In this document: in pieces, positions 1 through 64,000 of the stretch | Numbering within the stretch: the first letter of the stretch is position 1 | Layout of the letters: every line of letters starts with the position of its first letter | Source of the DNA: a bacterium | GTDB taxonomy: Bacteria > UBA8248 | Assembly (NCBI GenBank): GCA_965213685.1 | Contig: CBDBZY010000013.1 | Location: forward strand, 32,001-96,000 | DNA length: 64,000 nucleotides | Direction of reading: 5' to 3' | Notes under the pieces: model-generated | Seen by the model: the letters and a program-made list of their open reading frames with translations, nothing else | What the model was told of the DNA's origin: nothing | The model's database searches: none | Program-made: the position numbers and the translations under genes

Positions 1-2120
1 TCTCCCACCCCGCGCGCCCCGTACGGCCCCGCCCCCTCCCCGCATTCGAGAACGACGGACTCGAACTCCCCGATGTCCGAGGAGGTGGGGATGAGGTATT
101 CGTGAAAACTCTGGGATCGGCAGTCGCCCTCCACCATGGCGACTTCCTCGTGCAGTGCGTAGCCGATGCCCATCACCGCACCGCCCTCGAATTGTCCCTC
201 CACGCTTTGGGGGTTCAGCGCGCGCCCCACGTCGTGGGCGGCGACGTGCTTCAGGAGGTTCACCTCGCCGGTTTCGACGTCGACTTCCACCTCGCTCGCA
301 TGAACGCCGAAGGTGTAGTCCGACCAGCCGCCCATTCCGTTCATGTATCGCTCCGGATTCTCGTATTCATGGCCCGGCATGTTGTAGCCATGCGTGCAGT
401 GGAGCGACTCGCCCATCTGCTTGGCCTCGCCCGCCGCCGCCCCGACGCTCACCCTCCTCTCCGGAGCGGACGCCACCCAGGCCTCCCCGCCCCCGAGGCG
501 CACGTCCTCCTCGGCGGCTTCGAGCAACGAGGCCGCCCCCTTGAGGAGCGATTTTCGCACCTCCTCGGCGGCGCGCTGGACGGCGTGCCCCGCCATCAGC
601 GTCTGCCGGGAGCCCGCGGTGATGCCGGAGAGCGGCGTGGTGGCGGAGTCGGACAGGCGGGTGGAGACCTGCCGGAGCCTAAGCCCCAGGGTTTCCGCCG
701 TGATGCTCTGGAGCGTGGCGCCCTGCCCTGCGCCGATGTCCGGGGCGCTCACGCGCACCACCGCGCTGCCGTCGGGTTCGAGGTGAACCGCCGCGTTCGC
801 GTCGTCATTCGGCCTTCCGTAGCCGGTGATGTTCGCCGCCGCCGCCCGGCCGATGCGCTTGCCCGGGCCCGGCTTTGCGGGTTTGCCCAAAGCCTGGAGC
901 GCGCGGCCCAGGCACCCTTCGAGGTTTGGCTCGTAGGGGATTTTCTGGCCGGTGGGCAGCTCCTGTCCCTTCTGGATGAAGTTTTTTCGGCGCAACTCGT
1001 ATTTGTCCATGCCGATGGCGTCCGCGACCAGGTTCATCTGGTTCTCGTAGGCGAAGCAGACCTGGTTCGAGCCGACGCCGCGCATGGCGTTGGTGATGGG
1101 GTTGTTGGTGAGGTAGCCGTGCGCGCGAATTTGCGCGTTGGGGACGTCATAGGGGCCGGCGGCGATGCACATCGCGCCCAAGAGGAACAGGTTGGATTTG
1201 TATGGATAGGCGCCCGCGTCGCCCACGATGTCCGCCTGCATCGCCGTAATTTTTCCGTCCCGCGTCGCCCCCGTCTTGTACTTCATGTAGAAAGGGTGCT
1301 TCTTCGAGGTGTTGCGGATGCCCTCCTCCCTGCCGAGCACCATCACGGCGGGCCTGCGCGTATGCCAGGTGAGCAGCGCCAGGTAGGGCTCCACCGTCAG
1401 CATTCCCTTGGCGCCGAATCCGCCCCCCACATACGTGCCGAGGTGGCGAACGCGGCTCTGGGGGACTCCCAGGATGGCCGCGACCGCGCGATAGTATTCG
1501 ATGAGCTGCGTGCCGACGCGGATGGTGACGACGCCGTCTTCCTCCATCCAGGAGGTGCCGGAGGCGGGCTCCAGAAAGGCGTGCTCAGCCAGCTGGGTCG
1601 TGTATGTTTTCTCGATCACGACGTCGGCTTCGGCGAACGCGGCGCTCGCGTCCCCGCGCGCGACCTCGAAATCGCACGCCTGCCGCTTCCCGGCGCCCGT
1701 CTCGCCGTGCCGCGTGGTCCACACGCCAGCCTCCGCGTCGATCTCCACCTCGATGGCTGCGATGGCCGCATCGAGCGCCTCCCTCGTCTCGGCGCCCACG
1801 ACGGCGAGGGCGTCTCCCGTGAATTCGATCCGCTCCTCGACCAGCACGGGCTGATGCGGCAGTCCCGGCGTTCCCGAGCCGAAGCGCACGTTTTTGCCGG
1901 GAATGTCCTTCGCGGTCAGAACGGCGGCCACGCCGGGAATCTGTTTCGCCCGCGCGGCGTCGAGTTTTTTCAGGCGCCCCACGGGGACGGGCGTGAACAG
2001 GACGCCGCACTGCAAGGCGCCTGCGGGTATCGCGTCCTCTCCGTAGGGCATGGAGCCATCCGCCTTGGGGATGGAGTCATACCGAACGTTCGACTTGCCG
2101 ATGATGTCGTAATCGGCCAT
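1..2120 (-). CDS. Xanthine dehydrogenase/aldehyde oxidase family molybdopterin-binding subunit (3' end runs off the window)
   Basis: Manual translation from ATG 2120 (RBS GAAGGAG): MADYDIIGKSNVRYDSIPKADG..EHAFLEP..VGGGFGAKG..AMRGVG..DIGAGQ..GSRQT..AHDVGRALNP..VEGQFEGG..GARGVGE. Absent from the ORF track because there is no stop in the window. Confidence 0.93.
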   Translation of the reverse strand, partial: MADYDIIGKSNVRYDSIPKADGSMPYGEDAIPAGALQCGVLFTPVPVGRLKKLDAARAKQIPGVAAVLTAKDIPGKNVRFGSGTPGLPHQPVLVEERIEFTGDALAVVGAETREALDAAIAAIEVEIDAEAGVWTTRHGETGAGKRQACDFEVARGDASAAFAEADVVIEKTYTTQLAEHAFLEPASGTSWMEEDGVVTIRVGTQLIEYYRAVAAILGVPQSRVRHLGTYVGGGFGAKGMLTVEPYLALLTWHTRRPAVMVLGREEGIRNTSKKHPFYMKYKTGATRDGKITAMQADIVGDAGAYPYKSNLFLLGAMCIAAGPYDVPNAQIRAHGYLTNNPITNAMRGVGSNQVCFAYENQMNLVADAIGMDKYELRRKNFIQKGQELPTGQKIPYEPNLEGCLGRALQALGKPAKPGPGKRIGRAAAANITGYGRPNDDANAAVHLEPDGSAVVRVSAPDIGAGQGATLQSITAETLGLRLRQVSTRLSDSATTPLSGITAGSRQTLMAGHAVQRAAEEVRKSLLKGAASLLEAAEEDVRLGGGEAWVASAPERRVSVGAAAGEAKQMGESLHCTHGYNMPGHEYENPERYMNGMGGWSDYTFGVHASEVEVDVETGEVNLLKHVAAHDVGRALNPQSVEGQFEGGAVMGIGYALHEEVAMVEGDCRSQSFHEYLIPTSSDIGEFESVVLECGEGAGPYGARGVG

Positions 2121-2328
2121 GGGCTCACTCCTTCAGCGATGGGGGAGGGGTTCCATGAATCAGGCGGGATTTTGCCAGAATTCCGCCAAATTGAGAAGCG
2201 GACGCAGGATGCGCGCGTCCTCTCGCGGGGAGGATGGGCGATAAGGGCGCGCGCCCATGGACAGGAGATCGTTTGCGGGATATGATTTGCGGGCGTTTCC
2301 TTTCACATATCTCTGAATGGAGAATGCC

Positions 2329-2859
2329 ATGGCGAACGGAATGGGATTTATCGACCCGACGGCGGGCGGGTCGGCCGCGAAAGTGGAGCTGGCGCGGCGG
2401 CCCGCCAATCTTTCCGGCAAGGTGGTGGGGCTCCTGGACAACACGAAGGAGCAGGCGGACATTATCCTGGAAACCCTGGGGAGTGCGCTTCGCGAGCGAT
2501 ACGACGTGGCCCGAGTCGTCGCACTACGCAAGGAGCACTACTCGAAGCCTGCCCCCGATGAGATGATCGAGGAGATGGCGCAGGAGGTGGACGTGGCCAT
2601 CGCCGCACTCGGGGGCTGAGGCTCCTGCACGTTGTGCAGTGTGCACGACACGGTCGAATTTGAGAAACGCGGGGTTCCCTCGACCACCATCATCACCGAG
2701 GCGTTCAAGAACGCGGCGGACTTCCAGTTCCGCGGCAAGGGGATGGAGGGGCACCCATACGTTCAGCTGCCCCATCCGGTCAGCAACCTGCAGCCCGAGG
2801 AGATGCGGGAGACGACGCTGCGGTTCGTGGAGGAAGTGGCGAGCCACCTGAGGGGCTGA
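2329..2859 (+). CDS. UGSC-motif (seleno)protein; TGA 2617-2619 read as Sec
   Basis: ORFs 2317..2619 and 2632..2859 share a frame. The junction reads AIAALGG-TGA-GSCTLCSVHD..EKRGVP (U-G-S-C). SECIS-like hairpin at 2631-2649; RBS GGAG before ATG 2329. Confidence 0.85.
2631..2649 (+). promoter_or_regulatory. Putative bacterial SECIS hairpin
   Basis: GTTGTGCA-GTG-TGCACGAC: 8-bp stem with one GU pair, starting 11 nt after the in-frame TGA; loop begins GU. Confidence 0.65.
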
Positions 2860-2897
2860 TGCGAGCGGCAGCCCCGCAGCGTGTTCCGGGAGGGAGC

Positions 2898-3680
2898 GTG
2901 CGCGAGTTGGAAACGTTGTCCTACGAGGAAGCGGACGGATTGGCGGTGGTGCGGCTTCGCCGTCCGGAGAGCCTGAACGCGGTGAACTTCCGGATGGCCC
3001 AGGAGTTCGTGGACCTGGCGCGCGCCCTGGCCGAGGCGCCCGACGTGCGCGTGGTCGTCCTCACGGGGGAAGGACGCGCTTTCAGCACGGGCCGGGACCT
3101 CAAGGAGAGCGCCGCGCATACGCAGGAGAGGGCGGATCAATACCAGCGGCACGTGATGGCGACGACGACGCTGTGGGAGAGCTTGCCCATGCCCACCATC
3201 GCCGCCGTCAATGGCCATGCGTTTGGCTGGGGCGTGGAGATCACGCTGGCGTGCGACATCAGGCTGGCCGCCGAGGAAGCCACCTTTTGCCTGCCCGAAT
3301 GCAGCTTGGGCATTTTCCCGGGAGCGGGCGGCGTCGTCAGGCTTCAAAGAATCATGCCGTCCGGGTACGCCAAGGAGCTGGTTTTCACGAGCAAGCGCAT
3401 TGACGGAAAAGAGGCGGAGCGCATCGGCCTGGTGAACCGGGCGCATCCGGCGGATGCGCTCATGGACGAGGCGACGGCCATGGCGGAGCGGATACGGGGC
3501 AATGGCCCCCTGGGGGTTCGCGGTGCGAAGAAGGTGATCGATCAAACGTTCGACATGCCGCGCACGCAGGCCGTCGCGTTTTCCAACGCCCTCAGATTGC
3601 CCCTGAACCACACCAGGGATTTTGCCGAGGCGCTCTCGGCGTTCCGGGAGAAGAGAAAACCCGTTTTCACGGGAGAGTAA
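2898..3680 (+). CDS. Enoyl-CoA hydratase/isomerase (crotonase) family protein
   Basis: LRRPESLNA, GRAFSTGRDL, PTIAAVNGHAFGWGVEI..CDIR, PECSLGIFPGAGG. GTG 2898 follows GGGAG. Confidence 0.93.
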   Translation: MRELETLSYEEADGLAVVRLRRPESLNAVNFRMAQEFVDLARALAEAPDVRVVVLTGEGRAFSTGRDLKESAAHTQERADQYQRHVMATTTLWESLPMPTIAAVNGHAFGWGVEITLACDIRLAAEEATFCLPECSLGIFPGAGGVVRLQRIMPSGYAKELVFTSKRIDGKEAERIGLVNRAHPADALMDEATAMAERIRGNGPLGVRGAKKVIDQTFDMPRTQAVAFSNALRLPLNHTRDFAEALSAFREKRKPVFTGE

Positions 3681-3728
3681 TCAGGGGAGAGTAAGGGAGG
3701 GGTCGGGAAATTTGCGGCCCAAACGCCG

Positions 3729-3756
3729 GGCCCGTTCTCTCGGGAGCGGGCCTTTT
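3729..3756 (+). terminator. Intrinsic terminator
   Basis: GC-rich stem GGCCCGTTC...GAGCGGGCC followed by TTTTA, downstream of the crotonase gene. Confidence 0.65.
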
Positions 3757-3786
3757 ATTATATAGAGGGAGTGCGAAGGAGACTGT

Positions 3787-5565
3787 ATGATCCGTTTGGC
3801 AATGGCGATTCTGGCGCTTGCGGGCGCGATTCTCTCCGGTGCGATCGGAGGGCGGGCCGTTCAGGCTGCGCCGCTTCGGGCGGAGCGGCCGAACGTCGTC
3901 CTGATTCTCGTGGACGACCTGGGCTATAACGACGTCGGCTTTCAGGGCGCCACCGACATCCGGACGCCGAACATCGACCGCATCGCCAGGGAGGGCGTCG
4001 TATTCACCAACGGCTATGTGGCGTCAGCGGTTTGTGCCGCCTCGCGCGCCGGCCTGCTGACGGGGCGCTATCCCGCGCGCTTCGGGATGGATGGCAACAT
4101 CCCCTACGCGCCTTTTGATTCGCATATCGGTCTGCCGGTGCGTCAGACGACGTTCGCCCGGCGCCTGCAGGCCGCCGGCTACCGCACTGGACTGGTGGGC
4201 AAATGGCATCTGGGAGCCGCGCCTCGCTTTCTCCCGCGCAATCGCGGGTTCGACTATTTCTTCGGCTTCGTGGGCGGCGGGCACACCTATTGGGGCCGAG
4301 ATGTTGACGCCGCCAATTTGACCAACTGGGCGAGAACCCCGATCATCGACAATGCCGCCGCGGCCGTCCTGCAAGACGATGACTACCTGACCGACGTTCT
4401 GACCGACCGGGCGATCGGTTTCATCCAGGCAAAATCGAAGGCGCCGTTTTTTCTCTACCTCTCCTATAACGCGCCCCACACCCCGCTCCAAGCGCCGCAC
4501 AAGCTGATTCGGAAATATGCCCACATCCCGCGAGACAAGCGGCGCCGATACCTGGCGATGGTGGATTCGCTGGACGCGAACGTGGGGCGGTTGCTGGACG
4601 CGCTGGAGAAATCGGGCCGGCGGGACAACACCGTCCTTTTCTTTCTGAGCGACAATGGCGGCTTCAGGGACTTCGGCCGCAAGAATCCAGGCTGGGCGGA
4701 CAACAGGCCGCTGCGGGGGGGCAAGACCGCGCATTACGAGGGCGGGATTCGGGTGCCTTTCGTCGCCTCCTGGCCCAGGGCGTGGCCGCAGGGGGAGACG
4801 TATGAGCCGATGGTCATCAGCCTGGACATCGCTTCCACCGTGATGGCACTCGCCGGCCGCCCGATCCGCTTGGACGGGGTCAATCTTGATCCTTACTTGC
4901 GCGGCGCGGCCGCCGGTCCTCCCCACAAGGCCTTGTTTTGGCGACACGGAGTCCGCTACGCCGTCCGCGCCGGCGACCTGAAGCTCATCCGGGGAAAGAC
5001 TGTCGGGCCAACGGAGCTTTTCAACCTGCGGGAGGACGTTGGCGAGACGCGAGACCTGATGGGCGCGGACCCCGAGGCCGGACGTCGGCTCGTCCGTCTT
5101 TGGAACGAGTGGAATCAAAAGAACGCCCCCGACCCCATATTCCTGGGAACGTGGCATTACTCGGTAAGACGGCACAGGTTTATGGTGGAATCCCATCGCT
5201 TTGCGACTTACGGGAAGGGAGCACAGCCTCTGAAGTGGCGTCTCCGGGGAGTCGAGGCGCCCCCCTCTCCCCCTCTCCTCCGCCCCCCTCCCCCCCCGTT
5301 AAATCTCAAAGGTTCCGGGTATGTCGGAGGGATACTTCTCGAGTGGGACCACAGTGCGGACGCTGCGGGCTATGAGTTCCGGCTAAAGAGCTCGAGAGAA
5401 ACCGCGTGGCGGCCGTGGAAGCACGCTCGGGTAGTAAAGGCGTGGCGATCGGAATGCCCCCTGCCCGGCCTGACCCGCAACCTGCTTTACTATGTGCAGT
5501 TGCGCGCCAAGAACGCCGCTGGCAAGGGCAGGCCGAGTCCGGTTTTGGTGGTGAAGACGAAATAG
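3787..5565 (+). CDS. Secreted formylglycine-type sulfatase with C-terminal fibronectin type III-like domain
   Basis: Signal peptide; PNVVLILVDDLG, CAASRAGLLTGR, GKWHLG, SDNG motifs; Pro-rich linker, then P..L..LEW..Y..GL...Y.VQLRA.N.AG.G.PS (FN3 pattern). Confidence 0.9.
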   Translation: MIRLAMAILALAGAILSGAIGGRAVQAAPLRAERPNVVLILVDDLGYNDVGFQGATDIRTPNIDRIAREGVVFTNGYVASAVCAASRAGLLTGRYPARFGMDGNIPYAPFDSHIGLPVRQTTFARRLQAAGYRTGLVGKWHLGAAPRFLPRNRGFDYFFGFVGGGHTYWGRDVDAANLTNWARTPIIDNAAAAVLQDDDYLTDVLTDRAIGFIQAKSKAPFFLYLSYNAPHTPLQAPHKLIRKYAHIPRDKRRRYLAMVDSLDANVGRLLDALEKSGRRDNTVLFFLSDNGGFRDFGRKNPGWADNRPLRGGKTAHYEGGIRVPFVASWPRAWPQGETYEPMVISLDIASTVMALAGRPIRLDGVNLDPYLRGAAAGPPHKALFWRHGVRYAVRAGDLKLIRGKTVGPTELFNLREDVGETRDLMGADPEAGRRLVRLWNEWNQKNAPDPIFLGTWHYSVRRHRFMVESHRFATYGKGAQPLKWRLRGVEAPPSPPLLRPPPPPLNLKGSGYVGGILLEWDHSADAAGYEFRLKSSRETAWRPWKHARVVKAWRSECPLPGLTRNLLYYVQLRAKNAAGKGRPSPVLVVKTK

Positions 5566-5743
5566 CGCGGGAGGCGCAGGCAAGCGGTTGTGGGCGGGGC
5601 GCTATCCTCCCCGTCCTTTGGGGTGCGGAGAGCGGGCGGTTCGGGGCTTTGCGCCGGCCGATTATTTACAGGCGCGGGAAAATATCGAATAATCCATGCG
5701 TCTGTTTCGCGCGATGGTTCCGGATGCGGGAGTCGTTTCGGGC

Positions 5744-6127
5744 ATGAAGGTGCGGGAATGTCCTTTGCAGGCGGTGGCGATTGCGCGATTCGAGGAAGAC
5801 GCCCGGGACGCCTGGATCGCCATGAACAGGATAAACGCTCCCTGGGCGGCCGTTTTTGACGGCGGGCGCCTGGTGGGCCTCCTGAACAAGGGGGACATCG
5901 ATGCGTTTCTTCGCGTCCCCGAGACGTTTCGGTGCGCGGGCGAGGTCGCCGAAAAGGGAATGCCCGCGCGGCGCGGCATGTCGTTGTCGCCGGAGGCGGA
6001 TCTGAACGAGGCCGTTCTGCGGCTGGAGATGGCGGGGAGCGACGCCGCTTTTGTCGCCGGGGCCGGCGCCCCGCCCGGCGTCATGGAGGCGGACGCCGCG
6101 CGTCGGGTGCTGTCGCATTCCGCATGA
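5744..6127 (+). CDS. CBS-domain-like protein
   Basis: MKVRE start; AAVFDGGRLVGLLNKGDI and LSPEADLNEAV resemble a degenerate CBS pair. Confidence 0.55.
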   Translation: MKVRECPLQAVAIARFEEDARDAWIAMNRINAPWAAVFDGGRLVGLLNKGDIDAFLRVPETFRCAGEVAEKGMPARRGMSLSPEADLNEAVLRLEMAGSDAAFVAGAGAPPGVMEADAARRVLSHSA

Positions 6128-6230
6128 TGCGCTTTTTCCGGCGCCGGGCCGGGGCGTCCGGCTCGCGCACGAAGGCGATGGTCGAAACCGGTCTCCTCTC
6201 CCTTTTTGGGGGAGGAGCGGGAGGAGGTCC

Positions 6231-7427
6231 ATGGAATTCACCCTGAATGAAGAGCAGTTGCGAATCCAGCAGATAGCCAGAAAATTCTCCTACGAAGAGC
6301 TGGCGCCGGTGGCTCCTGCGCGCGACCGCATTCCGGACTGGGAGGAGCGAATGCCGTGGGACCTGACGGAGAAGGCGAGTGCCCTGGGTCTTCGGCAGCT
6401 GCCCTACCCCAGGGAATACGGCGGGATGGACGCCGACGTTCTCTCCTGCTGTCTGGCGGGCGAGGAGCTCGCCGCGGGCGATCTGGGTTTTGCGGTGAAC
6501 CTGGATCAAACCTGGAAGCTCTCCCACATACTGGAAAAGGTGGCGCCGGAGCTTCGGGAGCCCTGGATAAGGCGCCTGTGCGGGGAGCCGAGGTTCCTTG
6601 TCGCGATTTCCATGACGGAAGAGGGGGCGGGAAGCGACCACCAGGGATATTACGATGACCCCTCCGTCGCGCTGTATGCGCGCGCGGAGAAAAGAAACGG
6701 CAAGTGGATCATCAACGGCAAAAAGCGATACATCAGCAACGGGCCCGTGGCCTCGCTGCACGTCCTGGCGGCGAGAACCGACCTCGGCAAGAGTTTGCGG
6801 GAGGGACTCACCGGTTTTCTGGTTCCCAGGGATACCCCGGGAGTATCGATTGGCCACGTGCACGAGAAAATCGGCCAGCGCCTTTCGATGAATTCGGAAA
6901 TCTTCTACGAGGACGTCGAGATTCCCGAGAACCACGTCATCCTGGGCGAGGGGAACATGTTCGAGATCAGGGGCAACCTCCTGGCGATGGGAAAGCCCGA
7001 GGCCGCCGCCACCGCCCTAGGCGTCGGCCGCGCCGCGTTCGAGAAAGCCCTCGACTACAGCCGCGCGCGCGTCCAAGGGGGCGCGCCCATCGCCCGGCAC
7101 CAGGCGATAGAAACCATGCTCGCCGATATGGCGATGAATCTGGACATCGCGCGCACCTATGTCTGGCGCACCGCCTGGGCGGTGGATCATCAAAAGCCGT
7201 ATGATTTCACGCAAGGGTGGAAGTGCAAGATTTTCGCGTCGGAAGTCGCCTTCGAGTGCGCGCGCCTGGGGATGGAAATCTTCGGCGGCGCGGGCATCAT
7301 GCAAGCCGCGCCCATGGAGAAGTATCTTCGGGACGCCAGCACGTTCCTGCATTCGGACGGCACGAACCAGGTGCTGCGGCTCAGAACGGCGCGGGCTTAT
7401 GTGAACGGCGCGGCCATGGCGTTCTAG
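6231..7427 (+). CDS. Acyl-CoA dehydrogenase family protein
   Basis: MEFTLNEEQ after RBS GAGGAGG; SMTEEGAGSD, INGKKRYISNG, RVQGGAPIARHQ, IFGGAG..EKYLRDA..DGTNQV. Confidence 0.95.
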   Translation: MEFTLNEEQLRIQQIARKFSYEELAPVAPARDRIPDWEERMPWDLTEKASALGLRQLPYPREYGGMDADVLSCCLAGEELAAGDLGFAVNLDQTWKLSHILEKVAPELREPWIRRLCGEPRFLVAISMTEEGAGSDHQGYYDDPSVALYARAEKRNGKWIINGKKRYISNGPVASLHVLAARTDLGKSLREGLTGFLVPRDTPGVSIGHVHEKIGQRLSMNSEIFYEDVEIPENHVILGEGNMFEIRGNLLAMGKPEAAATALGVGRAAFEKALDYSRARVQGGAPIARHQAIETMLADMAMNLDIARTYVWRTAWAVDHQKPYDFTQGWKCKIFASEVAFECARLGMEIFGGAGIMQAAPMEKYLRDASTFLHSDGTNQVLRLRTARAYVNGAAMAF

Positions 7428-7452
7428 CGGCCTCTGGGGAGGGACGCTCCGG

Positions 7453-8016
7453 ATGGCGGACGGGCGGCGGCAGGGCGCATTGTTTCATCCGGCGGCTGCG
7501 GTTGCGGCCGCGCGCTGGCTGGAGCGGGTGCGCGCGGAATTTTCTGTCTTTGTGTCGGATGCGGGAATTGCGGAAATCCGGATGCTGGACGGCGTGGAAA
7601 AGCCCCGCGCGGCGCGCCATGCGAACGCGCAATCCACGCCGTTGCGTCGGCGGGCGGCGGAGCAGATACGGGAATACCTGCGCGGTGACCGGAGGAGGTT
7701 TCAGCTGCGGGCGGATCTCTCCTCCCTGTCCCCCTTCATGGAGGCGGTGCTCGGGCAGACGAGAAAGATTCCCTACGGCGAGACGCGCTCCTATGGCTGG
7801 GTGGCGCGGGAGATCGGCAGTCCCGGGGCGTCGCGGGCCGTCGGCCAGGCGTTGCACAGAAACCCCGTTCCGCTCCTCATACCCTGACATCGCGTTATCG
7901 CGGGCTCGGGCGAGCTCGGCGGATTCGCCAGCGGCCTGCCGCTGAAGGCGGCGCTCCTGGCCCATGAGGGGCATGTCGAAATCGCGGGAGGAAGCCATGT
8001 CGAGACCGATGCGTGA
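7453..8016 (+). CDS. ogt: Methylated-DNA--protein-cysteine methyltransferase (Ogt/MGMT), selenocysteine form; TGA 7885-7887 at the active site
   Basis: IPYGETRSYG..ASRAVGQAL..NPVPLLIP-TGA-HRVIAGSGELGGFASGLPLKAALLAHEG. The canonical PCHRV motif has TGA at Cys, and the conserved C-terminus continues in frame to TGA 8014-8016. Confidence 0.88.
7897..7924 (+). promoter_or_regulatory. Putative bacterial SECIS hairpin
   Basis: ATCGC-GGGCTC-GGGC-GAGCTC-GGCGGAT. Upper stem with a G-initiated 4-nt loop 20 nt after the TGA. Confidence 0.6.
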
Positions 8017-8573
8017 TTTTATTGATCGCGTGCGCGAAATCGTCCGGGCGGGCGGGAGCGAGGAGGAGTTGACCGCCCGGGTGGCGGCGCGTCTCGCTCC
8101 GATTCTGGATGCGCCCGACCTGTTGAGCACAGAGCAGCTGCTGGTGAAAAAAGAGGGCTTTACGCTCAACCGAATCCACGTCGAGCCGGATGAGAGCTTC
8201 TCCATCGGCGCCGGCATATGGGACGTGGGACAGACCACCCCGATCCACGATCACGGCACCTGGGGGGTGATAGGCATTTACCGCGGCATGGAGAACGAGG
8301 AGAGTTTCTTGCGCGAGGGGCCCCCGCGAGGATGGCGTCCGCGTCAGGCTCACCCCCCGGGGCAGGCGCCTAGCGGTGCCTGGCGACGTGTTTGTCTGCT
8401 GCACGCAGGACGACGACGTGCACCGCGTCAGCTGCGCCTCGTCCGAGCCTGTGGTGGGCGTCCACGTCTATGGCGGGAACCTCGCCAAAATCCCGCGCTT
8501 CCAGTATGAGGAATCCACCGGCGCCGTGCGCTCGTTTCAAACCGGATGGGACTACGCGAGAATCTCCGTCTGA
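7997..8573 (+). CDS. Thiol dioxygenase (cysteine/3-mercaptopropionate dioxygenase-like cupin); +1 frameshift at about 8317-8325
   Basis: W..GQTTPIHDHGTWGVIG in one frame and PGDV..DDVHRV..GVHVYGGNL in the +1 frame. Removing one base from GGGGCCCCC restores a continuous protein. Confidence 0.8.
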
Positions 8574-8791
8574 TTTCCCCGAACCGATGGGCGCCCCGCC
8601 GCGTAGCGGGGCTCCCCGTTCGTCGAAATGAGGGGACGACGCGGTGGCTTGTTCGGGGGAGTCGTTTTGGGTATGATCGGGATCAAAGTTTGATGTGCGA
8701 AGAGGTTGGTTTCTGAGGACTTCATGCGCCGCCCCCCTCCGAAGGAGTCCCCATGTTTGGAAAATTTGAAGGGGAGGCGGAATCTCCCTCA

Positions 8792-8820
8792 TTGCCCCGT
8801 TCGCCCCAGAATGCTAGGTT
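8792..8820 (+). promoter_or_regulatory. Putative sigma70 promoter (extended -10)
   Basis: TTGCCC-17 nt-TAGGTT with TG at 8812-8813, immediately before the octamer repeat. Confidence 0.4.
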
Positions 8821-8827
8821 GAGCCAG

Positions 8828-8919
8828 GACACCCCGACACCCCGACACCCCGACACCCCGACACCCCGACACCCCGACACCCCGACACCCCGACACCCCG
8901 ACACCCCGACACCCCGACA
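8828..8919 (+). repeat. Simple sequence repeat (GACACCCC) x11.5
   Basis: 11 perfect 8-bp units at 8828-8915 plus a partial GACA. Confidence 0.98.
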
Positions 8920-9003
8920 AGAAACCATAGACGGCTAAACGCCGGATTCGGCAACGACCGTCGCGCCGCTTCCCGCATCATCCTCGGCGATGTTCTCCGT
9001 GTT

Positions 9004-9837
9004 TTGCCACGCCTCCCACCGGATGAAAGGTATGAGGTCGTCATTGCCGATCCGCCTTACAACATAGGCAAGGATTTCGGAAACAACGGCGATGACTTGC
9101 CCATTGACCATTATGTGAAATGGTCGAAAGCGTGGCTGAATCAATGCCTGGAGCGACTCACCGAAAACGGCGTTTTATACGTCTACGGCTTCCCGGAGGT
9201 TCTGTGCCGCGTTGCGGCGCAATATCCCGTTGACGGGCAGCGCTGGCTGGCGTGGCACTATACGAACAAGACTGTCCCCTCCTCCATGTTCTGGCAGCGC
9301 GCCCATGAATCCATTTTGTGCATGTGGAGACCGGAAACCCGGCGGCCGGAACTGGAAATCGATCAGATAAGAGAACCCTACACAAAGTCCTACCTGGCGT
9401 GTGCGGGAAGGAGAAGAGCCGGGACTCCCTCCCGGTTCGGCGCGAACAAAACGACGACGTATGCCGCCCATCCCAATGGCGCGCTGCCGAGGGACGTCAT
9501 CAAGATTCCCGCACTGGCCGGCGGGGCAGGCGCATCCGAGCGATGGTTCATGTGCCATGATTGCGGCGGCGAAGTATTCCCGCCCGGCGAAATCAAGAAC
9601 CATCACGGACACGACATATTCAAGCACCCTACCCAGAAGCCGATGGAGCTGACGCGCCGCCTGCTCTTGTCGCGCATCACCGGCGCATCCGGTCGCCTAC
9701 TCGTTCCCTTTGCAGGTTCCGGTTCGGAATGCGTCGTCGCCCAGCAAATGGGCGTTTCTTTTACCGGAATTGACATGAACCCGCAGTTTGTCCGCTTCGC
9801 GCGCAGATGGCTCCAAAAGGAGCGGGACGGTGTATAG
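9004..9837 (+). CDS. Beta-class N4-C/N6-A DNA methyltransferase (true start lies upstream of 9004)
   Basis: Motif IV DPPY precedes HPTQKP and motif I PFAGSGS. The in-frame upstream sequence RIILGDVLRVL matches the usual beta-MTase N-terminus but has no in-frame start codon. Confidence 0.9.
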   Translation: MPRLPPDERYEVVIADPPYNIGKDFGNNGDDLPIDHYVKWSKAWLNQCLERLTENGVLYVYGFPEVLCRVAAQYPVDGQRWLAWHYTNKTVPSSMFWQRAHESILCMWRPETRRPELEIDQIREPYTKSYLACAGRRRAGTPSRFGANKTTTYAAHPNGALPRDVIKIPALAGGAGASERWFMCHDCGGEVFPPGEIKNHHGHDIFKHPTQKPMELTRRLLLSRITGASGRLLVPFAGSGSECVVAQQMGVSFTGIDMNPQFVRFARRWLQKERDGV

Positions 9838-10420
9838 GATGACTCCGCTGATGCTGCAGAATCTGGGCCGCGAACTTCGCAAGTTCCACGACCAGTTCAT
9901 CGGCGGCAGATGCGCGGGTTGGCAAATGGAGGAACTCCTCGTGCGGGCGATCCAGTCCGACACCAGTCGCAATCATCATGTCGAATGGCGAGAACACGGG
10001 CACGACGACAAGGCGGATATCCGCGTGCGAGCCAACGGGCGTGAATACCCCATCGAGGTGAAATCGGGGCAGGTGAAAAAGAAAACCGGAAAGCTGACTC
10101 TCTCGGGTCATCGATTGGGCCGCTTCCAGGGAGATTTCGGGAAGATCACGGATTATCTGAACGGCAAAATGGCTCATGTCATCTCGCTAGCCCATGAGAA
10201 GCACGAAGACGAACAAGGCCGCCACCATATCTACCGTTTGTATTATATCGAGCCGACGCGCCTTCGGGGGCTTGCGGAGAAAAATTGGGACAAAGTGGGA
10301 GCGCAATTCAAACAGACGAACAGCGATGGCGTGGAGTTCTCGTTGCGGCCTTCCATGAGTTGGCAGATATGGTGGACGATTCCTGTGGGGCAACCGGAGA
10401 AGATTTTCGATTTTGCGTAG
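9830..10420 (+). CDS. Putative Type II restriction endonuclease (PD-(D/E)xK-like)
   Basis: GTG 9830 with RBS AAGGAG overlaps the MTase stop; E...ADI....IEVKSG nuclease-like motif; the region is visibly less GC-rich. Confidence 0.65.
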   Translation: MYRMTPLMLQNLGRELRKFHDQFIGGRCAGWQMEELLVRAIQSDTSRNHHVEWREHGHDDKADIRVRANGREYPIEVKSGQVKKKTGKLTLSGHRLGRFQGDFGKITDYLNGKMAHVISLAHEKHEDEQGRHHIYRLYYIEPTRLRGLAEKNWDKVGAQFKQTNSDGVEFSLRPSMSWQIWWTIPVGQPEKIFDFA

Positions 10421-10438
10421 CGATAAGGTGCGCGTCGC

Positions 10439-11143
10439 CTACCACGGCATGGGTTTTCTGTCCTGGAAATAGCCGCCCGTAGGCCCGTTGCCTGGCAGCA
10501 GGGCGAGCCACACCGGCGTGTCCGCCCCCTCGTCTATTGATTTGGACGCCCCGCGCCCGCCCATGTCGGTTCGCACCCACCCCGGATGGCAGCAGTTGAC
10601 GAGCACGCCGGTTCCCCGGAACTCCGCCGCGAGGATTTTCGTCATCGCGTTCAGCGCGGTTTTCGTGATCCGGTATGCGGGCGAGCCGCCTCCCATGCTG
10701 GCGAGAGCGCCCATGCCGCTGGAGACGTTCACGATTCTGCCGGCGGGGCTTTTTTTCAGAAGGCCGGCCAAGGCCTGGCACGTCATGAGGGGGCCGTAGA
10801 GGTTGGTTTCCATCATTTCGCGGAGGATGTCGACCGGAACGTCCAGCCCCGTCATTCCCTTGTCCGCCCGGATGGCCGCGTTGTTGACGAGGATGTCCAG
10901 GCGGCCGAACTCTTCCGCCACGAACGCGGCCAGCCCGGCGACGCTGCGCGGATCGGCGACGTCCAGGGCGCGGAAGACGACCCCCAGCCCCTCGGTTTCG
11001 AGCTGTTCCCTGGCGGTCTCGCCCCTCGATGCGTCCCGCGCCGTCAGGATGGTCCTGACGCCCCGCCTGGCGAGTGCGCGGCATATTCCAAAGCCAATCC
11101 CCTTGTTGCCGCCGGTGACGACGGCGATCTTTTCATTCGGCAA
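10439..11143 (-). CDS. SDR family oxidoreductase (carbonyl reductase-like)
   Basis: VVTGGNKGIG, LVNNAA, NVSSG, YRITK, CHPGWVRTDMGG; TTG start after GAGGAG. Confidence 0.93.
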   Translation of the reverse strand: MPNEKIAVVTGGNKGIGFGICRALARRGVRTILTARDASRGETAREQLETEGLGVVFRALDVADPRSVAGLAAFVAEEFGRLDILVNNAAIRADKGMTGLDVPVDILREMMETNLYGPLMTCQALAGLLKKSPAGRIVNVSSGMGALASMGGGSPAYRITKTALNAMTKILAAEFRGTGVLVNCCHPGWVRTDMGGRGASKSIDEGADTPVWLALLPGNGPTGGYFQDRKPMPW

Positions 11144-11280
11144 CGCCTGGCTCCTCTCTCCGTCCGGGCGGGGCGCGCGATTTTCGCCGGGTTCGGTGTG
11201 TTTCACGGGCGCGCCCGGAAAATGATTCTGGAATCCGCTCGTTCGCATGTTATACCATGGGGAGGAGGCCCCGGGCGCGC

Positions 11281-11320
11281 CCGTCAACGCGCATGGGAAT
11301 CCGTCAACGCATATGGGAAA
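11281..11320. repeat. 20-bp tandem direct repeat x2
   Basis: CCGTCAACGCGCATGGGAAT / CCGTCAACGCATATGGGAAA, between divergent genes. Confidence 0.8.
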
Positions 11321-11335
11321 AAACGATTGAACGTC

Positions 11336-12031
11336 ATGCACCTGGTTCTGTTCGATGTAGACGGGACGCTGCTTCTGAGCGGCGGCGCGGGGGCTGCGGC
11401 GCTGAACGTCGCCTTTGGGGATATATACGGCATACCGAATGCGATGCGTCATGTGCAGCCGCACGGAAAGACGGATGAACGCATCGTCCAGGAGATGTTT
11501 CGCTCGTTTCTCGGTCGTTGCGGGAGCCCCGCCGAGGTGCGGGCGCTGTTGCGCAGATATGTGGAGGTCTTGCCGGAGACGGTTTCGGATTCCAGGAACT
11601 TTCATCTGATGCCGGGAATCCCCGGCCTGCTGGTGCGTCTGCGGGAGCGCGAAGACGTTCTGACGGGGCTGGGGACGGGAAACATCGAGCGGGGCGCGCG
11701 AATCAAGCTGGAGCGCGGCGGGCTGAACCCGTTTTTCCCGTTCGGCGGGTTCGGCTCCGATTCGGCGGAGAGGGCGGAATTGCTGGAGGCGGGATTCCGG
11801 CGCGGCGCGGGTATCGCGCAGGAGAAGTTCCCGGGCGCGTCCATCCGGTGCTGGGTGATAGGCGATACGTGGCGCGATATATCCGCGGGCCGCGCGTGCG
11901 GCGCCAGAACGGTGGGCGTGGCCACGGGGGGCGATTCGCTGCATGGGCTGGCGAGCGCCCGTCCGGATTTTCTTTTCGCCACCCTGGAGGATGGGGAGAG
12001 GTTCTGTGAAATTCTCGACGCCGGCGGTTAG
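11336..12031 (+). CDS. HAD family hydrolase (phosphoglycolate phosphatase-like)
   Basis: LFDVDGTL, GLGTGN, VIGDTWRD motifs. Confidence 0.92.
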   Translation: MHLVLFDVDGTLLLSGGAGAAALNVAFGDIYGIPNAMRHVQPHGKTDERIVQEMFRSFLGRCGSPAEVRALLRRYVEVLPETVSDSRNFHLMPGIPGLLVRLREREDVLTGLGTGNIERGARIKLERGGLNPFFPFGGFGSDSAERAELLEAGFRRGAGIAQEKFPGASIRCWVIGDTWRDISAGRACGARTVGVATGGDSLHGLASARPDFLFATLEDGERFCEILDAGG

Positions 12032-12034
12032 GGG

Positions 12035-12727
12035 TTGAAAGCGTCTTCGTATCCGCTCGCACCGGACGAGCTCGCCCGGGTGTATCGGCAGATACCGCTG
12101 TGGGCGCGGAGCGAACTCGCGGACTTGTCGGAGGCGCAGCTCGACAGGACGGGCGCGGAGGAATGGGCGCGCTGGTCCCCGAGAAGGCAGCTCAGCCACA
12201 TGGCCTACATCACGACAAGGTGGTTCCTGGTTCTCTACGGCGCGGCGCGCCTGCCGTGGCGGGTGGTGGACATGAGCCAGTTCGGCACGTTCATCAACTC
12301 AGCGGAGGATGACCGCCGTTTCTCCTCGGAGCGGTACCCGGACGCCGAATGGCTGCATGCGCGTTTTTCCGAGGCCTGCGGGGCGGCGGCCGCGCAACTG
12401 GAGGAGCGGCGCGAAGCGGAGGGGGCGACGGCGGCGGGAAAGGCGCTCTTGTTCGTCTTCACGGACTCATCGGTCGTGGGCGCGAGCGAGGAGCGCTCCG
12501 TCGATTTGTGGAGTCGCTGCATGAGATGCCATCCGGACGGATTCGCGGCCGACCCCGAACACGCGCACGGGTTTCGCGTCACGCCTTTGGCCATCCTGCG
12601 TCACGTGCTCTGGGACAACCTGATTCACCTGCGCTCCATCCGCCTGCATCGCGAAGCCCTGGGCCTCTCGCCCGTCTGTCCGGACGCCCCCGTCGGCGGC
12701 TACGCTCCCGCCTATCCCGTCTCTTGA
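12035..12727 (+). CDS. DinB-superfamily-like protein
   Basis: WSPRRQLSHM and RHVLWDNLIHL His pattern; paralogous to 14287..14958. Confidence 0.6.
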   Translation: MKASSYPLAPDELARVYRQIPLWARSELADLSEAQLDRTGAEEWARWSPRRQLSHMAYITTRWFLVLYGAARLPWRVVDMSQFGTFINSAEDDRRFSSERYPDAEWLHARFSEACGAAAAQLEERREAEGATAAGKALLFVFTDSSVVGASEERSVDLWSRCMRCHPDGFAADPEHAHGFRVTPLAILRHVLWDNLIHLRSIRLHREALGLSPVCPDAPVGGYAPAYPVS

Positions 12728-13230
12728 TGCGAACCGCTAGGCCTGCGCGGGCGCATTTTCTTTTTTGGCTTGCCTTCGTCTCCTTCGCGTCGGCGGCGGG
12801 CGCTCTTTTGTTTTTCTCCGAGCCGCTGTTCTTGGGCACGACGGGCGTGAAGGCGTCCCTAGTGGCGGAGGCGCGGAAATGGAGGGGGATGCCTCCGGGG
12901 GTCATCACCTCAAAAGTGGGTGCTGCGCTGAAGGGATACCTGGACGCCTCGCGCCACGCCAGCCGCGCGGCGGTTCGGGTTTCCCGGTCGGGCGCGGAAG
13001 GATTGTCCCTGGACGTCCGGCTGCCGTGGGCGGAGGTGAGCGCCAAGAAAAGAAGGCAAAGAGCGGAGCTGATTTGCCGGCTGGGCGGCGCCATGCTGGA
13101 GGGTGCGGGGGCGGTGCGGGCGACGCTTCTCGTGAACCTCCGCCGAATGCGGAGGGACTCCACGGCGGACGAGCCCGCCGGGAGGATGACGTATTCTCCC
13201 GGCGAGAGGAGATGCGCGTGGGGAGAATAG
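12727..13230 (+). CDS. Hypothetical membrane-anchored protein
   Basis: ATG overlaps the upstream TGA; single N-terminal hydrophobic segment. Confidence 0.55.
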   Translation: MRTARPARAHFLFWLAFVSFASAAGALLFFSEPLFLGTTGVKASLVAEARKWRGMPPGVITSKVGAALKGYLDASRHASRAAVRVSRSGAEGLSLDVRLPWAEVSAKKRRQRAELICRLGGAMLEGAGAVRATLLVNLRRMRRDSTADEPAGRMTYSPGERRCAWGE

Positions 13231-13369
13231 GTTTTTCGGCCGGCGTCGGCGACGCCTCCCAAGGAGAGAAGGCCGGCCGCCGGCCCGCCCCCGTTCTCCC
13301 GCGGGCTTCGTTTCTGCTAGGCTGGCATATCGATGGTTCGTTTCTGGTGCCGAATCGAGGAGGGCGGCT

Positions 13370-14290
13370 ATGGTACTGCAAACCGTTGCGATCGTGAGTC
13401 CCGGGGATATGGGACATGCGGTGGGCCGCGTGCTGGGTTCGCACGGCGTGGAGGTGCTCGCCTGTCTCGCCAATCGCAGCGCGCGGACGAGGCGCCTCGC
13501 CGCCGCTGCGGGAATCCGGAACTGTCCGACGCTCGCGGAGATGCTGGAGCGCGCGGACCTGGTGCTGTCCATCGTCCCGCCGGGCCTGGCTGTGCGGGCG
13601 GCGGATGCGGTGGCGGAAGCCATGTCGGCTTCGGGTTTTTGCCCGCCGTATGCGGACTGCAACGCCGTGTCGCCGGAGACGGCGCGCGCCATCGCGAGGA
13701 GGATTTCGGGAGCCGGAGGGGATTTTATCGATGGCGGGATACTGGGTCCTCCGCCGGGCGGAGGGCGGAGCGCGACCAGGTTCTATTTCAGCGGGGAGCG
13801 GGCGGGGCTGCTCTCGGAGCTGGACGGCAAGGGAATCATCGTTCGTCTGCTTGGGCGCGAGGTGGGCCGCGCCTCCGGGATCAAGATGTGCTACGCCGCG
13901 CTCACGAAAGGAACCCACGCGCTTCAGACGGCGGTCCTCACCCTGGCCGAGGCGCTCGGCCTCGCCGAGGAGTTGCGCGGCGAGCTGCAAACGAGCCAGG
14001 CCGCTTCATACCGGCAGATGATCTCCAGCGCCCCCCGCCTTCCCGTCGTGGCGTGGCGATACGTCGATGAGATGCGGCAGATTGCGCAGACCTGCGAGGC
14101 GGCCGGCGTCACCGCGATGTTTCACCGAGGAGCGGCGGAGGTGTACTCCCACCTCGCGCGGACGCCTTTGGCGGAACAAGCGCCCGAGACGATGAACGCG
14201 GCGCTGTCGCCCCAGCAGGCGGCCTCGGTGTATGCCGCGCACTTGCCGATGAGGGCGGACGACCACGGACGCCCGGAGGAGGCGATATGA
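13370..14290 (+). CDS. NAD(P)-dependent dehydrogenase, 6PGD/3-hydroxyisobutyrate-like (DUF1932-type)
   Basis: IVSPGDMGHAVG, DCNAVSP, DGGILGPPP, ASGIKMCYAALTKG, WRYVDEM. Confidence 0.88.
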   Translation: MVLQTVAIVSPGDMGHAVGRVLGSHGVEVLACLANRSARTRRLAAAAGIRNCPTLAEMLERADLVLSIVPPGLAVRAADAVAEAMSASGFCPPYADCNAVSPETARAIARRISGAGGDFIDGGILGPPPGGGRSATRFYFSGERAGLLSELDGKGIIVRLLGREVGRASGIKMCYAALTKGTHALQTAVLTLAEALGLAEELRGELQTSQAASYRQMISSAPRLPVVAWRYVDEMRQIAQTCEAAGVTAMFHRGAAEVYSHLARTPLAEQAPETMNAALSPQQAASVYAAHLPMRADDHGRPEEAI

Positions 14291-14958
14291 GCGCAGACCC
14301 ATCCGCCCCGGGGCTGGACGTTTTTCCGGAATACGGACGTTTGGCGAACCTGTTTCGGCAGGAGACGAACGGCCTCTCCCGGGAGTTCTGCGAACGGAGA
14401 TTGCCCGGCAAGAGCTGGGGGGCGTGGTGCATCCGGGAGCAGATCAGCCACACGGCATGGATACCGTATCTTTTTTTCCTGGAGTTTTGGCCCCCCGTCC
14501 TGTTTTCGGGTTCTTTGCCGCGGGAGAAATCCCTGGCGGATACGGGAGGTGCGGACAGGATGCTGGACCCCGCCCGATTTCCCGAGATGGCCGATGTCCT
14601 GGCCGGGCTGGATGACGCCTTTGCCCTGTGCCGGGAGGTTCTGGCAAACGAGACGCGCGCGACGCTGCGTTCCAGGGAATTGCCCAGGAGGTATTCTCCG
14701 GACAGAACGTGGGCGACCGGCGAGCGGGTGATGGATTATTTTCAAGACCTCGTTCTTCCCGCCCACCAGACGGGTTTTCGGCAGGATGAAAACGACCCCC
14801 TGCTCTATTATCAGACGCTGGAATGTACGTTTCGCCATATATTGTGGGAGGCGCATGCGCACTTGATCACCATCCAGGAGTTCAAGCGCGTCGGGGGGTT
14901 GCCCGTTCGATCGAACGTCCCGAGAGACGGGTACGCCGCACTGCTCGCGTGGGAGTAG
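14287..14958 (+). CDS. DinB-superfamily-like protein
   Basis: WCIREQISHT and RHILWEAHAHL; ATGA overlap with the upstream gene. Confidence 0.6.
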   Translation: MSADPSAPGLDVFPEYGRLANLFRQETNGLSREFCERRLPGKSWGAWCIREQISHTAWIPYLFFLEFWPPVLFSGSLPREKSLADTGGADRMLDPARFPEMADVLAGLDDAFALCREVLANETRATLRSRELPRRYSPDRTWATGERVMDYFQDLVLPAHQTGFRQDENDPLLYYQTLECTFRHILWEAHAHLITIQEFKRVGGLPVRSNVPRDGYAALLAWE

Positions 14959-15035
14959 ATGCGCACACTGCTCCCGGGGGGCTTGTCCGGCGGTTTTGAT
15001 TCCTCCCGTGGCCATTTGAATGGAGGAGGCCGTCC

Positions 15036-16904
15036 ATGAACACCCCGCACCGGGGGATGGGGGCGTTGCGGGAGTATTTTTACGGCGCGGATATCGGCCG
15101 GGCGACGATAGCCCCCCCGGGGGCCGTCGTGGCAGGGAGGATGGGCCGGTGGCGCATCGCCTACCAGGTCGGCCCGCGCGGAATCCGTCCGGGCGGAGGG
15201 CTGCGCTTCACGCCGCCCAACGGGTTCAGCGCCCCGCAATTCGAGGACATGACGGCGCCGGGATACTGCAGGGTTCGGTGCTCCCGTCCGGGCGCCTCTT
15301 TCTCCCCCGCGCTGCGGACGCCCGTGCTCGGCTACACCTTCTTGCCGGCGAGCCTGGAGCTGCGGCTCCGGGGCGCGGCGGCTTTGGCTGAGGGCGACCG
15401 CATCGAGGTGGACTACGGCTGGACGCCATCCGGCATTCCGGGTGCGCAGGCGCAAACCCTGGCCATGCCCGTGGAGTTCACCCTGTCCGTGGACGCCGGG
15501 GGCGAGGGGGACTGGGAGCTCCTCCCGGCCCCGCCGAGGCTGGACGTTATGCCCGAGCCGCCCTCCCTTCTCTGGGTGACGGCGCCCGCGCAGGCGGTGG
15601 TGGCGCGGGTGTTCTCCGTGCGTGCGGTGGCGCGGGACCGCTTTCATAACGTGGCGCGGGCGAGTGCTTCCGTCCCGGAGCTTCTTCTGCCGGATGGGAG
15701 CGCGGCTCCTTTTCGCCAGGAGAAACCCGGCGTTTTCGTTTGCGAGGACGCCGTGCTGGAGACCGGGGGCGTGCATCGGCTGCGGGTTGTGGCGGATGGC
15801 CTGCCGCCGGTGCGGACGCCGCCGATCCGGGTGCTGGACGCCCCGCCCGCCCGCGCGCTCCTTTTTGGAGATCCGCATTGCATGAGCGGGCTGTGCGTGG
15901 GGGAGTACCCGAGGCCGTCGACGGCGCGCGAAATCGTGGAATACGTTCACACGTACGCGCGGGATGCGGCGGGCCTGGATTTTGCCGCCTGCACCTCTTT
16001 GGCCATGCGCATGGGCGAGGAGGAGTGGAGGGAGGTCACGGAGGGGGCGAGTCGCTTCACCGAGGCGGGAAGGTATGTGGCTCTTCCCGCGTATGAATGG
16101 TTTGGGATGCTGGAGCAGGACGGGAACAAGAACGTCTATTTCCTGGATGATCGGGATGTCCCGAAACTCGATTCCCACCGCCCGGACTCCGACCTTCCCG
16201 AGAAGCTGTGGAAGCGGCTGGAGGGGCTGGAGGGTCGCGCGATGACGATTCCCCATCATTCGGCGAGCGCCGTCATCGGCACGCGCTGGCGCTGGCACGA
16301 CCCGAGGTTTCAGCGCCTCGTCGAGATATATTCCTGCTGGGGCAGCTCCGAGGCCCCCGGCTGCGAGAGGCCCTTGGTGAATCCGGCGCGCTATGAGGGG
16401 CAAAGCGTGCGGGACGCGCTCGAGAAAGGATACCGGCTGGGCGTCATCGCCGGCTCGGACACGCATGCGTCCCAGCCCGGGTTTTCCAATCGCTTGCGCC
16501 TGAAGAACGCCTGGAGGGGCGGGCTGGCCTGCGTCTGGGCGGAGAGCTTCGATCGGGAGGGGATATTCCGGGCGCTTTGGGAGCGGCGCTGCTACGGCAC
16601 GACGGGGGCGCGCATCCTCCTGGAATTCTCCCTGAACGAAGCGCCCATGGGTTCCGAGGTGCGGCTGTCCGCCTCGGAGGAGAGAAGGCTCCGCGTTCGG
16701 GCCGAGGCCTGCTCCCCGGTCGCCGAGGTGCGCATCGTCAAGAATGCGAGGGAAATTCCCCTGGACCCGCCCGGGCGCGAGTCGCTCTCCCTGGAGTGGG
16801 TGGACCCGGGCGGGCGGGAGAAAGAGTCCGATTATTATTATGTTCGCCTGGTGCAGGACGACGGGGAAATGGCCTGGTCGAGTCCCATATGGGTGGACGC
16901 CTAG
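15036..16904 (+). CDS. DUF3604-like PHP-fold metallohydrolase
   Basis: FGDPHC, AYEW, IPHH, VEIYSCWG, GSDTH, RRCYGTTG, YYYVRLVQDDGEMAWSSPIWV. Confidence 0.8.
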   Translation: MNTPHRGMGALREYFYGADIGRATIAPPGAVVAGRMGRWRIAYQVGPRGIRPGGGLRFTPPNGFSAPQFEDMTAPGYCRVRCSRPGASFSPALRTPVLGYTFLPASLELRLRGAAALAEGDRIEVDYGWTPSGIPGAQAQTLAMPVEFTLSVDAGGEGDWELLPAPPRLDVMPEPPSLLWVTAPAQAVVARVFSVRAVARDRFHNVARASASVPELLLPDGSAAPFRQEKPGVFVCEDAVLETGGVHRLRVVADGLPPVRTPPIRVLDAPPARALLFGDPHCMSGLCVGEYPRPSTAREIVEYVHTYARDAAGLDFAACTSLAMRMGEEEWREVTEGASRFTEAGRYVALPAYEWFGMLEQDGNKNVYFLDDRDVPKLDSHRPDSDLPEKLWKRLEGLEGRAMTIPHHSASAVIGTRWRWHDPRFQRLVEIYSCWGSSEAPGCERPLVNPARYEGQSVRDALEKGYRLGVIAGSDTHASQPGFSNRLRLKNAWRGGLACVWAESFDREGIFRALWERRCYGTTGARILLEFSLNEAPMGSEVRLSASEERRLRVRAEACSPVAEVRIVKNAREIPLDPPGRESLSLEWVDPGGREKESDYYYVRLVQDDGEMAWSSPIWVDA

Positions 16905-16916
16905 CGAGGAGAGGCC

Positions 16917-18101
16917 GTGGCGACGGAATCGGCGGACGCCATCGTCATCGGCGGCGGCGTGATGGGATGCTCCATCGCATACCAACTGGCCAGGCGCGGT
17001 TTTGGCAGGGTGATTCTCTGCGAGCGCGAGAGCATCGCGTCGGGCTCCACGGGGGGCTCCTCGGCGCTCATCCGCATGCACTACTCCAACAAGAGCACCA
17101 TCCAGATGGCGTGGCGGTCCCTGTTGGCGTTTGAGCGGTTCGAGGAGTATTCCGAGGGCGGACAGGCGGGTTTCATGCAAACCGGCTATCTGGTGCTGGC
17201 GGACGCCTCTCTTCGCGCGGGCGTCCGAAAAAACGTGGCGCTCGCGCAATCCCTCGGGGTGGAGACGCGCTGGTTGGAAAAAGAGGAGATTTCCCGACGC
17301 TACGCCCCGTGGGCCAGGCTGGACGATGTCGTGGGCGGAGCGTATGAGCCGAGGAGCGGATATGCGGACCCCCACGCGGTGACGTCCGCGTTTGCGGAGG
17401 GCGCCAGAAAATACGGCGCGCGCATTCGGCAGCATTGTCCCGTGATCGGGGTGGAGGCGGACGGCCGCGGTCGGGCGCGGGTGCGGACTCCGCGCGGCGC
17501 GATCGAGGCTCCGGTCGTCGTGAACGCCTCGGGTGCCTGGGTGAACAAGGTGGCCGCACTGAGCGGACATCGCCTTCCGGCCGAGGCCATTCGGGAGCAG
17601 GACACGGTTTTTGACGCGGTCGGCAAGGACGGCGAGAGGGTGGACATCGTCGTCTACGATGGGCCGACGCGCCTTTACTACCGCCCGGAAGGAAGGGACC
17701 TGCTCCTTGTCGGCCGCGACAACATAGAGCCGGAATATGTGGACCCGGACAATTTCAACAAAAAAGAGGACATGGCTTTCGTGCTTGACGTTCTGGAGAG
17801 GATGCGAAGGCGCTGGCCGGATTTTGAGAACGCAAAACTCTTCCGCGGCTGGGGCTGTCTGTACTGCGTCACGCCGGACTGGATGCCCATTCTGGATCGT
17901 CACCCCGAGATGCCGGGATACTACGTCTGCGCGGGGATGAGCGGCCACGGCTTCAAGCTGGCCCCGGCGGTGGGAGAGATGATGGCGGAGTTGATCATGA
18001 CGGGAAAGTGCGCGGAGCCCGACATCCGCGACTACCGTCTCGCGCGTTTCGGGGAGGGGCGTTTGATGAAAAGCGTTTTCGGAACCGGCTTTCAGGGATG
18101 A
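16917..18101 (+). CDS. FAD-dependent oxidoreductase (DAO/sarcosine oxidase beta-like)
   Basis: IVIGGGVMG, GSTGGS, VVNASGAW, TPDWMPI, GMSGHGFKLAPAVG. Confidence 0.93.
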   Translation: MATESADAIVIGGGVMGCSIAYQLARRGFGRVILCERESIASGSTGGSSALIRMHYSNKSTIQMAWRSLLAFERFEEYSEGGQAGFMQTGYLVLADASLRAGVRKNVALAQSLGVETRWLEKEEISRRYAPWARLDDVVGGAYEPRSGYADPHAVTSAFAEGARKYGARIRQHCPVIGVEADGRGRARVRTPRGAIEAPVVVNASGAWVNKVAALSGHRLPAEAIREQDTVFDAVGKDGERVDIVVYDGPTRLYYRPEGRDLLLVGRDNIEPEYVDPDNFNKKEDMAFVLDVLERMRRRWPDFENAKLFRGWGCLYCVTPDWMPILDRHPEMPGYYVCAGMSGHGFKLAPAVGEMMAELIMTGKCAEPDIRDYRLARFGEGRLMKSVFGTGFQG

Positions 18102-18104
18102 AGG

Positions 18105-18884
18105 CTAACCGCCGGGTCTGGGGCGCACCTCTATGTGCGGAAATATTTTTTCCGCGTTTTCCTTTCTGCCAAAAAAAACGGGGCCGTCGGCTTTCTCGCC
18201 GCCCGCGAGCTTTTCCAGCTCGAGGGCGCGGCCGTCCGGATGGTATGCGCCGCCGCCCACTTCCTGCAATATGGCCAAAGGCCCCAGGATGTCCCAGATT
18301 TGGGGCCTGTCCACCAGGGCGGCGATGACGCCTCCGGTGGCCGCATACGCCACGTGCGCGGAGGCGCTTCCGTACGCGACGGATTTCCCCGGATAGTCCA
18401 GCTTGTAGAAGCGCTTTCGGGAGGAGGGGCCCAGCATCACGGTTTGGTTGGTGATTTCCACCTCCTCGAGGGCGGGAAGCGCCTTCGCGTTTCTCGTGGC
18501 GCCCGCCCCCTGGAGGGCGAGAAACATCTCGTCCACCACGGGCATGTAGAATCCTCCGGCGACGGGCCTCCCGTTCTCCATGGCGCCGATGGATACGCCC
18601 CAGACGGGCAGGCCATGCAGAAACGGGTTTGTTCCATCGATGGGGTCAACGGCCCAAAGGCGCGAGCGCCCGCAAGACGGCGCCTCCCCGCCCCCGAGTT
18701 CTTCCCCGATGACGCAATCGCCGGGGAAGGACGCCCGCAGACGGGAGAGGATGAACCTTTCTACCGCGAAGTCGGCCTCGCTCACCAGGCTGCGGTCTTT
18801 TTTTCGGACGCCCCGCGCGCTGCTGGCGAACGACAGCGCCAGCTTGCCCGCCTCTTGCAGGGTTTGTTCCATGAATTCGAGCAT
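18105..18884 (-). CDS. Inositol monophosphatase family protein
   Basis: VSEAD, IGEE, WAVDPIDGT, WD motifs. Confidence 0.92.
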   Translation of the reverse strand: MLEFMEQTLQEAGKLALSFASSARGVRKKDRSLVSEADFAVERFILSRLRASFPGDCVIGEELGGGEAPSCGRSRLWAVDPIDGTNPFLHGLPVWGVSIGAMENGRPVAGGFYMPVVDEMFLALQGAGATRNAKALPALEEVEITNQTVMLGPSSRKRFYKLDYPGKSVAYGSASAHVAYAATGGVIAALVDRPQIWDILGPLAILQEVGGGAYHPDGRALELEKLAGGEKADGPVFFGRKENAEKIFPHIEVRPRPGG

Positions 18885-19069
18885 GGGCGTGTCCAGGGCT
18901 CCGGCGGCGTTGGGCGCGTATCCATCCTTGCGGAATCAGCCTATCCCGTGGAAGGAAAACTTTCCAGCCCCCGGAGGAGTGCTGCATCATCGAAAGGCCA
19001 GCGCCTCGCGCCGCCAGAAGCGCTCCTCTTCGCCCCCTGTGCGGTGCGCGGGGCATGCGCGGGCGCCCC

Positions 19070-19660
19070 GCGTTTGATGGCGTGGATGACGTCTGCTCCG
19101 GTGCTCCGGGGCGCCGGAGGGTTCGCCTCGCGCCGTCCGGAGCAAATCCGGCGTTGCCCCCATGTCCATGCCCGCCCTCATCCTTGGTGTCGGGGCGATT
19201 CCCCCACGGGCCTGGGCGCGGGCGCGCCGGCTACGCCGTGATGCGCGTCATTCTCTGGAGGTGGCATGCGCGGATGCGCCGGAGGTGGCATCATCTGATT
19301 CCGCATGCACGGGTGCTGCGGCGCATCCGGGAGCTGTGCCGGCCCGCGCCCGGAGGGACGTGTTTTTCGGGCGGTGCGCCAGCCTGGCGCCGGCGTGGAT
19401 GCGCACTCGCGGCCCGGCGTCCGGGGAGTCGCATCCACAACATGGGAGCCTGGGGAGGGATGCCCGAACTCGCGCTTCAGGAGGGCGGTGCGCACGATGG
19501 CGGGTCAAAACGCGGGCGCGGGAAACTCGGAGCGGGGAGCGGTCGTCCGTCCGCGCCCGTTGCGCGCACTCCCGGGATTCGGGGCCATGAGGCGTGCGGC
19601 GGCGGCGGGTCGGCCCATCAGCAGCGCGGCGCGGTGCGCGATCTGCTGTCGGCGGAGGCC
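19070..19660 (+). pseudogene. Decayed MATE transporter paralogue
   Basis: Frame-shifting fragments collinear with the neighbouring MATE: MPALILGVGAIP~IPLLIFGLGSFP; HLIPHARVLRRIREL~HLKPHAATMRRIILL; AVRTMAGQNAGAG~AVRTMVGQNVGAN. Confidence 0.7.
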
Positions 19661-20769
19661 GTCCGCCTGATTCCGCATGCGCGGGTGCTGCGGCGCATCC
19701 GGGAGCTGTGCCGGCCCGCGCCCGGAGGGACGTGTTTTTCGGGCGGTGCGCCAGCCTGGCGCCGGCGTGGATGCGCACTCGCGGCCCGGCGTCCGGGGAG
19801 TCGCATCCACAACATGGGAGCCTGGGGAGGGATGCCCGAACTCGCGCTTCAGGAGGGCGGTGCGCACGATGGCGGGTCAAAACGCGGGCGCGGGAAACTC
19901 GGAGCAGGGGGCGGTCGTCCACCTGCGCCTGTTGCGCGCACTCCCGGGGTGCGGGGCCATGAGGCGCGCGGCGGCGGCGGGTCGGCCCATCGGCAGCGCG
20001 GCGCGGTGCGCGATCTGCTGTCGGCGGAGGCCGTCCGCCTGATTCCGCATGCGCGGGTGCTGCGGCGCATCCGGGAGCTGTGCCGGCCCGCGCCCGGAGG
20101 GACGTGTTTTTCGGGCGGTGCGCCAGCCTGGCGCCGGGGCGCATGCGCACTCGCGGCCCGGCGTCCGGGGAGTCGCATCCACAACATGGGAGCCTGGGGA
20201 GGGATGCCCGAACTCGCGCTTCAGGAGGGCGGTGCGCACGATGGCGGGTCAAAACGCGGGCGCGGGAAACTCGGAGCAGGGGGCGGTCGTCCACCTGCGC
20301 CTGTTGCGCGCACTCCCGGGGTGCGGGGCCATGAGGCGCGCGGCGGCGGCGGGTCGGCCCATCGGCGGCGCGGCGCGGTGCGCGATCGGCTGTCGGCGGA
20401 GGCCGGCGCATCCGGAGTCCAGCGGGAGGCCGTCCGCCTGATTCCGCATGCGCGGGTGCTGCGGCGCATCCGGGAGCTGTGCCGGCCCGCGCCCGGAGAG
20501 ACATGTTTTTCGGGCGGTGCGCCAGCCTGGCGCCGGGGCGCATGCGCACTCGCGGCCCGGGGAGCCGCGTCCACAACATGGGAGCATGGGGAGGATGCTC
20601 GGACTCACGCTTCAGGGGGGCGGTGCGCACGATGGCGGGTCAAAACGCGGGCGCGAGAAACTCGGAGCGGGGAGCGGTCGTCCGTCCGCGCCCGTTGCGC
20701 GCACTCCCGGGATTCGGGGCCATGAGGCCCGGCGCGGTGCGCGATCGGCTGTCGGCGGAGGCCGTCCGC
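19295..20769 (+). repeat. Long tandem repeat, about 372-bp unit x4
   Basis: Units start CTGATTCCGCATG at 19295, 19667, 20039 and 20438 (lengths 372, 372, 399, 332). Confidence 0.97.
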
Positions 20770-20796
20770 GACGCCGGGGCCTGAGCCGCGTTGCGC

Positions 20797-22176
20797 ATGA
20801 GGTCCGCCAAGCGATACGACTATACGAGGGACTCCATCGGGCCGGGGCTGTTTCGCCTGGCGGTTCCTTCCTGCCTGGAGCCGATAGCCTGGAACGCCGA
20901 TACGCTGATCGAGATATTCTGGGTGGGGCGTCTGGGGCCGGAATACCTGGCCGCCGTGTCCCTGAGCTTCATGCTCATCTTCTTTTTTCGCGCCGTCGGC
21001 TTCGGCGTCCGCATCGCGGGCAGCGCCCTGGTGGCCCAGAGAATCGGCGCGGGAGAACCCGGGCGCGCGAGCCATGCGGCGGGCCAGTCGTTTTTGCTCG
21101 CGGGCGTCTATTACGTCGCGATCAGCGCCCTGGGCTATATGTTCTCCGCCCGCCTGCTGGGGCTCTTGACCTCTGACGCCGAGGTGATGCGGGTGGGCGT
21201 TGGATATTTGCAGGCCTCGTTTCTCACCATCGCGTTCGTGGACGGCATTTTTACGGTCTCGCATCAGCTGAAGGCGGCGGGGGAGCCCGGGAAATCCTTG
21301 ATCGCTCTGGGAGTCTCGACGCTGCTGTCCGCCATCTGCATCCCCCTGCTCATCTTCGGCCTGGGGTCGTTCCCGGGGCTGGGGCTGCGGGGCGCGGCCT
21401 TCGGCATCGGAATCGGCCGGGTTGTCGGACTCCTCGTCGCCTTGTGGATTTTGACCTCGGGACGCTCGCGCCTCCACGTCAGGCCGTTCCACCTCAAGCC
21501 CCATGCGGCGACCATGCGGCGCATCATTTTGCTGGGCTGGCCTGCGGCGGCCCAGAACATGCTGGAGCGCGGCGCCCTGCTCATCCTGCTGAAGATTCTG
21601 GCGTTGTTCGGGCCCCTGGTGTTGGCCGCGTGGTCGATAGGAAATCGCCTGGGGACGGTCTCCCGCCTGCCCGGTTTCGGGATTCAGTCCGCCGTGCGCA
21701 CGATGGTGGGCCAAAACGTGGGCGCCAACCGGCCGGATCGGGCGCTGAGAAGCGTGCATCTCGCCATGTCCGGTCTGCTCATAGTGATGTGCGGCGTTAC
21801 GCTACTCCTGTATTGGTACGCCCGGGAAATTGTTCTCGTCTTCGGGATGCGGAACGAGGGCGTCGGGGTCGGCGTCGTTTGTGTGCGGATACTCACCGTC
21901 GGCACCTTGTTCGAGGCCATGCGCCGGATGCTGGCGGGCGCTTTTCAGGGAGCGGCCAACACGAAGCCGCCGATGATTGTGGAGGCCTTCATCCGATGGG
22001 GGTTCCAGATACCGCTCGCGTATTTCGCCGCCCTGCCGCTGGGGTTCGGCGCCGCCGGCGTATGGGGCGCGATGACGATCAGCCATTTCATGGGCGGCGT
22101 ATGCCTGTTGATCTGGTTTTTGGTCTGGAGCCGCAAAAGGGGAATCGGCTCGCACGCGGAAGGGAGGTCTTTTTGA
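20797..22176 (+). CDS. MATE family efflux transporter
   Basis: About 12 hydrophobic segments; LFRLAVP, WVGRLG..LAAV, LVAQRIGAG, MVGQNVGA. Confidence 0.93.
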   Translation: MRSAKRYDYTRDSIGPGLFRLAVPSCLEPIAWNADTLIEIFWVGRLGPEYLAAVSLSFMLIFFFRAVGFGVRIAGSALVAQRIGAGEPGRASHAAGQSFLLAGVYYVAISALGYMFSARLLGLLTSDAEVMRVGVGYLQASFLTIAFVDGIFTVSHQLKAAGEPGKSLIALGVSTLLSAICIPLLIFGLGSFPGLGLRGAAFGIGIGRVVGLLVALWILTSGRSRLHVRPFHLKPHAATMRRIILLGWPAAAQNMLERGALLILLKILALFGPLVLAAWSIGNRLGTVSRLPGFGIQSAVRTMVGQNVGANRPDRALRSVHLAMSGLLIVMCGVTLLLYWYAREIVLVFGMRNEGVGVGVVCVRILTVGTLFEAMRRMLAGAFQGAANTKPPMIVEAFIRWGFQIPLAYFAALPLGFGAAGVWGAMTISHFMGGVCLLIWFLVWSRKRGIGSHAEGRSF

Positions 22177-22337
22177 GGAGGACGCTCCGGTTTCGGGGCG
22201 TCTGGAGGGCCGGGCGGCGCGGCGCGCAGAAGATGAAACGCGCGCGCGGCTGCCGGGTGGTAGTATATGTCGTGAAAACGCCTGATTTTCCGTTTGTTTT
22301 TCGCTGCGAAGCGCGCGCGGTGGATTCCGGGGGCGGG

Positions 22338-24713
22338 ATGTTCATGATCCACAAAATGGGCGGCCTCTTTTTGGCCTTGGTGCTCCTGCTGTTCGCCTCT
22401 CCGCCCGCAGGTGGGGCGAGGGCGGCGTCGGGAGAGGCGGCGGAGGCGCGGGACTGGACGATCGTTTTGGGGGAGGCGGCCCGCTATGTGCGAGGCGACG
22501 CGAAGACCCCCGGCCTTACGCAGGGACACCTGCTCCTGGTGCGGCAGATTCGCGCGCGGGCGAATGACGCGAAGGCGCGACTCCAGGAGGAGCTGCGCCT
22601 TTCCCGAAAGCTGCTCCGGGCCGTCGGTCCCCCGCCGCCTGGGGGCGGCCCGCCGGAGGCGAGGGGGCTCGCGGAGAAAAGAGAGGGGTATCAACGTCGC
22701 ATCGCGGCCGTTCGGGCGCGCATCGCCGAGGCGGATTTGGCCCTGGTGCGCGCGGAAGAACTCGAAGAGGCGTTGTCCGCCGCGAGGCTGGAACGATTTC
22801 TGGGGGACATGTACAGCCGCACGCCGATACCCTTCTCCCCGGGCGTCATCGCCCGGGGCGGTCCGGAAATGATGGCGAGGCTGGGGCGCATCCTCCGCTC
22901 TCCGTCGGATTGGCGCGCCCAGCTGCCTCCCGGGGCGGGGGTCGGCGGCGTTTTGCTGCCGGGGGCGGTGATTCTGATCTTCGGCGCGTTTTTGGGGTGG
23001 GCGATACGGCGAAGCGTTCTGGACATGTTTGGCCGCGACCCCAATGTGCCGGAGCCCTCCTACGCGCGTCGGTTCGGCGCCGCCGTCGCCGAGGGCGTCG
23101 GCAATGGCGCTTTGCCGGGCGTCATTCTGACGGCCCTGTATGTATGGGTGACCCGGCCAGGCGCCCTGGTGAGCGGATTGTTCGCCGGGGCGCTCGCCTC
23201 GTTTCTTTTGTCCGCGCTCTTTTTTGTCGGGGTGGTTGCGTTCGCCAGGGCGTTCCTCTCCCCCGATCAGTCGACATGGCGGCTCACGAGCCAGTCTCCG
23301 GCGGACGCGCAAGGCGCATATCGATGGATTCTCGTTCTGGCGGCGCTCTTCTCCATCGACATGTTTTTTTCGAACATCGGACATGAGAGAGAGGGCTCCG
23401 CCGAGTCCATGGCCGTCTACGCGGCGCTGTTCGGCGTTCTGGAGGGCCTGTTTTTCGTGCGGCTGAGCCGGTGGGAGCTCTGGCGAACGGAGGCGGCTTC
23501 AGAGGGCGCGGCCCGGGAGCGGGGCAGGGCGTGGAGGCTCGCCTGCCGCACCGCGCGGGGGCTTGCCGTGGTAGGCGTTGTCGCCTTGTGCGCCGGCTAT
23601 GGCGTTTTCGGCAGGCGCCTCCTCACCAACCTGATTCTGACGGGCCTCCTGCTCCTGGTCATGGCGTTGCTGCGCGGGCTGATACGCGAACTCGTATCCT
23701 GGCTGAGCCGCTCGGCATTCGTCCGGGAGAAGCTGCGCCTCTCCTCCGGCGCGCTGGGGGCGCTGCGCTCCTGGGAGCGGGCCATGGTAGATCCGCTCGT
23801 CCTCGTTCTGGGCGTCGTCCTCATCGTGCCCGTTTGGGGCGTGCCGGCGGACGTTCTCATCCGCTGGACGGCAGGGGTGCTGACCGAATTCCAGGTGGGC
23901 AGCGTTCGCATCTCCATCGTCGACATCGTCCTGGCTGTCCTCGTGTTTTTTCTCGCCATGGCGGGAGTGCGCTTTTTGCAGAGGCAGCTGTCCGAACGCC
24001 TCCTGGAGCAGACGGGTCTGCCTTCGGGCGTTCGCCACTCCCTCAACGCAGGGCTGGGCTATGCGGGCGTGATCGTCGCGGTGCTGCTGAGCATTTCGGT
24101 GACGGGGGTCGACCTCTCGAACCTTGCGCTCGTGGCCAGTGCGCTTTCCGTCGGCATCGGCTTCGGACTGCAAAACGTGGTGAACAATTTTGTTTCCGGG
24201 CTGATCCTCCTGGCGGAGAGGCCCGTCAAGGTGGGGGATTGGGTTCGCGTGGGGAACCATGAGGGAATCGTGAAGAAAATACAGTTTCGCGCGACGGAGC
24301 TGGAGACCTGGCAGCGGGCTTCGGTCATCATCCCGAACGCGGAGATCGTCTCGACGTCGGTCGTCAACCTGACCCATCGGGACCAATACGGCCGCGTGGA
24401 GGTCGGGGTCGGCGTGGCGTATGACTCCGACGTGCAGAAGGTGCGGGAGATTTTGCTGGACGTGGCCAGGAAGAACGAGCGGGTGAGCGAGTTTCCCGCC
24501 CCCGGCGTCGTGTTTCGCGATTTTGGCGAGAGCAGCCTGGACTTCGAGCTGCGCTGCTTCACCTCCAACGTGATGGGCCGATTGGGGGTCGGGAGCGATT
24601 TGCGATTCGAGATCGAGCGCAGGCTTCGCGAGGCGGGCGTCGAGATACCCTTCCCGCAAAGGGTGGTGCACCTGACGAATCCGCCGGAAGGGGAGCGGGC
24701 GGAAGACCCGTAG
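22338..24713 (+). CDS. Large mechanosensitive channel, MscS/MscK-like
   Basis: Signal peptide, coiled N-terminus, many TMs, ALSVGIGFGLQNVVNNFVSGLILL, IIPNAE, FGESSLDF, EIPFPQR. Confidence 0.92.
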   Translation: MFMIHKMGGLFLALVLLLFASPPAGGARAASGEAAEARDWTIVLGEAARYVRGDAKTPGLTQGHLLLVRQIRARANDAKARLQEELRLSRKLLRAVGPPPPGGGPPEARGLAEKREGYQRRIAAVRARIAEADLALVRAEELEEALSAARLERFLGDMYSRTPIPFSPGVIARGGPEMMARLGRILRSPSDWRAQLPPGAGVGGVLLPGAVILIFGAFLGWAIRRSVLDMFGRDPNVPEPSYARRFGAAVAEGVGNGALPGVILTALYVWVTRPGALVSGLFAGALASFLLSALFFVGVVAFARAFLSPDQSTWRLTSQSPADAQGAYRWILVLAALFSIDMFFSNIGHEREGSAESMAVYAALFGVLEGLFFVRLSRWELWRTEAASEGAARERGRAWRLACRTARGLAVVGVVALCAGYGVFGRRLLTNLILTGLLLLVMALLRGLIRELVSWLSRSAFVREKLRLSSGALGALRSWERAMVDPLVLVLGVVLIVPVWGVPADVLIRWTAGVLTEFQVGSVRISIVDIVLAVLVFFLAMAGVRFLQRQLSERLLEQTGLPSGVRHSLNAGLGYAGVIVAVLLSISVTGVDLSNLALVASALSVGIGFGLQNVVNNFVSGLILLAERPVKVGDWVRVGNHEGIVKKIQFRATELETWQRASVIIPNAEIVSTSVVNLTHRDQYGRVEVGVGVAYDSDVQKVREILLDVARKNERVSEFPAPGVVFRDFGESSLDFELRCFTSNVMGRLGVGSDLRFEIERRLREAGVEIPFPQRVVHLTNPPEGERAEDP

Positions 24714-24716
24714 CCG

Positions 24717-25734
24717 CTATCTGTACGTGTAGGGTTTCGGCGCGGGCCTTGGGCCAATCCTGTTTTTCATGACGCCCAGCGGCCCCATGTCGATCTCCAC
24801 GACATCCCCCGGCTGAATCCAGCGGTCGATCTCCATGCCGCATCCCCCGGGAACGGTGCCCGAGCCCAGCAGATCTCCGGTGAGGAGGTTTTCGTCCCGC
24901 GCGGTGTAGGCGAGCATCTGCCCGAAAGTCCAATACATTTCCCCGGGGGTGGTCTCTATCCAGGTTTCTCCGTTCACCCGCGCGGCCATGGGGATGGTCC
25001 GCGGGTCGCCGACCTCGTCGGGCGTCGCTATCCAGGGACCGAGGCTCCAGCACCAGTCCTTGCTTTTGTAGGGCCCGGTGCCCATCGCCATCTCGCCGCC
25101 CTGGGCGTCCCGGGCGCTCCAGTCGTTCAGTATGGCGTAGCCAAAGATGTGCGCATCCGCGTCTTCCTCGGAAATGTCCCGGCCCGGGGCGCCGACCACG
25201 CAGCAGAACTCCAGCTCAAAATCCATCTTGTCGGTAAAACTGGGCCAGGGGACTTCCTCCTCCGGCCCGGCCATGTGGGCGCAGCTCGCCTTGAAGGCGA
25301 GGGGGCGCTCATACCAGGTTTGGGGAATCTCCAGGCCCATCGTCGCAAACGTTTTTTTGAGGTGGCGCTCGAAGCCGGCGAAGCCGCGAATGAGGGGCGG
25401 GCGTTTGATGGGCGCCAGAAGCCGGGCTTCGTCCGGGGCGTATATGAGCTGCTCCCCGCGGGGGGCCGGCGGCGCCATCATGCGCGAGGGCGTATCCGAG
25501 GGCCTCCTCTGCGGCCTCGACCCCGCCCTGGCCCGCCGCCGCGAGCGCCAGCATGTCGGATGGAATGAGGGCGTCCGCCATGGCCTGGGCGCGCGAGGAG
25601 CCGCGCTGCCGGAATTGCGCCGCCGCGGCGAAATTGAGGTCGACGTATCGGAAGTCGCCGCCTTGGGATACGACGGCGCCCAGGCGCTCGAACGGGCCGA
25701 CGGGCGTTCGCACTTCAAAGGTGCAAAGTTTCAT
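24717..25734 (-). CDS. Fumarylacetoacetate hydrolase family protein; +1 frameshift at about 25460-25465
   Basis: N-terminus MKLCTFEV..., C-terminus MDFELE, LNDWSARD, KSKD, GDLLGSGT. One extra C in a C6 run (minus strand) separates the two frames. Confidence 0.85.
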
Positions 25735-26038
25735 GGCGTCTCTCCGGGTTCGGTGAATTTGTGAAGTCGTCCGTCGCATCCGGCTGGAGGGGGGGCGGAC
25801 AAGTTTTTTGATGGGGACCCGGGGAGCGGGCCCGTCGTGGGCGCGCCCTCTCCCTGGCGGGGCCGCCTCCTTCTTCCGCCATTATAGCCCAGAATGATAG
25901 CCTGGATGGGCCTCGTGTGGCTACCGCCGGGTGCGCGCCGCCGCCGGCGATGGGCGCGAGGCGGGCTTCCTGCCTGCTGGCCCCGCGCTTGCGGCACTCC
26001 CTGAAAACCTCCCTCCCCGAGCGGACGTCCAGTCCCGT

Positions 26039-26563
26039 TTATTGCAAGTCGACCTTGTCCTTCTCGTCCGTTTCCGGAAAGGGGCCTTCCTTGATTTCGA
26101 TGAGCTTGGAATCATCCTCCAGAAATTCCACCTCATGCCCTTCGTACATCAGTATGAGGTCGTCGCGCCGCAAAACCGCATCGCCCAGGCTCTCTCCGTC
26201 CCTGGTGAACACGCCCACCCGGACGCTCCCGCGCTGGCACAGGAGAATCTGGTGCCGGGTCGCGTTCGTGGGCCTCTCCTCCACCACGTGATAATGCGCT
26301 TTGGTGATGGCGCCTTTGGGTCTGTTCAGGACGATGATTTGAAGGGGTACGTCATCGTCCGTCAGGTGCGCCTTGGTGTTGCGCTCCGCGTCGACGTCCT
26401 GGCCGGCGTATGCGGCGCGGATATGCTCTTTCGCCTCGTCGGTGTCCAGGTAGGGAGGGAATTTGGCGTAGTCGTTGAAATCTCCCTTGACGTGTATGGC
26501 GACGATGCGCCCGTCGGCGGCCTTGTAGTAGTCCACGCTTCGGGAATCCACCTCTAAAGACAT
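26039..26563 (-). CDS. Cupin-fold hypothetical protein
   Basis: AHYH..QILLCQRG..GHEVEFLED..IEIKEGP; RBS GGAGG; follows nadC. Confidence 0.7.
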   Translation of the reverse strand: MSLEVDSRSVDYYKAADGRIVAIHVKGDFNDYAKFPPYLDTDEAKEHIRAAYAGQDVDAERNTKAHLTDDDVPLQIIVLNRPKGAITKAHYHVVEERPTNATRHQILLCQRGSVRVGVFTRDGESLGDAVLRRDDLILMYEGHEVEFLEDDSKLIEIKEGPFPETDEKDKVDLQ

Positions 26564-26639
26564 CGTTCTTCCTCCGGTGCGATGGAAAACGGGGAAACGG
26601 AATCTCCGGTGCGGCCGCCGGAATGGATTCTGCGCGAAA

Positions 26640-27524
26640 TCACGAATCCGCCTGCGTGATCTTCATGTGAAAATCCAGCGGGGGTGCTGCGCGGACGAGC
26701 GCGCTGGTGGAAATGTAGTCCACCCCCGTCGCCGCGATGCTTCGCATGTCGCCGCCGCCGACGCCGGAGGCCTCGAGCTCGTAGGGTTTTCCGGTCCTGG
26801 AGGCGCGGCCCGCCTCCCGGGTGCGGGCGACAGCCTTCCGGAGCGCCCGGACGTCCATGTTGTCCAGCAGGATCATGCGCACCCGCCCGTCCCGGATGAC
26901 TTCTTCGAGCTGCGTCAGATTCTGCACCTCGATCTGGATGTCCGTCATGTAGCGCTTGCCGAATTGCGCGTCGATGGCGGCGGGGATGGAGCCCGCCGCC
27001 GCAATGTCGTTGTCTTTTATCATCACGCCGTCGAAGAAGCCGAACCGATGATTTTGCCCGCCGCCCGCCCGGACGGCGTATTTTTCAAAATAGCGCAGCC
27101 CCGGCCGGTTCTTTCTCGTGTCCACGATCCCCCGGAGCGTTTCGGGCAAATCCCCGAGGCGGGCCAGCGTGTCCGCCGTGTGCGTGGCGATTTCCGATAT
27201 GTGGGAGAGGAGGTTGAGCGCGGTGCGCTCCGCCTTGAGGATGGTCTGGGCGTGGCCGGAAACGGACGCCAGAACCTCCCCCCTGGAAATTCGGGCACCC
27301 TCGCCCTTTCGCCAGCGGACCACGGGGGGCCGGCTTGGCCCCAGGGCGAGGAGGTTCTGGGTTTCCTCCAGGACGGGAAGGAAAAACGGGCGGCCTGCGA
27401 GAATGGCGTCGCTCTTCGAGCGCAACTCCGCCGCGCACCAGGGTTGTTTTTCCGCCTCGTAGTGGAGGGGCGCGCCTCCAAAGTCCTCCAGGAGCCATGC
27501 GCGAATTTTGGAGCGGATGTCCAT
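26640..27524 (-). CDS. nadC: Quinolinate phosphoribosyltransferase
   Basis: ERTALNLL, DTRK, EKYAVRAGGGQNHR, MIKDN, IEV, ILLDNM, EASG, GVDYIS. Confidence 0.95.
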   Translation of the reverse strand: MDIRSKIRAWLLEDFGGAPLHYEAEKQPWCAAELRSKSDAILAGRPFFLPVLEETQNLLALGPSRPPVVRWRKGEGARISRGEVLASVSGHAQTILKAERTALNLLSHISEIATHTADTLARLGDLPETLRGIVDTRKNRPGLRYFEKYAVRAGGGQNHRFGFFDGVMIKDNDIAAAGSIPAAIDAQFGKRYMTDIQIEVQNLTQLEEVIRDGRVRMILLDNMDVRALRKAVARTREAGRASRTGKPYELEASGVGGGDMRSIAATGVDYISTSALVRAAPPLDFHMKITQADS

Positions 27525-27555
27525 GTGTCGTCCATACGCCGAATGACGCCGCGCG

Positions 27556-28680
27556 CTATGCGATCTCCAGCATGCGTTCGATGGGGATTCGCGCGCGCCG
27601 CGCCAGCTCCGCGTCCACGGTAATTTCATGCTTGCGGTCGCGCAGGCATTCGTAGAGGTTTTGCAGCGTGTTTTGTTTCATGTAGGCGCAGAGCGCCTCG
27701 CGGCTCGCGGGGATCAGGGTCTTCTCCGGAACCGCCTTGGACATGGGGTGGAGGTTTCCGACCTCGGTGGCCACGATGACCTCGGAGTGCGGGACTTCCC
27801 CGACCAGCTGGATCATGCCCTGGGTGGATCGGAACTGGAGCATGTCCTCGGGCACGATGCCGTCGTTCACCTGGCGCATGCAGGCGCTGGTGCATCCGCA
27901 CTCCGGGTGCACCACGGTGATGGCTTCGGGGTGCAGGCGCTGCTGCTCGGCGACGTGATGCGGGCGGATTCTCTCATGCACGTGACACGCGCCCATCATG
28001 AGGTGGAGCCGGTCCAGCGAATGTCCCCTGCTCTCCAGGAGCTTGGCCGCGTAGAAACCCAGAAAGACGTCGGGCAAAAAGAGTATGGGCTGCCCGGGCC
28101 TGGACTGCTCCAGGACGTGGAGGGTGACCTTGCCCGCGTTGGCCGACGCGCAGCAGTAGTCGCTCTCCGCCTTCACCTCCAGGTACGTGTTGACGTAGCT
28201 GATGACGATTCCGTCTGGATGCGCTCTCCTCCATTCCCGAATCTTCCCGGCGTCGGCGTGGGCGGCCAGGGAGCAAAGCGCCTGGAGGCTGGGGGCCAGA
28301 ACCGTCTGGTGCGGCTTTTTGAGCGCGGCCAGAATCTGGTTCATGAACAACACGGACGGCTCGACGAGGTAGTCCGCATCGGAGGCGGCGCCCTGCCGGG
28401 CGAGAAACAACGAGTCGCCAATGATGTCGGACACGTCCTGAATGTCTTCGGGCACGTAATTGTGGGCGAGGACGAGGGCGTTTCTCTCCTTCTTGAGGCG
28501 CCTGATCTCGCCTTGCAGAAATTCCCTTTCCTCCTCCGTGACGTTCTCGGGGTGGGCGTCTTCCGGGATTTCGGGAACGTCGATGGAGGGGCCCAGGTCC
28601 GTTTGGTCCATCAGGGCGATGGCGTCTTTTGCGGGGAGGATGTCGCCGGCTTCCACATCTCGGATCATTGTGAACTCCAT
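27556..28680 (-). CDS. nadA: Quinolinate synthase
   Basis: LAHNY, GDSL, CSLA, YVNT, CHVHE, HPEC, ST.GM, ATEVG, CAYMKQN. Confidence 0.96.
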   Translation of the reverse strand: MEFTMIRDVEAGDILPAKDAIALMDQTDLGPSIDVPEIPEDAHPENVTEEEREFLQGEIRRLKKERNALVLAHNYVPEDIQDVSDIIGDSLFLARQGAASDADYLVEPSVLFMNQILAALKKPHQTVLAPSLQALCSLAAHADAGKIREWRRAHPDGIVISYVNTYLEVKAESDYCCASANAGKVTLHVLEQSRPGQPILFLPDVFLGFYAAKLLESRGHSLDRLHLMMGACHVHERIRPHHVAEQQRLHPEAITVVHPECGCTSACMRQVNDGIVPEDMLQFRSTQGMIQLVGEVPHSEVIVATEVGNLHPMSKAVPEKTLIPASREALCAYMKQNTLQNLYECLRDRKHEITVDAELARRARIPIERMLEIA

Positions 28681-28749
28681 GTATGGGAATGTCCGTAACC
28701 AGTGCGTTTCAACCGCTGCGCTGCACGCCGTCCGGCGGCGCGAGCCTTA

Positions 28750-28775
28750 TCGCTTGCGCAAAAAATCACAAGCGA
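28750..28775. promoter_or_regulatory. Palindromic operator upstream of nadA (Rex-box-like)
   Basis: Minus strand TCGC-TTGTGATTTTTTGCGCAA-GCGA; the 18-bp core has 3 mismatches to TTGTGAA-N4-TTCACAA. Confidence 0.45.
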
Positions 28776-29181
28776 GGGAAAAATAATAAGTCCTCGGTCC
28801 GGTCTACGCAACCCACCTCTGAGGATGAAGCCTCACGCGGCCCACGCCATTTTTCTCCTTGAGGTCTTCTCCGCGAGTCCGCCGCTTCTCGCGCGCATCC
28901 GACCCATTATTTCATGATTTGTATGCGCAAGCAAAATAGAAGTGGCGAGAGACTATGATTTTTCTTGCCGAGCGGCATTCTTTTTGTTAGGTTTCATAAT
29001 CAGGGTTTTCCCTTTAAGGATGGGAAAACAACGGGCGGGGCGCGTCTTTCCGTTCATGGAATCGCACTTGTGGGTCGCCGGAGGAGACGACCCGTTTTTT
29101 GTTTCCCTGGCCGGCCGGTGCGCGGCTCCTCCGGCCGCGTCCGTTTCGCGCGAGGAAATCGGCGGTTTTGGGGAATCCATC

Positions 29182-29370
29182 ATGACCCGCGGCGTGGTCT
29201 GGTTGCTGGGCGCATTGATTCTGTCGGGTCTTTTGATTTTTGCGCTGCGGGGGATTTGCTCCAACGCATCCGCGTTTCCAACGCTAACCGGATATTTTTG
29301 TCCCGGGCCCAGGTTGAAAGGGATGACAACTCCACCGCGTCCCGCGTCCAGGAAGGTGGACAGACAATAG
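29182..29370 (+). CDS. Small single-TM hypothetical protein
   Basis: MTRGVVWLLGALILSGLLIFAL hydrophobic N-terminus, two Cys; weak RBS. Confidence 0.4.
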   Translation: MTRGVVWLLGALILSGLLIFALRGICSNASAFPTLTGYFCPGPRLKGMTTPPRPASRKVDRQ

Positions 29371-29413
29371 GCCGGATCAGCCCGGGCCGGGAAGCTCTCA
29401 GAAAGGTGAGGTT

Positions 29414-30811
29414 ATGACGGATTCAGATTCTCTCATCACGGACGCCATCGTCGAGTTTGTCCTGGAGACGGAATATGAGGATGTGCCGGAAGACGTAAGG
29501 GTCATCATGCGCCGGTGCTTCGTGGACGGGATCGGCCTGATGGTTGCGGGCTCTACGGAGGAGAGCGGCCGCATCATGCAGAACTATCTCCGGGAGATCG
29601 GGGGAGAGCCGGAGGCGCGGGTCATCGGAACCGGCATGACGGTGCCCGCCCACCTTGCCGCCTTGGCGAACGGGGTCGCGGGCCACGCGATGGATTATGA
29701 CGATACGCAGCTGAGCAGCTATCCGGATCGCGTCTACGGCCTGCTGACGCATCCCACGTGCCCGGTGATGCCCGCAGCCCTCGCCCTTGCGGAGGCCTTG
29801 GGCTCCACCGGCCAGGAGCTGCTCACCGCGTTCGCCTTGGGCTTCGAGGTCGAATGCAAGGTGGCGGAGGCGATTCTGCCGGATCACTATGTCAAGGGGT
29901 TTCACTCCACGGGCACCATCGGCGCCATCGGCGCGGCGACCGCCGCGGCCAAGCTGATGAGGCTGGACGAGGCCCAGTTGCGCATGTGCTACGGCATCGC
30001 CTGCTCGGAGAGCGCGGGCCTTCGGGCGAATTTTGGAACCATGACGAAGCCCTACCACTGCGGCCGCGCGGCGGAGAACGGCGTGGTGGCGGCGCGCCTG
30101 GCGGCCGGCGGCTATTCTTCCGACCCCACGATATTTGACGGGCGGTGGGGGTTTTTCCAGATCATGGGCGGGGGCTGCGACCGGGATTATATCGTCGGCA
30201 AGCTCGGCAACGACTGGTCGGCGGTGGATCCGGGGGTTTCCATCAAGCCCTACCCTTGCGGCTCCCTCTCGCACCCCGCCATGGACGCCGCCAGGGACCT
30301 GATTCTGGAAAACGACATACGGCACGAACAGGTCAAGGAGCTGCGCTTCGGCACCACCGCGCGCGTGCTGGAGCCGCTGCGCTACAAGGAGCCGCAGAAT
30401 GAACTGGAGGCGAAATTCTCCTTGCAGTTTGGTTTCGCCGTCTTGCTGCTCGAGCGCGCGGCCGGCATCGCCCAATACAAGGACGAAGTCGTCCGCCGCC
30501 CCGACGTCGTGGAGATGATGAAGAAGGTCCACGCTTTCAAGGACGATGAAATCGAGGCACAGGGATACGCCCTGATTCGCGGCAAGGTGGAGATAGAACT
30601 CGAAGACGGCGCGGTGTACGAGAAAATGTCCGAAATTTCCCGCGGCACTCCCCAGCGGCCGATGGATCGCGAGGAGCTTTTCGAGAAGTTCACCGAATGC
30701 GCCGGCCTGGTGTACGGGAGCGAGCAGATCGCCAGGCTGGAGGCGATGCTCTACAAGATCGATACGGCGGAGAACATTCACGGCCTCATCGAACTGCTGG
30801 GCGAAGGATAA
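29414..30811 (+). CDS. MmgE/PrpD family protein
   Basis: ANGVAGHAMDYDD, HP, GFHSTG, GTMTKPYH, KPYPCG..H. Confidence 0.95.
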   Translation: MTDSDSLITDAIVEFVLETEYEDVPEDVRVIMRRCFVDGIGLMVAGSTEESGRIMQNYLREIGGEPEARVIGTGMTVPAHLAALANGVAGHAMDYDDTQLSSYPDRVYGLLTHPTCPVMPAALALAEALGSTGQELLTAFALGFEVECKVAEAILPDHYVKGFHSTGTIGAIGAATAAAKLMRLDEAQLRMCYGIACSESAGLRANFGTMTKPYHCGRAAENGVVAARLAAGGYSSDPTIFDGRWGFFQIMGGGCDRDYIVGKLGNDWSAVDPGVSIKPYPCGSLSHPAMDAARDLILENDIRHEQVKELRFGTTARVLEPLRYKEPQNELEAKFSLQFGFAVLLLERAAGIAQYKDEVVRRPDVVEMMKKVHAFKDDEIEAQGYALIRGKVEIELEDGAVYEKMSEISRGTPQRPMDREELFEKFTECAGLVYGSEQIARLEAMLYKIDTAENIHGLIELLGEG

Positions 30812-30864
30812 GAGGCGAAGCGATTCTCCCTTGTCGGACGGCGCGTGTTTCGTCCGGGAGGGGG

Positions 30865-31293
30865 GTGGCGGATGACGGGACAAAGGAGAGACGATTGGGC
30901 TTTCATCGGTGGGAAGAGGTTCCCGAGACCCAGAACCTCCGCAAGGGCACCATGCGCCGGGCGGTCGCGCTCGACGGCTTGACGATGCAGCGCGGCGAGA
31001 TATCGCCCGGCACGACGTTCGATGAGCGCACGATTCATCGCCATCCGGAGGATCAGTTTATCGTCCTGCTCGAGGGCAGGCTGCGGCTGCGCATCGACGG
31101 CGCGGAGGAGTGGCTGGAGCCCGGCGGGTTCGCCGCCATACCCGGCGGCGCGTTCCACAGCGCGACGGGCGTGGGGCGCGAGGGCGCGAAATACGTCGAA
31201 ATCCTCTCCGGGGGCCGCATCGACTATTTGCCCGGCTATCTGGGCGCGCCCCGAAACGAATTCTTGCATGAGCAGAAAAGCGGGGAGCGATGA
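30865..31293 (+). CDS. Cupin domain protein
   Basis: HRHPEDQ..LLEG..IPGGAFHS. Confidence 0.85.
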   Translation: MADDGTKERRLGFHRWEEVPETQNLRKGTMRRAVALDGLTMQRGEISPGTTFDERTIHRHPEDQFIVLLEGRLRLRIDGAEEWLEPGGFAAIPGGAFHSATGVGREGAKYVEILSGGRIDYLPGYLGAPRNEFLHEQKSGER

Positions 31294-31682
31294 CGAAAGA
31301 GGCGAGGCGCATTTTTGTCGTTTGCGCGGACTTGATGTTCTCCGCCGGGATTCGGGAGGCGGGAGCCTCCCGGGGCGTGACGCTGGAGTTCATCGATTCG
31401 AAAGAGAAATTTCAGGAGGCACTCGCGCATTTTCGCGCGCCGTTGCTCCTGGCGGATTTGCATCACCATGCGTTGGGCGGGGATCGGGCGGGCGAGCTCG
31501 TCGCCGCGCTGAGGGCCAGCGAGAAAAACGCGCGGACGTACGCCGTCGCCTGGGGCAAGCATACCGAACCGGGGCTGCTCCGCTCGGCGGAGCGGGCGGG
31601 GTTCGACAAGGCGATGCCGCGCTCCTTGTTCGTGAGGGAAATGCCCGAACTCGTTCGGCGCGCCGCGGCGAGCGGAATTTGA
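31290..31682 (+). CDS. Receiver-like hypothetical protein
   Basis: DLMFS..LLLADL..WGKH..AERAGFD..PRS pattern; overlapping starts and stops. Confidence 0.65.
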   Translation: MTKEARRIFVVCADLMFSAGIREAGASRGVTLEFIDSKEKFQEALAHFRAPLLLADLHHHALGGDRAGELVAALRASEKNARTYAVAWGKHTEPGLLRSAERAGFDKAMPRSLFVREMPELVRRAAASGI

Positions 31683-32032
31683 GCGGGCGCACGACGCCCC
31701 GTCCCGAGGGAGGGAGGCCCAACCCGGAGGCGTGCGACGGCTCCCTCGTCTGGTGGGTGGGCGTGCCGACGTCGGAGCAGAACTATTTGCAGGCGGTGCT
31801 GGAAGGCTATGATGATTTAGGATACTACCAGACGTTCCGCTCCGGTGCCGGGAAAAACGAGGGGGAGCAGCCCATCTCGCTTGCGCGGCTGACCTCCTCC
31901 GTCGATGCGCGGGCGGAAGCGGAAGCGCTTCTCGATGCGCTCTCTGAAGAAGTGAATCTCCACATCCTGGACGTCACCCCTCCGTTCGGCTCTGCGGAAC
32001 AGCCCCGATCCATAGCGGACGCCTCCGGCTAG
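31679..32032 (+). CDS. Hypothetical protein (DUF4911-like)
   Basis: VPTSEQNYLQAVLEGYDDLG; TTG overlaps the previous stop. Confidence 0.5.
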   Translation: MSGRTTPRPEGGRPNPEACDGSLVWWVGVPTSEQNYLQAVLEGYDDLGYYQTFRSGAGKNEGEQPISLARLTSSVDARAEAEALLDALSEEVNLHILDVTPPFGSAEQPRSIADASG

Positions 32033-32094
32033 ACGGGGGGGAGGCTCGTCCGCGCGATCGTTCCCTTGCCTGTCCGCGGGGCGGGAGAGAAGAG

Positions 32095-32946
32095 ATGGCA
32101 GGCGGGCACTCCCCGTTTTTCCGGAAGGCTTCGGTGGTCTTGCTCGCTCTGGGGGTTTGGGCGAACTCCCAGGCGGCGGAGCGCCTGAAGCTGGCGACCA
32201 CGACGAGCACGGAGAATTCCGGCCTCCTGGCCCAGTTGCATCCGGCGTTCGAGAAAAGGCACGGCGTTCTCGTGCATACGATATCGGTGGGCACGGGGAA
32301 GGCGCTGCGATTGGGCCGGAATGGCGACGTGGACGTCGTGCTCGTCCACGCCAGGAAGGCGGAAGATGCGTTTGTGGCCCAAGGCTACGGCGTTCGCAGA
32401 AGATCGGTCATGTACAACGATTTTGTGATCGTCGGCCCGGCTTCCGACCCCGCCGGTGTGTTCCGGACGCGCAACGTCTACGAGGCGTTGCGGAGAATCC
32501 GCAATTCCCGAAGCCTTTGGTTCAGCAGAGGGGACGACTCCGGGACCCACAAGAAGGAGATGGCGCTCTGGAGGGACGCCGGCGTCGCCGCCTTCGGCCC
32601 CTGGCATCGCGCCCTGGGCCAGGGAATGGGCAGGACGCTGATGGCGGCGGACGAGAAGGGCGGATACGCGATGACGGACAGGGGCACCTACATCGCCCTC
32701 CTCTCCAAGGGGAGGGTTGCGCTCCGGATCCAGGGGCCGAGGGGAGAGCGTCTGCATAACCCCTACAGCGTGATCGCCGTGAACCCCAGGCGTCACCCGC
32801 ACGTGCGGTTCGACCTGGCGGCGAAATATATCGACTTCCTCACCTCCGCCGAGGGGCAGGGGATCATCCGGGATTTTCGGCTCATGGGGAAAGCCCTCTT
32901 TTATCCGGGCGCGAAGAGAAATCCGGGCGCGAAGAGAACGCCTTGA
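32095..32946 (+). CDS. tupA: Tungstate ABC transporter substrate-binding protein
   Basis: ATTTSTENSGLL, GTGKAL, MYNDF, SRGDDSGTH. Confidence 0.93.
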   Translation: MAGGHSPFFRKASVVLLALGVWANSQAAERLKLATTTSTENSGLLAQLHPAFEKRHGVLVHTISVGTGKALRLGRNGDVDVVLVHARKAEDAFVAQGYGVRRRSVMYNDFVIVGPASDPAGVFRTRNVYEALRRIRNSRSLWFSRGDDSGTHKKEMALWRDAGVAAFGPWHRALGQGMGRTLMAADEKGGYAMTDRGTYIALLSKGRVALRIQGPRGERLHNPYSVIAVNPRRHPHVRFDLAAKYIDFLTSAEGQGIIRDFRLMGKALFYPGAKRNPGAKRTP

Positions 32947-32970
32947 AGGGTTGATGCGGGGGGCGGTGCC

Positions 32971-33657
32971 TTGGAATATCTGCTCGACGGGTTTGGCGAT
33001 GGCTTGATGCGGGTGCTGAGAGCGGACCCCCATGTCATGCGCGCCGCCTGGGTAACCGTCAAGGTGGGGTTTCTGGCCACGATTCTCGCGTCCTGCCTGG
33101 GCTTGCCCGCAGGCTTTTTCATGGCGACGGCCCGCTTCCGGGGGCGCGGGATCGCCATCACCATGCTTCAGACGTCGCTCGGTTTCCCCACCGTCGTCAT
33201 CGGGCTGCTCGTGTATGGCCTCATCTCCCGGCGGGGCCCCCTGGGATTTGCCGACCTGCTGTTCACTCCGTCGGCCATCGTCATCGGGCTGGTCGTGCTG
33301 GCGGTTCCCCTGGTGGCGGTATTCTCCATGACGTCCGTCGCGTCCGTGGACGGCAGGGTGCGGGAAACGGCGCTCACCCTGGGCGCCTCCGGCGGGATGG
33401 TGGCGTGGACGGTGCTGCGCGAGGTGCGCTTCGGGATGGTCGCGGCGGTGCTGGCGGCGTTTGGCCGCGTGTCCTCGGAGGTGGGCATCGCCATGATGCT
33501 CGGAGGGAACATCGAGGGATACACCCGAACCCTGACCACCGCCATCGCCCTCGAGAGCATGAAAGGAGAGTTCGGCTTCGGGGTCGCGCTCGGCGTCGTC
33601 CTCCTGCTGATTGTCCTGCTCGTGAATTTGCTTTCCCGCTGCGCGCAGAGGTCCTGA
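32971..33657 (+). CDS. tupB: Tungstate ABC transporter permease
   Basis: PTVVIGL, RRGPLG, FGRVSSEVG..GGNIEGYTRTLTTAIALE. Confidence 0.93.
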   Translation: MEYLLDGFGDGLMRVLRADPHVMRAAWVTVKVGFLATILASCLGLPAGFFMATARFRGRGIAITMLQTSLGFPTVVIGLLVYGLISRRGPLGFADLLFTPSAIVIGLVVLAVPLVAVFSMTSVASVDGRVRETALTLGASGGMVAWTVLREVRFGMVAAVLAAFGRVSSEVGIAMMLGGNIEGYTRTLTTAIALESMKGEFGFGVALGVVLLLIVLLVNLLSRCAQRS

Positions 33658-33658
33658 C

Positions 33659-34309
33659 GTGGGCGCGTTTCTTCTCGAGAACGTGAAGTTTCGCTTCGCG
33701 TCGGACCTGGTTCTGGACGTGGACAGGCTGGAGGTTCCATCCGGCGGGGTGACGCTGCTCACCGGAGCGAACGGTTCCGGGAAAACGACCCTGCTGCGCG
33801 TGATGGCGGGCCTGCTCGCACCCGAGGCCGGCGCCGTCGCCTATCGGGGCGAACCCGTCCTTTTCGGCAAGCGCGGACTCGCCCACAGGAGGAGGGTTAC
33901 GCTCCTCTCGCAGGATCCCTATCTTTTTCAGGGAACCGTTCTTCGGAACGTCGCCTATGGGCCCCGGGCGCGGGGGATGGGCGCGTCGCGGGCGAACGAC
34001 GAGGCCCGGGAGGCCATCCTCCGAACGCGCTGCGAAGGCCTGGCGGACCGGGACGCCGCGAAACTCTCCGGCGGGGAGAGAAAGCGCGTCGCCCTCGCCC
34101 GGGCGTTGGCGGCGGGGGCGGAAACCCTGCTTCTGGATGAGCCCACCTCCTATGTGGACGAGGAGAACAGCGCCCTCATCCTCGGGATGATCGAGGATTT
34201 GGCCGCCTCGGGAGTCACGTTGGTCGTGAGTACCCACACGCAGGGATGGGCGGGTTCTCTCGCGGTGCGCAGCGTGCGGCTCGCGTATGGCAGGGTGGCG
34301 CGGGCTTAG
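33659..34309 (+). CDS. tupC: Tungstate ABC transporter ATP-binding protein
   Basis: GANGSGKT, LSGGE, LLLDEP; in operon with tupAB. Confidence 0.9.
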   Translation: MGAFLLENVKFRFASDLVLDVDRLEVPSGGVTLLTGANGSGKTTLLRVMAGLLAPEAGAVAYRGEPVLFGKRGLAHRRRVTLLSQDPYLFQGTVLRNVAYGPRARGMGASRANDEAREAILRTRCEGLADRDAAKLSGGERKRVALARALAAGAETLLLDEPTSYVDEENSALILGMIEDLAASGVTLVVSTHTQGWAGSLAVRSVRLAYGRVARA

Positions 34310-35061
34310 GGCAATTCGCTCTCGTCGGCGTGGTGGGCGTCGCCGAACAGGTCGGCCTCGAGGGGGCCTCCGCCCCAGACGGGATGGCGCCTGCGATAAT
34401 AGTCCACCAGTCCCGCCCCGAACATTTCGGGACGGGCATAATCCGTCGGCTGCCTTTGAGAGCGGTGACACGCCTGTGCCCGCAGCCTCGCATCGGGAAA
34501 TTGTCTGCCGTCGAGGACAGTCGTGTAGTCGCTCCGATGGGCGAGGTCGGGGCGATTCAAAAGGGCGCGCCTTTTCTCCGGCGACGTTCGGTGGTAGAGG
34601 CGCCCGGGAGCGTCGGCCGGGCTTTCTCGCCTCAGCTGATGGAACGCTCCGCTCGTCCAGCGGCCAACGGCGACGTGATCGGGATGTCCGGTGACGCCGT
34701 CCTCGCCGTATGTCACGACGACGTCGGGCGAGAAGGTTCGGATGAAGTCTGCGATGCGGGGCAGAATGGCGGAATCCTCCACCGCCCCCAATCCGCCGTC
34801 GGGGTAGTTCCAGAGCTCCAGACGTTCCACGCCGAGCACCCGGCAGGCGTCTCTCAGCTCCGCCTCCCGAACGGCGCCCAGCTCATGGGGCTGGCATACG
34901 CCGTTCGTGCGGCCCGCCTCTCCCCGCGTGAGGGTGAGGAGCCCCATCCGTATCCCCTGGCTCGCGCAGAGCGCGAACGTGGCGGGATTGCCAAAGGACT
35001 CGTCGTCGGGGTGCGCATACACGTGCAGAATGGCGCGCTGGGAGTTCGAAGCGTTCGTCAT
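34306..35061 (-). CDS. PIG-L/LmbE family deacetylase
   Basis: AHPDDE, TRGEAG, GHPDH, HRSQ. Confidence 0.92.
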   Translation of the reverse strand: MTNASNSQRAILHVYAHPDDESFGNPATFALCASQGIRMGLLTLTRGEAGRTNGVCQPHELGAVREAELRDACRVLGVERLELWNYPDGGLGAVEDSAILPRIADFIRTFSPDVVVTYGEDGVTGHPDHVAVGRWTSGAFHQLRRESPADAPGRLYHRTSPEKRRALLNRPDLAHRSDYTTVLDGRQFPDARLRAQACHRSQRQPTDYARPEMFGAGLVDYYRRRHPVWGGGPLEADLFGDAHHADESELP

Positions 35062-35313
35062 TATGGCGCGGATGCGGGCGGGCGGTCTCCGTGGAACCAG
35101 GGCGCGCCATGGTATCATCTCCCAAGGATGACGCAAGAACGGTCGTTCCGGTTGCGCGCCTCTTCCCGTGCCGGCTTCCCTTGCCCCGCGCCTTTGTTTG
35201 GTTTAGTATGAAAACTTCGGATTCCCTGAAATTTGGTGCCATGCAGGCCGAGATTCGGGCCCGCGCCGGTGGACGGGCCGCAAAGCCATTTTCCATTACA
35301 AGGAGTCGGTATT

Positions 35314-36471
35314 GTGGAGTTGACGATTTCGAGGGATATGCTGCTCAAGGCCCTTCAAACGGTGCAGGGCGTCGTGGAAAGCAGAAGCAGCGCGATGCCC
35401 ATCCTGCAAAATGTGCTGATCGAGACCGAAGGCGAGAAGAACATCCGCCTGCTGGGCACGAATCTCGACATCAGCATGCGGGGCATGTTTGAGGCCGGGG
35501 TGGAGAAGGCGGGCAAGGTTACGCTCAGCGCCCGGAAGTTGTTCGACATCGTCCGGGAGCTTCCCGACTCCGAGATTCGCTTGACCGAAGAGGACGGGCA
35601 GTGGATACGGATGCGCTGCAGGCGTTCCAACGTTCGCTTCCCGGGGCTGCCGCCGGCGGACTTTCCGACCCTTCCGGTTCCCGAGGAATCCAAGACGCGC
35701 CCGGTCGCCGCTCCGGTTTTGCTCGAGATGATCCGCAAGACGATGTTCTCGATATCCCAGGACGAGACGCGCTATACCTACAACGGCGTTTTCATGGAGA
35801 CCGACGCCGACTCCATGCGCCTCGTCGCCACGGACGGCCACCGGCTGGCGATGATTGAGCGCGCGGGCGGCGGGCTGGCGCTTGACGAGGGAGTCATCGT
35901 CCACAAGAAGGCCTTGGGAGAGCTCGTGAAGCTCCTGCAGGGCGTGGAGGGCGATGTGTCCGTGTCCCTCACCAACGTCCCGAGTCCTTCGGGCATCGGC
36001 TTTCCCGAAGGGGAGGCGTCCGGCTTCCAGCCCCCGAACCACATCATTTTCCAGGTGGGGGACGTGGCGCTGTCGGCGCGGTTGATAGACGGCGAGTTTC
36101 CGAAATACAGACAAGTCATCCCGGACAACAACGAGCACTCCGTTCTGATGAACCGGGGGAGCCTGACGCAGGCGCTCCGGCGCGTCTCCCTTTTCGCCAA
36201 CGAAACGGGCATGGTGAAGTTCGAGTTCTCTCCCGGGCAGTTGCGGCTGACGGCGCACGGCTCGGAGGCGGGGGAGGCCGAGGAGGTCATGGAGTCGGAC
36301 GCGCAGACGGAGCTCACGATCGGCTTCAACGCGAGGTATTGTCTCGACGCGCTCTCCGTGCTGGAGGAGGAGCAGGTTTGCATGGAGCTGAAGGATTCCC
36401 TGAGTCCCGGGATGCTCCGTCCCAAGGACGCAGACGGCTATGTCTATGTCGTGATGCCGATGCGCGTCTGA
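35314..36471 (+). CDS. dnaN: DNA polymerase III beta clamp
   Basis: PILQNVL, ATDGHRLA, RLIDGEFPKYRQVIP, IGFNARY, VVMPMRV; GTG after AAGGAG. Confidence 0.97.
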   Translation: MELTISRDMLLKALQTVQGVVESRSSAMPILQNVLIETEGEKNIRLLGTNLDISMRGMFEAGVEKAGKVTLSARKLFDIVRELPDSEIRLTEEDGQWIRMRCRRSNVRFPGLPPADFPTLPVPEESKTRPVAAPVLLEMIRKTMFSISQDETRYTYNGVFMETDADSMRLVATDGHRLAMIERAGGGLALDEGVIVHKKALGELVKLLQGVEGDVSVSLTNVPSPSGIGFPEGEASGFQPPNHIIFQVGDVALSARLIDGEFPKYRQVIPDNNEHSVLMNRGSLTQALRRVSLFANETGMVKFEFSPGQLRLTAHGSEAGEAEEVMESDAQTELTIGFNARYCLDALSVLEEEQVCMELKDSLSPGMLRPKDADGYVYVVMPMRV

Positions 36472-36617
36472 GCACCCCCCTGGCCTCGCTTCGGCGGGTT
36501 TCCGGATTCGGGGCGGCGCGTTTTCCCGCCGGATGAGGATGTTTTCGCTGCCTGTCGCCTCCCGGGCGCCTCCCGAGACGGGGCGCGCCTGTGCTTTTCC
36601 GTTGCGGGTCCCACAAA

Positions 36618-37853
36618 ATGCGCTCGTATTTTTCAGAGGAGGCGAGCGAGAGCTCGGGCCGCTATTACGGCTGGGTGATCGTTGGCCTCACGTTTTTCAC
36701 CATGGCGGTCGGCGGCTCCATCGTCGGCACGTTTCCCGTGTTTTACGTGGCTTTTCTCGACGAGTTCGGCTGGTCGCGCGCGGACACCGCCCTCGCGTTC
36801 TCGTTTTCGATGGCCACTTTCGCGGTTTCCGCAGGCCCCATCGGCGCGATGGTGGACCGCTGGGGGCCGCGGGTGATCATGCCCGCGGGAATCGCCATTC
36901 TGGGCGCAGGCCTCGCCTTGATGTCGCTGGTTTCCAGTCTGCCCACCCTGTATTTTTTCTACGGCGGCGTCGTGGCCCTGGGCGTCACCATGTTCGGTTT
37001 TATCCCCACGAGCACCGTCGTCAGCCAATGGTTCGCGCAGCGCCGCTCCACGGCGATGGGAATATCGCTGTCCGGGAGGAGTTGCGGCGGCGTAGTCATG
37101 GTCCCGCTTTCCGCCTACCTCATCGCGGCTTTCGGGTGGCGCGCGGCCTATGCGGTTCTCGCCGTGGGCGTCATCGTCCTGCTCGTTCCCCTGAACGTGT
37201 TCTTGCACCGCGGCCGCACCCCGGCGCGAGAAAGAAAAACGGGCGACGCCCCCGGTGCCAACTGGACCTTGGGCGACGCCCTGGGCGACTGGGTTTTCTG
37301 GCTGTTGTTTCTGGCGGGGATGTTCCAGGGAATCGGCTTCAGCGTGGTGGGCGTCCACCAGGTCGCGCATATGGTGGACGTGGGGATCAGCCCGATTCGG
37401 GCGGCCTCGCTGATAGGCGCCCTGGGCGTGGTCCGGGCGCTGGGGGGCATTTTCGGCGGCTGGGCGGGGGACAGCCTGGGGCGCACCCGAACGTTCGCCC
37501 TGTTCAGCGTCCTGGCGATGCTGGGCGTTTCGATGCTGATTTCCGCCTCCGGGCGCCATGCGTGGCTGGGGTATGCGTATGTCCTGGTGTATGGAATCGG
37601 CGCCGGTGCCCGCGGAACGATTTTCGTATCCATCAAGGCGGACATCTTCCCCGGCGAAAACTTCGGGCGCATCCTCGGTTTCAGCCAGATGGGCGGGGGC
37701 CTGGCCTCGGCCGTGGGGCCCTGGCTCGCGGGGTATTTTTTTGACATCTGGAATAGCTACTACTGGGCCTTCATGCTCGTGCTGCTCGTTCAGGCGCTCT
37801 CGATCCTGGCGGTGCTGGCGGCGTCCTCGGGAGCGGGAAGAAGAAAGGGGTGA
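36618..37853 (+). CDS. MFS transporter (OFA/MCT-like)
   Basis: YYGW, DRWGPR, QWF..RR; about 12 TMs. Confidence 0.92.
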   Translation: MRSYFSEEASESSGRYYGWVIVGLTFFTMAVGGSIVGTFPVFYVAFLDEFGWSRADTALAFSFSMATFAVSAGPIGAMVDRWGPRVIMPAGIAILGAGLALMSLVSSLPTLYFFYGGVVALGVTMFGFIPTSTVVSQWFAQRRSTAMGISLSGRSCGGVVMVPLSAYLIAAFGWRAAYAVLAVGVIVLLVPLNVFLHRGRTPARERKTGDAPGANWTLGDALGDWVFWLLFLAGMFQGIGFSVVGVHQVAHMVDVGISPIRAASLIGALGVVRALGGIFGGWAGDSLGRTRTFALFSVLAMLGVSMLISASGRHAWLGYAYVLVYGIGAGARGTIFVSIKADIFPGENFGRILGFSQMGGGLASAVGPWLAGYFFDIWNSYYWAFMLVLLVQALSILAVLAASSGAGRRKG

Positions 37854-37979
37854 TCGTTCCGCGAGAGCGTCTTCCGGGCGCCCGCGCCCCCGCTGGTCCC
37901 GGACGGGGCGCCTTCTCTCCCGGCGTTGGGGGGAGGGAGGGAGCCGGAAAATCCCGAGAGAGGAAATCCCGGCCCCGGA

Positions 37980-38553
37980 TCAGGAAGCCGCCCCTTCCTT
38001 TTCGGCGATCATCAACTCTATCAAGGCGACGATGTTCTCCGGGGCGGTTTGCTCGATGTTCAGCGTGCCGTGGTAGATGGTGGAATCGGCGAAATCCACG
38101 TTGAAGAAGTATTGGGAGAACAGTCCCTGATCCCGGTCGGCGCGCTTGATGGTCTCCTCGGCGGCCGTTCTCGACACGCCGGACGACTCCATGAAATGGC
38201 GGATGCGCGCCTCCACGCTGCCGACGATTCGCAGGTGGAGGGCGTCGGTGCGCGCCCGGAGGAGCACCTGTCCCCCCCCACCCGCCGACCACGACGTCCC
38301 CCCTGTCCGCCGCCTCGTTCATGGCTTCGGACAAAACCTCCCGCAGGCGGTCTTTTTTCACGCCGAACGTACGCTCGAGAATCGTCGGGGCGCGCCCTTC
38401 GATTTTCTCCAGATCCAGGTTCAGGCCTTTCCGGTTGCAGGCCTCGACGAATTCCTCTCGCCCCAGAAAATCATGGCGCAACTTTTCGGCGAGCTGGCGC
38501 GCGATGAAAATTCCGCCGGTCCCGTACTGGCGGGAGATGGTGATGACGGCCAT
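37980..38553 (-). CDS. Cytidylate kinase-like family protein; +1 frameshift in a G8 run at 38272-38279
   Basis: VITISRQYGTGG..VVVGGWGG | QVLL..HLRIVGS..R..D..YF. One extra G separates the frames. Confidence 0.82.
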
Positions 38554-38761
38554 GTGAAATCTCCTTTTCCAGGAGTGCGATTTTCAGAATACTCCCTCCT
38601 CTTCCATCCTATCAAAGATGCGCGCTCCATACGACCACCGCCCGTGGCGGCCCGTTCTCCGCCGCCGCCCTCCCCCCTGGGCCGGGGTGAGCGATGGCGC
38701 GAAGGTGGTGTATGCTGTGGCGGAACGGCTCCGGCGAACCCGTATCGATGGTTAGCGAGGG

Positions 38762-39343
38762 ATGATGGGCTTTATGGCGACTCCACCCGATGAGGTTCTC
38801 AGGCGCCTCGGCGTGCATACCCCGTTGTATGCGGCGAGTGCAGAGGGAATTTTCGCCGTTCTGAACGATCCGGAGAAGGGTCATTTTTTTGCGGTGGACC
38901 GCGGGAGCGGCAATTTCCGCTGGCGGGTCGAGAACGCCTCGGGCTGGGTCATCGCGCCTCCGCTCATCTGGGAGGATCTGTATATCGTGGGCACAAGCCG
39001 GGTGGAGATGAAGCGCGAGGAGGAGGAGGGCGGGCCGTTCGCCACGGTGGACTGGAAGCGGGGAGGCTCGGTGTATGCCTTCGCCGCTGCGGATGGTGCC
39101 GTGCGATTTTGGGATGACAAATCCGGGGTGGTGCGGGAGACGCCCCGGATAGAGGACGGCGTCTTGATCGTGGAGGGCGAAATTCGGGCGGGCGGCTTTC
39201 GGGACGAGGCGCCGTGGTCTTCCTCTGCCCATGTGGAGAGCCGCTTTTCGCTGACGAACCGGCGCCTCATCGCCCGCCGCGCCCGGGGAGACGTTCCCCC
39301 CGGATATTTTCAGGGCGAGGCGCCGCCGGCGGAGTGGACCTGA
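38762..39343 (+). CDS. Hypothetical protein with PQQ-like beta-propeller repeats
   Basis: FFAVDRGSGNFRW and VYAFAAADGAVRFW repeats. Confidence 0.55.
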   Translation: MMGFMATPPDEVLRRLGVHTPLYAASAEGIFAVLNDPEKGHFFAVDRGSGNFRWRVENASGWVIAPPLIWEDLYIVGTSRVEMKREEEEGGPFATVDWKRGGSVYAFAAADGAVRFWDDKSGVVRETPRIEDGVLIVEGEIRAGGFRDEAPWSSSAHVESRFSLTNRRLIARRARGDVPPGYFQGEAPPAEWT

Positions 39344-39348
39344 TGCGC

Positions 39349-40227
39349 TCACCCCTTTTTTTGTAGCTCCTTTGCCATACGCATCGCGTTTTGCTCCACG
39401 AGGCCGGAGCGTAGCCAAAGGCGGTATTCGTCCATGTGCACGTGCGGGGCCGCCTTCGCCGGGGTTTCGTGCTTCTTCAGGGCGGCGGCGGTGCGGGAGC
39501 GCAGTTTGGTCATGTAGCCCCGGAACTCGTCCCATGCGTCCGGGGCGGGCCGGCTCGGAATGGGCCCGTGGCCGGGGACGAGATGGTCGGCGGGAAATTT
39601 CTTGAGCCTGGGAATCGCGTCTATCCAGTTGCCGAAATGGCCCAGCCTGGCCACCGGGTGGGTCCGGTAGTCGAGAAGGTCGCCGGTGAACAGAATTTTC
39701 TCCTCCGGCATCCACACGATGGTATCTCCTTTCGTGTGGCAATGGCCGATGTGAATCATCTCGAAGGATCGTCCGCCGTATCGGATGGAGATTTTCCCCT
39801 CAAACGTCACCATGGGCGGGGCGACGCGCAGTTTGCCAATCAGGTGCTCGACCTTTTGCGGCCTGCCCGCCATTTGCTTCACCCAGATGCCCTCGTTCTC
39901 CTCGCGCTCCATCTCGAGGCGCACGCTCTCCTCGCCGACGGAGACGGCCCCGCGCCTGTGGTAGTAGCCGTTGTCCGAGGTGTGGTCGAAATTGTGATGG
40001 GTGTTGAGGACCAGCCCGGGGGATTTCCGGACGATCTCCTTCATGCCCGCCACGAAACTTTTCCGTATCCGGATGTCGTTGTCCACGATGACGGGCTTCT
40101 CGTCCGTGAGGACGAGGCCGAAATTCGTCGCGCCGTCTCCCCCGACGAATACGTGCACCCCCTCCGCGATTCGGGTGAACCCTCGGGTTTTCGCCGCGCC
40201 GGGCAGCGCCTTTGCCTGGGGAGCCAT
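39349..40227 (-). CDS. MBL-fold metallo-hydrolase (cyclase-like)
   Basis: NTHHNFDH, HTKGD, FTGDL, VPGHG. Confidence 0.9.
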   Translation of the reverse strand: MAPQAKALPGAAKTRGFTRIAEGVHVFVGGDGATNFGLVLTDEKPVIVDNDIRIRKSFVAGMKEIVRKSPGLVLNTHHNFDHTSDNGYYHRRGAVSVGEESVRLEMEREENEGIWVKQMAGRPQKVEHLIGKLRVAPPMVTFEGKISIRYGGRSFEMIHIGHCHTKGDTIVWMPEEKILFTGDLLDYRTHPVARLGHFGNWIDAIPRLKKFPADHLVPGHGPIPSRPAPDAWDEFRGYMTKLRSRTAAALKKHETPAKAAPHVHMDEYRLWLRSGLVEQNAMRMAKELQKKG

Positions 40228-40361
40228 CGTTTTCTCCTTGCGTGGGCGTCCATGATGACGATATCGTGGCGGGCATCCAGACCAAGAAGGTATCAAAGCG
40301 CCCCGGAAGCGACAACGTCGGGCCGTGAAGCCGCATCTACGGGCATCTACGGGAGGAGAGG

Positions 40362-41570
40362 ATGCACCCATATTCCGCTTTCATTGGCCTGGAGTGCTCG
40401 AGAACGGGAGAGCGGTTTCCGCCTGGCCGCCTGATGAACCTGAGCCCCGCCGGCGCGCCGCTGTTGGCGCGATATGACGCCGAGGCCGCATCCAGGACGC
40501 TGGATATGCGGAACATGGCCTCCCGTCCCCCTTCCATGTGGCGTTACCACGAGATGCTTCCGGCCCCCGATGAAGACGCCGTCGTCACGCTGGGCGAGGG
40601 CATGACGCCCCTGCTCGAAATGCCGCGCCTTCAAAAGGCGCTGGGCTTCTCGCGCCTGCGGATGAAGGACGAGGGGCTGAACCCGACGGGGAGCTTCAAG
40701 TCGAGGGGGTTGTCCGCCGCCATCACGATGGCGCGCCGCCTCGGGGTGCGGAAAATCGCCATTCCCACGGCGGGGAACGCGGGCGGAGCGGCGGCGGCGT
40801 ACGCCGCGCGGGCGGGGATTCGGGCGTCGGTGTTTGTTCCGGAGCAGGCCCCGGGCGTGCACAAGGTGGAGTGCGCTCTGGCGGGGGCCGACGTGACCGT
40901 GGTGCGCGGCTACATTCACCATTGCGCGGAGATCGTGGCGGCGAGAACGCCGGCGGAGGGGTGGTTCGATTTGTCCACGTTCAAGGAGCCATACCGCGCC
41001 GAGGGCAAAAAAACGATGGCGTATGAACTCGTGGAGCAATCCGGCGGCGAGGTGCCCGACGTGATTCTCTACCCCACCGGCGGCGGGACGGGGCTGGTGG
41101 CGATGTGGCGCGCTTTTGGCGAACTGGAGGCGCTGGGCTGGATAGACGGGAGGAGGCCCCGTATGATCTGCGTACAGGCGGAGGGTTGCGCTCCGCTCGT
41201 GCGGGCGTATGAGAGGGGAGAGGACGCCTCCTCCGCATGGGAGAACCCCACGACGGCGGTCTCCGGTTTGCGGGCACCGCAGGTTCTGGCGGATTTTTTG
41301 TGCCTGCGCGCCATCCGGGAAAGCGGCGGGACGGCGGTCGCCGTCTCGGACGAGATGATGTGGGAAGCCCAGAGAATGGCGGGCGCGTCCGAGGGGACGC
41401 TCATTTGCCCGGAGGGCGGCGCGTGCGTCGCGGCCCTGGGCGTCTTGCGGGAGCGGGGCGACGTCGGGCGCGATGAGCGCATCGTCGCGTTCAACACGGC
41501 CACGGGCCTGAAATACGCGGATATGATAGAAGCGGACGTTCCCGCCATCGATTCGATTTCAGCGAGCTGA
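40362..41570 (+). CDS. thrC: Threonine synthase (PLP fold II)
   Basis: TLGEGMTPL, NPTGSFKSRG, PTAGNAG, EPYRAEGKKT, PTGGG, CPEG, TGLKY. Confidence 0.88.
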   Translation: MHPYSAFIGLECSRTGERFPPGRLMNLSPAGAPLLARYDAEAASRTLDMRNMASRPPSMWRYHEMLPAPDEDAVVTLGEGMTPLLEMPRLQKALGFSRLRMKDEGLNPTGSFKSRGLSAAITMARRLGVRKIAIPTAGNAGGAAAAYAARAGIRASVFVPEQAPGVHKVECALAGADVTVVRGYIHHCAEIVAARTPAEGWFDLSTFKEPYRAEGKKTMAYELVEQSGGEVPDVILYPTGGGTGLVAMWRAFGELEALGWIDGRRPRMICVQAEGCAPLVRAYERGEDASSAWENPTTAVSGLRAPQVLADFLCLRAIRESGGTAVAVSDEMMWEAQRMAGASEGTLICPEGGACVAALGVLRERGDVGRDERIVAFNTATGLKYADMIEADVPAIDSISAS

Positions 41571-41576
41571 GGGAAA

Positions 41577-42005
41577 ATGATTGAAATCACGAGGCGCGAG
41601 GAATTCTCCGCGGCCCATCGGCTGTTTCGCCCCGGGTGGAGCGACGCGCAAAATGAGGCCATGTACGGAAAATGCGCCAATCCGCATTATCATGGACACA
41701 ATTATGTCCTGGAGGTGACCCTGCGCGGCCCCGTGCATCCCGAGACGGGAATGGCCCATGATCTCGCCGCTCTCAAGAGCCTCGTGAGACGGGAGGTCGT
41801 GGAGGTGCTGGACCACAAAAACCTGAACGAGGACGCGGCGGGGTTCATGAAAAACCGGATACCGACGGCGGAGAACATCGCGGTTTCGATTTGGGAGCGT
41901 CTGGCCGGGCACCTGGAGGGGGGGCTTCTTTTTCGCGTCCGCCTGTATGAGAACGAGCGGAATTTCGTGGATTATTACGGAGAGGACTCCGATGGGATTC
42001 GGTGA
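41577..42005 (+). CDS. 6-pyruvoyl-tetrahydropterin synthase family protein (PTPS-II-type motif)
   Basis: FSAAHRL, CANPHYHGHNY, LDHKNLN, PTAENIA, LYE. Confidence 0.92.
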   Translation: MIEITRREEFSAAHRLFRPGWSDAQNEAMYGKCANPHYHGHNYVLEVTLRGPVHPETGMAHDLAALKSLVRREVVEVLDHKNLNEDAAGFMKNRIPTAENIAVSIWERLAGHLEGGLLFRVRLYENERNFVDYYGEDSDGIR

Positions 42006-42723
42006 GCCCGGGCATCTGCGAAACAGGCGGGTTGTCCTCACCGGGGCTTCCCGGGGAATAGGCCGCGCGAGTGCGCTTCGCCTGGCGAAAGCGGGCGCGC
42101 GGGTGCTCGCCGTCTCGAGGGACGCCGAGGCCCTGGCGCGGCTGGCGTTTGACTCGAAAGGCTGCGTGGGGCGGATTTTCCCGCACGTCTGCGACGTGAC
42201 GGAAGCCGACGAGGTCGAGGCCCTCGCGGAGATGGCCGAGAAGCGGCTGTCGGGCGTGGACGCCCTGATAAACAACGCGGGCGCGGGCGTTTTCAAGGAC
42301 GTGGAAAGCCTCTCGGCCGATGAGTTCCACGCCACGCTCTCGGTGTGCCTCACCGCGCCCTTCCTGCTGACGCGGGCGCTTTGCCCCATGCTCGGGGCGG
42401 CGCGGGGCGAGGTCATCAACATATCCTCGATCGGCGCGGTGTCGGGTTTCCCGGGAGCGTCGGCGTATTGCGCCGCGAAAGCCGGCCTGGAGGGATTGTC
42501 CAGGGCGCTGGCGGAGGAGCTGCGGCCCAGGGGAATACGGCTCACCGTGGTTCGGCCCGGCGCCTGCGCGACGGATATGTGGAAGTCCATCCCGGGGGAG
42601 TTCGACATGGACGACATGATTCCACCGGACCTGGTGGCGGAATCCATAGAGTTTCTGGTCTCCCAATCGCGGAGGGCCTGGACGGAATTGATGGTGGTTC
42701 TCCCGCCGAAGGGCACGATCTAG
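41992..42723 (+). CDS. SDR family oxidoreductase
   Basis: TGASRGIG, NNAG, ISS, YCAAK; overlaps the PTPS gene. Confidence 0.92.
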   Translation: MGFGEPGHLRNRRVVLTGASRGIGRASALRLAKAGARVLAVSRDAEALARLAFDSKGCVGRIFPHVCDVTEADEVEALAEMAEKRLSGVDALINNAGAGVFKDVESLSADEFHATLSVCLTAPFLLTRALCPMLGAARGEVINISSIGAVSGFPGASAYCAAKAGLEGLSRALAEELRPRGIRLTVVRPGACATDMWKSIPGEFDMDDMIPPDLVAESIEFLVSQSRRAWTELMVVLPPKGTI

Positions 42724-42834
42724 GCGATTCGGCGCGGCCGCGCGCAGGGGAATCGGGGGACTCCCGCTCCCGCCCATCGCCGCCGGAGGACGCCGGGAGT
42801 TGCCTGTTCACATTTCATTCAGGAGGTTTGGCAG

Positions 42835-43134
42835 TTGAGCGTTCTTCGATACGAAAACCTGGATGTGGAGTATGACATAGAAGTCGGCGATTCCATCCTG
42901 GACGCGGACCTGGAAAACGACGTTGACCACACCAGCGATTGCGGCGGGAATTGCGCCTGCTCCACATGCAAGGTGACAGTGGTGTCAGGCGCCGATATCC
43001 TCTCCGCACAGGGGGAGGATGAAAGGGACACGCTGGACGCCTATGGGTGGAATCCGGATGAGTATCGCCTGGCTTGCCAATGCGTCGTCGAGGGGGAGGG
43101 CCGCATCGTCCTGAGTATGCCGGAGCCCGAATAG
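42835..43134 (+). CDS. [2Fe-2S] ferredoxin (adrenodoxin/ISC type)
   Basis: CGGNCACSTC...RLACQ; RBS AGGAGG. Confidence 0.92.
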   Translation: MSVLRYENLDVEYDIEVGDSILDADLENDVDHTSDCGGNCACSTCKVTVVSGADILSAQGEDERDTLDAYGWNPDEYRLACQCVVEGEGRIVLSMPEPE

Positions 43135-43137
43135 GGG

Positions 43138-43782
43138 TCAGCGCGCACCCGCTTTGTCCCAGGCGCGAAGCACCGCCCCGAAATCCACCACCCCCTCCCG
43201 GAGGAGTTCCGGTTTTTCTCCCCTCGCGTCCACCACCGTGGAAGGAGAGGAGCCCTCCCGTTCTCCGCCGTCCAGAACGAGCGTTATCCGGTTCCGGAAT
43301 CGGGCGGCGATCTCCCGTGCGCTCCGGAGCGCAGGTGCCCCGGGGGGGTTCGCGCTCGTCGCCGCGAACGGTCCTGCGCGCATGGCCAACGCCCGGCAAA
43401 GCGCGAGGGCGGGCATCCGGACGGCGACGCTCGGGCCGCCCTCGGAGAGTCGGGGGGAGAGTTCGGGGCGCGCGGGGAGAACCAGGGTCAGTCCCGAAGG
43501 CCACAGGGAGTCCATCAGGCGCGCCGCGCCCGGCGAGACGCGGCCCGCCAGGCTTTGGAGCTGGGCGCGGTGCCCGATGAGCACAGGGGCGCCTTTTTCC
43601 TCTTCTCTCCCCTTCGTTTCGTAGAGCTTCTCGATGGCTTCCGCGTCGAGGGCGCGGGCACACAACCCGTAAATCGTGTCCGTCGGCAGCGCGATGACGC
43701 GCCCGCCCGCCAGCTCTTGCGCAGCCCGCCGAATCGCCTCCTCTTCCGGGGAGTCGGGGTTCACCGCCAGGATTCTCGTCAC
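43138..43782 (-). CDS. tsaC: L-threonylcarbamoyladenylate synthase
   Basis: PTDTIYGL, KGR, AVRMP, ATSAN, PSTVVD. Confidence 0.93.
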   Translation of the reverse strand: MTRILAVNPDSPEEEAIRRAAQELAGGRVIALPTDTIYGLCARALDAEAIEKLYETKGREEEKGAPVLIGHRAQLQSLAGRVSPGAARLMDSLWPSGLTLVLPARPELSPRLSEGGPSVAVRMPALALCRALAMRAGPFAATSANPPGAPALRSAREIAARFRNRITLVLDGGEREGSSPSTVVDARGEKPELLREGVVDFGAVLRAWDKAGAR

Positions 43783-43785
43783 CGC

Positions 43786-44421
43786 CTATTTTTTCCGATA
43801 CGTTCTTTTGGCGCGGCTTCGCTTTGGTCTGGGCTTTTTCTCCGCGTCTTTTCTGGCGCCCTCCGCCGGGCCGTTCGGTTCGTCTTTGGGCGCCGGGTCG
43901 GGCGGAGGCGGGGAGGCGGCCTCCAGCTGGAGGGCTTCGTCGGCGGCCAGCACCTTCTCGGTTTGCTGCTGCGCGAAGCGGCGGTATTCCTTCGCCAGCT
44001 TGGAGTCGGTCAGGGCGAGTATCCGCGCGGCGTGCAGGGCCGCGTTCCTGGCGCCGGCGGCGCCAATTCCCATGGTCGCCACGGGAATGCCGGGGGGCAT
44101 CTGGACCGTCGAGAGAAGGGAGTCGAGGCCGCCGAGCGAGGAGCTGTTGATGGGGACGCCTATCACCGGCAGATCGGTGAGGGCGCCGACCACGCCCGCT
44201 AGGTGCGCGGACATGCCCGCTCCGGCGATGAGCACGCGGATTCCGCGCTCGGGCGCCGTCTTCACGTATTCATGAATGGCGTCCGGCGTCCGGTGGGCCG
44301 ACAGAATTCTCGTCTCGGAAGGAATCTGGAAAATCTCGAGTGCCTTGGCGGCTTCTTCCATGACGGGTTTGTCCGATGCGCTTCCCATCAGTATCCCCAC
44401 TTGGGGTGCTCTTGTGGCCAA
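43786..44421 (-). CDS. purE: N5-CAIR mutase
   Basis: MGSASD, SAHRTP, AGAGMSAHL, QMPPGIPVAT; low-complexity C-terminal tail. Confidence 0.96.
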   Translation of the reverse strand: MATRAPQVGILMGSASDKPVMEEAAKALEIFQIPSETRILSAHRTPDAIHEYVKTAPERGIRVLIAGAGMSAHLAGVVGALTDLPVIGVPINSSSLGGLDSLLSTVQMPPGIPVATMGIGAAGARNAALHAARILALTDSKLAKEYRRFAQQQTEKVLAADEALQLEAASPPPPDPAPKDEPNGPAEGARKDAEKKPRPKRSRAKRTYRKK

Positions 44422-44436
44422 AGGGTTCTCCTCTTC

Positions 44437-44826
44437 TTATTGGGGGATGAATGCCAGCAGCTCGATTTCGAGTTTCGCGCCCGCGATGATTCCGGACGCC
44501 TGAAACGTCGTTCGCGCCGGCGGATCTTCTGTCCCGAAGTACTCCTCGAACACGGCGTTCATCTCCTGCAGCTCCGCCAGGTCCTCCATGAAGATGGTGA
44601 CTTTTACGGCGTTTTTCAAGGATGTGCCCCCCGCCTCGCACACCGCCTTGAGGTTCTCGATGATCTGGCGCGTCTGCTCGGCGGCACCGCCCGGCACCAG
44701 CTCTCCCGTCGCGGGGTCGATGGGCAGTTGCCCGGAGCAGTGGAGCCACTCTCCGATGCGGATGGCTTGGGACAGCGGCACCTTGCCCGAGGCGGCCTTG
44801 TCCGTATGAACGACTGTTTTTTTCAT
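44437..44826 (-). CDS. RidA/Rid family enamine deaminase
   Basis: SQAI, SGQLP, VKVTIF, MNAVF, PPART, EIE. Confidence 0.92.
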   Translation of the reverse strand: MKKTVVHTDKAASGKVPLSQAIRIGEWLHCSGQLPIDPATGELVPGGAAEQTRQIIENLKAVCEAGGTSLKNAVKVTIFMEDLAELQEMNAVFEEYFGTEDPPARTTFQASGIIAGAKLEIELLAFIPQ

Positions 44827-45206
44827 GCGCTCTCCCGCGTGTCGAAAAACGATGGTCCACCCGAAGGCGGAGCGTCTCCCGGCGGATGCGAACACAAAGG
44901 ACGCCCTCCGGATAGCTTTCCCGCTACCGCGCCATCCCCGTCAAGCCCAAAGGGGGGCCAAAGGCCTCCCCTCCAATATCCCACAGAAACCGCCCGCGAT
45001 AAACACTTGCGGCCCACATGTCGGCGGAAGGCGCGCTTTCTCCCGGGAAGGCCGTTCACGGGGCGCACGCTCCTTTTTTTGGGGGAGGGGGGGGCGTCGG
45101 GCGATTTGTCGCGGCGCGTCCAGCGGGGATATGGATGGTTCAAAAACGGCGGGGGCGGGTGCTACAATGAGCCGCGTGGCGAAAGCGGCGAGGAGGGGAG
45201 CGCGTC

Positions 45207-46646
45207 TTGGAGAAAAATTTGTTTGATTCGCCGGAGGATGGTCGGAGAGGCTCCCGGGAGGCGCCGCCGGCCCGCGCGCCCCTGGCCGAGCGGATGCGGC
45301 CGGGGACGCTCGACGAGGTGTTGGGGCAAGAGCATCTGATCGGGCAGGGCCGCGTGCTCAGGCGCGCCGTGGAGGAGGACGCCTTGCGCCCGCTCATTTT
45401 CTGGGGGCCGCCCGGAACCGGGAAGACGACCCTGGCGCGCATCATCGCTCGGAGGACGAACGCGCACTTCATCACGCTGAGCGCGGTGCTTCACGGGGTG
45501 AAGGAGCTGCGCGCCTCGGTGGATGCGGCGCGGCGCATGGCGCGCAGGAACGTCCGGACGATATTGTTCGTCGACGAGATCCATCGCTTCAACAAGGCCC
45601 AGCAGGACGGCCTCCTGCCGCACGTGGAAGACGGCACGGTGATCCTGATTGGCGCGACGACGGAGAACCCCTCTTTCGAGGTGATCGCCCCCCTCCTCTC
45701 CCGCGCGCGCGTGTTCGTGCTCGAGAGGCTGGAGGCGTCCCATCTCGTCGCACTACTGCGCCGCGCCCTGGGGGACGGCGAACGGGGTTTGGGGGGGATG
45801 GGCCTCGATGTGGAGGATGACGCCCTGGGCCGCATCGCGACGATGAGCGGCGGGGACGCGAGGACTGCGCTCAACATTCTGGAGGCGGCCGCCGCCCTCG
45901 CCGGCGCGCGCCGCCGAATCGACGCCCGGCTGGCCGGGGAGGCGGCCCAGCGCAAGACGCCGCTGTACGACAAATCGGGCGAGGAGCACTACAACCTCAT
46001 CTCGGCGCTTCACAAGACGATGCGGGCCTCGGACCCGGACGCCGCGCTCTATTGGCTCGCGCGGATGCTCGAGGGCGGAGAGGACCCCATGTACATATTG
46101 CGGCGCCTGGTGCGGTTCGCCTCCGAGGATGTCGGCATGGCGGACCCGCGCGCGCTGGGCGTGGCGACGGCCGCGCAGCAGGCCTTCCATTTCATCGGCC
46201 CGCCCGAGGGGAGGCTCGCCATCGCGCAGGCGGTGGTCTATCTTGCGCAGGCTCCCAAGAGCGACGCGGTGTATCGCGGTTTCGGTGCTGCCGAGCGCGC
46301 CGCCCGCGAGCACGAGGCGCTGCCCGTTCCCCATCATTTGCGAAACGCGCCGACCGGACTGACGCGGGAGCTGGGCTATGGCGCGGGCTACCAGCACGCG
46401 CATCAGTTTGACGACGCGGTCGTGGAGATGGAGGGAATGCCGAAGGGCCTGCAGGGGCGCCGGTTTTACCGCCCCACCTCCCGGGGATATGAGGCGGAAG
46501 TCCGGAAGAGACTCGCCAGGCGGGAGGAGATATTGAACGAGCGCATAGGCGAACGCCTGGGCGTGCCCGATGAGGCGTCCCTCGACGACAGGCGCCCGGC
46601 CGACCCCGCCATGCCGGGGAGAAGGGGCAGGCGGAAGGACAAGTGA
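45207..46646 (+). CDS. rarA: Replication-associated recombination protein A
   Basis: PLAERMRP, GPPGTGKT, DEIHRFNKAQQD, ATTENP, ISALHK, ASEDVG, HLRNAPT. Confidence 0.96.
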   Translation: MEKNLFDSPEDGRRGSREAPPARAPLAERMRPGTLDEVLGQEHLIGQGRVLRRAVEEDALRPLIFWGPPGTGKTTLARIIARRTNAHFITLSAVLHGVKELRASVDAARRMARRNVRTILFVDEIHRFNKAQQDGLLPHVEDGTVILIGATTENPSFEVIAPLLSRARVFVLERLEASHLVALLRRALGDGERGLGGMGLDVEDDALGRIATMSGGDARTALNILEAAAALAGARRRIDARLAGEAAQRKTPLYDKSGEEHYNLISALHKTMRASDPDAALYWLARMLEGGEDPMYILRRLVRFASEDVGMADPRALGVATAAQQAFHFIGPPEGRLAIAQAVVYLAQAPKSDAVYRGFGAAERAAREHEALPVPHHLRNAPTGLTRELGYGAGYQHAHQFDDAVVEMEGMPKGLQGRRFYRPTSRGYEAEVRKRLARREEILNERIGERLGVPDEASLDDRRPADPAMPGRRGRRKDK

Positions 46647-46772
46647 TGCGACGACACGCCCCGCGCGCGCATGGTCTGCAAGGGCGCTCTTCCTGAAAAA
46701 GGCTTGGGACGCGGGGTCGCGCCACAGCCTGCGAATCGCAAAAGACGAGCGTTTTTGATAATGCGGTAACCA

Positions 46773-47189
46773 TTGAAAATCGACCGGTTTGACCACATGG
46801 TTTTCACGGTGCGGGATGTCGAGCGCACGTGCGCGTTCTATCGCCGCGTTCTCGGGATGGAGGTGATCTCTTTCGGCGCGGGTCGCCGCGCGCTCCGGTT
46901 CGGGAACCAGAAGATCAACCTGCACTTGGCGGGAGAGGAGCTCGCACCCCGGGCGGACGTCCCCGCTCCAGGCTCCGGGGACGTGTGCCTGATCGCGAAA
47001 ACGGACCTGGACGAGGCGATGGCGCACGTCCGGGGCTGCGGGGTGGACATCATCGAAGGCCCGTGCGAGAAGAGCGGGGCTGCGGGGCCCATTCTTTCCT
47101 TTTATTTTCGGGACCCCGACGGGAACCTCATCGAGGTGTCCCGCTACGCGGACGAGCCGGGGGACGACCCGTCCCGCCGCGCTTCCTGA
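46773..47189 (+). CDS. VOC family protein
   Basis: DHMVFTV, FY..LGM, QKINLH, YFRDPDGNLIE. Confidence 0.92.
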   Translation: MKIDRFDHMVFTVRDVERTCAFYRRVLGMEVISFGAGRRALRFGNQKINLHLAGEELAPRADVPAPGSGDVCLIAKTDLDEAMAHVRGCGVDIIEGPCEKSGAAGPILSFYFRDPDGNLIEVSRYADEPGDDPSRRAS

Positions 47190-47192
47190 AGC

Positions 47193-48056
47193 CTAGCCGA
47201 TGCGTTCTGTCCCGGCCTCCTCCTCTCCGTGATACACCGCTTTCGCCTTGAGCAAATCCTCCATCACCATGCGCTTGTCCCGCGGATTTCTGAGCAAATA
47301 CGCGGGATGATAGGTCGGGAGGCAGGGGATTCCCTGGTAGCGCCCGAATTTCCCCCGGATTCTGCCGATGGGCGTCTTTGTCCGGAGCAGCCACTGCGCG
47401 GCGAATTTGCCCAGCGCCAGGATGAGTTTGGGCCGAATGATGGCGAGCTGCTTGTGGAGGTAGGGCTCGCAGCAGGCGATCTCATCGGGTTCGGGGTTGC
47501 GGTTGCCCGGCGGGCGGCATTTCAGGATGTTGCAGATATACACCTCCTGGCGGGGCGCTTCAATGACGTTTTCAATCATTTTCGTGAGCATCTGGCCCGC
47601 CCGCCCCACGAAGGGGACGCCCTCCGCGTCTTCGCTGGCCCCCGGAGCCTCGCCCACGATGACGAGGTTCGCGTTCGGGTTGCCCACCCCGAATACGAGG
47701 TTCGTCCGCCCCTCCCCCAGCTTGCAGCGCAGGCAGCCGTCCACGGCGGCGCGCAGCGCATCGAGCGTCATGTCGGCGTCCGGCGCGAAGGGCAGCGGAG
47801 GCGGCTCCGGCCCTCGGCTTCCGCGCCTCCCCATGGGGATCAAAGCGGGTTCCGGGCCGGCGGGCGGGATCAGGGATGGTTGCCCGGGGCTTCGCCCGGC
47901 TTCGGGTTCCGCCGCGCGGGGCGCCTCGGCCGCCGTGCGGATGGGAGCGGAGGCGGATTGTCGGGGAGCGCGCAGGCTCACGTAGCGTACGCCCGCGGCT
48001 TGCAGGCTTCGCAGATGCGTCAGTATTCCCTGGCGGAGGTCTTCGCGATCGCTCAT
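47193..48056 (-). CDS. Uracil-DNA glycosylase family 4
   Basis: CLRCKL, VGEAPG, PFVGRAG, KCRPPGNR, HPAYLLR. Confidence 0.94.
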   Translation of the reverse strand: MSDREDLRQGILTHLRSLQAAGVRYVSLRAPRQSASAPIRTAAEAPRAAEPEAGRSPGQPSLIPPAGPEPALIPMGRRGSRGPEPPPLPFAPDADMTLDALRAAVDGCLRCKLGEGRTNLVFGVGNPNANLVIVGEAPGASEDAEGVPFVGRAGQMLTKMIENVIEAPRQEVYICNILKCRPPGNRNPEPDEIACCEPYLHKQLAIIRPKLILALGKFAAQWLLRTKTPIGRIRGKFGRYQGIPCLPTYHPAYLLRNPRDKRMVMEDLLKAKAVYHGEEEAGTERIG

Positions 48057-48111
48057 CGTTTTCACCGGCGCGCGCGGCGGAAAATGGGTTTATTAATGGG
48101 GTTTCATGGGC

Positions 48112-49353
48112 TTATGGGGAAGCGTTTTGCCATATTCCGGCGAGACGGTCGAGGATGCGGCCCGCCAGAACCCCTTTCGGCAGGACGGGAAGCGGCTCTA
48201 CCGCCCCGTCGGAGTCGATGATGTACGCCCGGGAGGAATCCGCGCCCATCGCGTCTTCCGCGCCGGAGACCCTGTTCGCCACAATCAGGTCCAGCCCCTT
48301 GCGCTCGCGTTTTTCCTGGGCGCGCTCGACCACCCGCTCGGTCTCCGCCGCGAAGCCGATGAGGATTTTGTCCCCCTTGTCCGCGCCCAGTTCGGAGAGG
48401 ATGTCGGTCGTGCGCTCGAGCGCGATGGCGAGCGCCTCCCCGCCCTTTTTGCGCTTCCGGGCGGAAGGATGGACGGGACGATAGTCCGCCACGGCGGCCG
48501 CCATGATGAGGGCGTGCGCCTCGTCCCACGCGCTCATCACGGCCTCGCGCATGTCGGCGGCCGATTCCACGCGCACCACCTGCGCACCCGGCGGGTCGGC
48601 AAGCGCCACGGGCCCGCTCACGAGGGCGACGTCCGCCCCCCGCCTAGCGGCTTCTCCCGCGAGGGCGAAGCCCATCTTCCCGCTTGAGCGGTTCGAGAGA
48701 AAGCGCACGGCGTCCCACCTCTCCCGCGTCGGCCCCGCCGTGATCAGCAGCTTCATCCCCGAGAGGTCCGGGACGGGCGCCAGGATGCGGCGGGCTGCCA
48801 GAAGGATTTCCTGCGGCTCGGGCATGCGCCCCCGGCCCGCTCCCTCCTCCGCGCGCGCCATGCGGCCCGCGCCGGGCTGCATGACGATATGCCCGCGCTC
48901 GCGGAGGGTCTGCACGTTCGCCTGGACGGCGGGCGACGCCCACATGCGGGGGTTCATGGCTGGTGCGACGAGCACGGGCGGCTGCGCCGACAGCAGGAGG
49001 GTGGAGAGAAAATCATCCCCGACCCCGTGGGCGAACTTCCCGATGACGTTGGCCGTCGCCGGCGCGATGAGGATGATGTCCGCGCGCGCCGACAGCGATA
49101 TGTGCGGCATGTCGCCGGTGAACCGGGCGCCCTCCACCGGGAACATCCCTCGTATGGGCGCCATGCCGGTGAGCACCTCGAAGGGCAGGGGCTGAACGAA
49201 TGCGGAGGCGCTTTGCGTCAGCACCGTCCGCACCTCGGCCCCGTCGAGGGCGAGGAGGCGCGCGAGTTCGATGGATTTATACGAGGCGATGCCGCCCGAG
49301 ACGCCGAGAACCGCCCGCTTGCCGGACATGGGGGCTGCGGAGGATGCGCTCAA
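48112..49353 (-). CDS. coaBC: Phosphopantothenoylcysteine decarboxylase/ligase
   Basis: GGIASYK, APATAN, PAMN, TAGPTRE..NRSSGKMG, AAVADY, GFAAET. Confidence 0.96.
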   Translation of the reverse strand: MSASSAAPMSGKRAVLGVSGGIASYKSIELARLLALDGAEVRTVLTQSASAFVQPLPFEVLTGMAPIRGMFPVEGARFTGDMPHISLSARADIILIAPATANVIGKFAHGVGDDFLSTLLLSAQPPVLVAPAMNPRMWASPAVQANVQTLRERGHIVMQPGAGRMARAEEGAGRGRMPEPQEILLAARRILAPVPDLSGMKLLITAGPTRERWDAVRFLSNRSSGKMGFALAGEAARRGADVALVSGPVALADPPGAQVVRVESAADMREAVMSAWDEAHALIMAAAVADYRPVHPSARKRKKGGEALAIALERTTDILSELGADKGDKILIGFAAETERVVERAQEKRERKGLDLIVANRVSGAEDAMGADSSRAYIIDSDGAVEPLPVLPKGVLAGRILDRLAGIWQNASP

Positions 49354-49930
49354 CGGAGGTTCTCCTCCCCCCTCGACTGCAGGAGCAGTCTCCTCAGCTC
49401 CCCGAAGGCGACTTCGACGTCATCGTTGACGATGACGTGGTCATACAGGTGACGCCGCGCCATCTCCTCTTCCGCCTTGGAGATCCGGGAGGCGATCTTC
49501 TCGTCGGGTTCGGTCGCCCGGGTGCGGAGGCGGTTTCCGAGTTCCTCCAGCGAGGGCGGCATGACGAAGATGAGGCGCGCGTCCGGTCGCATTCTCTTGA
49601 CCTGCAACGCACCCCCCACGTCCAGGTCCATGATGACGTCGTCCCCCCGGCGGAGGTGCGCTTCCACTTCGCTGCCGGGCGTTCCGTAGTATTCGCCGAA
49701 CACGTGCGCCCATTCGAGAAACTCGTTTCGGGTGATCATGTCGTGGAAATCCGGCTTCTCCAGGAAATGATAGTGCACCCCGTCTTCCTCATAGTCCCGT
49801 CTGGGCCGCGTCGTCGCGCTTACCGAATGCCGGACGTGCGGGAGCTCCGCGCAGGAGCGCCCTATCAGCGTGGATTTGCCCGTGCCGGAGGGAGCGGAGA
49901 TGACGAAGAGGTGGCCGCGCCTGCGCATCA
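49350..49930 (-). CDS. gmk: Guanylate kinase
   Basis: ISAPSGTGKST, SATTR, LEWA, YYGT, PPSLEEL, IVNDD. Confidence 0.96.
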
Positions 49931-50800
49931 TTCGACGTTTTGCACTTGTTCGCGGATTTTCTCGATGGCGCTTTTCATGTCCACCGCGTTTTGGGTGAGC
50001 GCCAGGTCGATGGATTTCGATGAAATCGTGTTGGCTTCGCGGTTCATCTCCTGGACGAGAAAATCCAGCTTGCGGCCAATCGGCCCCTCGGCTTCGAGCA
50101 TCTCCCGAAACTGGGCGACGTGGCTGTCGAGACGACTCAGCTCCTCGCTGATGTCCCCCCGCTCGGCGGCGTAGACCATCTCCTGCTCCAGGCGGCCTTC
50201 GTCCACCTCGACCCCCTCGGCGAATTCCAGAATCCGCTCGCGCATCCGCTCCGTGAGCCGCTTTCGCGCCTCGGGCAGGCGGCTCCGGATTGCCTCGCAT
50301 CGTTCCCGCACCGCGCCAAGGTGGGCGGAGAGGTCTTTCGCCAGGGCGTCCCCCTCTTTCCCGCGCATGCGGCCCAGGGCGTCTAGCGCGTCGCCCAGGG
50401 ATTCCATCAGGGGAGTGCGCACGTCGTTTTTGTCCAGCTCCGGCTCCGCGCCCTTGAGCAGGTCCCGGAAGGTTGCGAGTATGGAGAGGTCCACCTCGCC
50501 GGGTATTGCCAGTTCGCTTTTCAGGGACCGGAGAGTCGCGAGGAGAGATTTTGCGGCGTCCGCGTCGATGGGCGCCGCGAGGCGCGCGCCGCCTCCCAGG
50601 CGGATGTAGATGTCGAAGCGTCCGCGGGAGAAGCGCTTTTTCACCATCTCGCGCACGTCGCCCTCCAGCGGGAGTGCCCACCGGGGACCCCGGATGGAGG
50701 CCTCCAGATAGCGGTGGTTCACCGCGCGCGCCTCCACGCTGACGGAGGCGTCCCCCAGCGACCGCTGCCCCGCCCCGTAGCCTGTCATGCTGTCTATCAT
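49928..50800 (-). CDS. yicC: YicC/YloC family endoribonuclease
   Basis: SMTGYG, VNHRYL, DISEELSRL, GRKLDFLVQEMNREANT, EKIREQVQNVE. Confidence 0.95.
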   Translation of the reverse strand: MIDSMTGYGAGQRSLGDASVSVEARAVNHRYLEASIRGPRWALPLEGDVREMVKKRFSRGRFDIYIRLGGGARLAAPIDADAAKSLLATLRSLKSELAIPGEVDLSILATFRDLLKGAEPELDKNDVRTPLMESLGDALDALGRMRGKEGDALAKDLSAHLGAVRERCEAIRSRLPEARKRLTERMRERILEFAEGVEVDEGRLEQEMVYAAERGDISEELSRLDSHVAQFREMLEAEGPIGRKLDFLVQEMNREANTISSKSIDLALTQNAVDMKSAIEKIREQVQNVE

Positions 50801-50915
50801 CGCCCGTCCCGCACGATGCGTTGCAGTCGCATCCAAAGGGGTTAGAATATTTTTTCGGTCGGGGCCTGTCAACGGACGCGCCTCCGGCGGCATGGGACGA
50901 TGCAGGGCGGATTTC

Positions 50916-52676
50916 ATGGATACCTTTGTGCTTCAGGCGGTCGCCCGGGAGTTGGAGGAGCGTCTCGCAGGCGCGCGCCTCGAGAGAGTCTCCCAGGCGG
51001 ACGCGCGGACGATCACCCTGTTTTTTTCGGGCTCCGGGAAGCGGCGCCCCTGCCTTCTCCTCAGCGCCGACCCCCGGCATCCGCGGATTCACCTGACGTC
51101 CGCGCCCCCCCGGAGCCTTCCCGAGGCGCCCACGTTTTGTCGAACGCTCCGGAAGCATCTCGGCGGCACCAGTCTCACCCGCGTCGCGGCCGGGGAGTGG
51201 GAGAGAGTCGTGCAGCTCTCCTTCGCGCGCGGGGGCGTCTCCTTCGCGTTGATGGCGGAGATGATGGGTCGATGGAGCAACCTGATACTTCTGGACGGCG
51301 GCACGGGCGAGATTCTGGAGGGGACGAGGCTGGTTTCGCGGGAGAGGAATCCGGCGCGGCCCTTGGAGAGAGGAGGCCGGTACCGGTTGCCGCCGGCGCA
51401 GAAGAAAGCGTCTCCGGACGCCATCACGAAAGAGATGATGCGGAAGATGATGCGGGAGGCGAACCTCCAGACCGCCGCTCCGGAAGAATTCGCGCGGTGG
51501 CTGGTGCGCTCGGTGGGCGGGGTGAGCCCGGCCATCGCCTCGGAGCTGGCGGGCGTCTCCGGCCCCGATGGGGGCTGGACGGGGGCGGTGGACGCCTGGA
51601 TGGGCATGGTGCGGAGCTACCGGAGGAGGGAGTTCGCGCCCGCCTGGGTTTTGGGGGCCGATGGGCGTCCCGCGGGGCTCCGCGCCGTCGGGGCGCCCGG
51701 GGCGAGGCCGGGTTCGTCCCGCGCCTTCGATTCCATGAACGAGGCGGCGGATGCGTTTTACCGAACCGTCCTGGGCGACGCCCGGCTGGAGGAGCGCAAA
51801 AAGCAGGCGTCGAGAATTCTCGGCCGCGCACGGGGGCGCGTCCGGAGGGCGCTCGATGCGGCGCGAAGAGACTCGCAGTCCGCCGCTGCGGCGGAGAGCG
51901 CCTTGCGAAAAGGAGAGCTACTGCTTGCGCACCTGGACGCGGTGGACGGGAAGTCGGAGGTTCTCCTTGTTCCGGGCGCGGACGGGTCGGTCGAAATCGC
52001 CCTGGACCCGCAGCGCACGCCCTCTGAGAACGCGCAGAGGTATTTTCGCCGCTACAAGAAACTCAAGCGGCGGGCGGCGGCCGGGCTGGCGCGCCTCCGG
52101 GAGGTGGAGCGCGAGGAGGAGTTCCTCACCGGGCTGGCGTTTGACCTGGAAGCGGCGAACGCCGTCGAGGATGTCGCGAGCGTCGGGGAGGCGCTGGCCC
52201 AGGCGGGCTATTCCGGACGGCAAAAGGAGGGAAAATCGGGGAGAGACGGACGGGGGAGGGGCAGAAAATCCGCGCGGCCCGCGCGATACCGGCGGTTTCT
52301 GTCGGGTGCGGGCTGGGAGGTGATGGTCGGCAAGAACGCCTTGGGCAACGACGAGCTGCTCCGGCGCATCGGCCGGGCCGCCGACACGTGGCTTCACGCC
52401 CGGGGGATTCCGGGGAGTCACGTCCTCCTGCGCCGAATCGGAGGCGAATCGGCGGCCCCGGATGCGGAGACGCTGGTTCAGGCGGCGGCGTTCGCGGCGT
52501 ATTTCAGCCGGGGCCGCGCGGACTCCAAGTTGCCGGTCGATTATCTCCCCTTCTCCTCGTTGCGGAGGCCGAAGGGGGGGCGTCCCGGACAGGTGCTCCT
52601 CACCCGCCACCGGACGGTTCTGGTCGATCCGGATCTGGGCAGGCGCCTTTGCGGGGAATGGGAGGAAATCCCGTGA
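50916..52676 (+). CDS. rqcH: RqcH/NFACT ribosome quality control protein
   Basis: F..LRKHL, EMMGRWSNLIL, NAQRYFRRYKK, VGKN..ND, WLHA..PGSHV, AAYFS. Confidence 0.9.
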   Translation: MDTFVLQAVARELEERLAGARLERVSQADARTITLFFSGSGKRRPCLLLSADPRHPRIHLTSAPPRSLPEAPTFCRTLRKHLGGTSLTRVAAGEWERVVQLSFARGGVSFALMAEMMGRWSNLILLDGGTGEILEGTRLVSRERNPARPLERGGRYRLPPAQKKASPDAITKEMMRKMMREANLQTAAPEEFARWLVRSVGGVSPAIASELAGVSGPDGGWTGAVDAWMGMVRSYRRREFAPAWVLGADGRPAGLRAVGAPGARPGSSRAFDSMNEAADAFYRTVLGDARLEERKKQASRILGRARGRVRRALDAARRDSQSAAAAESALRKGELLLAHLDAVDGKSEVLLVPGADGSVEIALDPQRTPSENAQRYFRRYKKLKRRAAAGLARLREVEREEEFLTGLAFDLEAANAVEDVASVGEALAQAGYSGRQKEGKSGRDGRGRGRKSARPARYRRFLSGAGWEVMVGKNALGNDELLRRIGRAADTWLHARGIPGSHVLLRRIGGESAAPDAETLVQAAAFAAYFSRGRADSKLPVDYLPFSSLRRPKGGRPGQVLLTRHRTVLVDPDLGRRLCGEWEEIP

Positions 52677-53013
52677 AGGCGGGCTTGCGGAGCGTGGACG
52701 GCGCGCGGCCGGTGCGCCGATGGAGCGAGACGACCCCCTGCACAAAAGAAGAAACGGAGCGTCCGCACATTTTCTCTTTGCCGGTTTTCCACTGCCCGTT
52801 CAGGTTGCCCGGTATGCCGGCGGAGGCCCGCGGGGAGCTTGGTCGGTCCGGGCATGAACGGGGATGGGGCGCAGCGCCTCGTTTTCGCTCCGCCGGATTG
52901 CCAGGAGTTCAGGGACTGAGGGGCTGGATGAATACGCCATCGCCTCCCCGCCCTTCTCTCGCGGCCCCGGGAGTTTAATACAGAAACGCTCACTCGCCTG
53001 GCGGAGGAGCGGC

Positions 53014-53442
53014 TCAGCTCCCGCTTTCTTCCAGAATCCTCTTGAGGTTGGAAAGCTCCCGGATGTTTCGCAGCGTGCCGTCGCGATGCCTCGACTGGTT
53101 TTCGTATTCGGCCGCCTCCACCGTGTGCAGAACGTGGGTATAGGGGCCTTCCTCCTCGAGGTAGTAGCTGATGATCATCACGGGCGCCTCCTCCTCCGCG
53201 CCCGCGAAGTTGTGCCACGCGAGTTTCCGGTTCGGCTCCCAGGCGATGATTTCGGAGACGTGCTCGACGCCGTTCGTGTAGACCTGGTGAAAGCGGGTGC
53301 CCACCCCGCTTCTCTTCTCCGATATGATGCGGACGCTCTGGCTGAAATCCGCGATTTGCGGGTGCGTCTCCACGTGGGCGAGGAAACGGAACACCTTTTC
53401 CGCGGGCGCCCGTATTTTCTCGATCACCGCCACGGGTGGCAT
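53014..53442 (-). CDS. SRPBCC family protein
   Basis: IRAPAEKVF, GVGTRF, EPNRKLAW, L..LK..LE. Confidence 0.85.
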   Translation of the reverse strand: MPPVAVIEKIRAPAEKVFRFLAHVETHPQIADFSQSVRIISEKRSGVGTRFHQVYTNGVEHVSEIIAWEPNRKLAWHNFAGAEEEAPVMIISYYLEEEGPYTHVLHTVEAAEYENQSRHRDGTLRNIRELSNLKRILEESGS

Positions 53443-53454
53443 GGGCGTTCTCCT

Positions 53455-54618
53455 CTACAGGAATTTCGCAAAGACCCGGTTGGCCAGAAGGACTCCCCTC
53501 TCCGAGAGGCGAAGCCTGCGGCTCTCCCTTTCCACCAAACCAGAGGTTTCCAGCTCACGCAACAGATCCCGGAACGCCTCCTCGGGGTCTGCGCCGCACT
53601 CTTGCGCGACTTGCTCCAGCGAAACGCCAGCCGTCATGCGGAGTCCGAGCATCAGAGCCTCGCCGATCGCCTTTCGGGGCGCGTCCACCTGTTCGACGCC
53701 GGCGGTGGGGTCGCTCGCCCTCGCTGCGTAGGCGTCGGGCCGGGCGTGGTTCCAGAAGCGTTTCCCCTCCATCAACGAGTGCGCCCCTGCGCCCAGTCCC
53801 AGATAGTCCCCTCGCCGCCAGTAGTTCAGATTGTGCCTGCACGCGAACCCGGGCTTTGCGAAATTGCTGATCTCGTAACGCTCGAAGCCGGCGTCGGCCA
53901 GCATCGAATCGCGCAGCTCCCACATGCGCAGGGCCGTCTCCTCCTCGGGAAGACCCGCCAGCCGCCCCCGCGCTTGCCGCGCATGAAATGCCGTGCCCGG
54001 CTCTATGGTAAGCTCATAGGCGGAGAGGTGCTCGGGCTCCAGGCGGATGGCGCATGCGAGGTCGCGGGCGGCCATGTCCGTCGTCTGGTAGGGGATTCCG
54101 AACATGAGGTCGACCGAGAGGTTCGAGAAGCCGGCCCGGCGGGCGGAATGAAACGCCCTCTGCGCGTCGTCGCCCGTGTGCGCCCGGTCGAGCCTTCTCA
54201 GCGCGCCGTCGTCGAACGTCTGGACGCCGATGCTGATCCGGTTGACGCCGGCTTCTCGGAGGGCGCCGAAACGCCCGGCTTCCGCCGCCCCGGGGTTCGC
54301 CTCGAGCGTGATCTCGCAATCCCGGCGCACGTCGAACCATTCGGTCGCACGGCGCAAGATGCGGTTCGTCTCCTCGGGGGGAAAGAGCGAGGGCGTGCCC
54401 CCGCCAAGGAATATCGTGCCGATTCTCCGGCCTTCGAGGGAGAGCCGCGCGACGCGGCTTCTGGCCTCCTCGATGAGCGCATCGGCGTAGCGGCGCGCCC
54501 AGTCGGCGTCGGCGTGGCCCTTCTCCATCAGGGTTTCGAGGGCGTAGGAGTTGAAATCGCAATACCCGCACTTGGCGATGCAGAAGGGGATGTGGATGTA
54601 GAGCGATAGCGGCTTCAT
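53455..54618 (-). CDS. hemW: Radical SAM heme chaperone HemW
   Basis: LYIHIPFC..KCGYCDFNS, GGGTPS, EANP, YEISNF, HNLNYW. Confidence 0.93.
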   Translation of the reverse strand: MKPLSLYIHIPFCIAKCGYCDFNSYALETLMEKGHADADWARRYADALIEEARSRVARLSLEGRRIGTIFLGGGTPSLFPPEETNRILRRATEWFDVRRDCEITLEANPGAAEAGRFGALREAGVNRISIGVQTFDDGALRRLDRAHTGDDAQRAFHSARRAGFSNLSVDLMFGIPYQTTDMAARDLACAIRLEPEHLSAYELTIEPGTAFHARQARGRLAGLPEEETALRMWELRDSMLADAGFERYEISNFAKPGFACRHNLNYWRRGDYLGLGAGAHSLMEGKRFWNHARPDAYAARASDPTAGVEQVDAPRKAIGEALMLGLRMTAGVSLEQVAQECGADPEEAFRDLLRELETSGLVERESRRLRLSERGVLLANRVFAKFL

Positions 54619-54714
54619 GTCGCGGGTCCGTTTGTTGGCGCGTTTATCCATACCGGAACGTTCTGTATATGATAGCCTTCATGACGATAGTTTTGGAGGT
54701 GGGGAGGGGCGAGG

Positions 54715-56271
54715 TTGGTCGTTCACACGCTATCTACGGAAGAGAGGCTGCGCGTCATTCAGCGGGTGGGCCACGTGCTGAATTCAAGCCTGGACATGGA
54801 AATCGTCCTGAGCCGCGTGGCGCATGAGGCGCGGGCGGTATTCCCGCTGGATCATTTCGTCCTGTATCTGGTCAATCCGGACAAGAAAACCTACACCATC
54901 CGGGTGCTCGCATCGAGCGAGGAAATACTCGAGGCGCCCCGGGAGGACATCCCGCTCGAGGGCGGGACGCTGGGCTGGCTCATCGAGCACCGCGAGAAGC
55001 CGTATGTCATCTACAGGGACCTGGACAGGGAGCGTCCCTTCGCCGAGGACGAGGGGGTGTTCCGGCGCGGACTCCGGAGCGGGATTCGCGCCCCGCTCGT
55101 CATCGGCGACGACGTGTTTGGCGAGATCGCCGTGGCCAGCAGCATGCCCGACCAGTTCACCGAGGAGATGGCCGAGTTCCTCTGCGAGCTCACGCCGGCC
55201 ATCGCCACGGCGGTGGCGAACGCGCAGGCGTACGCCCGGCTGGAGGCCGCGAAAGACGATTTTCACCAGGAGACGCTCCACCTGCGGGATCAGATCAAGG
55301 AGATACACAATCCGGACGAGCTCATCGGGTCGAGCCAGGCCGAGGAGGGGGTCAAGGATCTGATCGCCCGCGTGGCGCCCACGGAGGCCACGGTGCTCAT
55401 CCTGGGCGAGACGGGAACCGGCAAGGAGCTGATCGCGCGCGGCATCCATCACCTGAGCGGGCGGCGAAACCGCGTGCTGGTGAAGGTGAACTGCGCGGCG
55501 CTGCAGGAGACGCTGCTGCTGAGCGAATTGTTCGGCCACGAGAAGGGCGCGTTCACGGGGGCGGTGAGCAGAAAGCAGGGCCGGTTCGAGATTGCGAACA
55601 GGGGCACGATTTTTCTGGATGAAATCGGGGAAATATCTCCCGAGGCGCAGGTGAAGATTCTGCGGGTCATGCAGGAGCGGGAGTTCGAGCGGGTCGGCGG
55701 AGTCCAGACGCTGAAAGTGGATGCGAGAATCATCGCCGCGACGAACCGGGACTTGGAGAAGGAGGTTCGTCGGGGCCGGTTTCGCGACGACCTCTACTTT
55801 CGCCTGAACGTGATCCCGATCCGCACGCCGCCGCTGCGCGAGCGGAAGGAGGACATCCCCGAGCTGGTCGATCACTTCGTGCGCAAGCACGGCCCCCGCA
55901 TGAACCGGCAGATTCGATCCGTGGACCCCAAGGCACTGGAGCGTCTCATGCGATACGACTGGCCCGGGAACATCCGGGAGCTGGAAAACGTGGTGGAGCG
56001 CGGACTCGTTCTGGGGCGCGGCCAGGTTCTTCGGTTTGACAAGCAACTCCTGGGCGAATCCTCGCCGCCCGCCAAGGAAAGCGAATTCATGTCGCTGGAA
56101 GAATACGAGAGGCGATATATACTGCGGGTGCTGGCCCATACGGACGGCGTCGTTTCCGGAGAGAGGGGCGCCGCCCGCATACTGGGGATGAAGCCCACGA
56201 CGCTTCAGAGCCGGATGCGGAAACTGGGGATAGAGGCGCGCCGCGAATACAAGCGCTCCCGGTCGCCATAG
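54715..56271 (+). CDS. GAF-domain sigma54-dependent activator (FhlA/NifA-like)
   Basis: N-terminal [55 protein letters not shown]. Confidence 0.95.
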
Positions 56272-56311
56272 GCGATGAGGGGGGCGGTGCGCGCGCGATC
56301 GGAGGGTTGCG

Positions 56312-57043
56312 ATGGACAGGGGAATCTGGGCGACGTGGTACGACCTGCCCGCCGAGGGGGCGAACGAGCACATCGCGTGGCTGCATGAGGTGCATCTGCC
56401 CGAAATGCTGGAGCGTCCCGGCTACCTGTGGGCGGCGCACGTGGACAACGACAAGAGCGCGGAGCGCAAGGAGAACGTGGCCAGGCGCCTCACGCACACC
56501 GAGGACCCCTCCGTGCCGACCGGCAACGGGTATCTGACGCTCTTCGGTGCGGAGAGCCCCCATGTGTTTCTGGACCCCAGCCCTTTGGAATTGGCCGAAA
56601 GCCGGAGCCCCGATGCGCGCGAGATGCTGGGCATGCGCGCGGGTGTTCGGGAATGCGTTTTCCTGGAGGTGGGGCGCGTGAATGGCCCGGAGGCGGGGCT
56701 GCGCGCCCCCGGGATAACGCCGGGCCCCAGAATCCAGATGGGAAGTTTCAACATCAACGCACCAGGCAATGAGGAGGGGATGTGCGCCTGGTATGCGCAG
56801 CTGCGCTTCCCCCGGATGCGGACCCTGGCGGGTTGCGTGGGAATGCGCAAGCTGGTCTCCGTCTATGGCTGGGCCAAACACGCCGTGCTCTATGAGTTCA
56901 GCCTGAACGCATCCGTGGAGCATTACTTCCAGAAGGAGCTGGAGAGCGAGGACTGGTCCCGCGAGATGGTGGGAAACCTCGTCCACGCCCCGGGCTCGCC
57001 CAGCACGGGCAGGCGCATCTGGCCGCCCGTGGCGGATTCCTAG
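56312..57043 (+). CDS. Hypothetical protein, tandem EthD-like alpha/beta barrel
   Basis: WLHEVHLPEML..PG and WY....FP.M...G..LYE repeats. Confidence 0.6.
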   Translation: MDRGIWATWYDLPAEGANEHIAWLHEVHLPEMLERPGYLWAAHVDNDKSAERKENVARRLTHTEDPSVPTGNGYLTLFGAESPHVFLDPSPLELAESRSPDAREMLGMRAGVRECVFLEVGRVNGPEAGLRAPGITPGPRIQMGSFNINAPGNEEGMCAWYAQLRFPRMRTLAGCVGMRKLVSVYGWAKHAVLYEFSLNASVEHYFQKELESEDWSREMVGNLVHAPGSPSTGRRIWPPVADS

Positions 57044-57055
57044 GGCGCGCGACGA

Positions 57056-57089
57056 ACCCGCCGGAGCCGCGCCCGGGACCCCGGCGGGT
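57056..57089. terminator. Hairpin between convergent genes
   Basis: ACCCGCCGG...CCGGCGGGT, 9-bp perfect inverted repeat; no U-tract. Confidence 0.4.
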
Positions 57090-57106
57090 GCGCGCGTGGG
57101 TGGAGA

Positions 57107-58096
57107 TTACTTCTTTTTCACGCCGATGCTGGCGAAAATCTTTCCAAAACGATCATATTCGTCGGCGATGTCCTTTTTGAGGGCGTCGCCGAACAGCGGG
57201 GTGGGCGTCTCGCCCATGCGCTTGAGAAGCCTGTTGTACGTCTTGTTCTTCATGAGCTTCCGGAAGCCCGCCACCAGGGTGTCGACGTGGGCCTGGGGGA
57301 TGCCCTTGGGCCCGATGTAGAAGCGCTTCGACGCCAGCACGAAGTCCACGCCGTTTTCCTTCATCGTCGGAACCTTGGGGAACATCGGGCTTCTCTTCTC
57401 CGAGCAAATGCCCAGGATGTTCAGCTGGCCGCGCCTGTAGCGTCCCAGCGTGCCGCCGGTGGCGGGCAGGGCGCCCGCGGAATCCACGTGGCCGCCGAGC
57501 ATGGCGCGGAAGGCGGGGCCGCCCCCCTTGAAGGGAATGTGGTTCAGCTTGATGCCCCTGTCCGCCATGATCTTGAGAATCATGAGGTGTCCCGTGCCGT
57601 AGACGCCGGACGAGCCGTAGCTCACCTTTCCCGGATTTTTCTTGGCGGCCGCGATCATGCCCTCGAAGTCCTTCCAGGGCTTGGACGGCAGGGACACCAT
57701 CATGTAGTCCGCCTTGTTGACCATGAAGATGGGCACGAAATCCTTGAGCGGGTCATAGCCCATGTTGCGCACGTGCGGGCCGATGGTGAGGTGGGAGGCG
57801 GAGGCGAGCATGATGGTGTGGCCGTCGGGCCTGGCGCGCTTGAGCGCCGTCATGCCGATTTTTCCGCCGCCGCCCGGCATGAGCTGGACGATCATCGGCT
57901 GGCCGAAATAATCGTAGGCCACGCTCGCCACCGCCCGGGAGTTCAGGTCGTGCGAACCGCCCGCCCCCAGCGCGACGATGACCCGGATGGGCCGCCACGG
58001 GAATTTTCGGGCGGCCTCGGCCGGTACCGCGCACGTCAGGAACACGGCCGCCAGCGTCAGCGCCGCGCCTGCCAGGAACCCATTTCGCGTTTTCAT
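57107..58096 (-). CDS. tctC: Tripartite tricarboxylate transporter substrate-binding protein
   Basis: Signal peptide; GAGGSHD, PDGHT, YGSSG, IPFKGG, GGHVD, VPTMKE. Confidence 0.92.
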   Translation of the reverse strand: MKTRNGFLAGAALTLAAVFLTCAVPAEAARKFPWRPIRVIVALGAGGSHDLNSRAVASVAYDYFGQPMIVQLMPGGGGKIGMTALKRARPDGHTIMLASASHLTIGPHVRNMGYDPLKDFVPIFMVNKADYMMVSLPSKPWKDFEGMIAAAKKNPGKVSYGSSGVYGTGHLMILKIMADRGIKLNHIPFKGGGPAFRAMLGGHVDSAGALPATGGTLGRYRRGQLNILGICSEKRSPMFPKVPTMKENGVDFVLASKRFYIGPKGIPQAHVDTLVAGFRKLMKNKTYNRLLKRMGETPTPLFGDALKKDIADEYDRFGKIFASIGVKKK

Positions 58097-58123
58097 AGTC
58101 CTCCCTCCTTTCGGGGTATGCCG

Positions 58124-59620
58124 CTATTCGCCCCGGGACGTGTCCCAGGGCCGCTTCCAGATGCTCATGAAGAGAATGGCGCCCGCCAGAATGATGAAGA
58201 ACAGCGAGATCGGGCGCGTGAAGAACACCGAATAATCGCCCTGGGAGAGCAGCAGGGCCTGCTTGAAGGAGCGCTCCGCCATCGGCGTGATGATGTAGGC
58301 GATGACCAGGGGTGCTAAGGGATACCGCATCTTCCGCAGGATGTAGCCGAACGCGCCGGCGATGAGGGCGAGCTCCACGTCCCCGAGGTTGTTCTGGAAG
58401 ATGTAGCCGCCCGCGACGCAGAACATGATGATGCAGGGCAACAGCAGGGATTGCCGTATGGTGACCACCCAGGCGAATATGCCGGTGAGCAGCCAGCCCT
58501 GGACGAGCATGATGGGGTTTCCCAGCAGGAGCAGGGCGAAGATGGCGTACATCGTGGTGGCGTTTTCCTCGAACAGGGAGGGCCCGGGCCGCAGCCCCTG
58601 GGCGATGAACGCGCCCATCAGGATGGCCGCCGTCCCGCCGCCCGGAATCCCCAGCGTGAGGGTGGGGATGAGGTCCGCCCCCGCCACCGCGCTGTTCGCC
58701 GCCTCCGCTGCGGCCACGCCCTCGTAGCTGCCGTGGCCGAACTCCTCGGGCTTCTTGGAGGCGCGCTTGGCGGCGCCGTAGCCGATGAAGGTGGCGATGG
58801 AGGAGCCCGTTCCGGGGATGGCGCCGACGATGGTGCCGATGATGGAGGAGCGGAATATCGTTCTGCCCGACGCCGTGAATTCCGCCATCTTCAGCGAGCG
58901 CCCGCCCCGGAGGTGCGAGGTGGGCGGCTTCTGCGCCAGCTCGGATATTTTCTTCTCCGCCTGTATCAGCACCTCGCTCACCGCGAACAGGCCGATGAGC
59001 AGGGGGACGAGGCCCACGCCGCCCTCGAGGGTGGGCAGGCGGAAGGTGAACCGCTCCGCCCCCGAGATGGCGTCGAGCCCCACCATGCCGAACATCAGGC
59101 CGATGAGCGCGGAGAGGATGCCCTTGGAGACCGAAGCGCCCGTGACGCTGGAGATGACGGTGAGTCCCATGACGAGCAGCCCGAAAAAATCGGCGGGCCC
59201 GAATTTCAGGGCCAGCGCCGCGAGCGGAATGGCCGCGACGATGAGGGCGATGTCGCTGAAGGTGTCGCCCAGGGTGGAGGAGTACAGCGCCATCTGGATG
59301 GCGCTTTTCGCCTCGCCCTTCTGGGCGAGGGGGTATCCGTCGAGGCAGGTCGCGGCCGCCGGCGGGGTGCCGGGCGTGTTGACCAGAATCGCTGGAATCG
59401 AGCCGCCGAAGAGCGCCCCCTTGTGCACGCCGAGCAGAAAGGGGATGCCCAGCGTGGGCGCCATGAAGAAGGAGAAGGGCACGAGAATCGCCGTCGCCAT
59501 GACGCCGGTGAGCCCGGGAATCGCGCCCACGGTGATGCCCGCGAAAACGCCAATCGCCACCATCCCCAGCGCCTGGAAGGTCAGCGCGGAGGAGACGCCC
59601 TGGATGATTTGCTCGATCAC
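58124..59620 (-). CDS. tctA: Tripartite tricarboxylate transporter permease
   Basis: GAIPGL, GGSIPAILVNTPG, DGYP, IGLFA, EAAN, LGIPG. Confidence 0.94.
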   Translation of the reverse strand: MIEQIIQGVSSALTFQALGMVAIGVFAGITVGAIPGLTGVMATAILVPFSFFMAPTLGIPFLLGVHKGALFGGSIPAILVNTPGTPPAAATCLDGYPLAQKGEAKSAIQMALYSSTLGDTFSDIALIVAAIPLAALALKFGPADFFGLLVMGLTVISSVTGASVSKGILSALIGLMFGMVGLDAISGAERFTFRLPTLEGGVGLVPLLIGLFAVSEVLIQAEKKISELAQKPPTSHLRGGRSLKMAEFTASGRTIFRSSIIGTIVGAIPGTGSSIATFIGYGAAKRASKKPEEFGHGSYEGVAAAEAANSAVAGADLIPTLTLGIPGGGTAAILMGAFIAQGLRPGPSLFEENATTMYAIFALLLLGNPIMLVQGWLLTGIFAWVVTIRQSLLLPCIIMFCVAGGYIFQNNLGDVELALIAGAFGYILRKMRYPLAPLVIAYIITPMAERSFKQALLLSQGDYSVFFTRPISLFFIILAGAILFMSIWKRPWDTSRGE

Positions 59621-60093
59621 GGGAACAGACTCCCCTCGGGGAGGATGACCTGGAAGCTCCACCAGAAGAAATACGTCAGGAAAAGAGGGAACAGGATGGC
59701 GGTGGACGCGATGAGGCGCCAGTCCCGAATGCCGAGCAGGCCGATGGCGGCGGCCATGAAAAACGGGGAGGCCCAGGAGAATCCCACGATCTTCAGCGCC
59801 TGCACATACAGGAGCGTGAGCGCGAAAACGGCGCCGACCTTGGAGAGCGCGCCCTTGGCGTCCGTCCACACCCTGGCCTTGGAGTTGTTTTTCAGGGCAC
59901 TGGCCATCATGAAGAGGCAGGTGAAGGCGAACAGGGCCATGGTGAGCTGGGGAAAGAACTCCGGCCGCAGGACGGCGGGCGTGGACGCGTCGATGGGAAT
60001 GGAGGAGACGATTTGATGGGGAATGAGATACGCGAACGCAAAGACGCTGAACAGGATGAAAATGACGCCCGTTATCAGGTCCGCCGTGCGCAT
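59617..60093 (-). CDS. tctB: TctB family protein
   Basis: 4 TMs, PEFFP, LPEG C-terminus; overlaps tctA. Confidence 0.85.
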   Translation of the reverse strand: MRTADLITGVIFILFSVFAFAYLIPHQIVSSIPIDASTPAVLRPEFFPQLTMALFAFTCLFMMASALKNNSKARVWTDAKGALSKVGAVFALTLLYVQALKIVGFSWASPFFMAAAIGLLGIRDWRLIASTAILFPLFLTYFFWWSFQVILPEGSLFP

Positions 60094-60319
60094 CCCCGTC
60101 GCAATCTCCAGATGCGGCCGCGACCGATGCGTCCGATCTGCGCATGGATGCGGCCATGGCCATACGCATGGAGGGGCGTCCGCCCACGCTGGGCTTTTCG
60201 CCCCGGCACATGTATTCTGATGGGCAGATAATGTATCTTAGAATGCGGGTTTCGCACAATGGGGAGGAGAGGCGCTCGCTCCCTTTTTTTCAGGGTGCGC
60301 CTTATGGGAGGAGAGGGGC

Positions 60320-60757
60320 GTGTTTCACGCTGCGCGCGTGGACGTGGGGATCGCCACGAGAAACATCGACGCGATGAAACGATTCTACACCGAGGCGCTT
60401 GGCCTCTCGGAGGTGGCCGTCGTCGCCGTGCCGGGCGATTTCGTGCGCGCGGCGGGTTTTGGCCGAGGCGACGTCAGGGTGCACGCGTTAAGGTCGGGCG
60501 AGGTTCTCATCAAGCTGCTGGAGTTTTCGGACGGGCCGCCGCCCTCCCGGGCGGAACCGCTGGCGGATTCGGCGTCGGGATTCCGGTATCTCACCTTCTG
60601 GGTGGAGGATATGGAGGCGGCCGTGGCGCATTTGCGGGACGCCGGCGTGACGCCGCTGTCCGGGATATTGTCCCGCACGCCCGAGAGGAAGACGGTTTTT
60701 TTCCAGGACCCTGACGGCAATCTGCTGGAGTTGAACTGGGCGGTGCCCGAAGCGTGA
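60320..60757 (+). CDS. VOC family protein
   Basis: VGI..FY..LGL, YLTFWV, FFQDPDGNLLEL. Confidence 0.88.
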   Translation: MFHAARVDVGIATRNIDAMKRFYTEALGLSEVAVVAVPGDFVRAAGFGRGDVRVHALRSGEVLIKLLEFSDGPPPSRAEPLADSASGFRYLTFWVEDMEAAVAHLRDAGVTPLSGILSRTPERKTVFFQDPDGNLLELNWAVPEA

Positions 60758-60812
60758 CAGGCAGGCGAGACGCGCAGGCTTTCCATCCATCCCCCACAGG
60801 AGAGGCGACGAA

Positions 60813-61196
60813 ATGAAGCTGACGTTCGACCACATCCATTGCGTGCACAGCGACGTTGACGAGGCGGTGAGGTTCTACGCGGAGGTGCTCGGGGCGACCG
60901 AGACCAACCGGATAGACCGAGGCGGTGCCCCGCAGGTGTATCTGGACGTTCACGGGGCGAGCGTCATCGTTCGCGGCAAGCGGGACGGGGAGGAGCTCGC
61001 GGCTGGCCCCGGCGGCTGGCCGCGCTACAGCATCGACCACTACGCCTTTTGCGTGGACGGCAAGCTGGCCGATACGCTGGAGGAGGTTCGCGCGCGCGGC
61101 GGAAAGGTCGTGGCCGAGGGCGAGGCGGAGGAGTTGTATTTCGCCTATCTGGAGGCACCCGACGGCGTCGTGGTCGAGTTGATGGAGATGAAATAG
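60813..61196 (+). CDS. VOC family protein
   Basis: FDHIH, FY..LG, DHYAF, APDGVVVEL. Confidence 0.88.
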   Translation: MKLTFDHIHCVHSDVDEAVRFYAEVLGATETNRIDRGGAPQVYLDVHGASVIVRGKRDGEELAAGPGGWPRYSIDHYAFCVDGKLADTLEEVRARGGKVVAEGEAEELYFAYLEAPDGVVVELMEMK

Positions 61197-61237
61197 GACG
61201 CGCGCACTGCACTTGCCGCCGGTCGGGGACAGTGGCC

Positions 61238-61900
61238 ATGTTTCGGAACATTTTTTTTGCGGCTGTCCTCTCGGGCGTGATCGCGGGGCTTTTCGTCTCG
61301 GCGGTTCAGTCCGCCCGCGTCATCCCCTTGATAGGCGAGGCGGAAAAACTCGAACGCGCGAACACCTCCCCCGTCCCCATCCCGCAAACCCACGAGGCGC
61401 ATGCGGACGGGGGCGGCTTCTCCAGGGCTGTGCGCACCGTCGTCTCGAACGTCCTTGCGGCGATCGGCTTCGCGCTGCTGCTCGTGGCCTGCTTCGCCCT
61501 TCGCGGGGACGTGGACTGGAAAGAGGGAATCCTCTGGGGGATCGGCGGGTTCCTCGTCTTTGGCCTGGCGCCCGCCGTCGGCCTGCCGCCGACCCTCCCC
61601 GGAGCCTTTGCGGCCCCCGTGGCGGACAGGCAGCTGTGGTGGCTCCTCGCCGTGGCGGCCACCGCCTCGGGGCTGATGCTGCTGGCCTTCCGGCCGGGGG
61701 CGATTTTCAAGGCGCTGGGCGTCGCTCTCATCGTTGCGCCCCACCTGCTCGGCGCCCCGCATCCGGAAGTCCCCGGCGGCTTGGCGCCCAGGGCGCTCCT
61801 GGAGAGCTTCCGCGTCATGGCGCTCCTGGCCTCGGGCCTGTTCTGGATCGTTCTCGGGCTTTGCGCGGGCTATTTTTTCGACCGCCTGCGCAGGGGATGA
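61238..61900 (+). CDS. cbtA: CbtA family cobalt transporter subunit
   Basis: PLI..AE..E, LAPAVGLPP.LPG, RQLWW, PHLLGAPHP, FW..LG. Confidence 0.9.
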   Translation: MFRNIFFAAVLSGVIAGLFVSAVQSARVIPLIGEAEKLERANTSPVPIPQTHEAHADGGGFSRAVRTVVSNVLAAIGFALLLVACFALRGDVDWKEGILWGIGGFLVFGLAPAVGLPPTLPGAFAAPVADRQLWWLLAVAATASGLMLLAFRPGAIFKALGVALIVAPHLLGAPHPEVPGGLAPRALLESFRVMALLASGLFWIVLGLCAGYFFDRLRRG

Positions 61901-62151
61901 ATCGCCGGGAGGCCTGAAAGCGGCGGAGGGTGCACGGAGCCCCGTCGCTTCCCGCCCTCCGTCCGGGAGCCTCCCGACTGCGCCTCCCTCCCTGCCGTCC
62001 CCTTCCCTAATCTCCCGGAAGCCAAACGCCTGACGATAAATAGCGGTATGACGACATATCGTATTTTCAGACCCTCTTTTTCGCCGCGCCGGTTCCTCAC
62101 GTCATTTTGCAAGTGCTTGTATTTATGGGGATTTGTTGGTTTTGCTCATGT

Positions 62152-62167
62152 TGGCATCCCTTTTGCA
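62152..62167 (+). promoter_or_regulatory. sigma54 (-24/-12) promoter
   Basis: TGGCAT-CCCTT-TTGCA (GG-N10-GC), with an IHF-like AT-rich tract at about 62109-62125 and a palindrome ACGA-CATA-TCGT at 62051-62062. Confidence 0.75.
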
Positions 62168-62240
62168 TCTATGAATGGCGAAGGCAGGTTTCAGGCCTGT
62201 GTCGATTTCAGGCCGGAGAGAGGGAGAAAGGAGGCGGGAC

Positions 62241-62417
62241 ATGGAATTTCTGAGAATATACGCCATGGCGGCGCTCCCCGTATTTCTCGCGTTTGCCGTG
62301 ATTGGATGGTTCATGGCCGTCAGCGCCGTCCCGAGGTGCCCCGCCGAACGAGGGTCGCCACAATCGGAACGGCCGGAGGCCATGACGGAAAAACCGGAAC
62401 TCCAGAAAGCCGCGTGA
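62241..62417 (+). CDS. Small single-TM membrane protein
   Basis: Strong RBS AAGGAGG; 58 aa with one hydrophobic helix. Confidence 0.65.
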   Translation: MEFLRIYAMAALPVFLAFAVIGWFMAVSAVPRCPAERGSPQSERPEAMTEKPELQKAA

Positions 62418-62455
62418 TGCGGATGGGCCGCGCACTCAGGAAACGGAGCGAAATC

Positions 62456-62926
62456 ATGTATCAGCGCATCTTGATTCCCCTGGACGGCTCGGAGGAGGCG
62501 GAGATCGCCGTGGACGAGGTGGTTCATCTTTCGCCGAACCCGCAGGTCGTTCATCTGCAACTGGTGGAAAACGGCGTCACGCAGTCGAGGCGACTGGAGG
62601 GCTACGCGATGTACGCCGATCAGATTTCCGATGCGCGGCGGCGCTCGGGCGAGGCGTATCTGGCGCCCTTGCGCGAGCGTCTCGAGGCCCGGGGAACGCG
62701 CGTGGAGGTTTCCGTGGAAAGCGGAACTCCGCTCCATCAAGTGGCTGAAAAGGCGGAGGCGTGGCGTCCGGACCTCATCCTCTTCGGCGGGGCGGGAGGC
62801 GGATGGCTGAGACGCCTCCTGGGGCTGGCCCGCATCGCCCCGCGCCTGTCCAGGAGGGTGGACGCCCGCGTGCTGGTGATTCAGGAGCCGCTGAAATCGC
62901 CGGAGGTACTCCAGACGGCCGCATAA
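62456..62926 (+). CDS. Universal stress protein
   Basis: MYQRILIPLDGS, G.P, DLILFG, VLVI. Confidence 0.9.
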   Translation: MYQRILIPLDGSEEAEIAVDEVVHLSPNPQVVHLQLVENGVTQSRRLEGYAMYADQISDARRRSGEAYLAPLRERLEARGTRVEVSVESGTPLHQVAEKAEAWRPDLILFGGAGGGWLRRLLGLARIAPRLSRRVDARVLVIQEPLKSPEVLQTAA

Positions 62927-63128
62927 GGAACAGAAAATACCTGCCGTGGCCCAACCATTGGGCTACGCCCCCACATACCTCCCCCCCGGCGGTCCACGCT
63001 GTCCAGCACCGGGCCGCCGGGCGGGGAATCCCCCCTCCCCTTTCCGGCAGCAGCACCCACGGTTCCGCGCCCCCTCCGCCGGGATGCTAGAATCTCCTCG
63101 CACCGATGAACGGCGCGGGGAGTGGCGG

Positions 63129-64000
63129 ATGAGAATCGGCATTTTGTGTCGGGATCGCACCTTGCACGGCGTCCGGAGAATTTCCGAGACCGCCCGGCGC
63201 AGAAAGCACCGCGTGCGCGTTTTGGATCCGTATCGATTCCTGCTCAAACTGGACGAAAAAGAGATCGCCCTGGAGTTTCGGGGCAAGCCCTTCTCGGCGG
63301 CGGATGTTTTTCTGCCGCGTCTGGGGGCGAACATATCGGAGCATTCCCTCGCCCTGGTTCGTCATCTGGAGGCGGCCGGCGCGTTGCTCATCAACGGCTC
63401 CCGCGCCCTGGAGACGGCGCGGGACAAACTGCGCGCGCTGCAGCTTTTGGCGCAAAACGGTTTGCCGGTTCCCAGAACGGCGTTCGCCCCGGACCCGAAC
63501 TATCTGCGCGCGGCCCTCCGCTGCGTGGGCGGTGCGCCCGTCGTCATGAAGCCTGCCCCGAGGAACGCAGGGCAGGGGCGTGATGCGCGCCGGTGCCCCG
63601 GGAGAGGCGCAGGCCATCTCCGACGTCATGTGGAGCATGCAGCGCGACGTCATGGTGCAGGAATACGTCGAGGAGGCCCGGGAGGGGGACCTCAGGGTTA
63701 TCGTCGTGGGCGGCGAGGTCGCCGCCGCCGTGCGGAGGCGCGCGGCGAGGGGGGAGTTTCGGGCGAACCTGCATCGTGGTGCCTCCGTGAGAAAAGCCGC
63801 CCTCAGCGGGCGAGACGCGCAACTCGCCAGGCGCGCCGCGAAGTTGTGCGGCCTGGACGTGGCCGGCGTGGACTTGCTGGAAACCAGGCGGGGCCCTCTG
63901 GTTCTGGAGGTGAACGCCGCCCCCGGTTTTGAGGGCGTGGAGCGCGCCGGCGGCCCGCCGGTGGCGTCCCGCATCCTCGATTACGTCGAGCGGCGTCATG
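63129..64000 (+). CDS. rimK: RimK family alpha-L-glutamate ligase; +1 frameshift at about 63552; runs off the window
   Basis: ARDKLR, PVVMK | GTQGRGV, QEYV, DLRV.VVG, EFRANLHRG, AGVDLL, LEVN..PG.EG. Confidence 0.88.

Follow-up and report, generated by a model that had tools for sequence, protein, structure and literature searches.

The gene at positions 7453 to 8016 of the 64,000-nucleotide stretch of DNA analyzed here (the window) is predicted, with a probability of roughly 93%, to encode a DNA alkyltransferase of the Ogt/MGMT type whose acceptor residue is selenocysteine (Sec), inserted under the direction of a downstream hairpin and used for a single SN2 alkyl transfer. This reading is supported because the UGA codon is kept in relatives, the sequence past it shows no decay, the hairpin is retained with compensatory changes, and selA, selB, selC, and a frameshifted selD are found in the same genome. 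The features on which the analysis is built are listed in Table 1.

Table 1. Features of the Sec-type ogt locus (positions in the window) and Sec machinery genes elsewhere in the assembly (contig:positions)
Feature	Position	Strand	Basis or remark
Predicted Sec-type ogt/MGMT coding sequence	7453..8016	+	ATG at 7453; 187 codons plus stop TGA 8014-8016; residue 145 encoded by UGA
UGA codon, alkyl-acceptor position of P-[C/U]-H-R-V	7885..7887	+	translation and alignment with Cys homologues
SECIS-like hairpin in the A-G-S-G-E-L-G coding region	7901..7918	+	RNAalifold consensus, covariation, Sec-versus-Cys control
Acyl-CoA dehydrogenase, conserved left neighbor	6231..7427	+	Pfam Acyl-CoA_dh_N, Acyl-CoA_dh_M, and Acyl-CoA_dh_1 on the orthologue L026:266-1459
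Thiol-dioxygenase-like cupin	7998..8573	+	about 191 aa in relatives; frameshifted in the window; ORFs 7964-8509 and 8376-8573
selA	C5:35693-37084		564 bits, over the cutoff
selB	C5:38043-39929		370 bits, over the cutoff
tRNA-Sec (selC)	C44:222261-222353		78.6 bits, over the cutoff
selD	C31:101342-102000 (L010)		172 bits, over the cutoff; pieces in several frames

Domain composition and the acceptor position

With the TGA read as a residue, the frame around the acceptor is ...NPVPLLIP-TGA-HRVIAGSGELGGFASGLPLKAALLAHEG..., and the UGA column coincides with the Cys of the P-C-H-R-V motif in PDB chains 4wxc and 4bhb, the best PDB matches (E ~1e-24). Human AGT (1eh6 and 1t38) and E. coli Ada-C (1sfe) are among the other Cys-type PDB matches, and the same codon is aligned with Cys in 82 Cys homologues. 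The read-through product matches PF01035 (DNA_binding_1), which comprises the DNA-binding and active-site domain of MGMT, over residues 94 to 173 (profile positions 1 to 80 of 81; E 2.8e-31, 107.6 bits against a cutoff of 27), as well as the NCBIfam family TIGR00589 (98.8 bits against a cutoff of 46.4). Since the domain profile is matched across the TGA, the part that follows it is intact and in frame. Both points had been made in a previous sequence-only reading of this DNA, which placed a TGA at the nucleophile codon of P-C-H-R-V and an undamaged, in-frame coding sequence behind it, and the translation and the alignments with PF01035, TIGR00589, 4wxc, and 4bhb bear them out.

The likeness to the Cys-type Ogt structures extends through a gapless alignment over Y-G-E..A..I-G.P-G-A.R-A-V-G, N-P, P-x-H-R-V, and L-L..E, with an Asn conserved five to eight positions ahead of the acceptor. 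The difference lies in the acceptor, which is Cys in those structures and predicted Sec here, and in the N-terminal 90 residues, which match no Pfam family. The active-site residues that were checked are this Asn (N137 of human AGT), the His after the acceptor, and the Glu of L-L-x-x-E, the latter two presumably being H146 and E172 of the human protein. In alignment A2 (17 sequences), the corresponding columns N143, H152, and E178 (alignment column numbers) are invariant, and the Asn ahead of the acceptor is also kept in each of the 26 Sec forms retrieved by homology. In human AGT, N137 serves as active-site support (PMC4150793).

The acceptor motif itself reads I-P-U-H-R-V and thus holds a nucleophile only if Sec is counted as one. 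The alkyltransferase-like (ATL) proteins have the MGMT fold with an ordinary, nonnucleophilic residue in place of the acceptor Cys and do not transfer alkyl groups. The gene analyzed here shares with them the lack of a Cys codon at the acceptor position but has no ordinary residue there either: the codon is UGA, followed by a SECIS-type hairpin, in a genome that encodes the Sec machinery.

Authenticity of the TGA codon

A sequencing or assembly error concealing a true TGC or TGT codon deserves consideration, given that indel errors do exist in this assembly (an extra base at position 8317 and a selD gene split over several frames, both described below). Positions 7000 to 9000 of the window were therefore aligned with Logan contigs, used in place of raw reads, from four public runs belonging to two studies. 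Positions 7885 to 7887 are unchanged, with no substitution, in the contigs of all four runs, so that the TGA noted in the sequence-only reading is a TGA, and not TGC or TGT, in these data as well. Over positions 7000 to 8856, the contigs of runs X1 and X2 match the window letter for letter apart from a single gap, and either run may represent the source sample; X4 represents a variant strain (28 other letters and 6 gaps over 1857 bases) in which the TGA is likewise present; and X5, from the second study, contributes a piece spanning positions 7830 to 7950 with no other letters, at a depth of ~4. The same TGA is present in 22 independent genomes of the genus. The chance that the codon is an error is practically negligible, and the TGA is neither a sequencing error nor a fresh nonsense mutation.

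The same contigs located one genuine fault of the assembly. Base 8317 is missing in X1, X2, and X4, so the window holds a 1-base insertion at this position, which is an assembly error; because of this extra base, the cupin gene downstream of ogt is split over two frames. A separate feature of the region is a perfect tandem array at positions 8828 to 8919, with 11.5 copies of the 8-nt unit GACACCCC. Its summed contig depth is 320 to 580, compared to about 17 to 20 nearby, and the 8-nt unit is therefore widely repeated in the samples or in the genome.

Conservation in relatives and selection past the TGA

A conventional ORF call ends at position 7887 and yields 144 residues, which is the sole form of this protein in the public protein collection, where a full-length version with C is absent; the Sec-Ogt has been missed by annotation because gene callers stop at residue 144. 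These facts would also suit a nonsense pseudogene, or a real product that is a 144-residue fragment ending at Pro144, a nucleophile-less DNA-binding protein loosely similar to the ATL proteins. The UGA read-through by SelB is usually inefficient, and with this in mind some truncated product is likely. However, neither a decaying gene nor a functional fragment would be expected to show the pattern found in the relatives, in which the TGA, the sequence after it, and the hairpin (see below) are all conserved.

In a protein search of genomes, a match with exactly one TGA was found in all 22 genomes of the same genus (67 to 75% identity), in genome G023 from the same family (56% identity), in G025 from the same order, and in all seven genomes of family f4 from the same class. 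Genomes G024 and G026, and seven genomes related at the level of domain, have Cys-type matches alone. The congener contigs matched by the neighboring acyl-CoA dehydrogenase belong to metagenome-assembled genomes (MAGs) labeled as Nitrospinota or uncultured Nitrospinaceae. Frames extracted from the 30 returned loci have P-U-H-R-V in the genome under study, all 22 congeners, G023, G027, and G028; the position of the TGA was read in these 30 loci, a set that does not include G025 and G029 to G033. The same motif is seen in loci L156, L176, L203, L215, L266, L267, and L269, whose records are titled as Nitrospinota, Nitrospinaceae, and Tectomicrobia MAGs, and Sec forms from other genera keep the TGA at the same codon down to 39% identity. 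The check on relatives suggested by the sequence-only reading thus returned TGA, not Cys, at the acceptor codon in the genome itself and in 22 of 22 congeners, with no Cys-codon revertants among them.

The tail encoded after the TGA is conserved as H-R-V-I-A-G/S-S-G-E-L-G-G-F-A-S...L-K..L-L..E in all loci read except L051, and it carries the H-R-V and L-L-x-x-E motifs that the protein needs. The ogt gene of L051 (G028) stops at a second TGA ten codons past the Sec codon, and the tail of its near relative L049 (G027) is complete; a frameshift or an error of assembly may account for the early stop. In a pooled Nei-Gojobori estimate (253 pairs among the 23 sequences of the genus), dN/dS is 0.138 over 66 codons before the TGA versus 0.122 over 27 codons after it. 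Purifying selection past the TGA equals that before it, and therefore the tail is translated; the decay that a nonsense mutation would have left behind, raised as a possible outcome by the sequence-only reading, is not seen (dN/dS of 0.12). A pseudogene or a 144-residue end product is, on this evidence, extremely improbable, and the reading of the gene as encoding a full-length Sec-Ogt is retained in what follows.

Each of these genomes also has a second alkyltransferase match that is free of TGA. In the genome under study, this is a 360-residue Ada-type protein with a C-terminal P-C-H-R-V motif (G000:C25:14953-15330; L054, positions 1453 to 2535, minus strand), in which a Cys-rich N-terminal domain and an AraC-like middle section precede the alkyltransferase part; every congener carries such a paralogue as well. 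The Sec form is old in this lineage, being distributed across the Nitrospinota genus and related genera beside the Cys-type Ada paralogue.

A conserved SECIS-like hairpin

Bacterial Sec insertion signals, as defined by bSECISearch-type criteria, are stem-loops about 11 to 25 nt past the UGA with a G in the apical loop. Downstream of the acceptor codon of the Sec-ogt gene, a 5' arm CGGGCUC (positions 7901 to 7907), a loop GGGC (7908 to 7911), and a 3' arm GAGCUCG (7912 to 7918) form a helix of 7 bp, with a 13-nt spacer between the UGA and the stem and the loop starting 20 nt after the UGA. A hairpin with a G-starting loop, 20 nt downstream, had been seen in the sequence-only reading, and comparison with relatives adds the RNAalifold helix and compensatory changes to that observation.

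RNAalifold, run on alignment A1 with its 25 Sec forms, gives the 7-bp helix as the consensus. The positions of the helix are paired in 95.8% of 168 cells, versus 27 to 51% when the partners are slid by 1 to 3 columns. Double-sided changes occur in two of the seven pairs, C-G to U-A in four sequences and G-C to C-G in one, and a single-sided change from G-U to A-U occurs in eight sequences; the counted cells are sequences rather than events, so that the double changes may amount to two or three events, and the four U-A sequences may be related to each other. The covariation score is 0.164, compared to 0.101 for shuffles, and was reached by none of the 500 shuffles. The helix overlaps the coding sequence of a conserved peptide, which confounds sequence conservation as such.

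As a control, an alignment-independent rule was defined by its geometry: a contiguous stem of at least 6 pairs with G-U allowed, a loop of 3 to 9 nt whose first or second base is a G, and a start of the 5' arm 8 to 24 nt after the acceptor codon. The Cys control set was retrieved with a Cys-substituted version of the protein, through patterns that contained a Cys codon. Hairpins conforming to this rule follow 62 of the 68 distinct Sec forms (40 of the 46 outside the genus) and 24 of the 83 Cys forms (Fisher p about 1e-10). The stem sequences vary by clade, as in GGAUCC/GGAUCU, GCCGCCG/CGGCGG, and UGCCAAU/AUUGGUA, and the position is constant. Folding energy is uninformative: 100 nt of the gene under study give a z of -0.21 against shuffles, which is not unusual, and minimum-free-energy z-scores do not separate the Sec from the Cys forms (p 0.34). 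For this reason, the significance of the hairpin rests on the relatives, that is, on the position counts and the covariation. An Rfam scan of the window at gathering scores returned no matches, from a library in which the inclusion of SECIS models is uncertain.

Selenocysteine machinery and the meaning of UGA

The genome (7.97 Mb in 71 contigs) encodes the components listed in Table 1; ARAGORN finds no tRNA in the window, and tRNA-Sec lies elsewhere in the genome. The sequence-only reading had named selABCD as the genes to locate, and the result is favorable for selA, selB, and selC, all of which score over their cutoffs, but less clean for selD, which is present and frameshifted in this assembly. 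A six-frame reading of selD reveals an N-terminal G-G-U-G-S-K motif and at least four frame changes. Among the congeners, selD forms an uninterrupted frame containing one TGA in 21 of 22 genomes; the remaining genome, G017, has no match and is 79% complete. We take the frame changes to be assembly errors because the window has already shown an indel at position 8317. Judging from its motif, SelD itself appears to be a selenoprotein in this genome, and it is the only other one seen there; none of the formate dehydrogenase-like (FdhA-like) matches in the genome has an in-frame TGA.

The assembly is larger, at the size given above, than those of the 22 genomes of the same genus (2.9 to 4.6 Mb), and its contamination is given as 3.68%; its proteins also look much more G+C-rich than those of the congeners.

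The UGA codon could in principle be decoded not as Sec, or not only as Sec, with Cys inserted through a mischarged tRNA-Sec or near-cognate suppression, or with TGA serving generally as a sense codon. Other systems are known to insert Cys at Sec codons when selenium is scarce, and an Ogt made in this way would be an ordinary Cys enzyme. However, the genome has a dedicated tRNA-Sec, selA, and selB, as well as the SECIS-type hairpin at this gene, and the lack of Cys-codon revertants described above likewise speaks against such decoding. TGA ends the Sec-ogt gene itself and its counterparts in L025, L044, and L046, and TGA is therefore a stop codon in this lineage. Decoding of this UGA as something other than Sec is highly improbable, and insertion of Sec is the preferred reading.

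Gene neighborhood

The order acyl-CoA dehydrogenase, Sec-ogt, and cupin is found in the genome under study and at the loci of all 22 congeners. The acyl-CoA dehydrogenase is 90% identical in the congeners, and the cupin has a mean column identity of 85%. The cupin start overlaps the ogt stop, an overlap also seen in L257, L266, and L267. The cupin orthologue matches PDB entry 6xb9, annotated as "cysteine dioxygenase type I protein" (E 5e-22), and the 3-mercaptopropionate dioxygenases 3uss and 4tlf (E 3e-20); its match to Pfam CDO_I stays below the cutoff (16 versus 23 bits).

Followed across loci L025 to L047, L176, L203, and L252 to L267, the cupin comes directly after Sec-ogt also in L047 (G023), L203, L176, L266, and L267, the Ogt proteins of the last two being 39 to 50% identical; these loci represent several genera of Nitrospinota and Tectomicrobia. 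In L156, it is located about 3 kb from Sec-ogt, and no cupin is found at the Sec-ogt locus L269. None of the 80 Cys-ogt loci examined has this cupin. This association could reflect a functional link between Sec-Ogt and the cupin and is best treated as a lead, given that the adjacency is lineage-restricted and plain synteny is possible.

Further downstream, positions 9004 to 9837 of the window encode an N6/N4 DNA methylase (PF01555, E 1.2e-24), which is overlapped by a 210-residue ORF with no Pfam match (positions 9788 to 10420). The two may form a restriction-modification pair.

Distribution of Sec-type alkyltransferases

A search with a degenerate DNA pattern for N-P-x5-P-U-H-R-V, using one genome per species, returned at least 112 stretches, from which 80 loci were kept. 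Homology both before and after the TGA marks 47 of these 80 as true MGMT genes, and the other 33 are chance matches. By record title, the taxa with Sec-MGMT among the matches listed include Desulfobacterota-type MAGs, Nitrospirota, Nitrospinota, Tectomicrobia, and Dehalococcoidia, along with Bacillota (Tissierellaceae, Gudongella, and Eubacteriaceae), Planctomycetota, and Myxococcota.

In a tree of 143 active-site segments, 61 of them Sec rows and 82 Cys rows (98 codons, acceptor masked; LG+G4, quick search), the Sec forms fall into 11 clades with 11 state changes, a rough clade count given the short alignment, the pattern-based choice of Sec rows (Asn-Pro required), and the use of the 80 best tblastn hits as Cys rows. 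With shuffled Sec/Cys labels, the mean number of state changes is 46 and the minimum is 37. The gene under study belongs to a 28-row clade (SH-aLRT 89) that consists of its genus, other Nitrospinota, and one Tectomicrobia MAG.

A group of seven loci from Desulfobacterota-type MAGs (L142, L172, L175, L180, L183, L195, and L212) encodes a short single-domain protein of the MGMT family, about 105 to 107 residues long, with a UGA acceptor in the motif N-P-Y-A-P-E-V-P-U-H-R-V-V; the L142 protein scores 77 bits with TIGR00589. Because the UGA acceptor is found in these short single-domain proteins, Sec has entered a second architecture of the MGMT family.

Relation to previously described Sec-MGMT proteins

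The protein analyzed here appears to be a well-supported, real Sec Ogt, and proteins of its kind have featured among the predictions of genome surveys from 2005 onward. The first Sec-MGMT, CHY0809 (ABB14497.1) from Carboxydothermus hydrogenoformans, was reported in that year together with a SECIS stem-loop, under the family name "methylated-DNA-protein-cysteine methyltransferase," and was regarded as a very recent invention confined to one organism (PMC1287953). Two Sec-MGMT sequences were subsequently listed in a survey of the Olavius symbionts (PMC1976440) and one in the GOS survey (PMC2398784), and Sec-MGMT is included in reviews from 2022 (PMC9312934) and 2026 (PMC13188914). The statement in the sequence-only reading that Sec forms had already been predicted computationally was, accordingly, accurate (PMC1287953, PMC1976440, PMC2398784, PMC9312934, and PMC13188914).

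Compared by its published description rather than by direct alignment, the CHY0809 family shares with the gene under study the replacement of the acceptor Cys codon by UGA in a PF01035/COG0350 protein, the stem-loop just downstream, and a Sec machinery in the genome. In contrast to the single organism of 2005, the Sec form is here fixed in a Nitrospinota genus and related genera and is present in at least 47 further genomes.

The same reading had also stated that no biochemical study was known. For the natural form this agrees with the literature, as no biochemical study of a natural Sec-MGMT was found in open-access full text (PMC and bioRxiv); for Sec at this position in general it does not, as experiments with an engineered human AGT carrying the C145U replacement have been described (PMC4150793). 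That protein, produced from a UAG codon in an EF-Tu-dependent manner without a SECIS element, gives ada/ogt-deficient E. coli the same protection from MNNG as the wild-type protein, and the N137A replacement, which inactivates the Cys form of human AGT, does not inactivate its Sec form (PMC4150793). Like the natural proteins described here, human AGT C145U has Sec at the acceptor position; it is artificial and tolerates N137A, and the natural Sec forms nevertheless keep the Asn.

Predicted mechanism and implications

By analogy with the family and with the engineered human AGT C145U, Sec insertion, alkyl transfer, and single turnover can be outlined as follows. The hairpin, 13 nt after the UGA, would recruit SelB with Sec-tRNA(Sec), Sec would be inserted at the UGA, and the 42 C-terminal residues would then be made. 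The selenolate, expected to be deprotonated at physiological pH (with a pKa as described in PMC4150793), would attack the O6-alkyl carbon in a single SN2 step that moves the alkyl group of O6-alkylguanine onto Sec, leaving Se-alkyl-Sec, so that the Sec-Ogt would act once per protein. Faster repair or regeneration of the enzyme, a question raised by the sequence-only reading, and repair at lower pH are speculative benefits of Sec. A variant of this scheme, in which the Sec-Ogt would not be a strict suicide protein and the Se-alkyl adduct, whose C-Se bond is weaker and more reactive, would be removed to allow turnover, perhaps with the help of the presumably co-transcribed cupin, is very unlikely.

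If the predicted single-turnover Sec-Ogt is what the gene encodes, Ogt/MGMT would be among the few nonredox uses of Sec and a stoichiometric one, in which each repair would consume a costly Sec residue. What the present analysis adds is modest: a Sec form fixed throughout a Nitrospinota genus and in related taxa, its wide spread over phyla, and a conserved partner gene. The natural Sec-ogt genes could provide material for comparing the kinetics of Sec and Cys forms, a comparison so far confined to the engineered human AGT. Genus-wide fixation, together with about 11 separate clades in an admittedly weak tree, argues for a real selective advantage and against the 2005 view of a recent accident; this advantage may lie in a permanently deprotonated nucleophile.

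Follow-up and report, generated by a model that had tools for sequence, protein, structure and literature searches.

In the 64,000-nt stretch of DNA analysed here (the window), a perfect octanucleotide repeat separates a start codon from a DNA methyltransferase frame that has no early start of its own and that is followed by a putative nuclease gene. We consider this arrangement to be probably a simple sequence repeat (SSR) translational switch acting on a Type II-like methylase and restriction enzyme (M-R) pair, currently in its OFF state. A sequence-only reading had proposed such an octamer ON/OFF switch, and the anatomy of the locus, its homologues and its genome context all supported that proposal.

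The leader frame starts at ATG 8753, the first start codon after an in-frame stop, and direct reading placed a Shine-Dalgarno-like GAAGGAG motif (8741..8747, on the + strand like all other features given with coordinates) 5 nt before it. In the present OFF register, this frame (8753..8938) consists of the ATG, 25 unique codons and a (DTPTPRHP)n stretch, and is translated through the array to TAA 8936-8938 as a 61-aa peptide, in agreement with the earlier claim that ATG 8753 reads into the array and stops at this TAA. The array itself, (GACACCCC)x11 followed by GACA (8828-8919), was recovered by TRF as a perfect repeat of period 8 and 11.5 copies (100% matches, score 184), with the full GACACCCC units occupying 8828-8915, and it ranked second by length among the perfect short repeats in 3.07 Mb of high-GC contigs. 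Because T is absent from the unit, the array is stop-free in all three forward frames, and each of these frames encodes an identical proline-rich octapeptide. Two OFF-frame stops, TAG 8928-8930 and TAA 8936-8938, lie behind the array (8928..8938), and both OFF frames terminate within 20 nt past it, with 11 and 12 units each yielding 61 aa.

When the array was replaced in silico with 5-17 units, a DPPY-containing ORF appeared only at 7, 10, 13 and 16 units (350, 358, 366 and 374 aa, respectively), and the remaining unit numbers gave ORFs of 45-77 aa. In this simulation, changes in unit number moved a gene with no other defect into or out of frame, and the prediction that losing one unit or gaining two would join ATG 8753 to the methylase held, with both 10 and 13 units giving an open frame. 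In the predicted ON protein the DPPY motif is located at offset 96, compared to a family range of 23-103 (120 homologues). The repeat is thus of a non-triplet kind (8-nt unit, 11.5 copies), situated in the start region, behind ATG 8753 and ahead of the methylase core, and its 11 perfect units far exceed the at least three that Atack et al. (2018) name as the criterion for longer repeat units in their survey (PMC5909438).

The frame that continues past the array encodes a beta-class N6/N4 DNA methyltransferase (8818..9837; PF01555, E=1.6e-24). It is bounded upstream by TAG 8815-8817 and open from 8818 to TAG 9835-9837, and its translation includes SRIILGDVLRVLPRL and, farther on, VVIADPPYN. As expected of a Type II methylase, it carries a (D/N/S)PP(Y/F) motif (DPPY, 9049-9060) and an AdoMet-binding FxGxG motif (FAGSGSE, 9709-9729), together with a Cys2-His2 cluster (C206, C209, H222, H230) within its variable region. 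We found 6219 homologues, the best at 59-67% identity, and all 79 invariant columns of the family (41 aligned sequences) were retained; PDB sequence matches were to the MboIIA, RsrI and CcrM methylases. The earlier description of this frame as open from 8818, with an N-terminal strand and start-less, was correct in that the earliest ATG, GTG or TTG is TTG 9004. Initiation at TTG 9004 was examined and rejected: it would remove the N-terminal strand with the invariant G17 and the nearly invariant D18 (41 aligned sequences) and place DPPY at offset 15, compared to 23 in two of the 120 homologues and at least 28 in the other 118.

The methylase gene is followed by a putative Type II restriction endonuclease gene of 196 aa (9830..10420), with an AAAGGAG ribosome site (9816..9822, read directly) 7 nt before its GTG 9830 start. 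From this GTG, the gene overlaps the methylase end by 8 nt, which agrees with the overlap noted before; the alternative start, ATG 9839, is located one base past the methylase stop. The protein gave no match in Pfam, NCBIfam or PDB sequence searches, and its 172 homologues of ~196 aa, likewise without a Pfam family and with a consensus starting MYRLTP, were located on the same contigs as methylase homologues. Every invariant family residue is kept; E34, E35, D59, D63 and K78 are invariant across 52 sequences, and position 76, which is Q in the consensus, is E here, yielding a D..(E/Q)xK motif in which E34/E35, D63 and E76-V-K78 are candidate catalytic residues. The PD-(D/E)XK nuclease fold, defined by an acidic residue and (D/E/Q)-x-K placed on neighbouring strands within an alpha-beta-beta-beta-alpha-beta core, is a candidate for this protein. 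A predicted model (pLDDT 88, pTM 0.82) gave weak Foldseek matches (E 1.2e-3 or worse, TM <=0.41) that were almost all Type II restriction endonucleases, with MvaI, SwaI, EcoRV, HinP1I, DpnI and Hjc among the folds named, and part of its Atlas neighbours carry the SmaI, ThaI and NgoBV families. Family conservation and the modelled fold suggest that the 196-aa partner is probably a Type II restriction endonuclease.

In the four closest metagenome loci, the partner gene was found directly downstream of the methylase gene on the same strand. The pair comprises a separate, adjacent putative endonuclease gene without ATPase, helicase or specificity subunit, whereas a Type III (Mod/Res) system would call for a partner with a helicase family (PF04851) and a Mod of ~600 aa rather than a methylase core of ~300 aa; the absence of a Res helicase together with the stand-alone putative nuclease thus places the locus in Type II and not in Type III. 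The G+C content of the operon is below that of its flanks. The next ORF to the right, on the opposite strand, is presumably a short-chain dehydrogenase, judging from its TGGNKGIG motif, and the upstream neighbour, which had no Pfam match, looks cupin-like to us. This upstream gene carries a 1-nt frameshift within a G4C5 run, indicating that single-base errors or ordinary gene decay occur nearby.

The octamer motif by itself means little, as it is present in unrelated contexts: at least three units occurred in 103 stretches across 185,579 species genomes, mostly of GC-rich bacteria, and the sequence contexts of the best 14 of these 103 by length were unrelated. Within the phylum, it was only found in one other genome (G015), with 5 units after a Shine-Dalgarno motif and ATG, in unrelated sequence of low GC. 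Two features go beyond chance: the position of the array, with a start codon before it and a methylase lacking a start behind it, and the genome-wide association of repeats with methylase genes. Of the 68 long SSRs on the bacterial contigs that could cause a frameshift, 13 were located at most 1 kb from a methylase-domain match, whereas random placement (2000 trials) put 1.34 there on average and never more than 7. Methylase genes held seven of the eight non-homopolymer, non-CG SSR rows (6/7 loci), and an SSR was present at 12 of the 22 methylase loci, these 12 being a mix of in-frame and broken genes. The order of start codon, short leader, long-unit repeat and methylase recurred in three of these 12 loci, with a 10-mer x10 (C40), a 7-mer (C34) or a poly-C tract of 25 (C44:166k). 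Such a concentration of non-triplet repeats at methylase genes speaks in favour of mutability being under selection.

The switch does not appear to be a family trait, since in 80 metagenome loci that encode homologues of the methylase (44-60% identity), no comparable 5′ repeat was present; the nearest were (GGAA)5 ~370 nt upstream in L202 and (AAGAA)3 in L166. The decamer and heptamer of the two other methylase loci were likewise absent from 41 family genomes.

According to the proposed mechanism, the methylase would be translated solely from ATG 8753 through the octamer, which would form part of its N-terminal coding region, and slipped-strand mispairing would alter the unit number. With 3n+1 units (7, 10, 13, 16), a proline-rich (DTPTPRHP)n linker would join the start codon to the enzyme (ON), and with any other number translation would stop at TAG 8928 or TAA 8936 (OFF); the assembly has 11 units, which would correspond to OFF. 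The tract would be expected to slip at a useful rate. Nuclease output may drop together with the methylase, via a loss of coupling where the two genes overlap by 8 nt and via polarity along the ~890 nt of mRNA left untranslated, and the purpose might be bet-hedging in defence, DNA uptake or methylation-dependent gene expression.

Arguing against a switch, a Type II nuclease that is encoded separately and has a ribosome site of its own puts the cell at risk once the methylase is OFF. We tentatively entertain, as a rather doubtful extension, that the two-gene Type II operon is switched as one unit without suicide, with nuclease synthesis conditional on methylase translation, and that the organism runs a lottery of a dozen repeat-gated R-M genes with unusually long units (7, 8, 10 nt). 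Such conditional synthesis could follow three routes: the 8-nt overlap; Rho-type polarity, which might be seeded by the C-rich, G-poor repeat RNA; and a hairpin with U-tract at 9738-9763 that translating ribosomes would melt. This terminator-like hairpin (6 bp, -10.7 kcal/mol, with TTTCTTTT; 9738..9763) lies inside the methylase 3′ end and could, speculatively, tie nuclease transcription to methylase translation. Such hairpins were not above chance (2 sites vs 3.2 expected in shuffles), and this one was not conserved, being absent from four related AT-rich loci.

A search for the locus matched 8 runs in 4 studies, none of which was recorded as RNA, and the four best runs, all from one study, were compared. 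The contigs of all four (k=31) end inside the array, and those of X1, X2 and X3 span 8890-10420 (X3 from 8860) without an inserted or deleted letter. The suggestion that a missing G at 8928 creates an ATG could accordingly be dropped, since the lack of an indel in these three contig sets leaves no hidden ATG at 8927. The second strain, X3 (~98% identical), retains the array with C>T changes in its last four units, interruptions that would slow slippage there. Between 8685 and 8827, X3 differed by 1 SNP in 143 nt, compared to 8 SNPs in the adjoining 95 nt on the upstream side (Fisher p=0.003). In the methylase core, 6 of 10 SNPs relative to X3 were synonymous, as were 3 of 7 changed codons in the nuclease.

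The out-of-frame state of the methylase could also reflect ordinary decay, in which a chance slip in the repeat inactivated the system and its loss is now under way, with no reversible switch being maintained. The system is an island without an orthologue among 60 relatives (best match 31% identity), the nearby upstream gene is frameshifted too, and one or more other methylases with an SSR (such as C44:176k) seem to be broken at further points, all of which would fit such a course of events. However, register aside, neither gene is damaged or lacks an invariant residue, and most methylase changes relative to X3 are synonymous. Moreover, a perfect 11-unit array is hypermutable, making the break reversible in principle, and the excess of non-triplet repeats at methylase genes (13/68 vs 1.3 expected) points to selection for mutability. 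We therefore regard decay as unlikely.

It is quite unlikely that the assembly merely miscounts a true array of 10 or 13 units, in which case the methylase would simply be expressed in most cells. Repeat arrays are easily miscounted, the public contigs end inside this one, and the depth of repeat words in X1 (280-377 vs 16.6) exceeds what 11.5 units would give; the same octamer at a second locus adds to this depth, which therefore does not settle the unit count. On the other hand, the assembly matches the X1 and X2 contigs letter for letter on both flanks of the array and shows no indel relative to X3, and its resolution of homopolymers up to 44 nt and of 270-nt microsatellites suggests accurate long reads. 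Even with a wrong count, the slippery coding repeat remains and the reading of the locus as a switch stands.

Finally, expression of the methylase in the present register, whether from TTG 9004 (which would keep the DPPY core) or a non-canonical start, through a frameshift of ribosomes within the array, or with the array serving only as promoter spacer or 5′ leader, is very unlikely, given that none of the 120 homologues starts as late as TTG 9004, that this start loses G17 and has no purine-rich ribosome site just before it, that no in-frame start lies between 8818 and 9004, that the unit contains no classical slippery heptamer, and that no Rfam element was found in 8400-10600 and no sigma-70-like promoter in 8300-10700 by a scan that sees only this promoter type and is blind to others that this lineage may use. 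Two earlier alternatives lose ground with it: the use of TTG 9004, and a repeat confined to a 5′ leader behind a promoter at 8792-8820, where the same scan gave no match and where the lack of a start 3′ of the array in the methylase frame would strip the enzyme of its conserved N-terminus.

Randomly switching DNA methylases have been studied in depth in a few host-adapted pathogens, with Type III and Type I systems accounting for nearly all cases, and to our knowledge nothing of such a repeat-gated R-M lottery has been described in this lineage, whose phylum is small (51 species genomes in the collection). The locus would extend the principle to a plain methylase and nuclease pair, an 8-base unit and a high-G+C bacterium, and raises the question of how a cell survives when a Type II methylase turns off. 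A genome with 12 of 22 methylase loci bearing repeats would offer a rich natural setting in which to study combinatorial defence and epigenetic bet-hedging, and if the dozen-gene lottery were true, one genotype could give rise to thousands of defence and methylome states. If the tract length were invariant, the locus would simply be a broken defence gene.

With regard to known enzymes, the catalytic core matches M.RsrI, M.MboIIA and CcrM (PDB 1eg2, 1g60, 6pbd; E 6e-15 to 3e-9), sharing with them the order of N-terminal strand, DPPY, variable region and FxGxG, although these are only distant relatives and the family found here has a conserved Cys2-His2 insertion. As in the SSR-switched Type III mod genes described by Atack et al. 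(PMC5909438), a non-triplet repeat near the 5′ end of the coding sequence for a PF01555-type N6-adenine methylase sets the frame, and several such genes occur per genome. The examples given there have shorter units (mono-, tetra- and pentanucleotide tracts), whereas the unit here is an octamer, and unlike Type III systems the methylase is ~300-360 aa, without a Res helicase and with a small stand-alone putative nuclease as its partner. A Type III nuclease depends on Mod, which makes OFF harmless, a safety that is not built in here. Repeat-driven frame switching of R-M methylation is also shared with SSR-containing Type I hsdM and hsdS genes, in a survey that names octanucleotide units in its criteria (Atack et al., 2019; PMC7383803), but the locus has no HsdS or HsdR, and its methylase belongs to PF01555 and not PF02384.

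Among Type II systems, for which a 2026 review speaks of 'limited representation' of switching (PMC13076061), our full-text literature search found no two-gene operon gated by an octanucleotide tract, although the supplementary tables of two REBASE surveys may list octamer or Type II cases. In Metamycoplasma hominis, full-length expression of the fusion methylase DCM8/DAM3, a Type II-class enzyme with a (TA)n tract, similarly depends on the repeat number, and the authors postulate it to be the first phase-variable methylase of Type II (PMC10305163). That dinucleotide tract lies within the part of the fusion protein that recognises the target, with no overlapping nuclease gene, and its length variation was shown by Sanger sequencing. 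As in Helicobacter pylori, where many R-M genes carry slippery tracts, including the Type IIG genes JHP1272 and HP1353-54 (Krebes et al., 2014; PMC3936762), and as for cj0031 in Campylobacter jejuni (Anjum et al., 2016; PMC4889913), some genes are in frame and others broken within one genome, Type II-class genes included. In the H. pylori and C. jejuni cases, homopolymer tracts are located in single-chain Type IIG enzymes whose nuclease and methylase switch together by construction, whereas here the organism has 65% G+C and a long-unit repeat precedes the methylase gene of a two-gene operon.

A perfect period-8 array, (GACACCCC)x11 plus GACA, was found at 8828-8919 of the window (TRF: 100% matches, score 184). 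On the + strand, the ribosome site GAAGGAG (8741-8747) lies five bases 5′ of ATG 8753, from which a frame of 61 aa passes through the array and ends at TAA 8936-8938. A second + strand frame, that of a methylase whose translation includes SRIILGDVLRVLPRLPPDERYEVVIADPPYN, is open from 8818, just behind a TAG at 8815-8817, to TAG 9835-9837; it offers no start upstream of the array, and its earliest ATG/GTG/TTG is TTG 9004. Re-reading and TRF thus bore out these elements as the sequence-only reading had described them. Because the unit contains no T, the array is stop-free in every + frame, and all three encode one octapeptide, DTPTPRHP. When the array was swapped by script for 5-17 units and the resulting ORFs were read, a long DPPY-bearing ORF (350-374 aa) was obtained at 7, 10, 13 and 16 units only; every other number closed the ORF at 45-77 aa, by TAG 8928 or TAA 8936. 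The proposal that 10 or 13 units bring ATG 8753 in frame therefore holds: array register decides whether this start reads into the methylase, and both genes of the pair are intact. By itself the octamer motif is meaningless: as a microsatellite it is common in GC-rich genomes, with 103 stretches of three or more units in the species-genome collection. The window also carries an imperfect octamer array, (CCCCCTCT)x4.6, at 5261-5296 (79% matches) and a tandem repeat of period 372 nt at 19295-20728 (3.8 copies, 93% matches).

The sequence-only reading had alternatively placed a promoter at 8792-8820; a scan of 8300-10700, limited to the sigma-70 type, found no such promoter. An Rfam search of 8400-10600 returned no element. 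Upstream, the gene at 7964-8573, which we take to be a cupin or cysteine-dioxygenase-like protein and which had no Pfam match, changes frame at a G4C5 run near 8317-8325, reflecting either a genuine 1-nt frameshift or an assembly error.

The long frame encodes a beta-class N6/N4 DNA methyltransferase (PF01555, E=1.6e-24) that also matches the MboIIA, RsrI and CcrM methylases in sequence. Among the best 120 of 6219 database homologues (59-67% identity, 288-509 aa), an I..GD strand precedes DPPY in 120/120, and the distance from annotated start to DPPY is 23-103 residues (23 in 2/120, at least 28 in 118/120). The 10-unit ON form places DPPY at offset 96, within this family range. In an alignment of 41 sequences (the window protein and 40 of the best 120 homologues), G17 was invariant and D18 nearly so. 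Initiation at TTG 9004, also suggested earlier, would give an offset of 15, outside the family range, and remove both G17 and D18, so that the enzyme requires a start 5′ of the array.

For the downstream gene the most likely start is GTG 9830, with the ribosome site AAAGGAG 7 nt 5′ of it (+ strand) and a family consensus opening MYRLTP. From this start its first 8 nt coincide with the methylase end, in line with the overlap of a putative nuclease noticed before. Its family comprises 172 proteins of ~196 aa without a Pfam domain; members share contigs with methylase homologues (two, for example, with adjacent locus tags), and among metagenome loci the four closest all have the partner directly 3′ of the methylase on the same strand. 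E34, E35, D59, D63 and K78 are invariant across 52 sequences, and D63...E76-V-K78 is compatible with a PD-(D/E)XK motif. The predicted structure (pLDDT 88, pTM 0.82) gave weak PDB matches (E at least 1.2e-3, TM at most 0.41), nearly all to Type II restriction enzymes (MvaI, SwaI, EcoRV, HinP1I, DpnI) or Hjc resolvases, and some Atlas neighbours of one homologue carry the SmaI, ThaI and NgoBV families. The gene product is probably a restriction endonuclease.

Because the G+C of the pair (55-61%) lies below that of the flanks (65-69%) and 60 related genomes held no close relative (best, 31% identity), the pair is an acquired island. Contigs from three public sequencing runs covered 8890-10420 with zero inserted or deleted letters; X1 and X2 equal the window letter for letter, and X3 represents a strain ~98% identical that retains the array, with its last four units reading C>T. 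These indel-free contigs rule out a hidden ATG at 8927 arising from a missing G near 8928 (bases 8925-8931). The contigs of all four runs (k=31) end inside the array. Between strains, 6/10 SNPs in the methylase core and 3/7 changed nuclease codons were synonymous, and 8685-8827 (ribosome site, start and leader) carried 1 SNP/143 nt vs 8/95 nt immediately upstream (p=0.003), suggesting, in small samples, that both genes and the leader have been under constraint. In the same samples, X1, X2 and the fourth run, X4, yielded contigs with the same octamer array (at 8827-8861) between quite different flanks; since these are absent from the source assembly, a second locus or organism bears the repeat.

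The source assembly (7.97 Mb) is a mixture, in which only 49 of 71 contigs (G+C >60%, 3.07 Mb) agree with the window composition and form the bacterial part. The other ~4.9 Mb (22/71 contigs, G+C 0.33-0.54: C2, C4, C7, C16, C18, C41, C51, C64 and 14 more) is dense in (CA)n and (GA)n microsatellites, which reach 135 copies, and looks eukaryotic. The bacterial part holds 68 long frameshift-capable repeats (homopolymers of at least 12 nt, dinucleotides of at least 7 copies, tetramers of at least 5, and 5-, 7-, 8-, 10- and 11-nt units of at least 4). For 13 of them a methylase-domain hit (PF01555, PF02384, PF13651 or PF00145) is present within 1 kb; 2000 random-placement trials averaged 1.34 such repeats and reached 7 at most. 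By class, the 13 were 7/8 non-homopolymer non-CG repeats, 6/49 homopolymers and 0/11 CG dinucleotides.

Such a repeat marks 12/22 methylase loci. Seven are in one frame: C40 (10-mer x10), C34 (7-mer x12; the end of its methylase domain lies further down in another frame), a Type ISP enzyme with (GCAA)6, a 1900-aa methylase-ResIII protein with a 44-nt homopolymer, and three loci with poly-C/G tracts. Another four lose their frame at the repeat, namely the window locus (octamer x11), C44:176k (octamer x5), an EcoRI-type methylase with (GA)13 and a Type I hsdM-like gene with poly-G 14; one is unclear. The eleven loci beyond the window, whose homopolymers, where present, measure 13-44 nt, are C40:3154-3253, C34:974-1061, C44:176494-176533, C38:21679-21704, C5:26594-26617, C36:99104-99147, C44:165926-165950, C31:54399-54418, C31:99221-99237, C63:20926-20939 and C48:32069-32081. 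Three of them (C40, C34 and the poly-C locus C44:166k) share with the window locus the layout of start codon, short leader, long-unit repeat and methylase. Contingency loci show such a pattern, which independently supports reading the octamer as a switch. Elsewhere, C3:27000-39000 carries five poly-G/C tracts of 16-24 nt within 9 kb, amid large same-strand ORFs without a Pfam family, possibly a family of phase-variable genes.

Since none of 80 metagenome loci with a methylase homologue had a comparable 5′ repeat, the switch is a lineage-specific addition rather than a family trait. The decamer and heptamer units of two other methylase loci were absent from 41 family genomes. In a species of the same genus, (GACACCCC)x5 (G015:C1:3903290-3903329, minus strand) follows an SD plus ATG at a distance of ten bases; the surroundings are unrelated and lower in GC, the present frame closes just past the repeat, and another is open for ~110 codons. 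G/C homopolymers of at least 15 nt occur in 10/22 other genus genomes (G018, G017 and G010 included), so long tracts may be usual in the genus wherever the assembly can resolve them.

By slipped-strand mispairing, the array would alternate between 3n+1 units, the ON state, and all other unit numbers, the OFF state. Ribosomes in the OFF state would halt at 8928 or 8936, so that ~890 nt ahead of the nuclease start would go untranslated, and lost translational coupling together with transcriptional polarity could reduce nuclease output. At 9738-9763, a terminator-like hairpin with a T-run could strengthen this reduction; its frequency is not above chance and it is not conserved. Unless the nuclease is coupled in some such way, switching a Type II methylase OFF should carry a cost, and this cost is the chief argument against a smoothly working switch.

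Repeat-gated methylases are well known in Type III systems, where they make up 17.4% of the mod genes in REBASE (PMC5909438), and they also occur in Type I (PMC7383803); H. pylori has many, Type IIG included (PMC3936762), and in M. hominis a Type II fusion methylase gated by (TA)n has been reported (PMC10305163). Full-text literature searches returned no octamer-gated two-gene Type II operon, and a 2026 review describes Type II representation as limited (PMC13076061). Overall, the proposed octamer switch on a Type II-like pair is supported, and the locus is probably an octamer-gated variant of repeat-switched restriction-modification.
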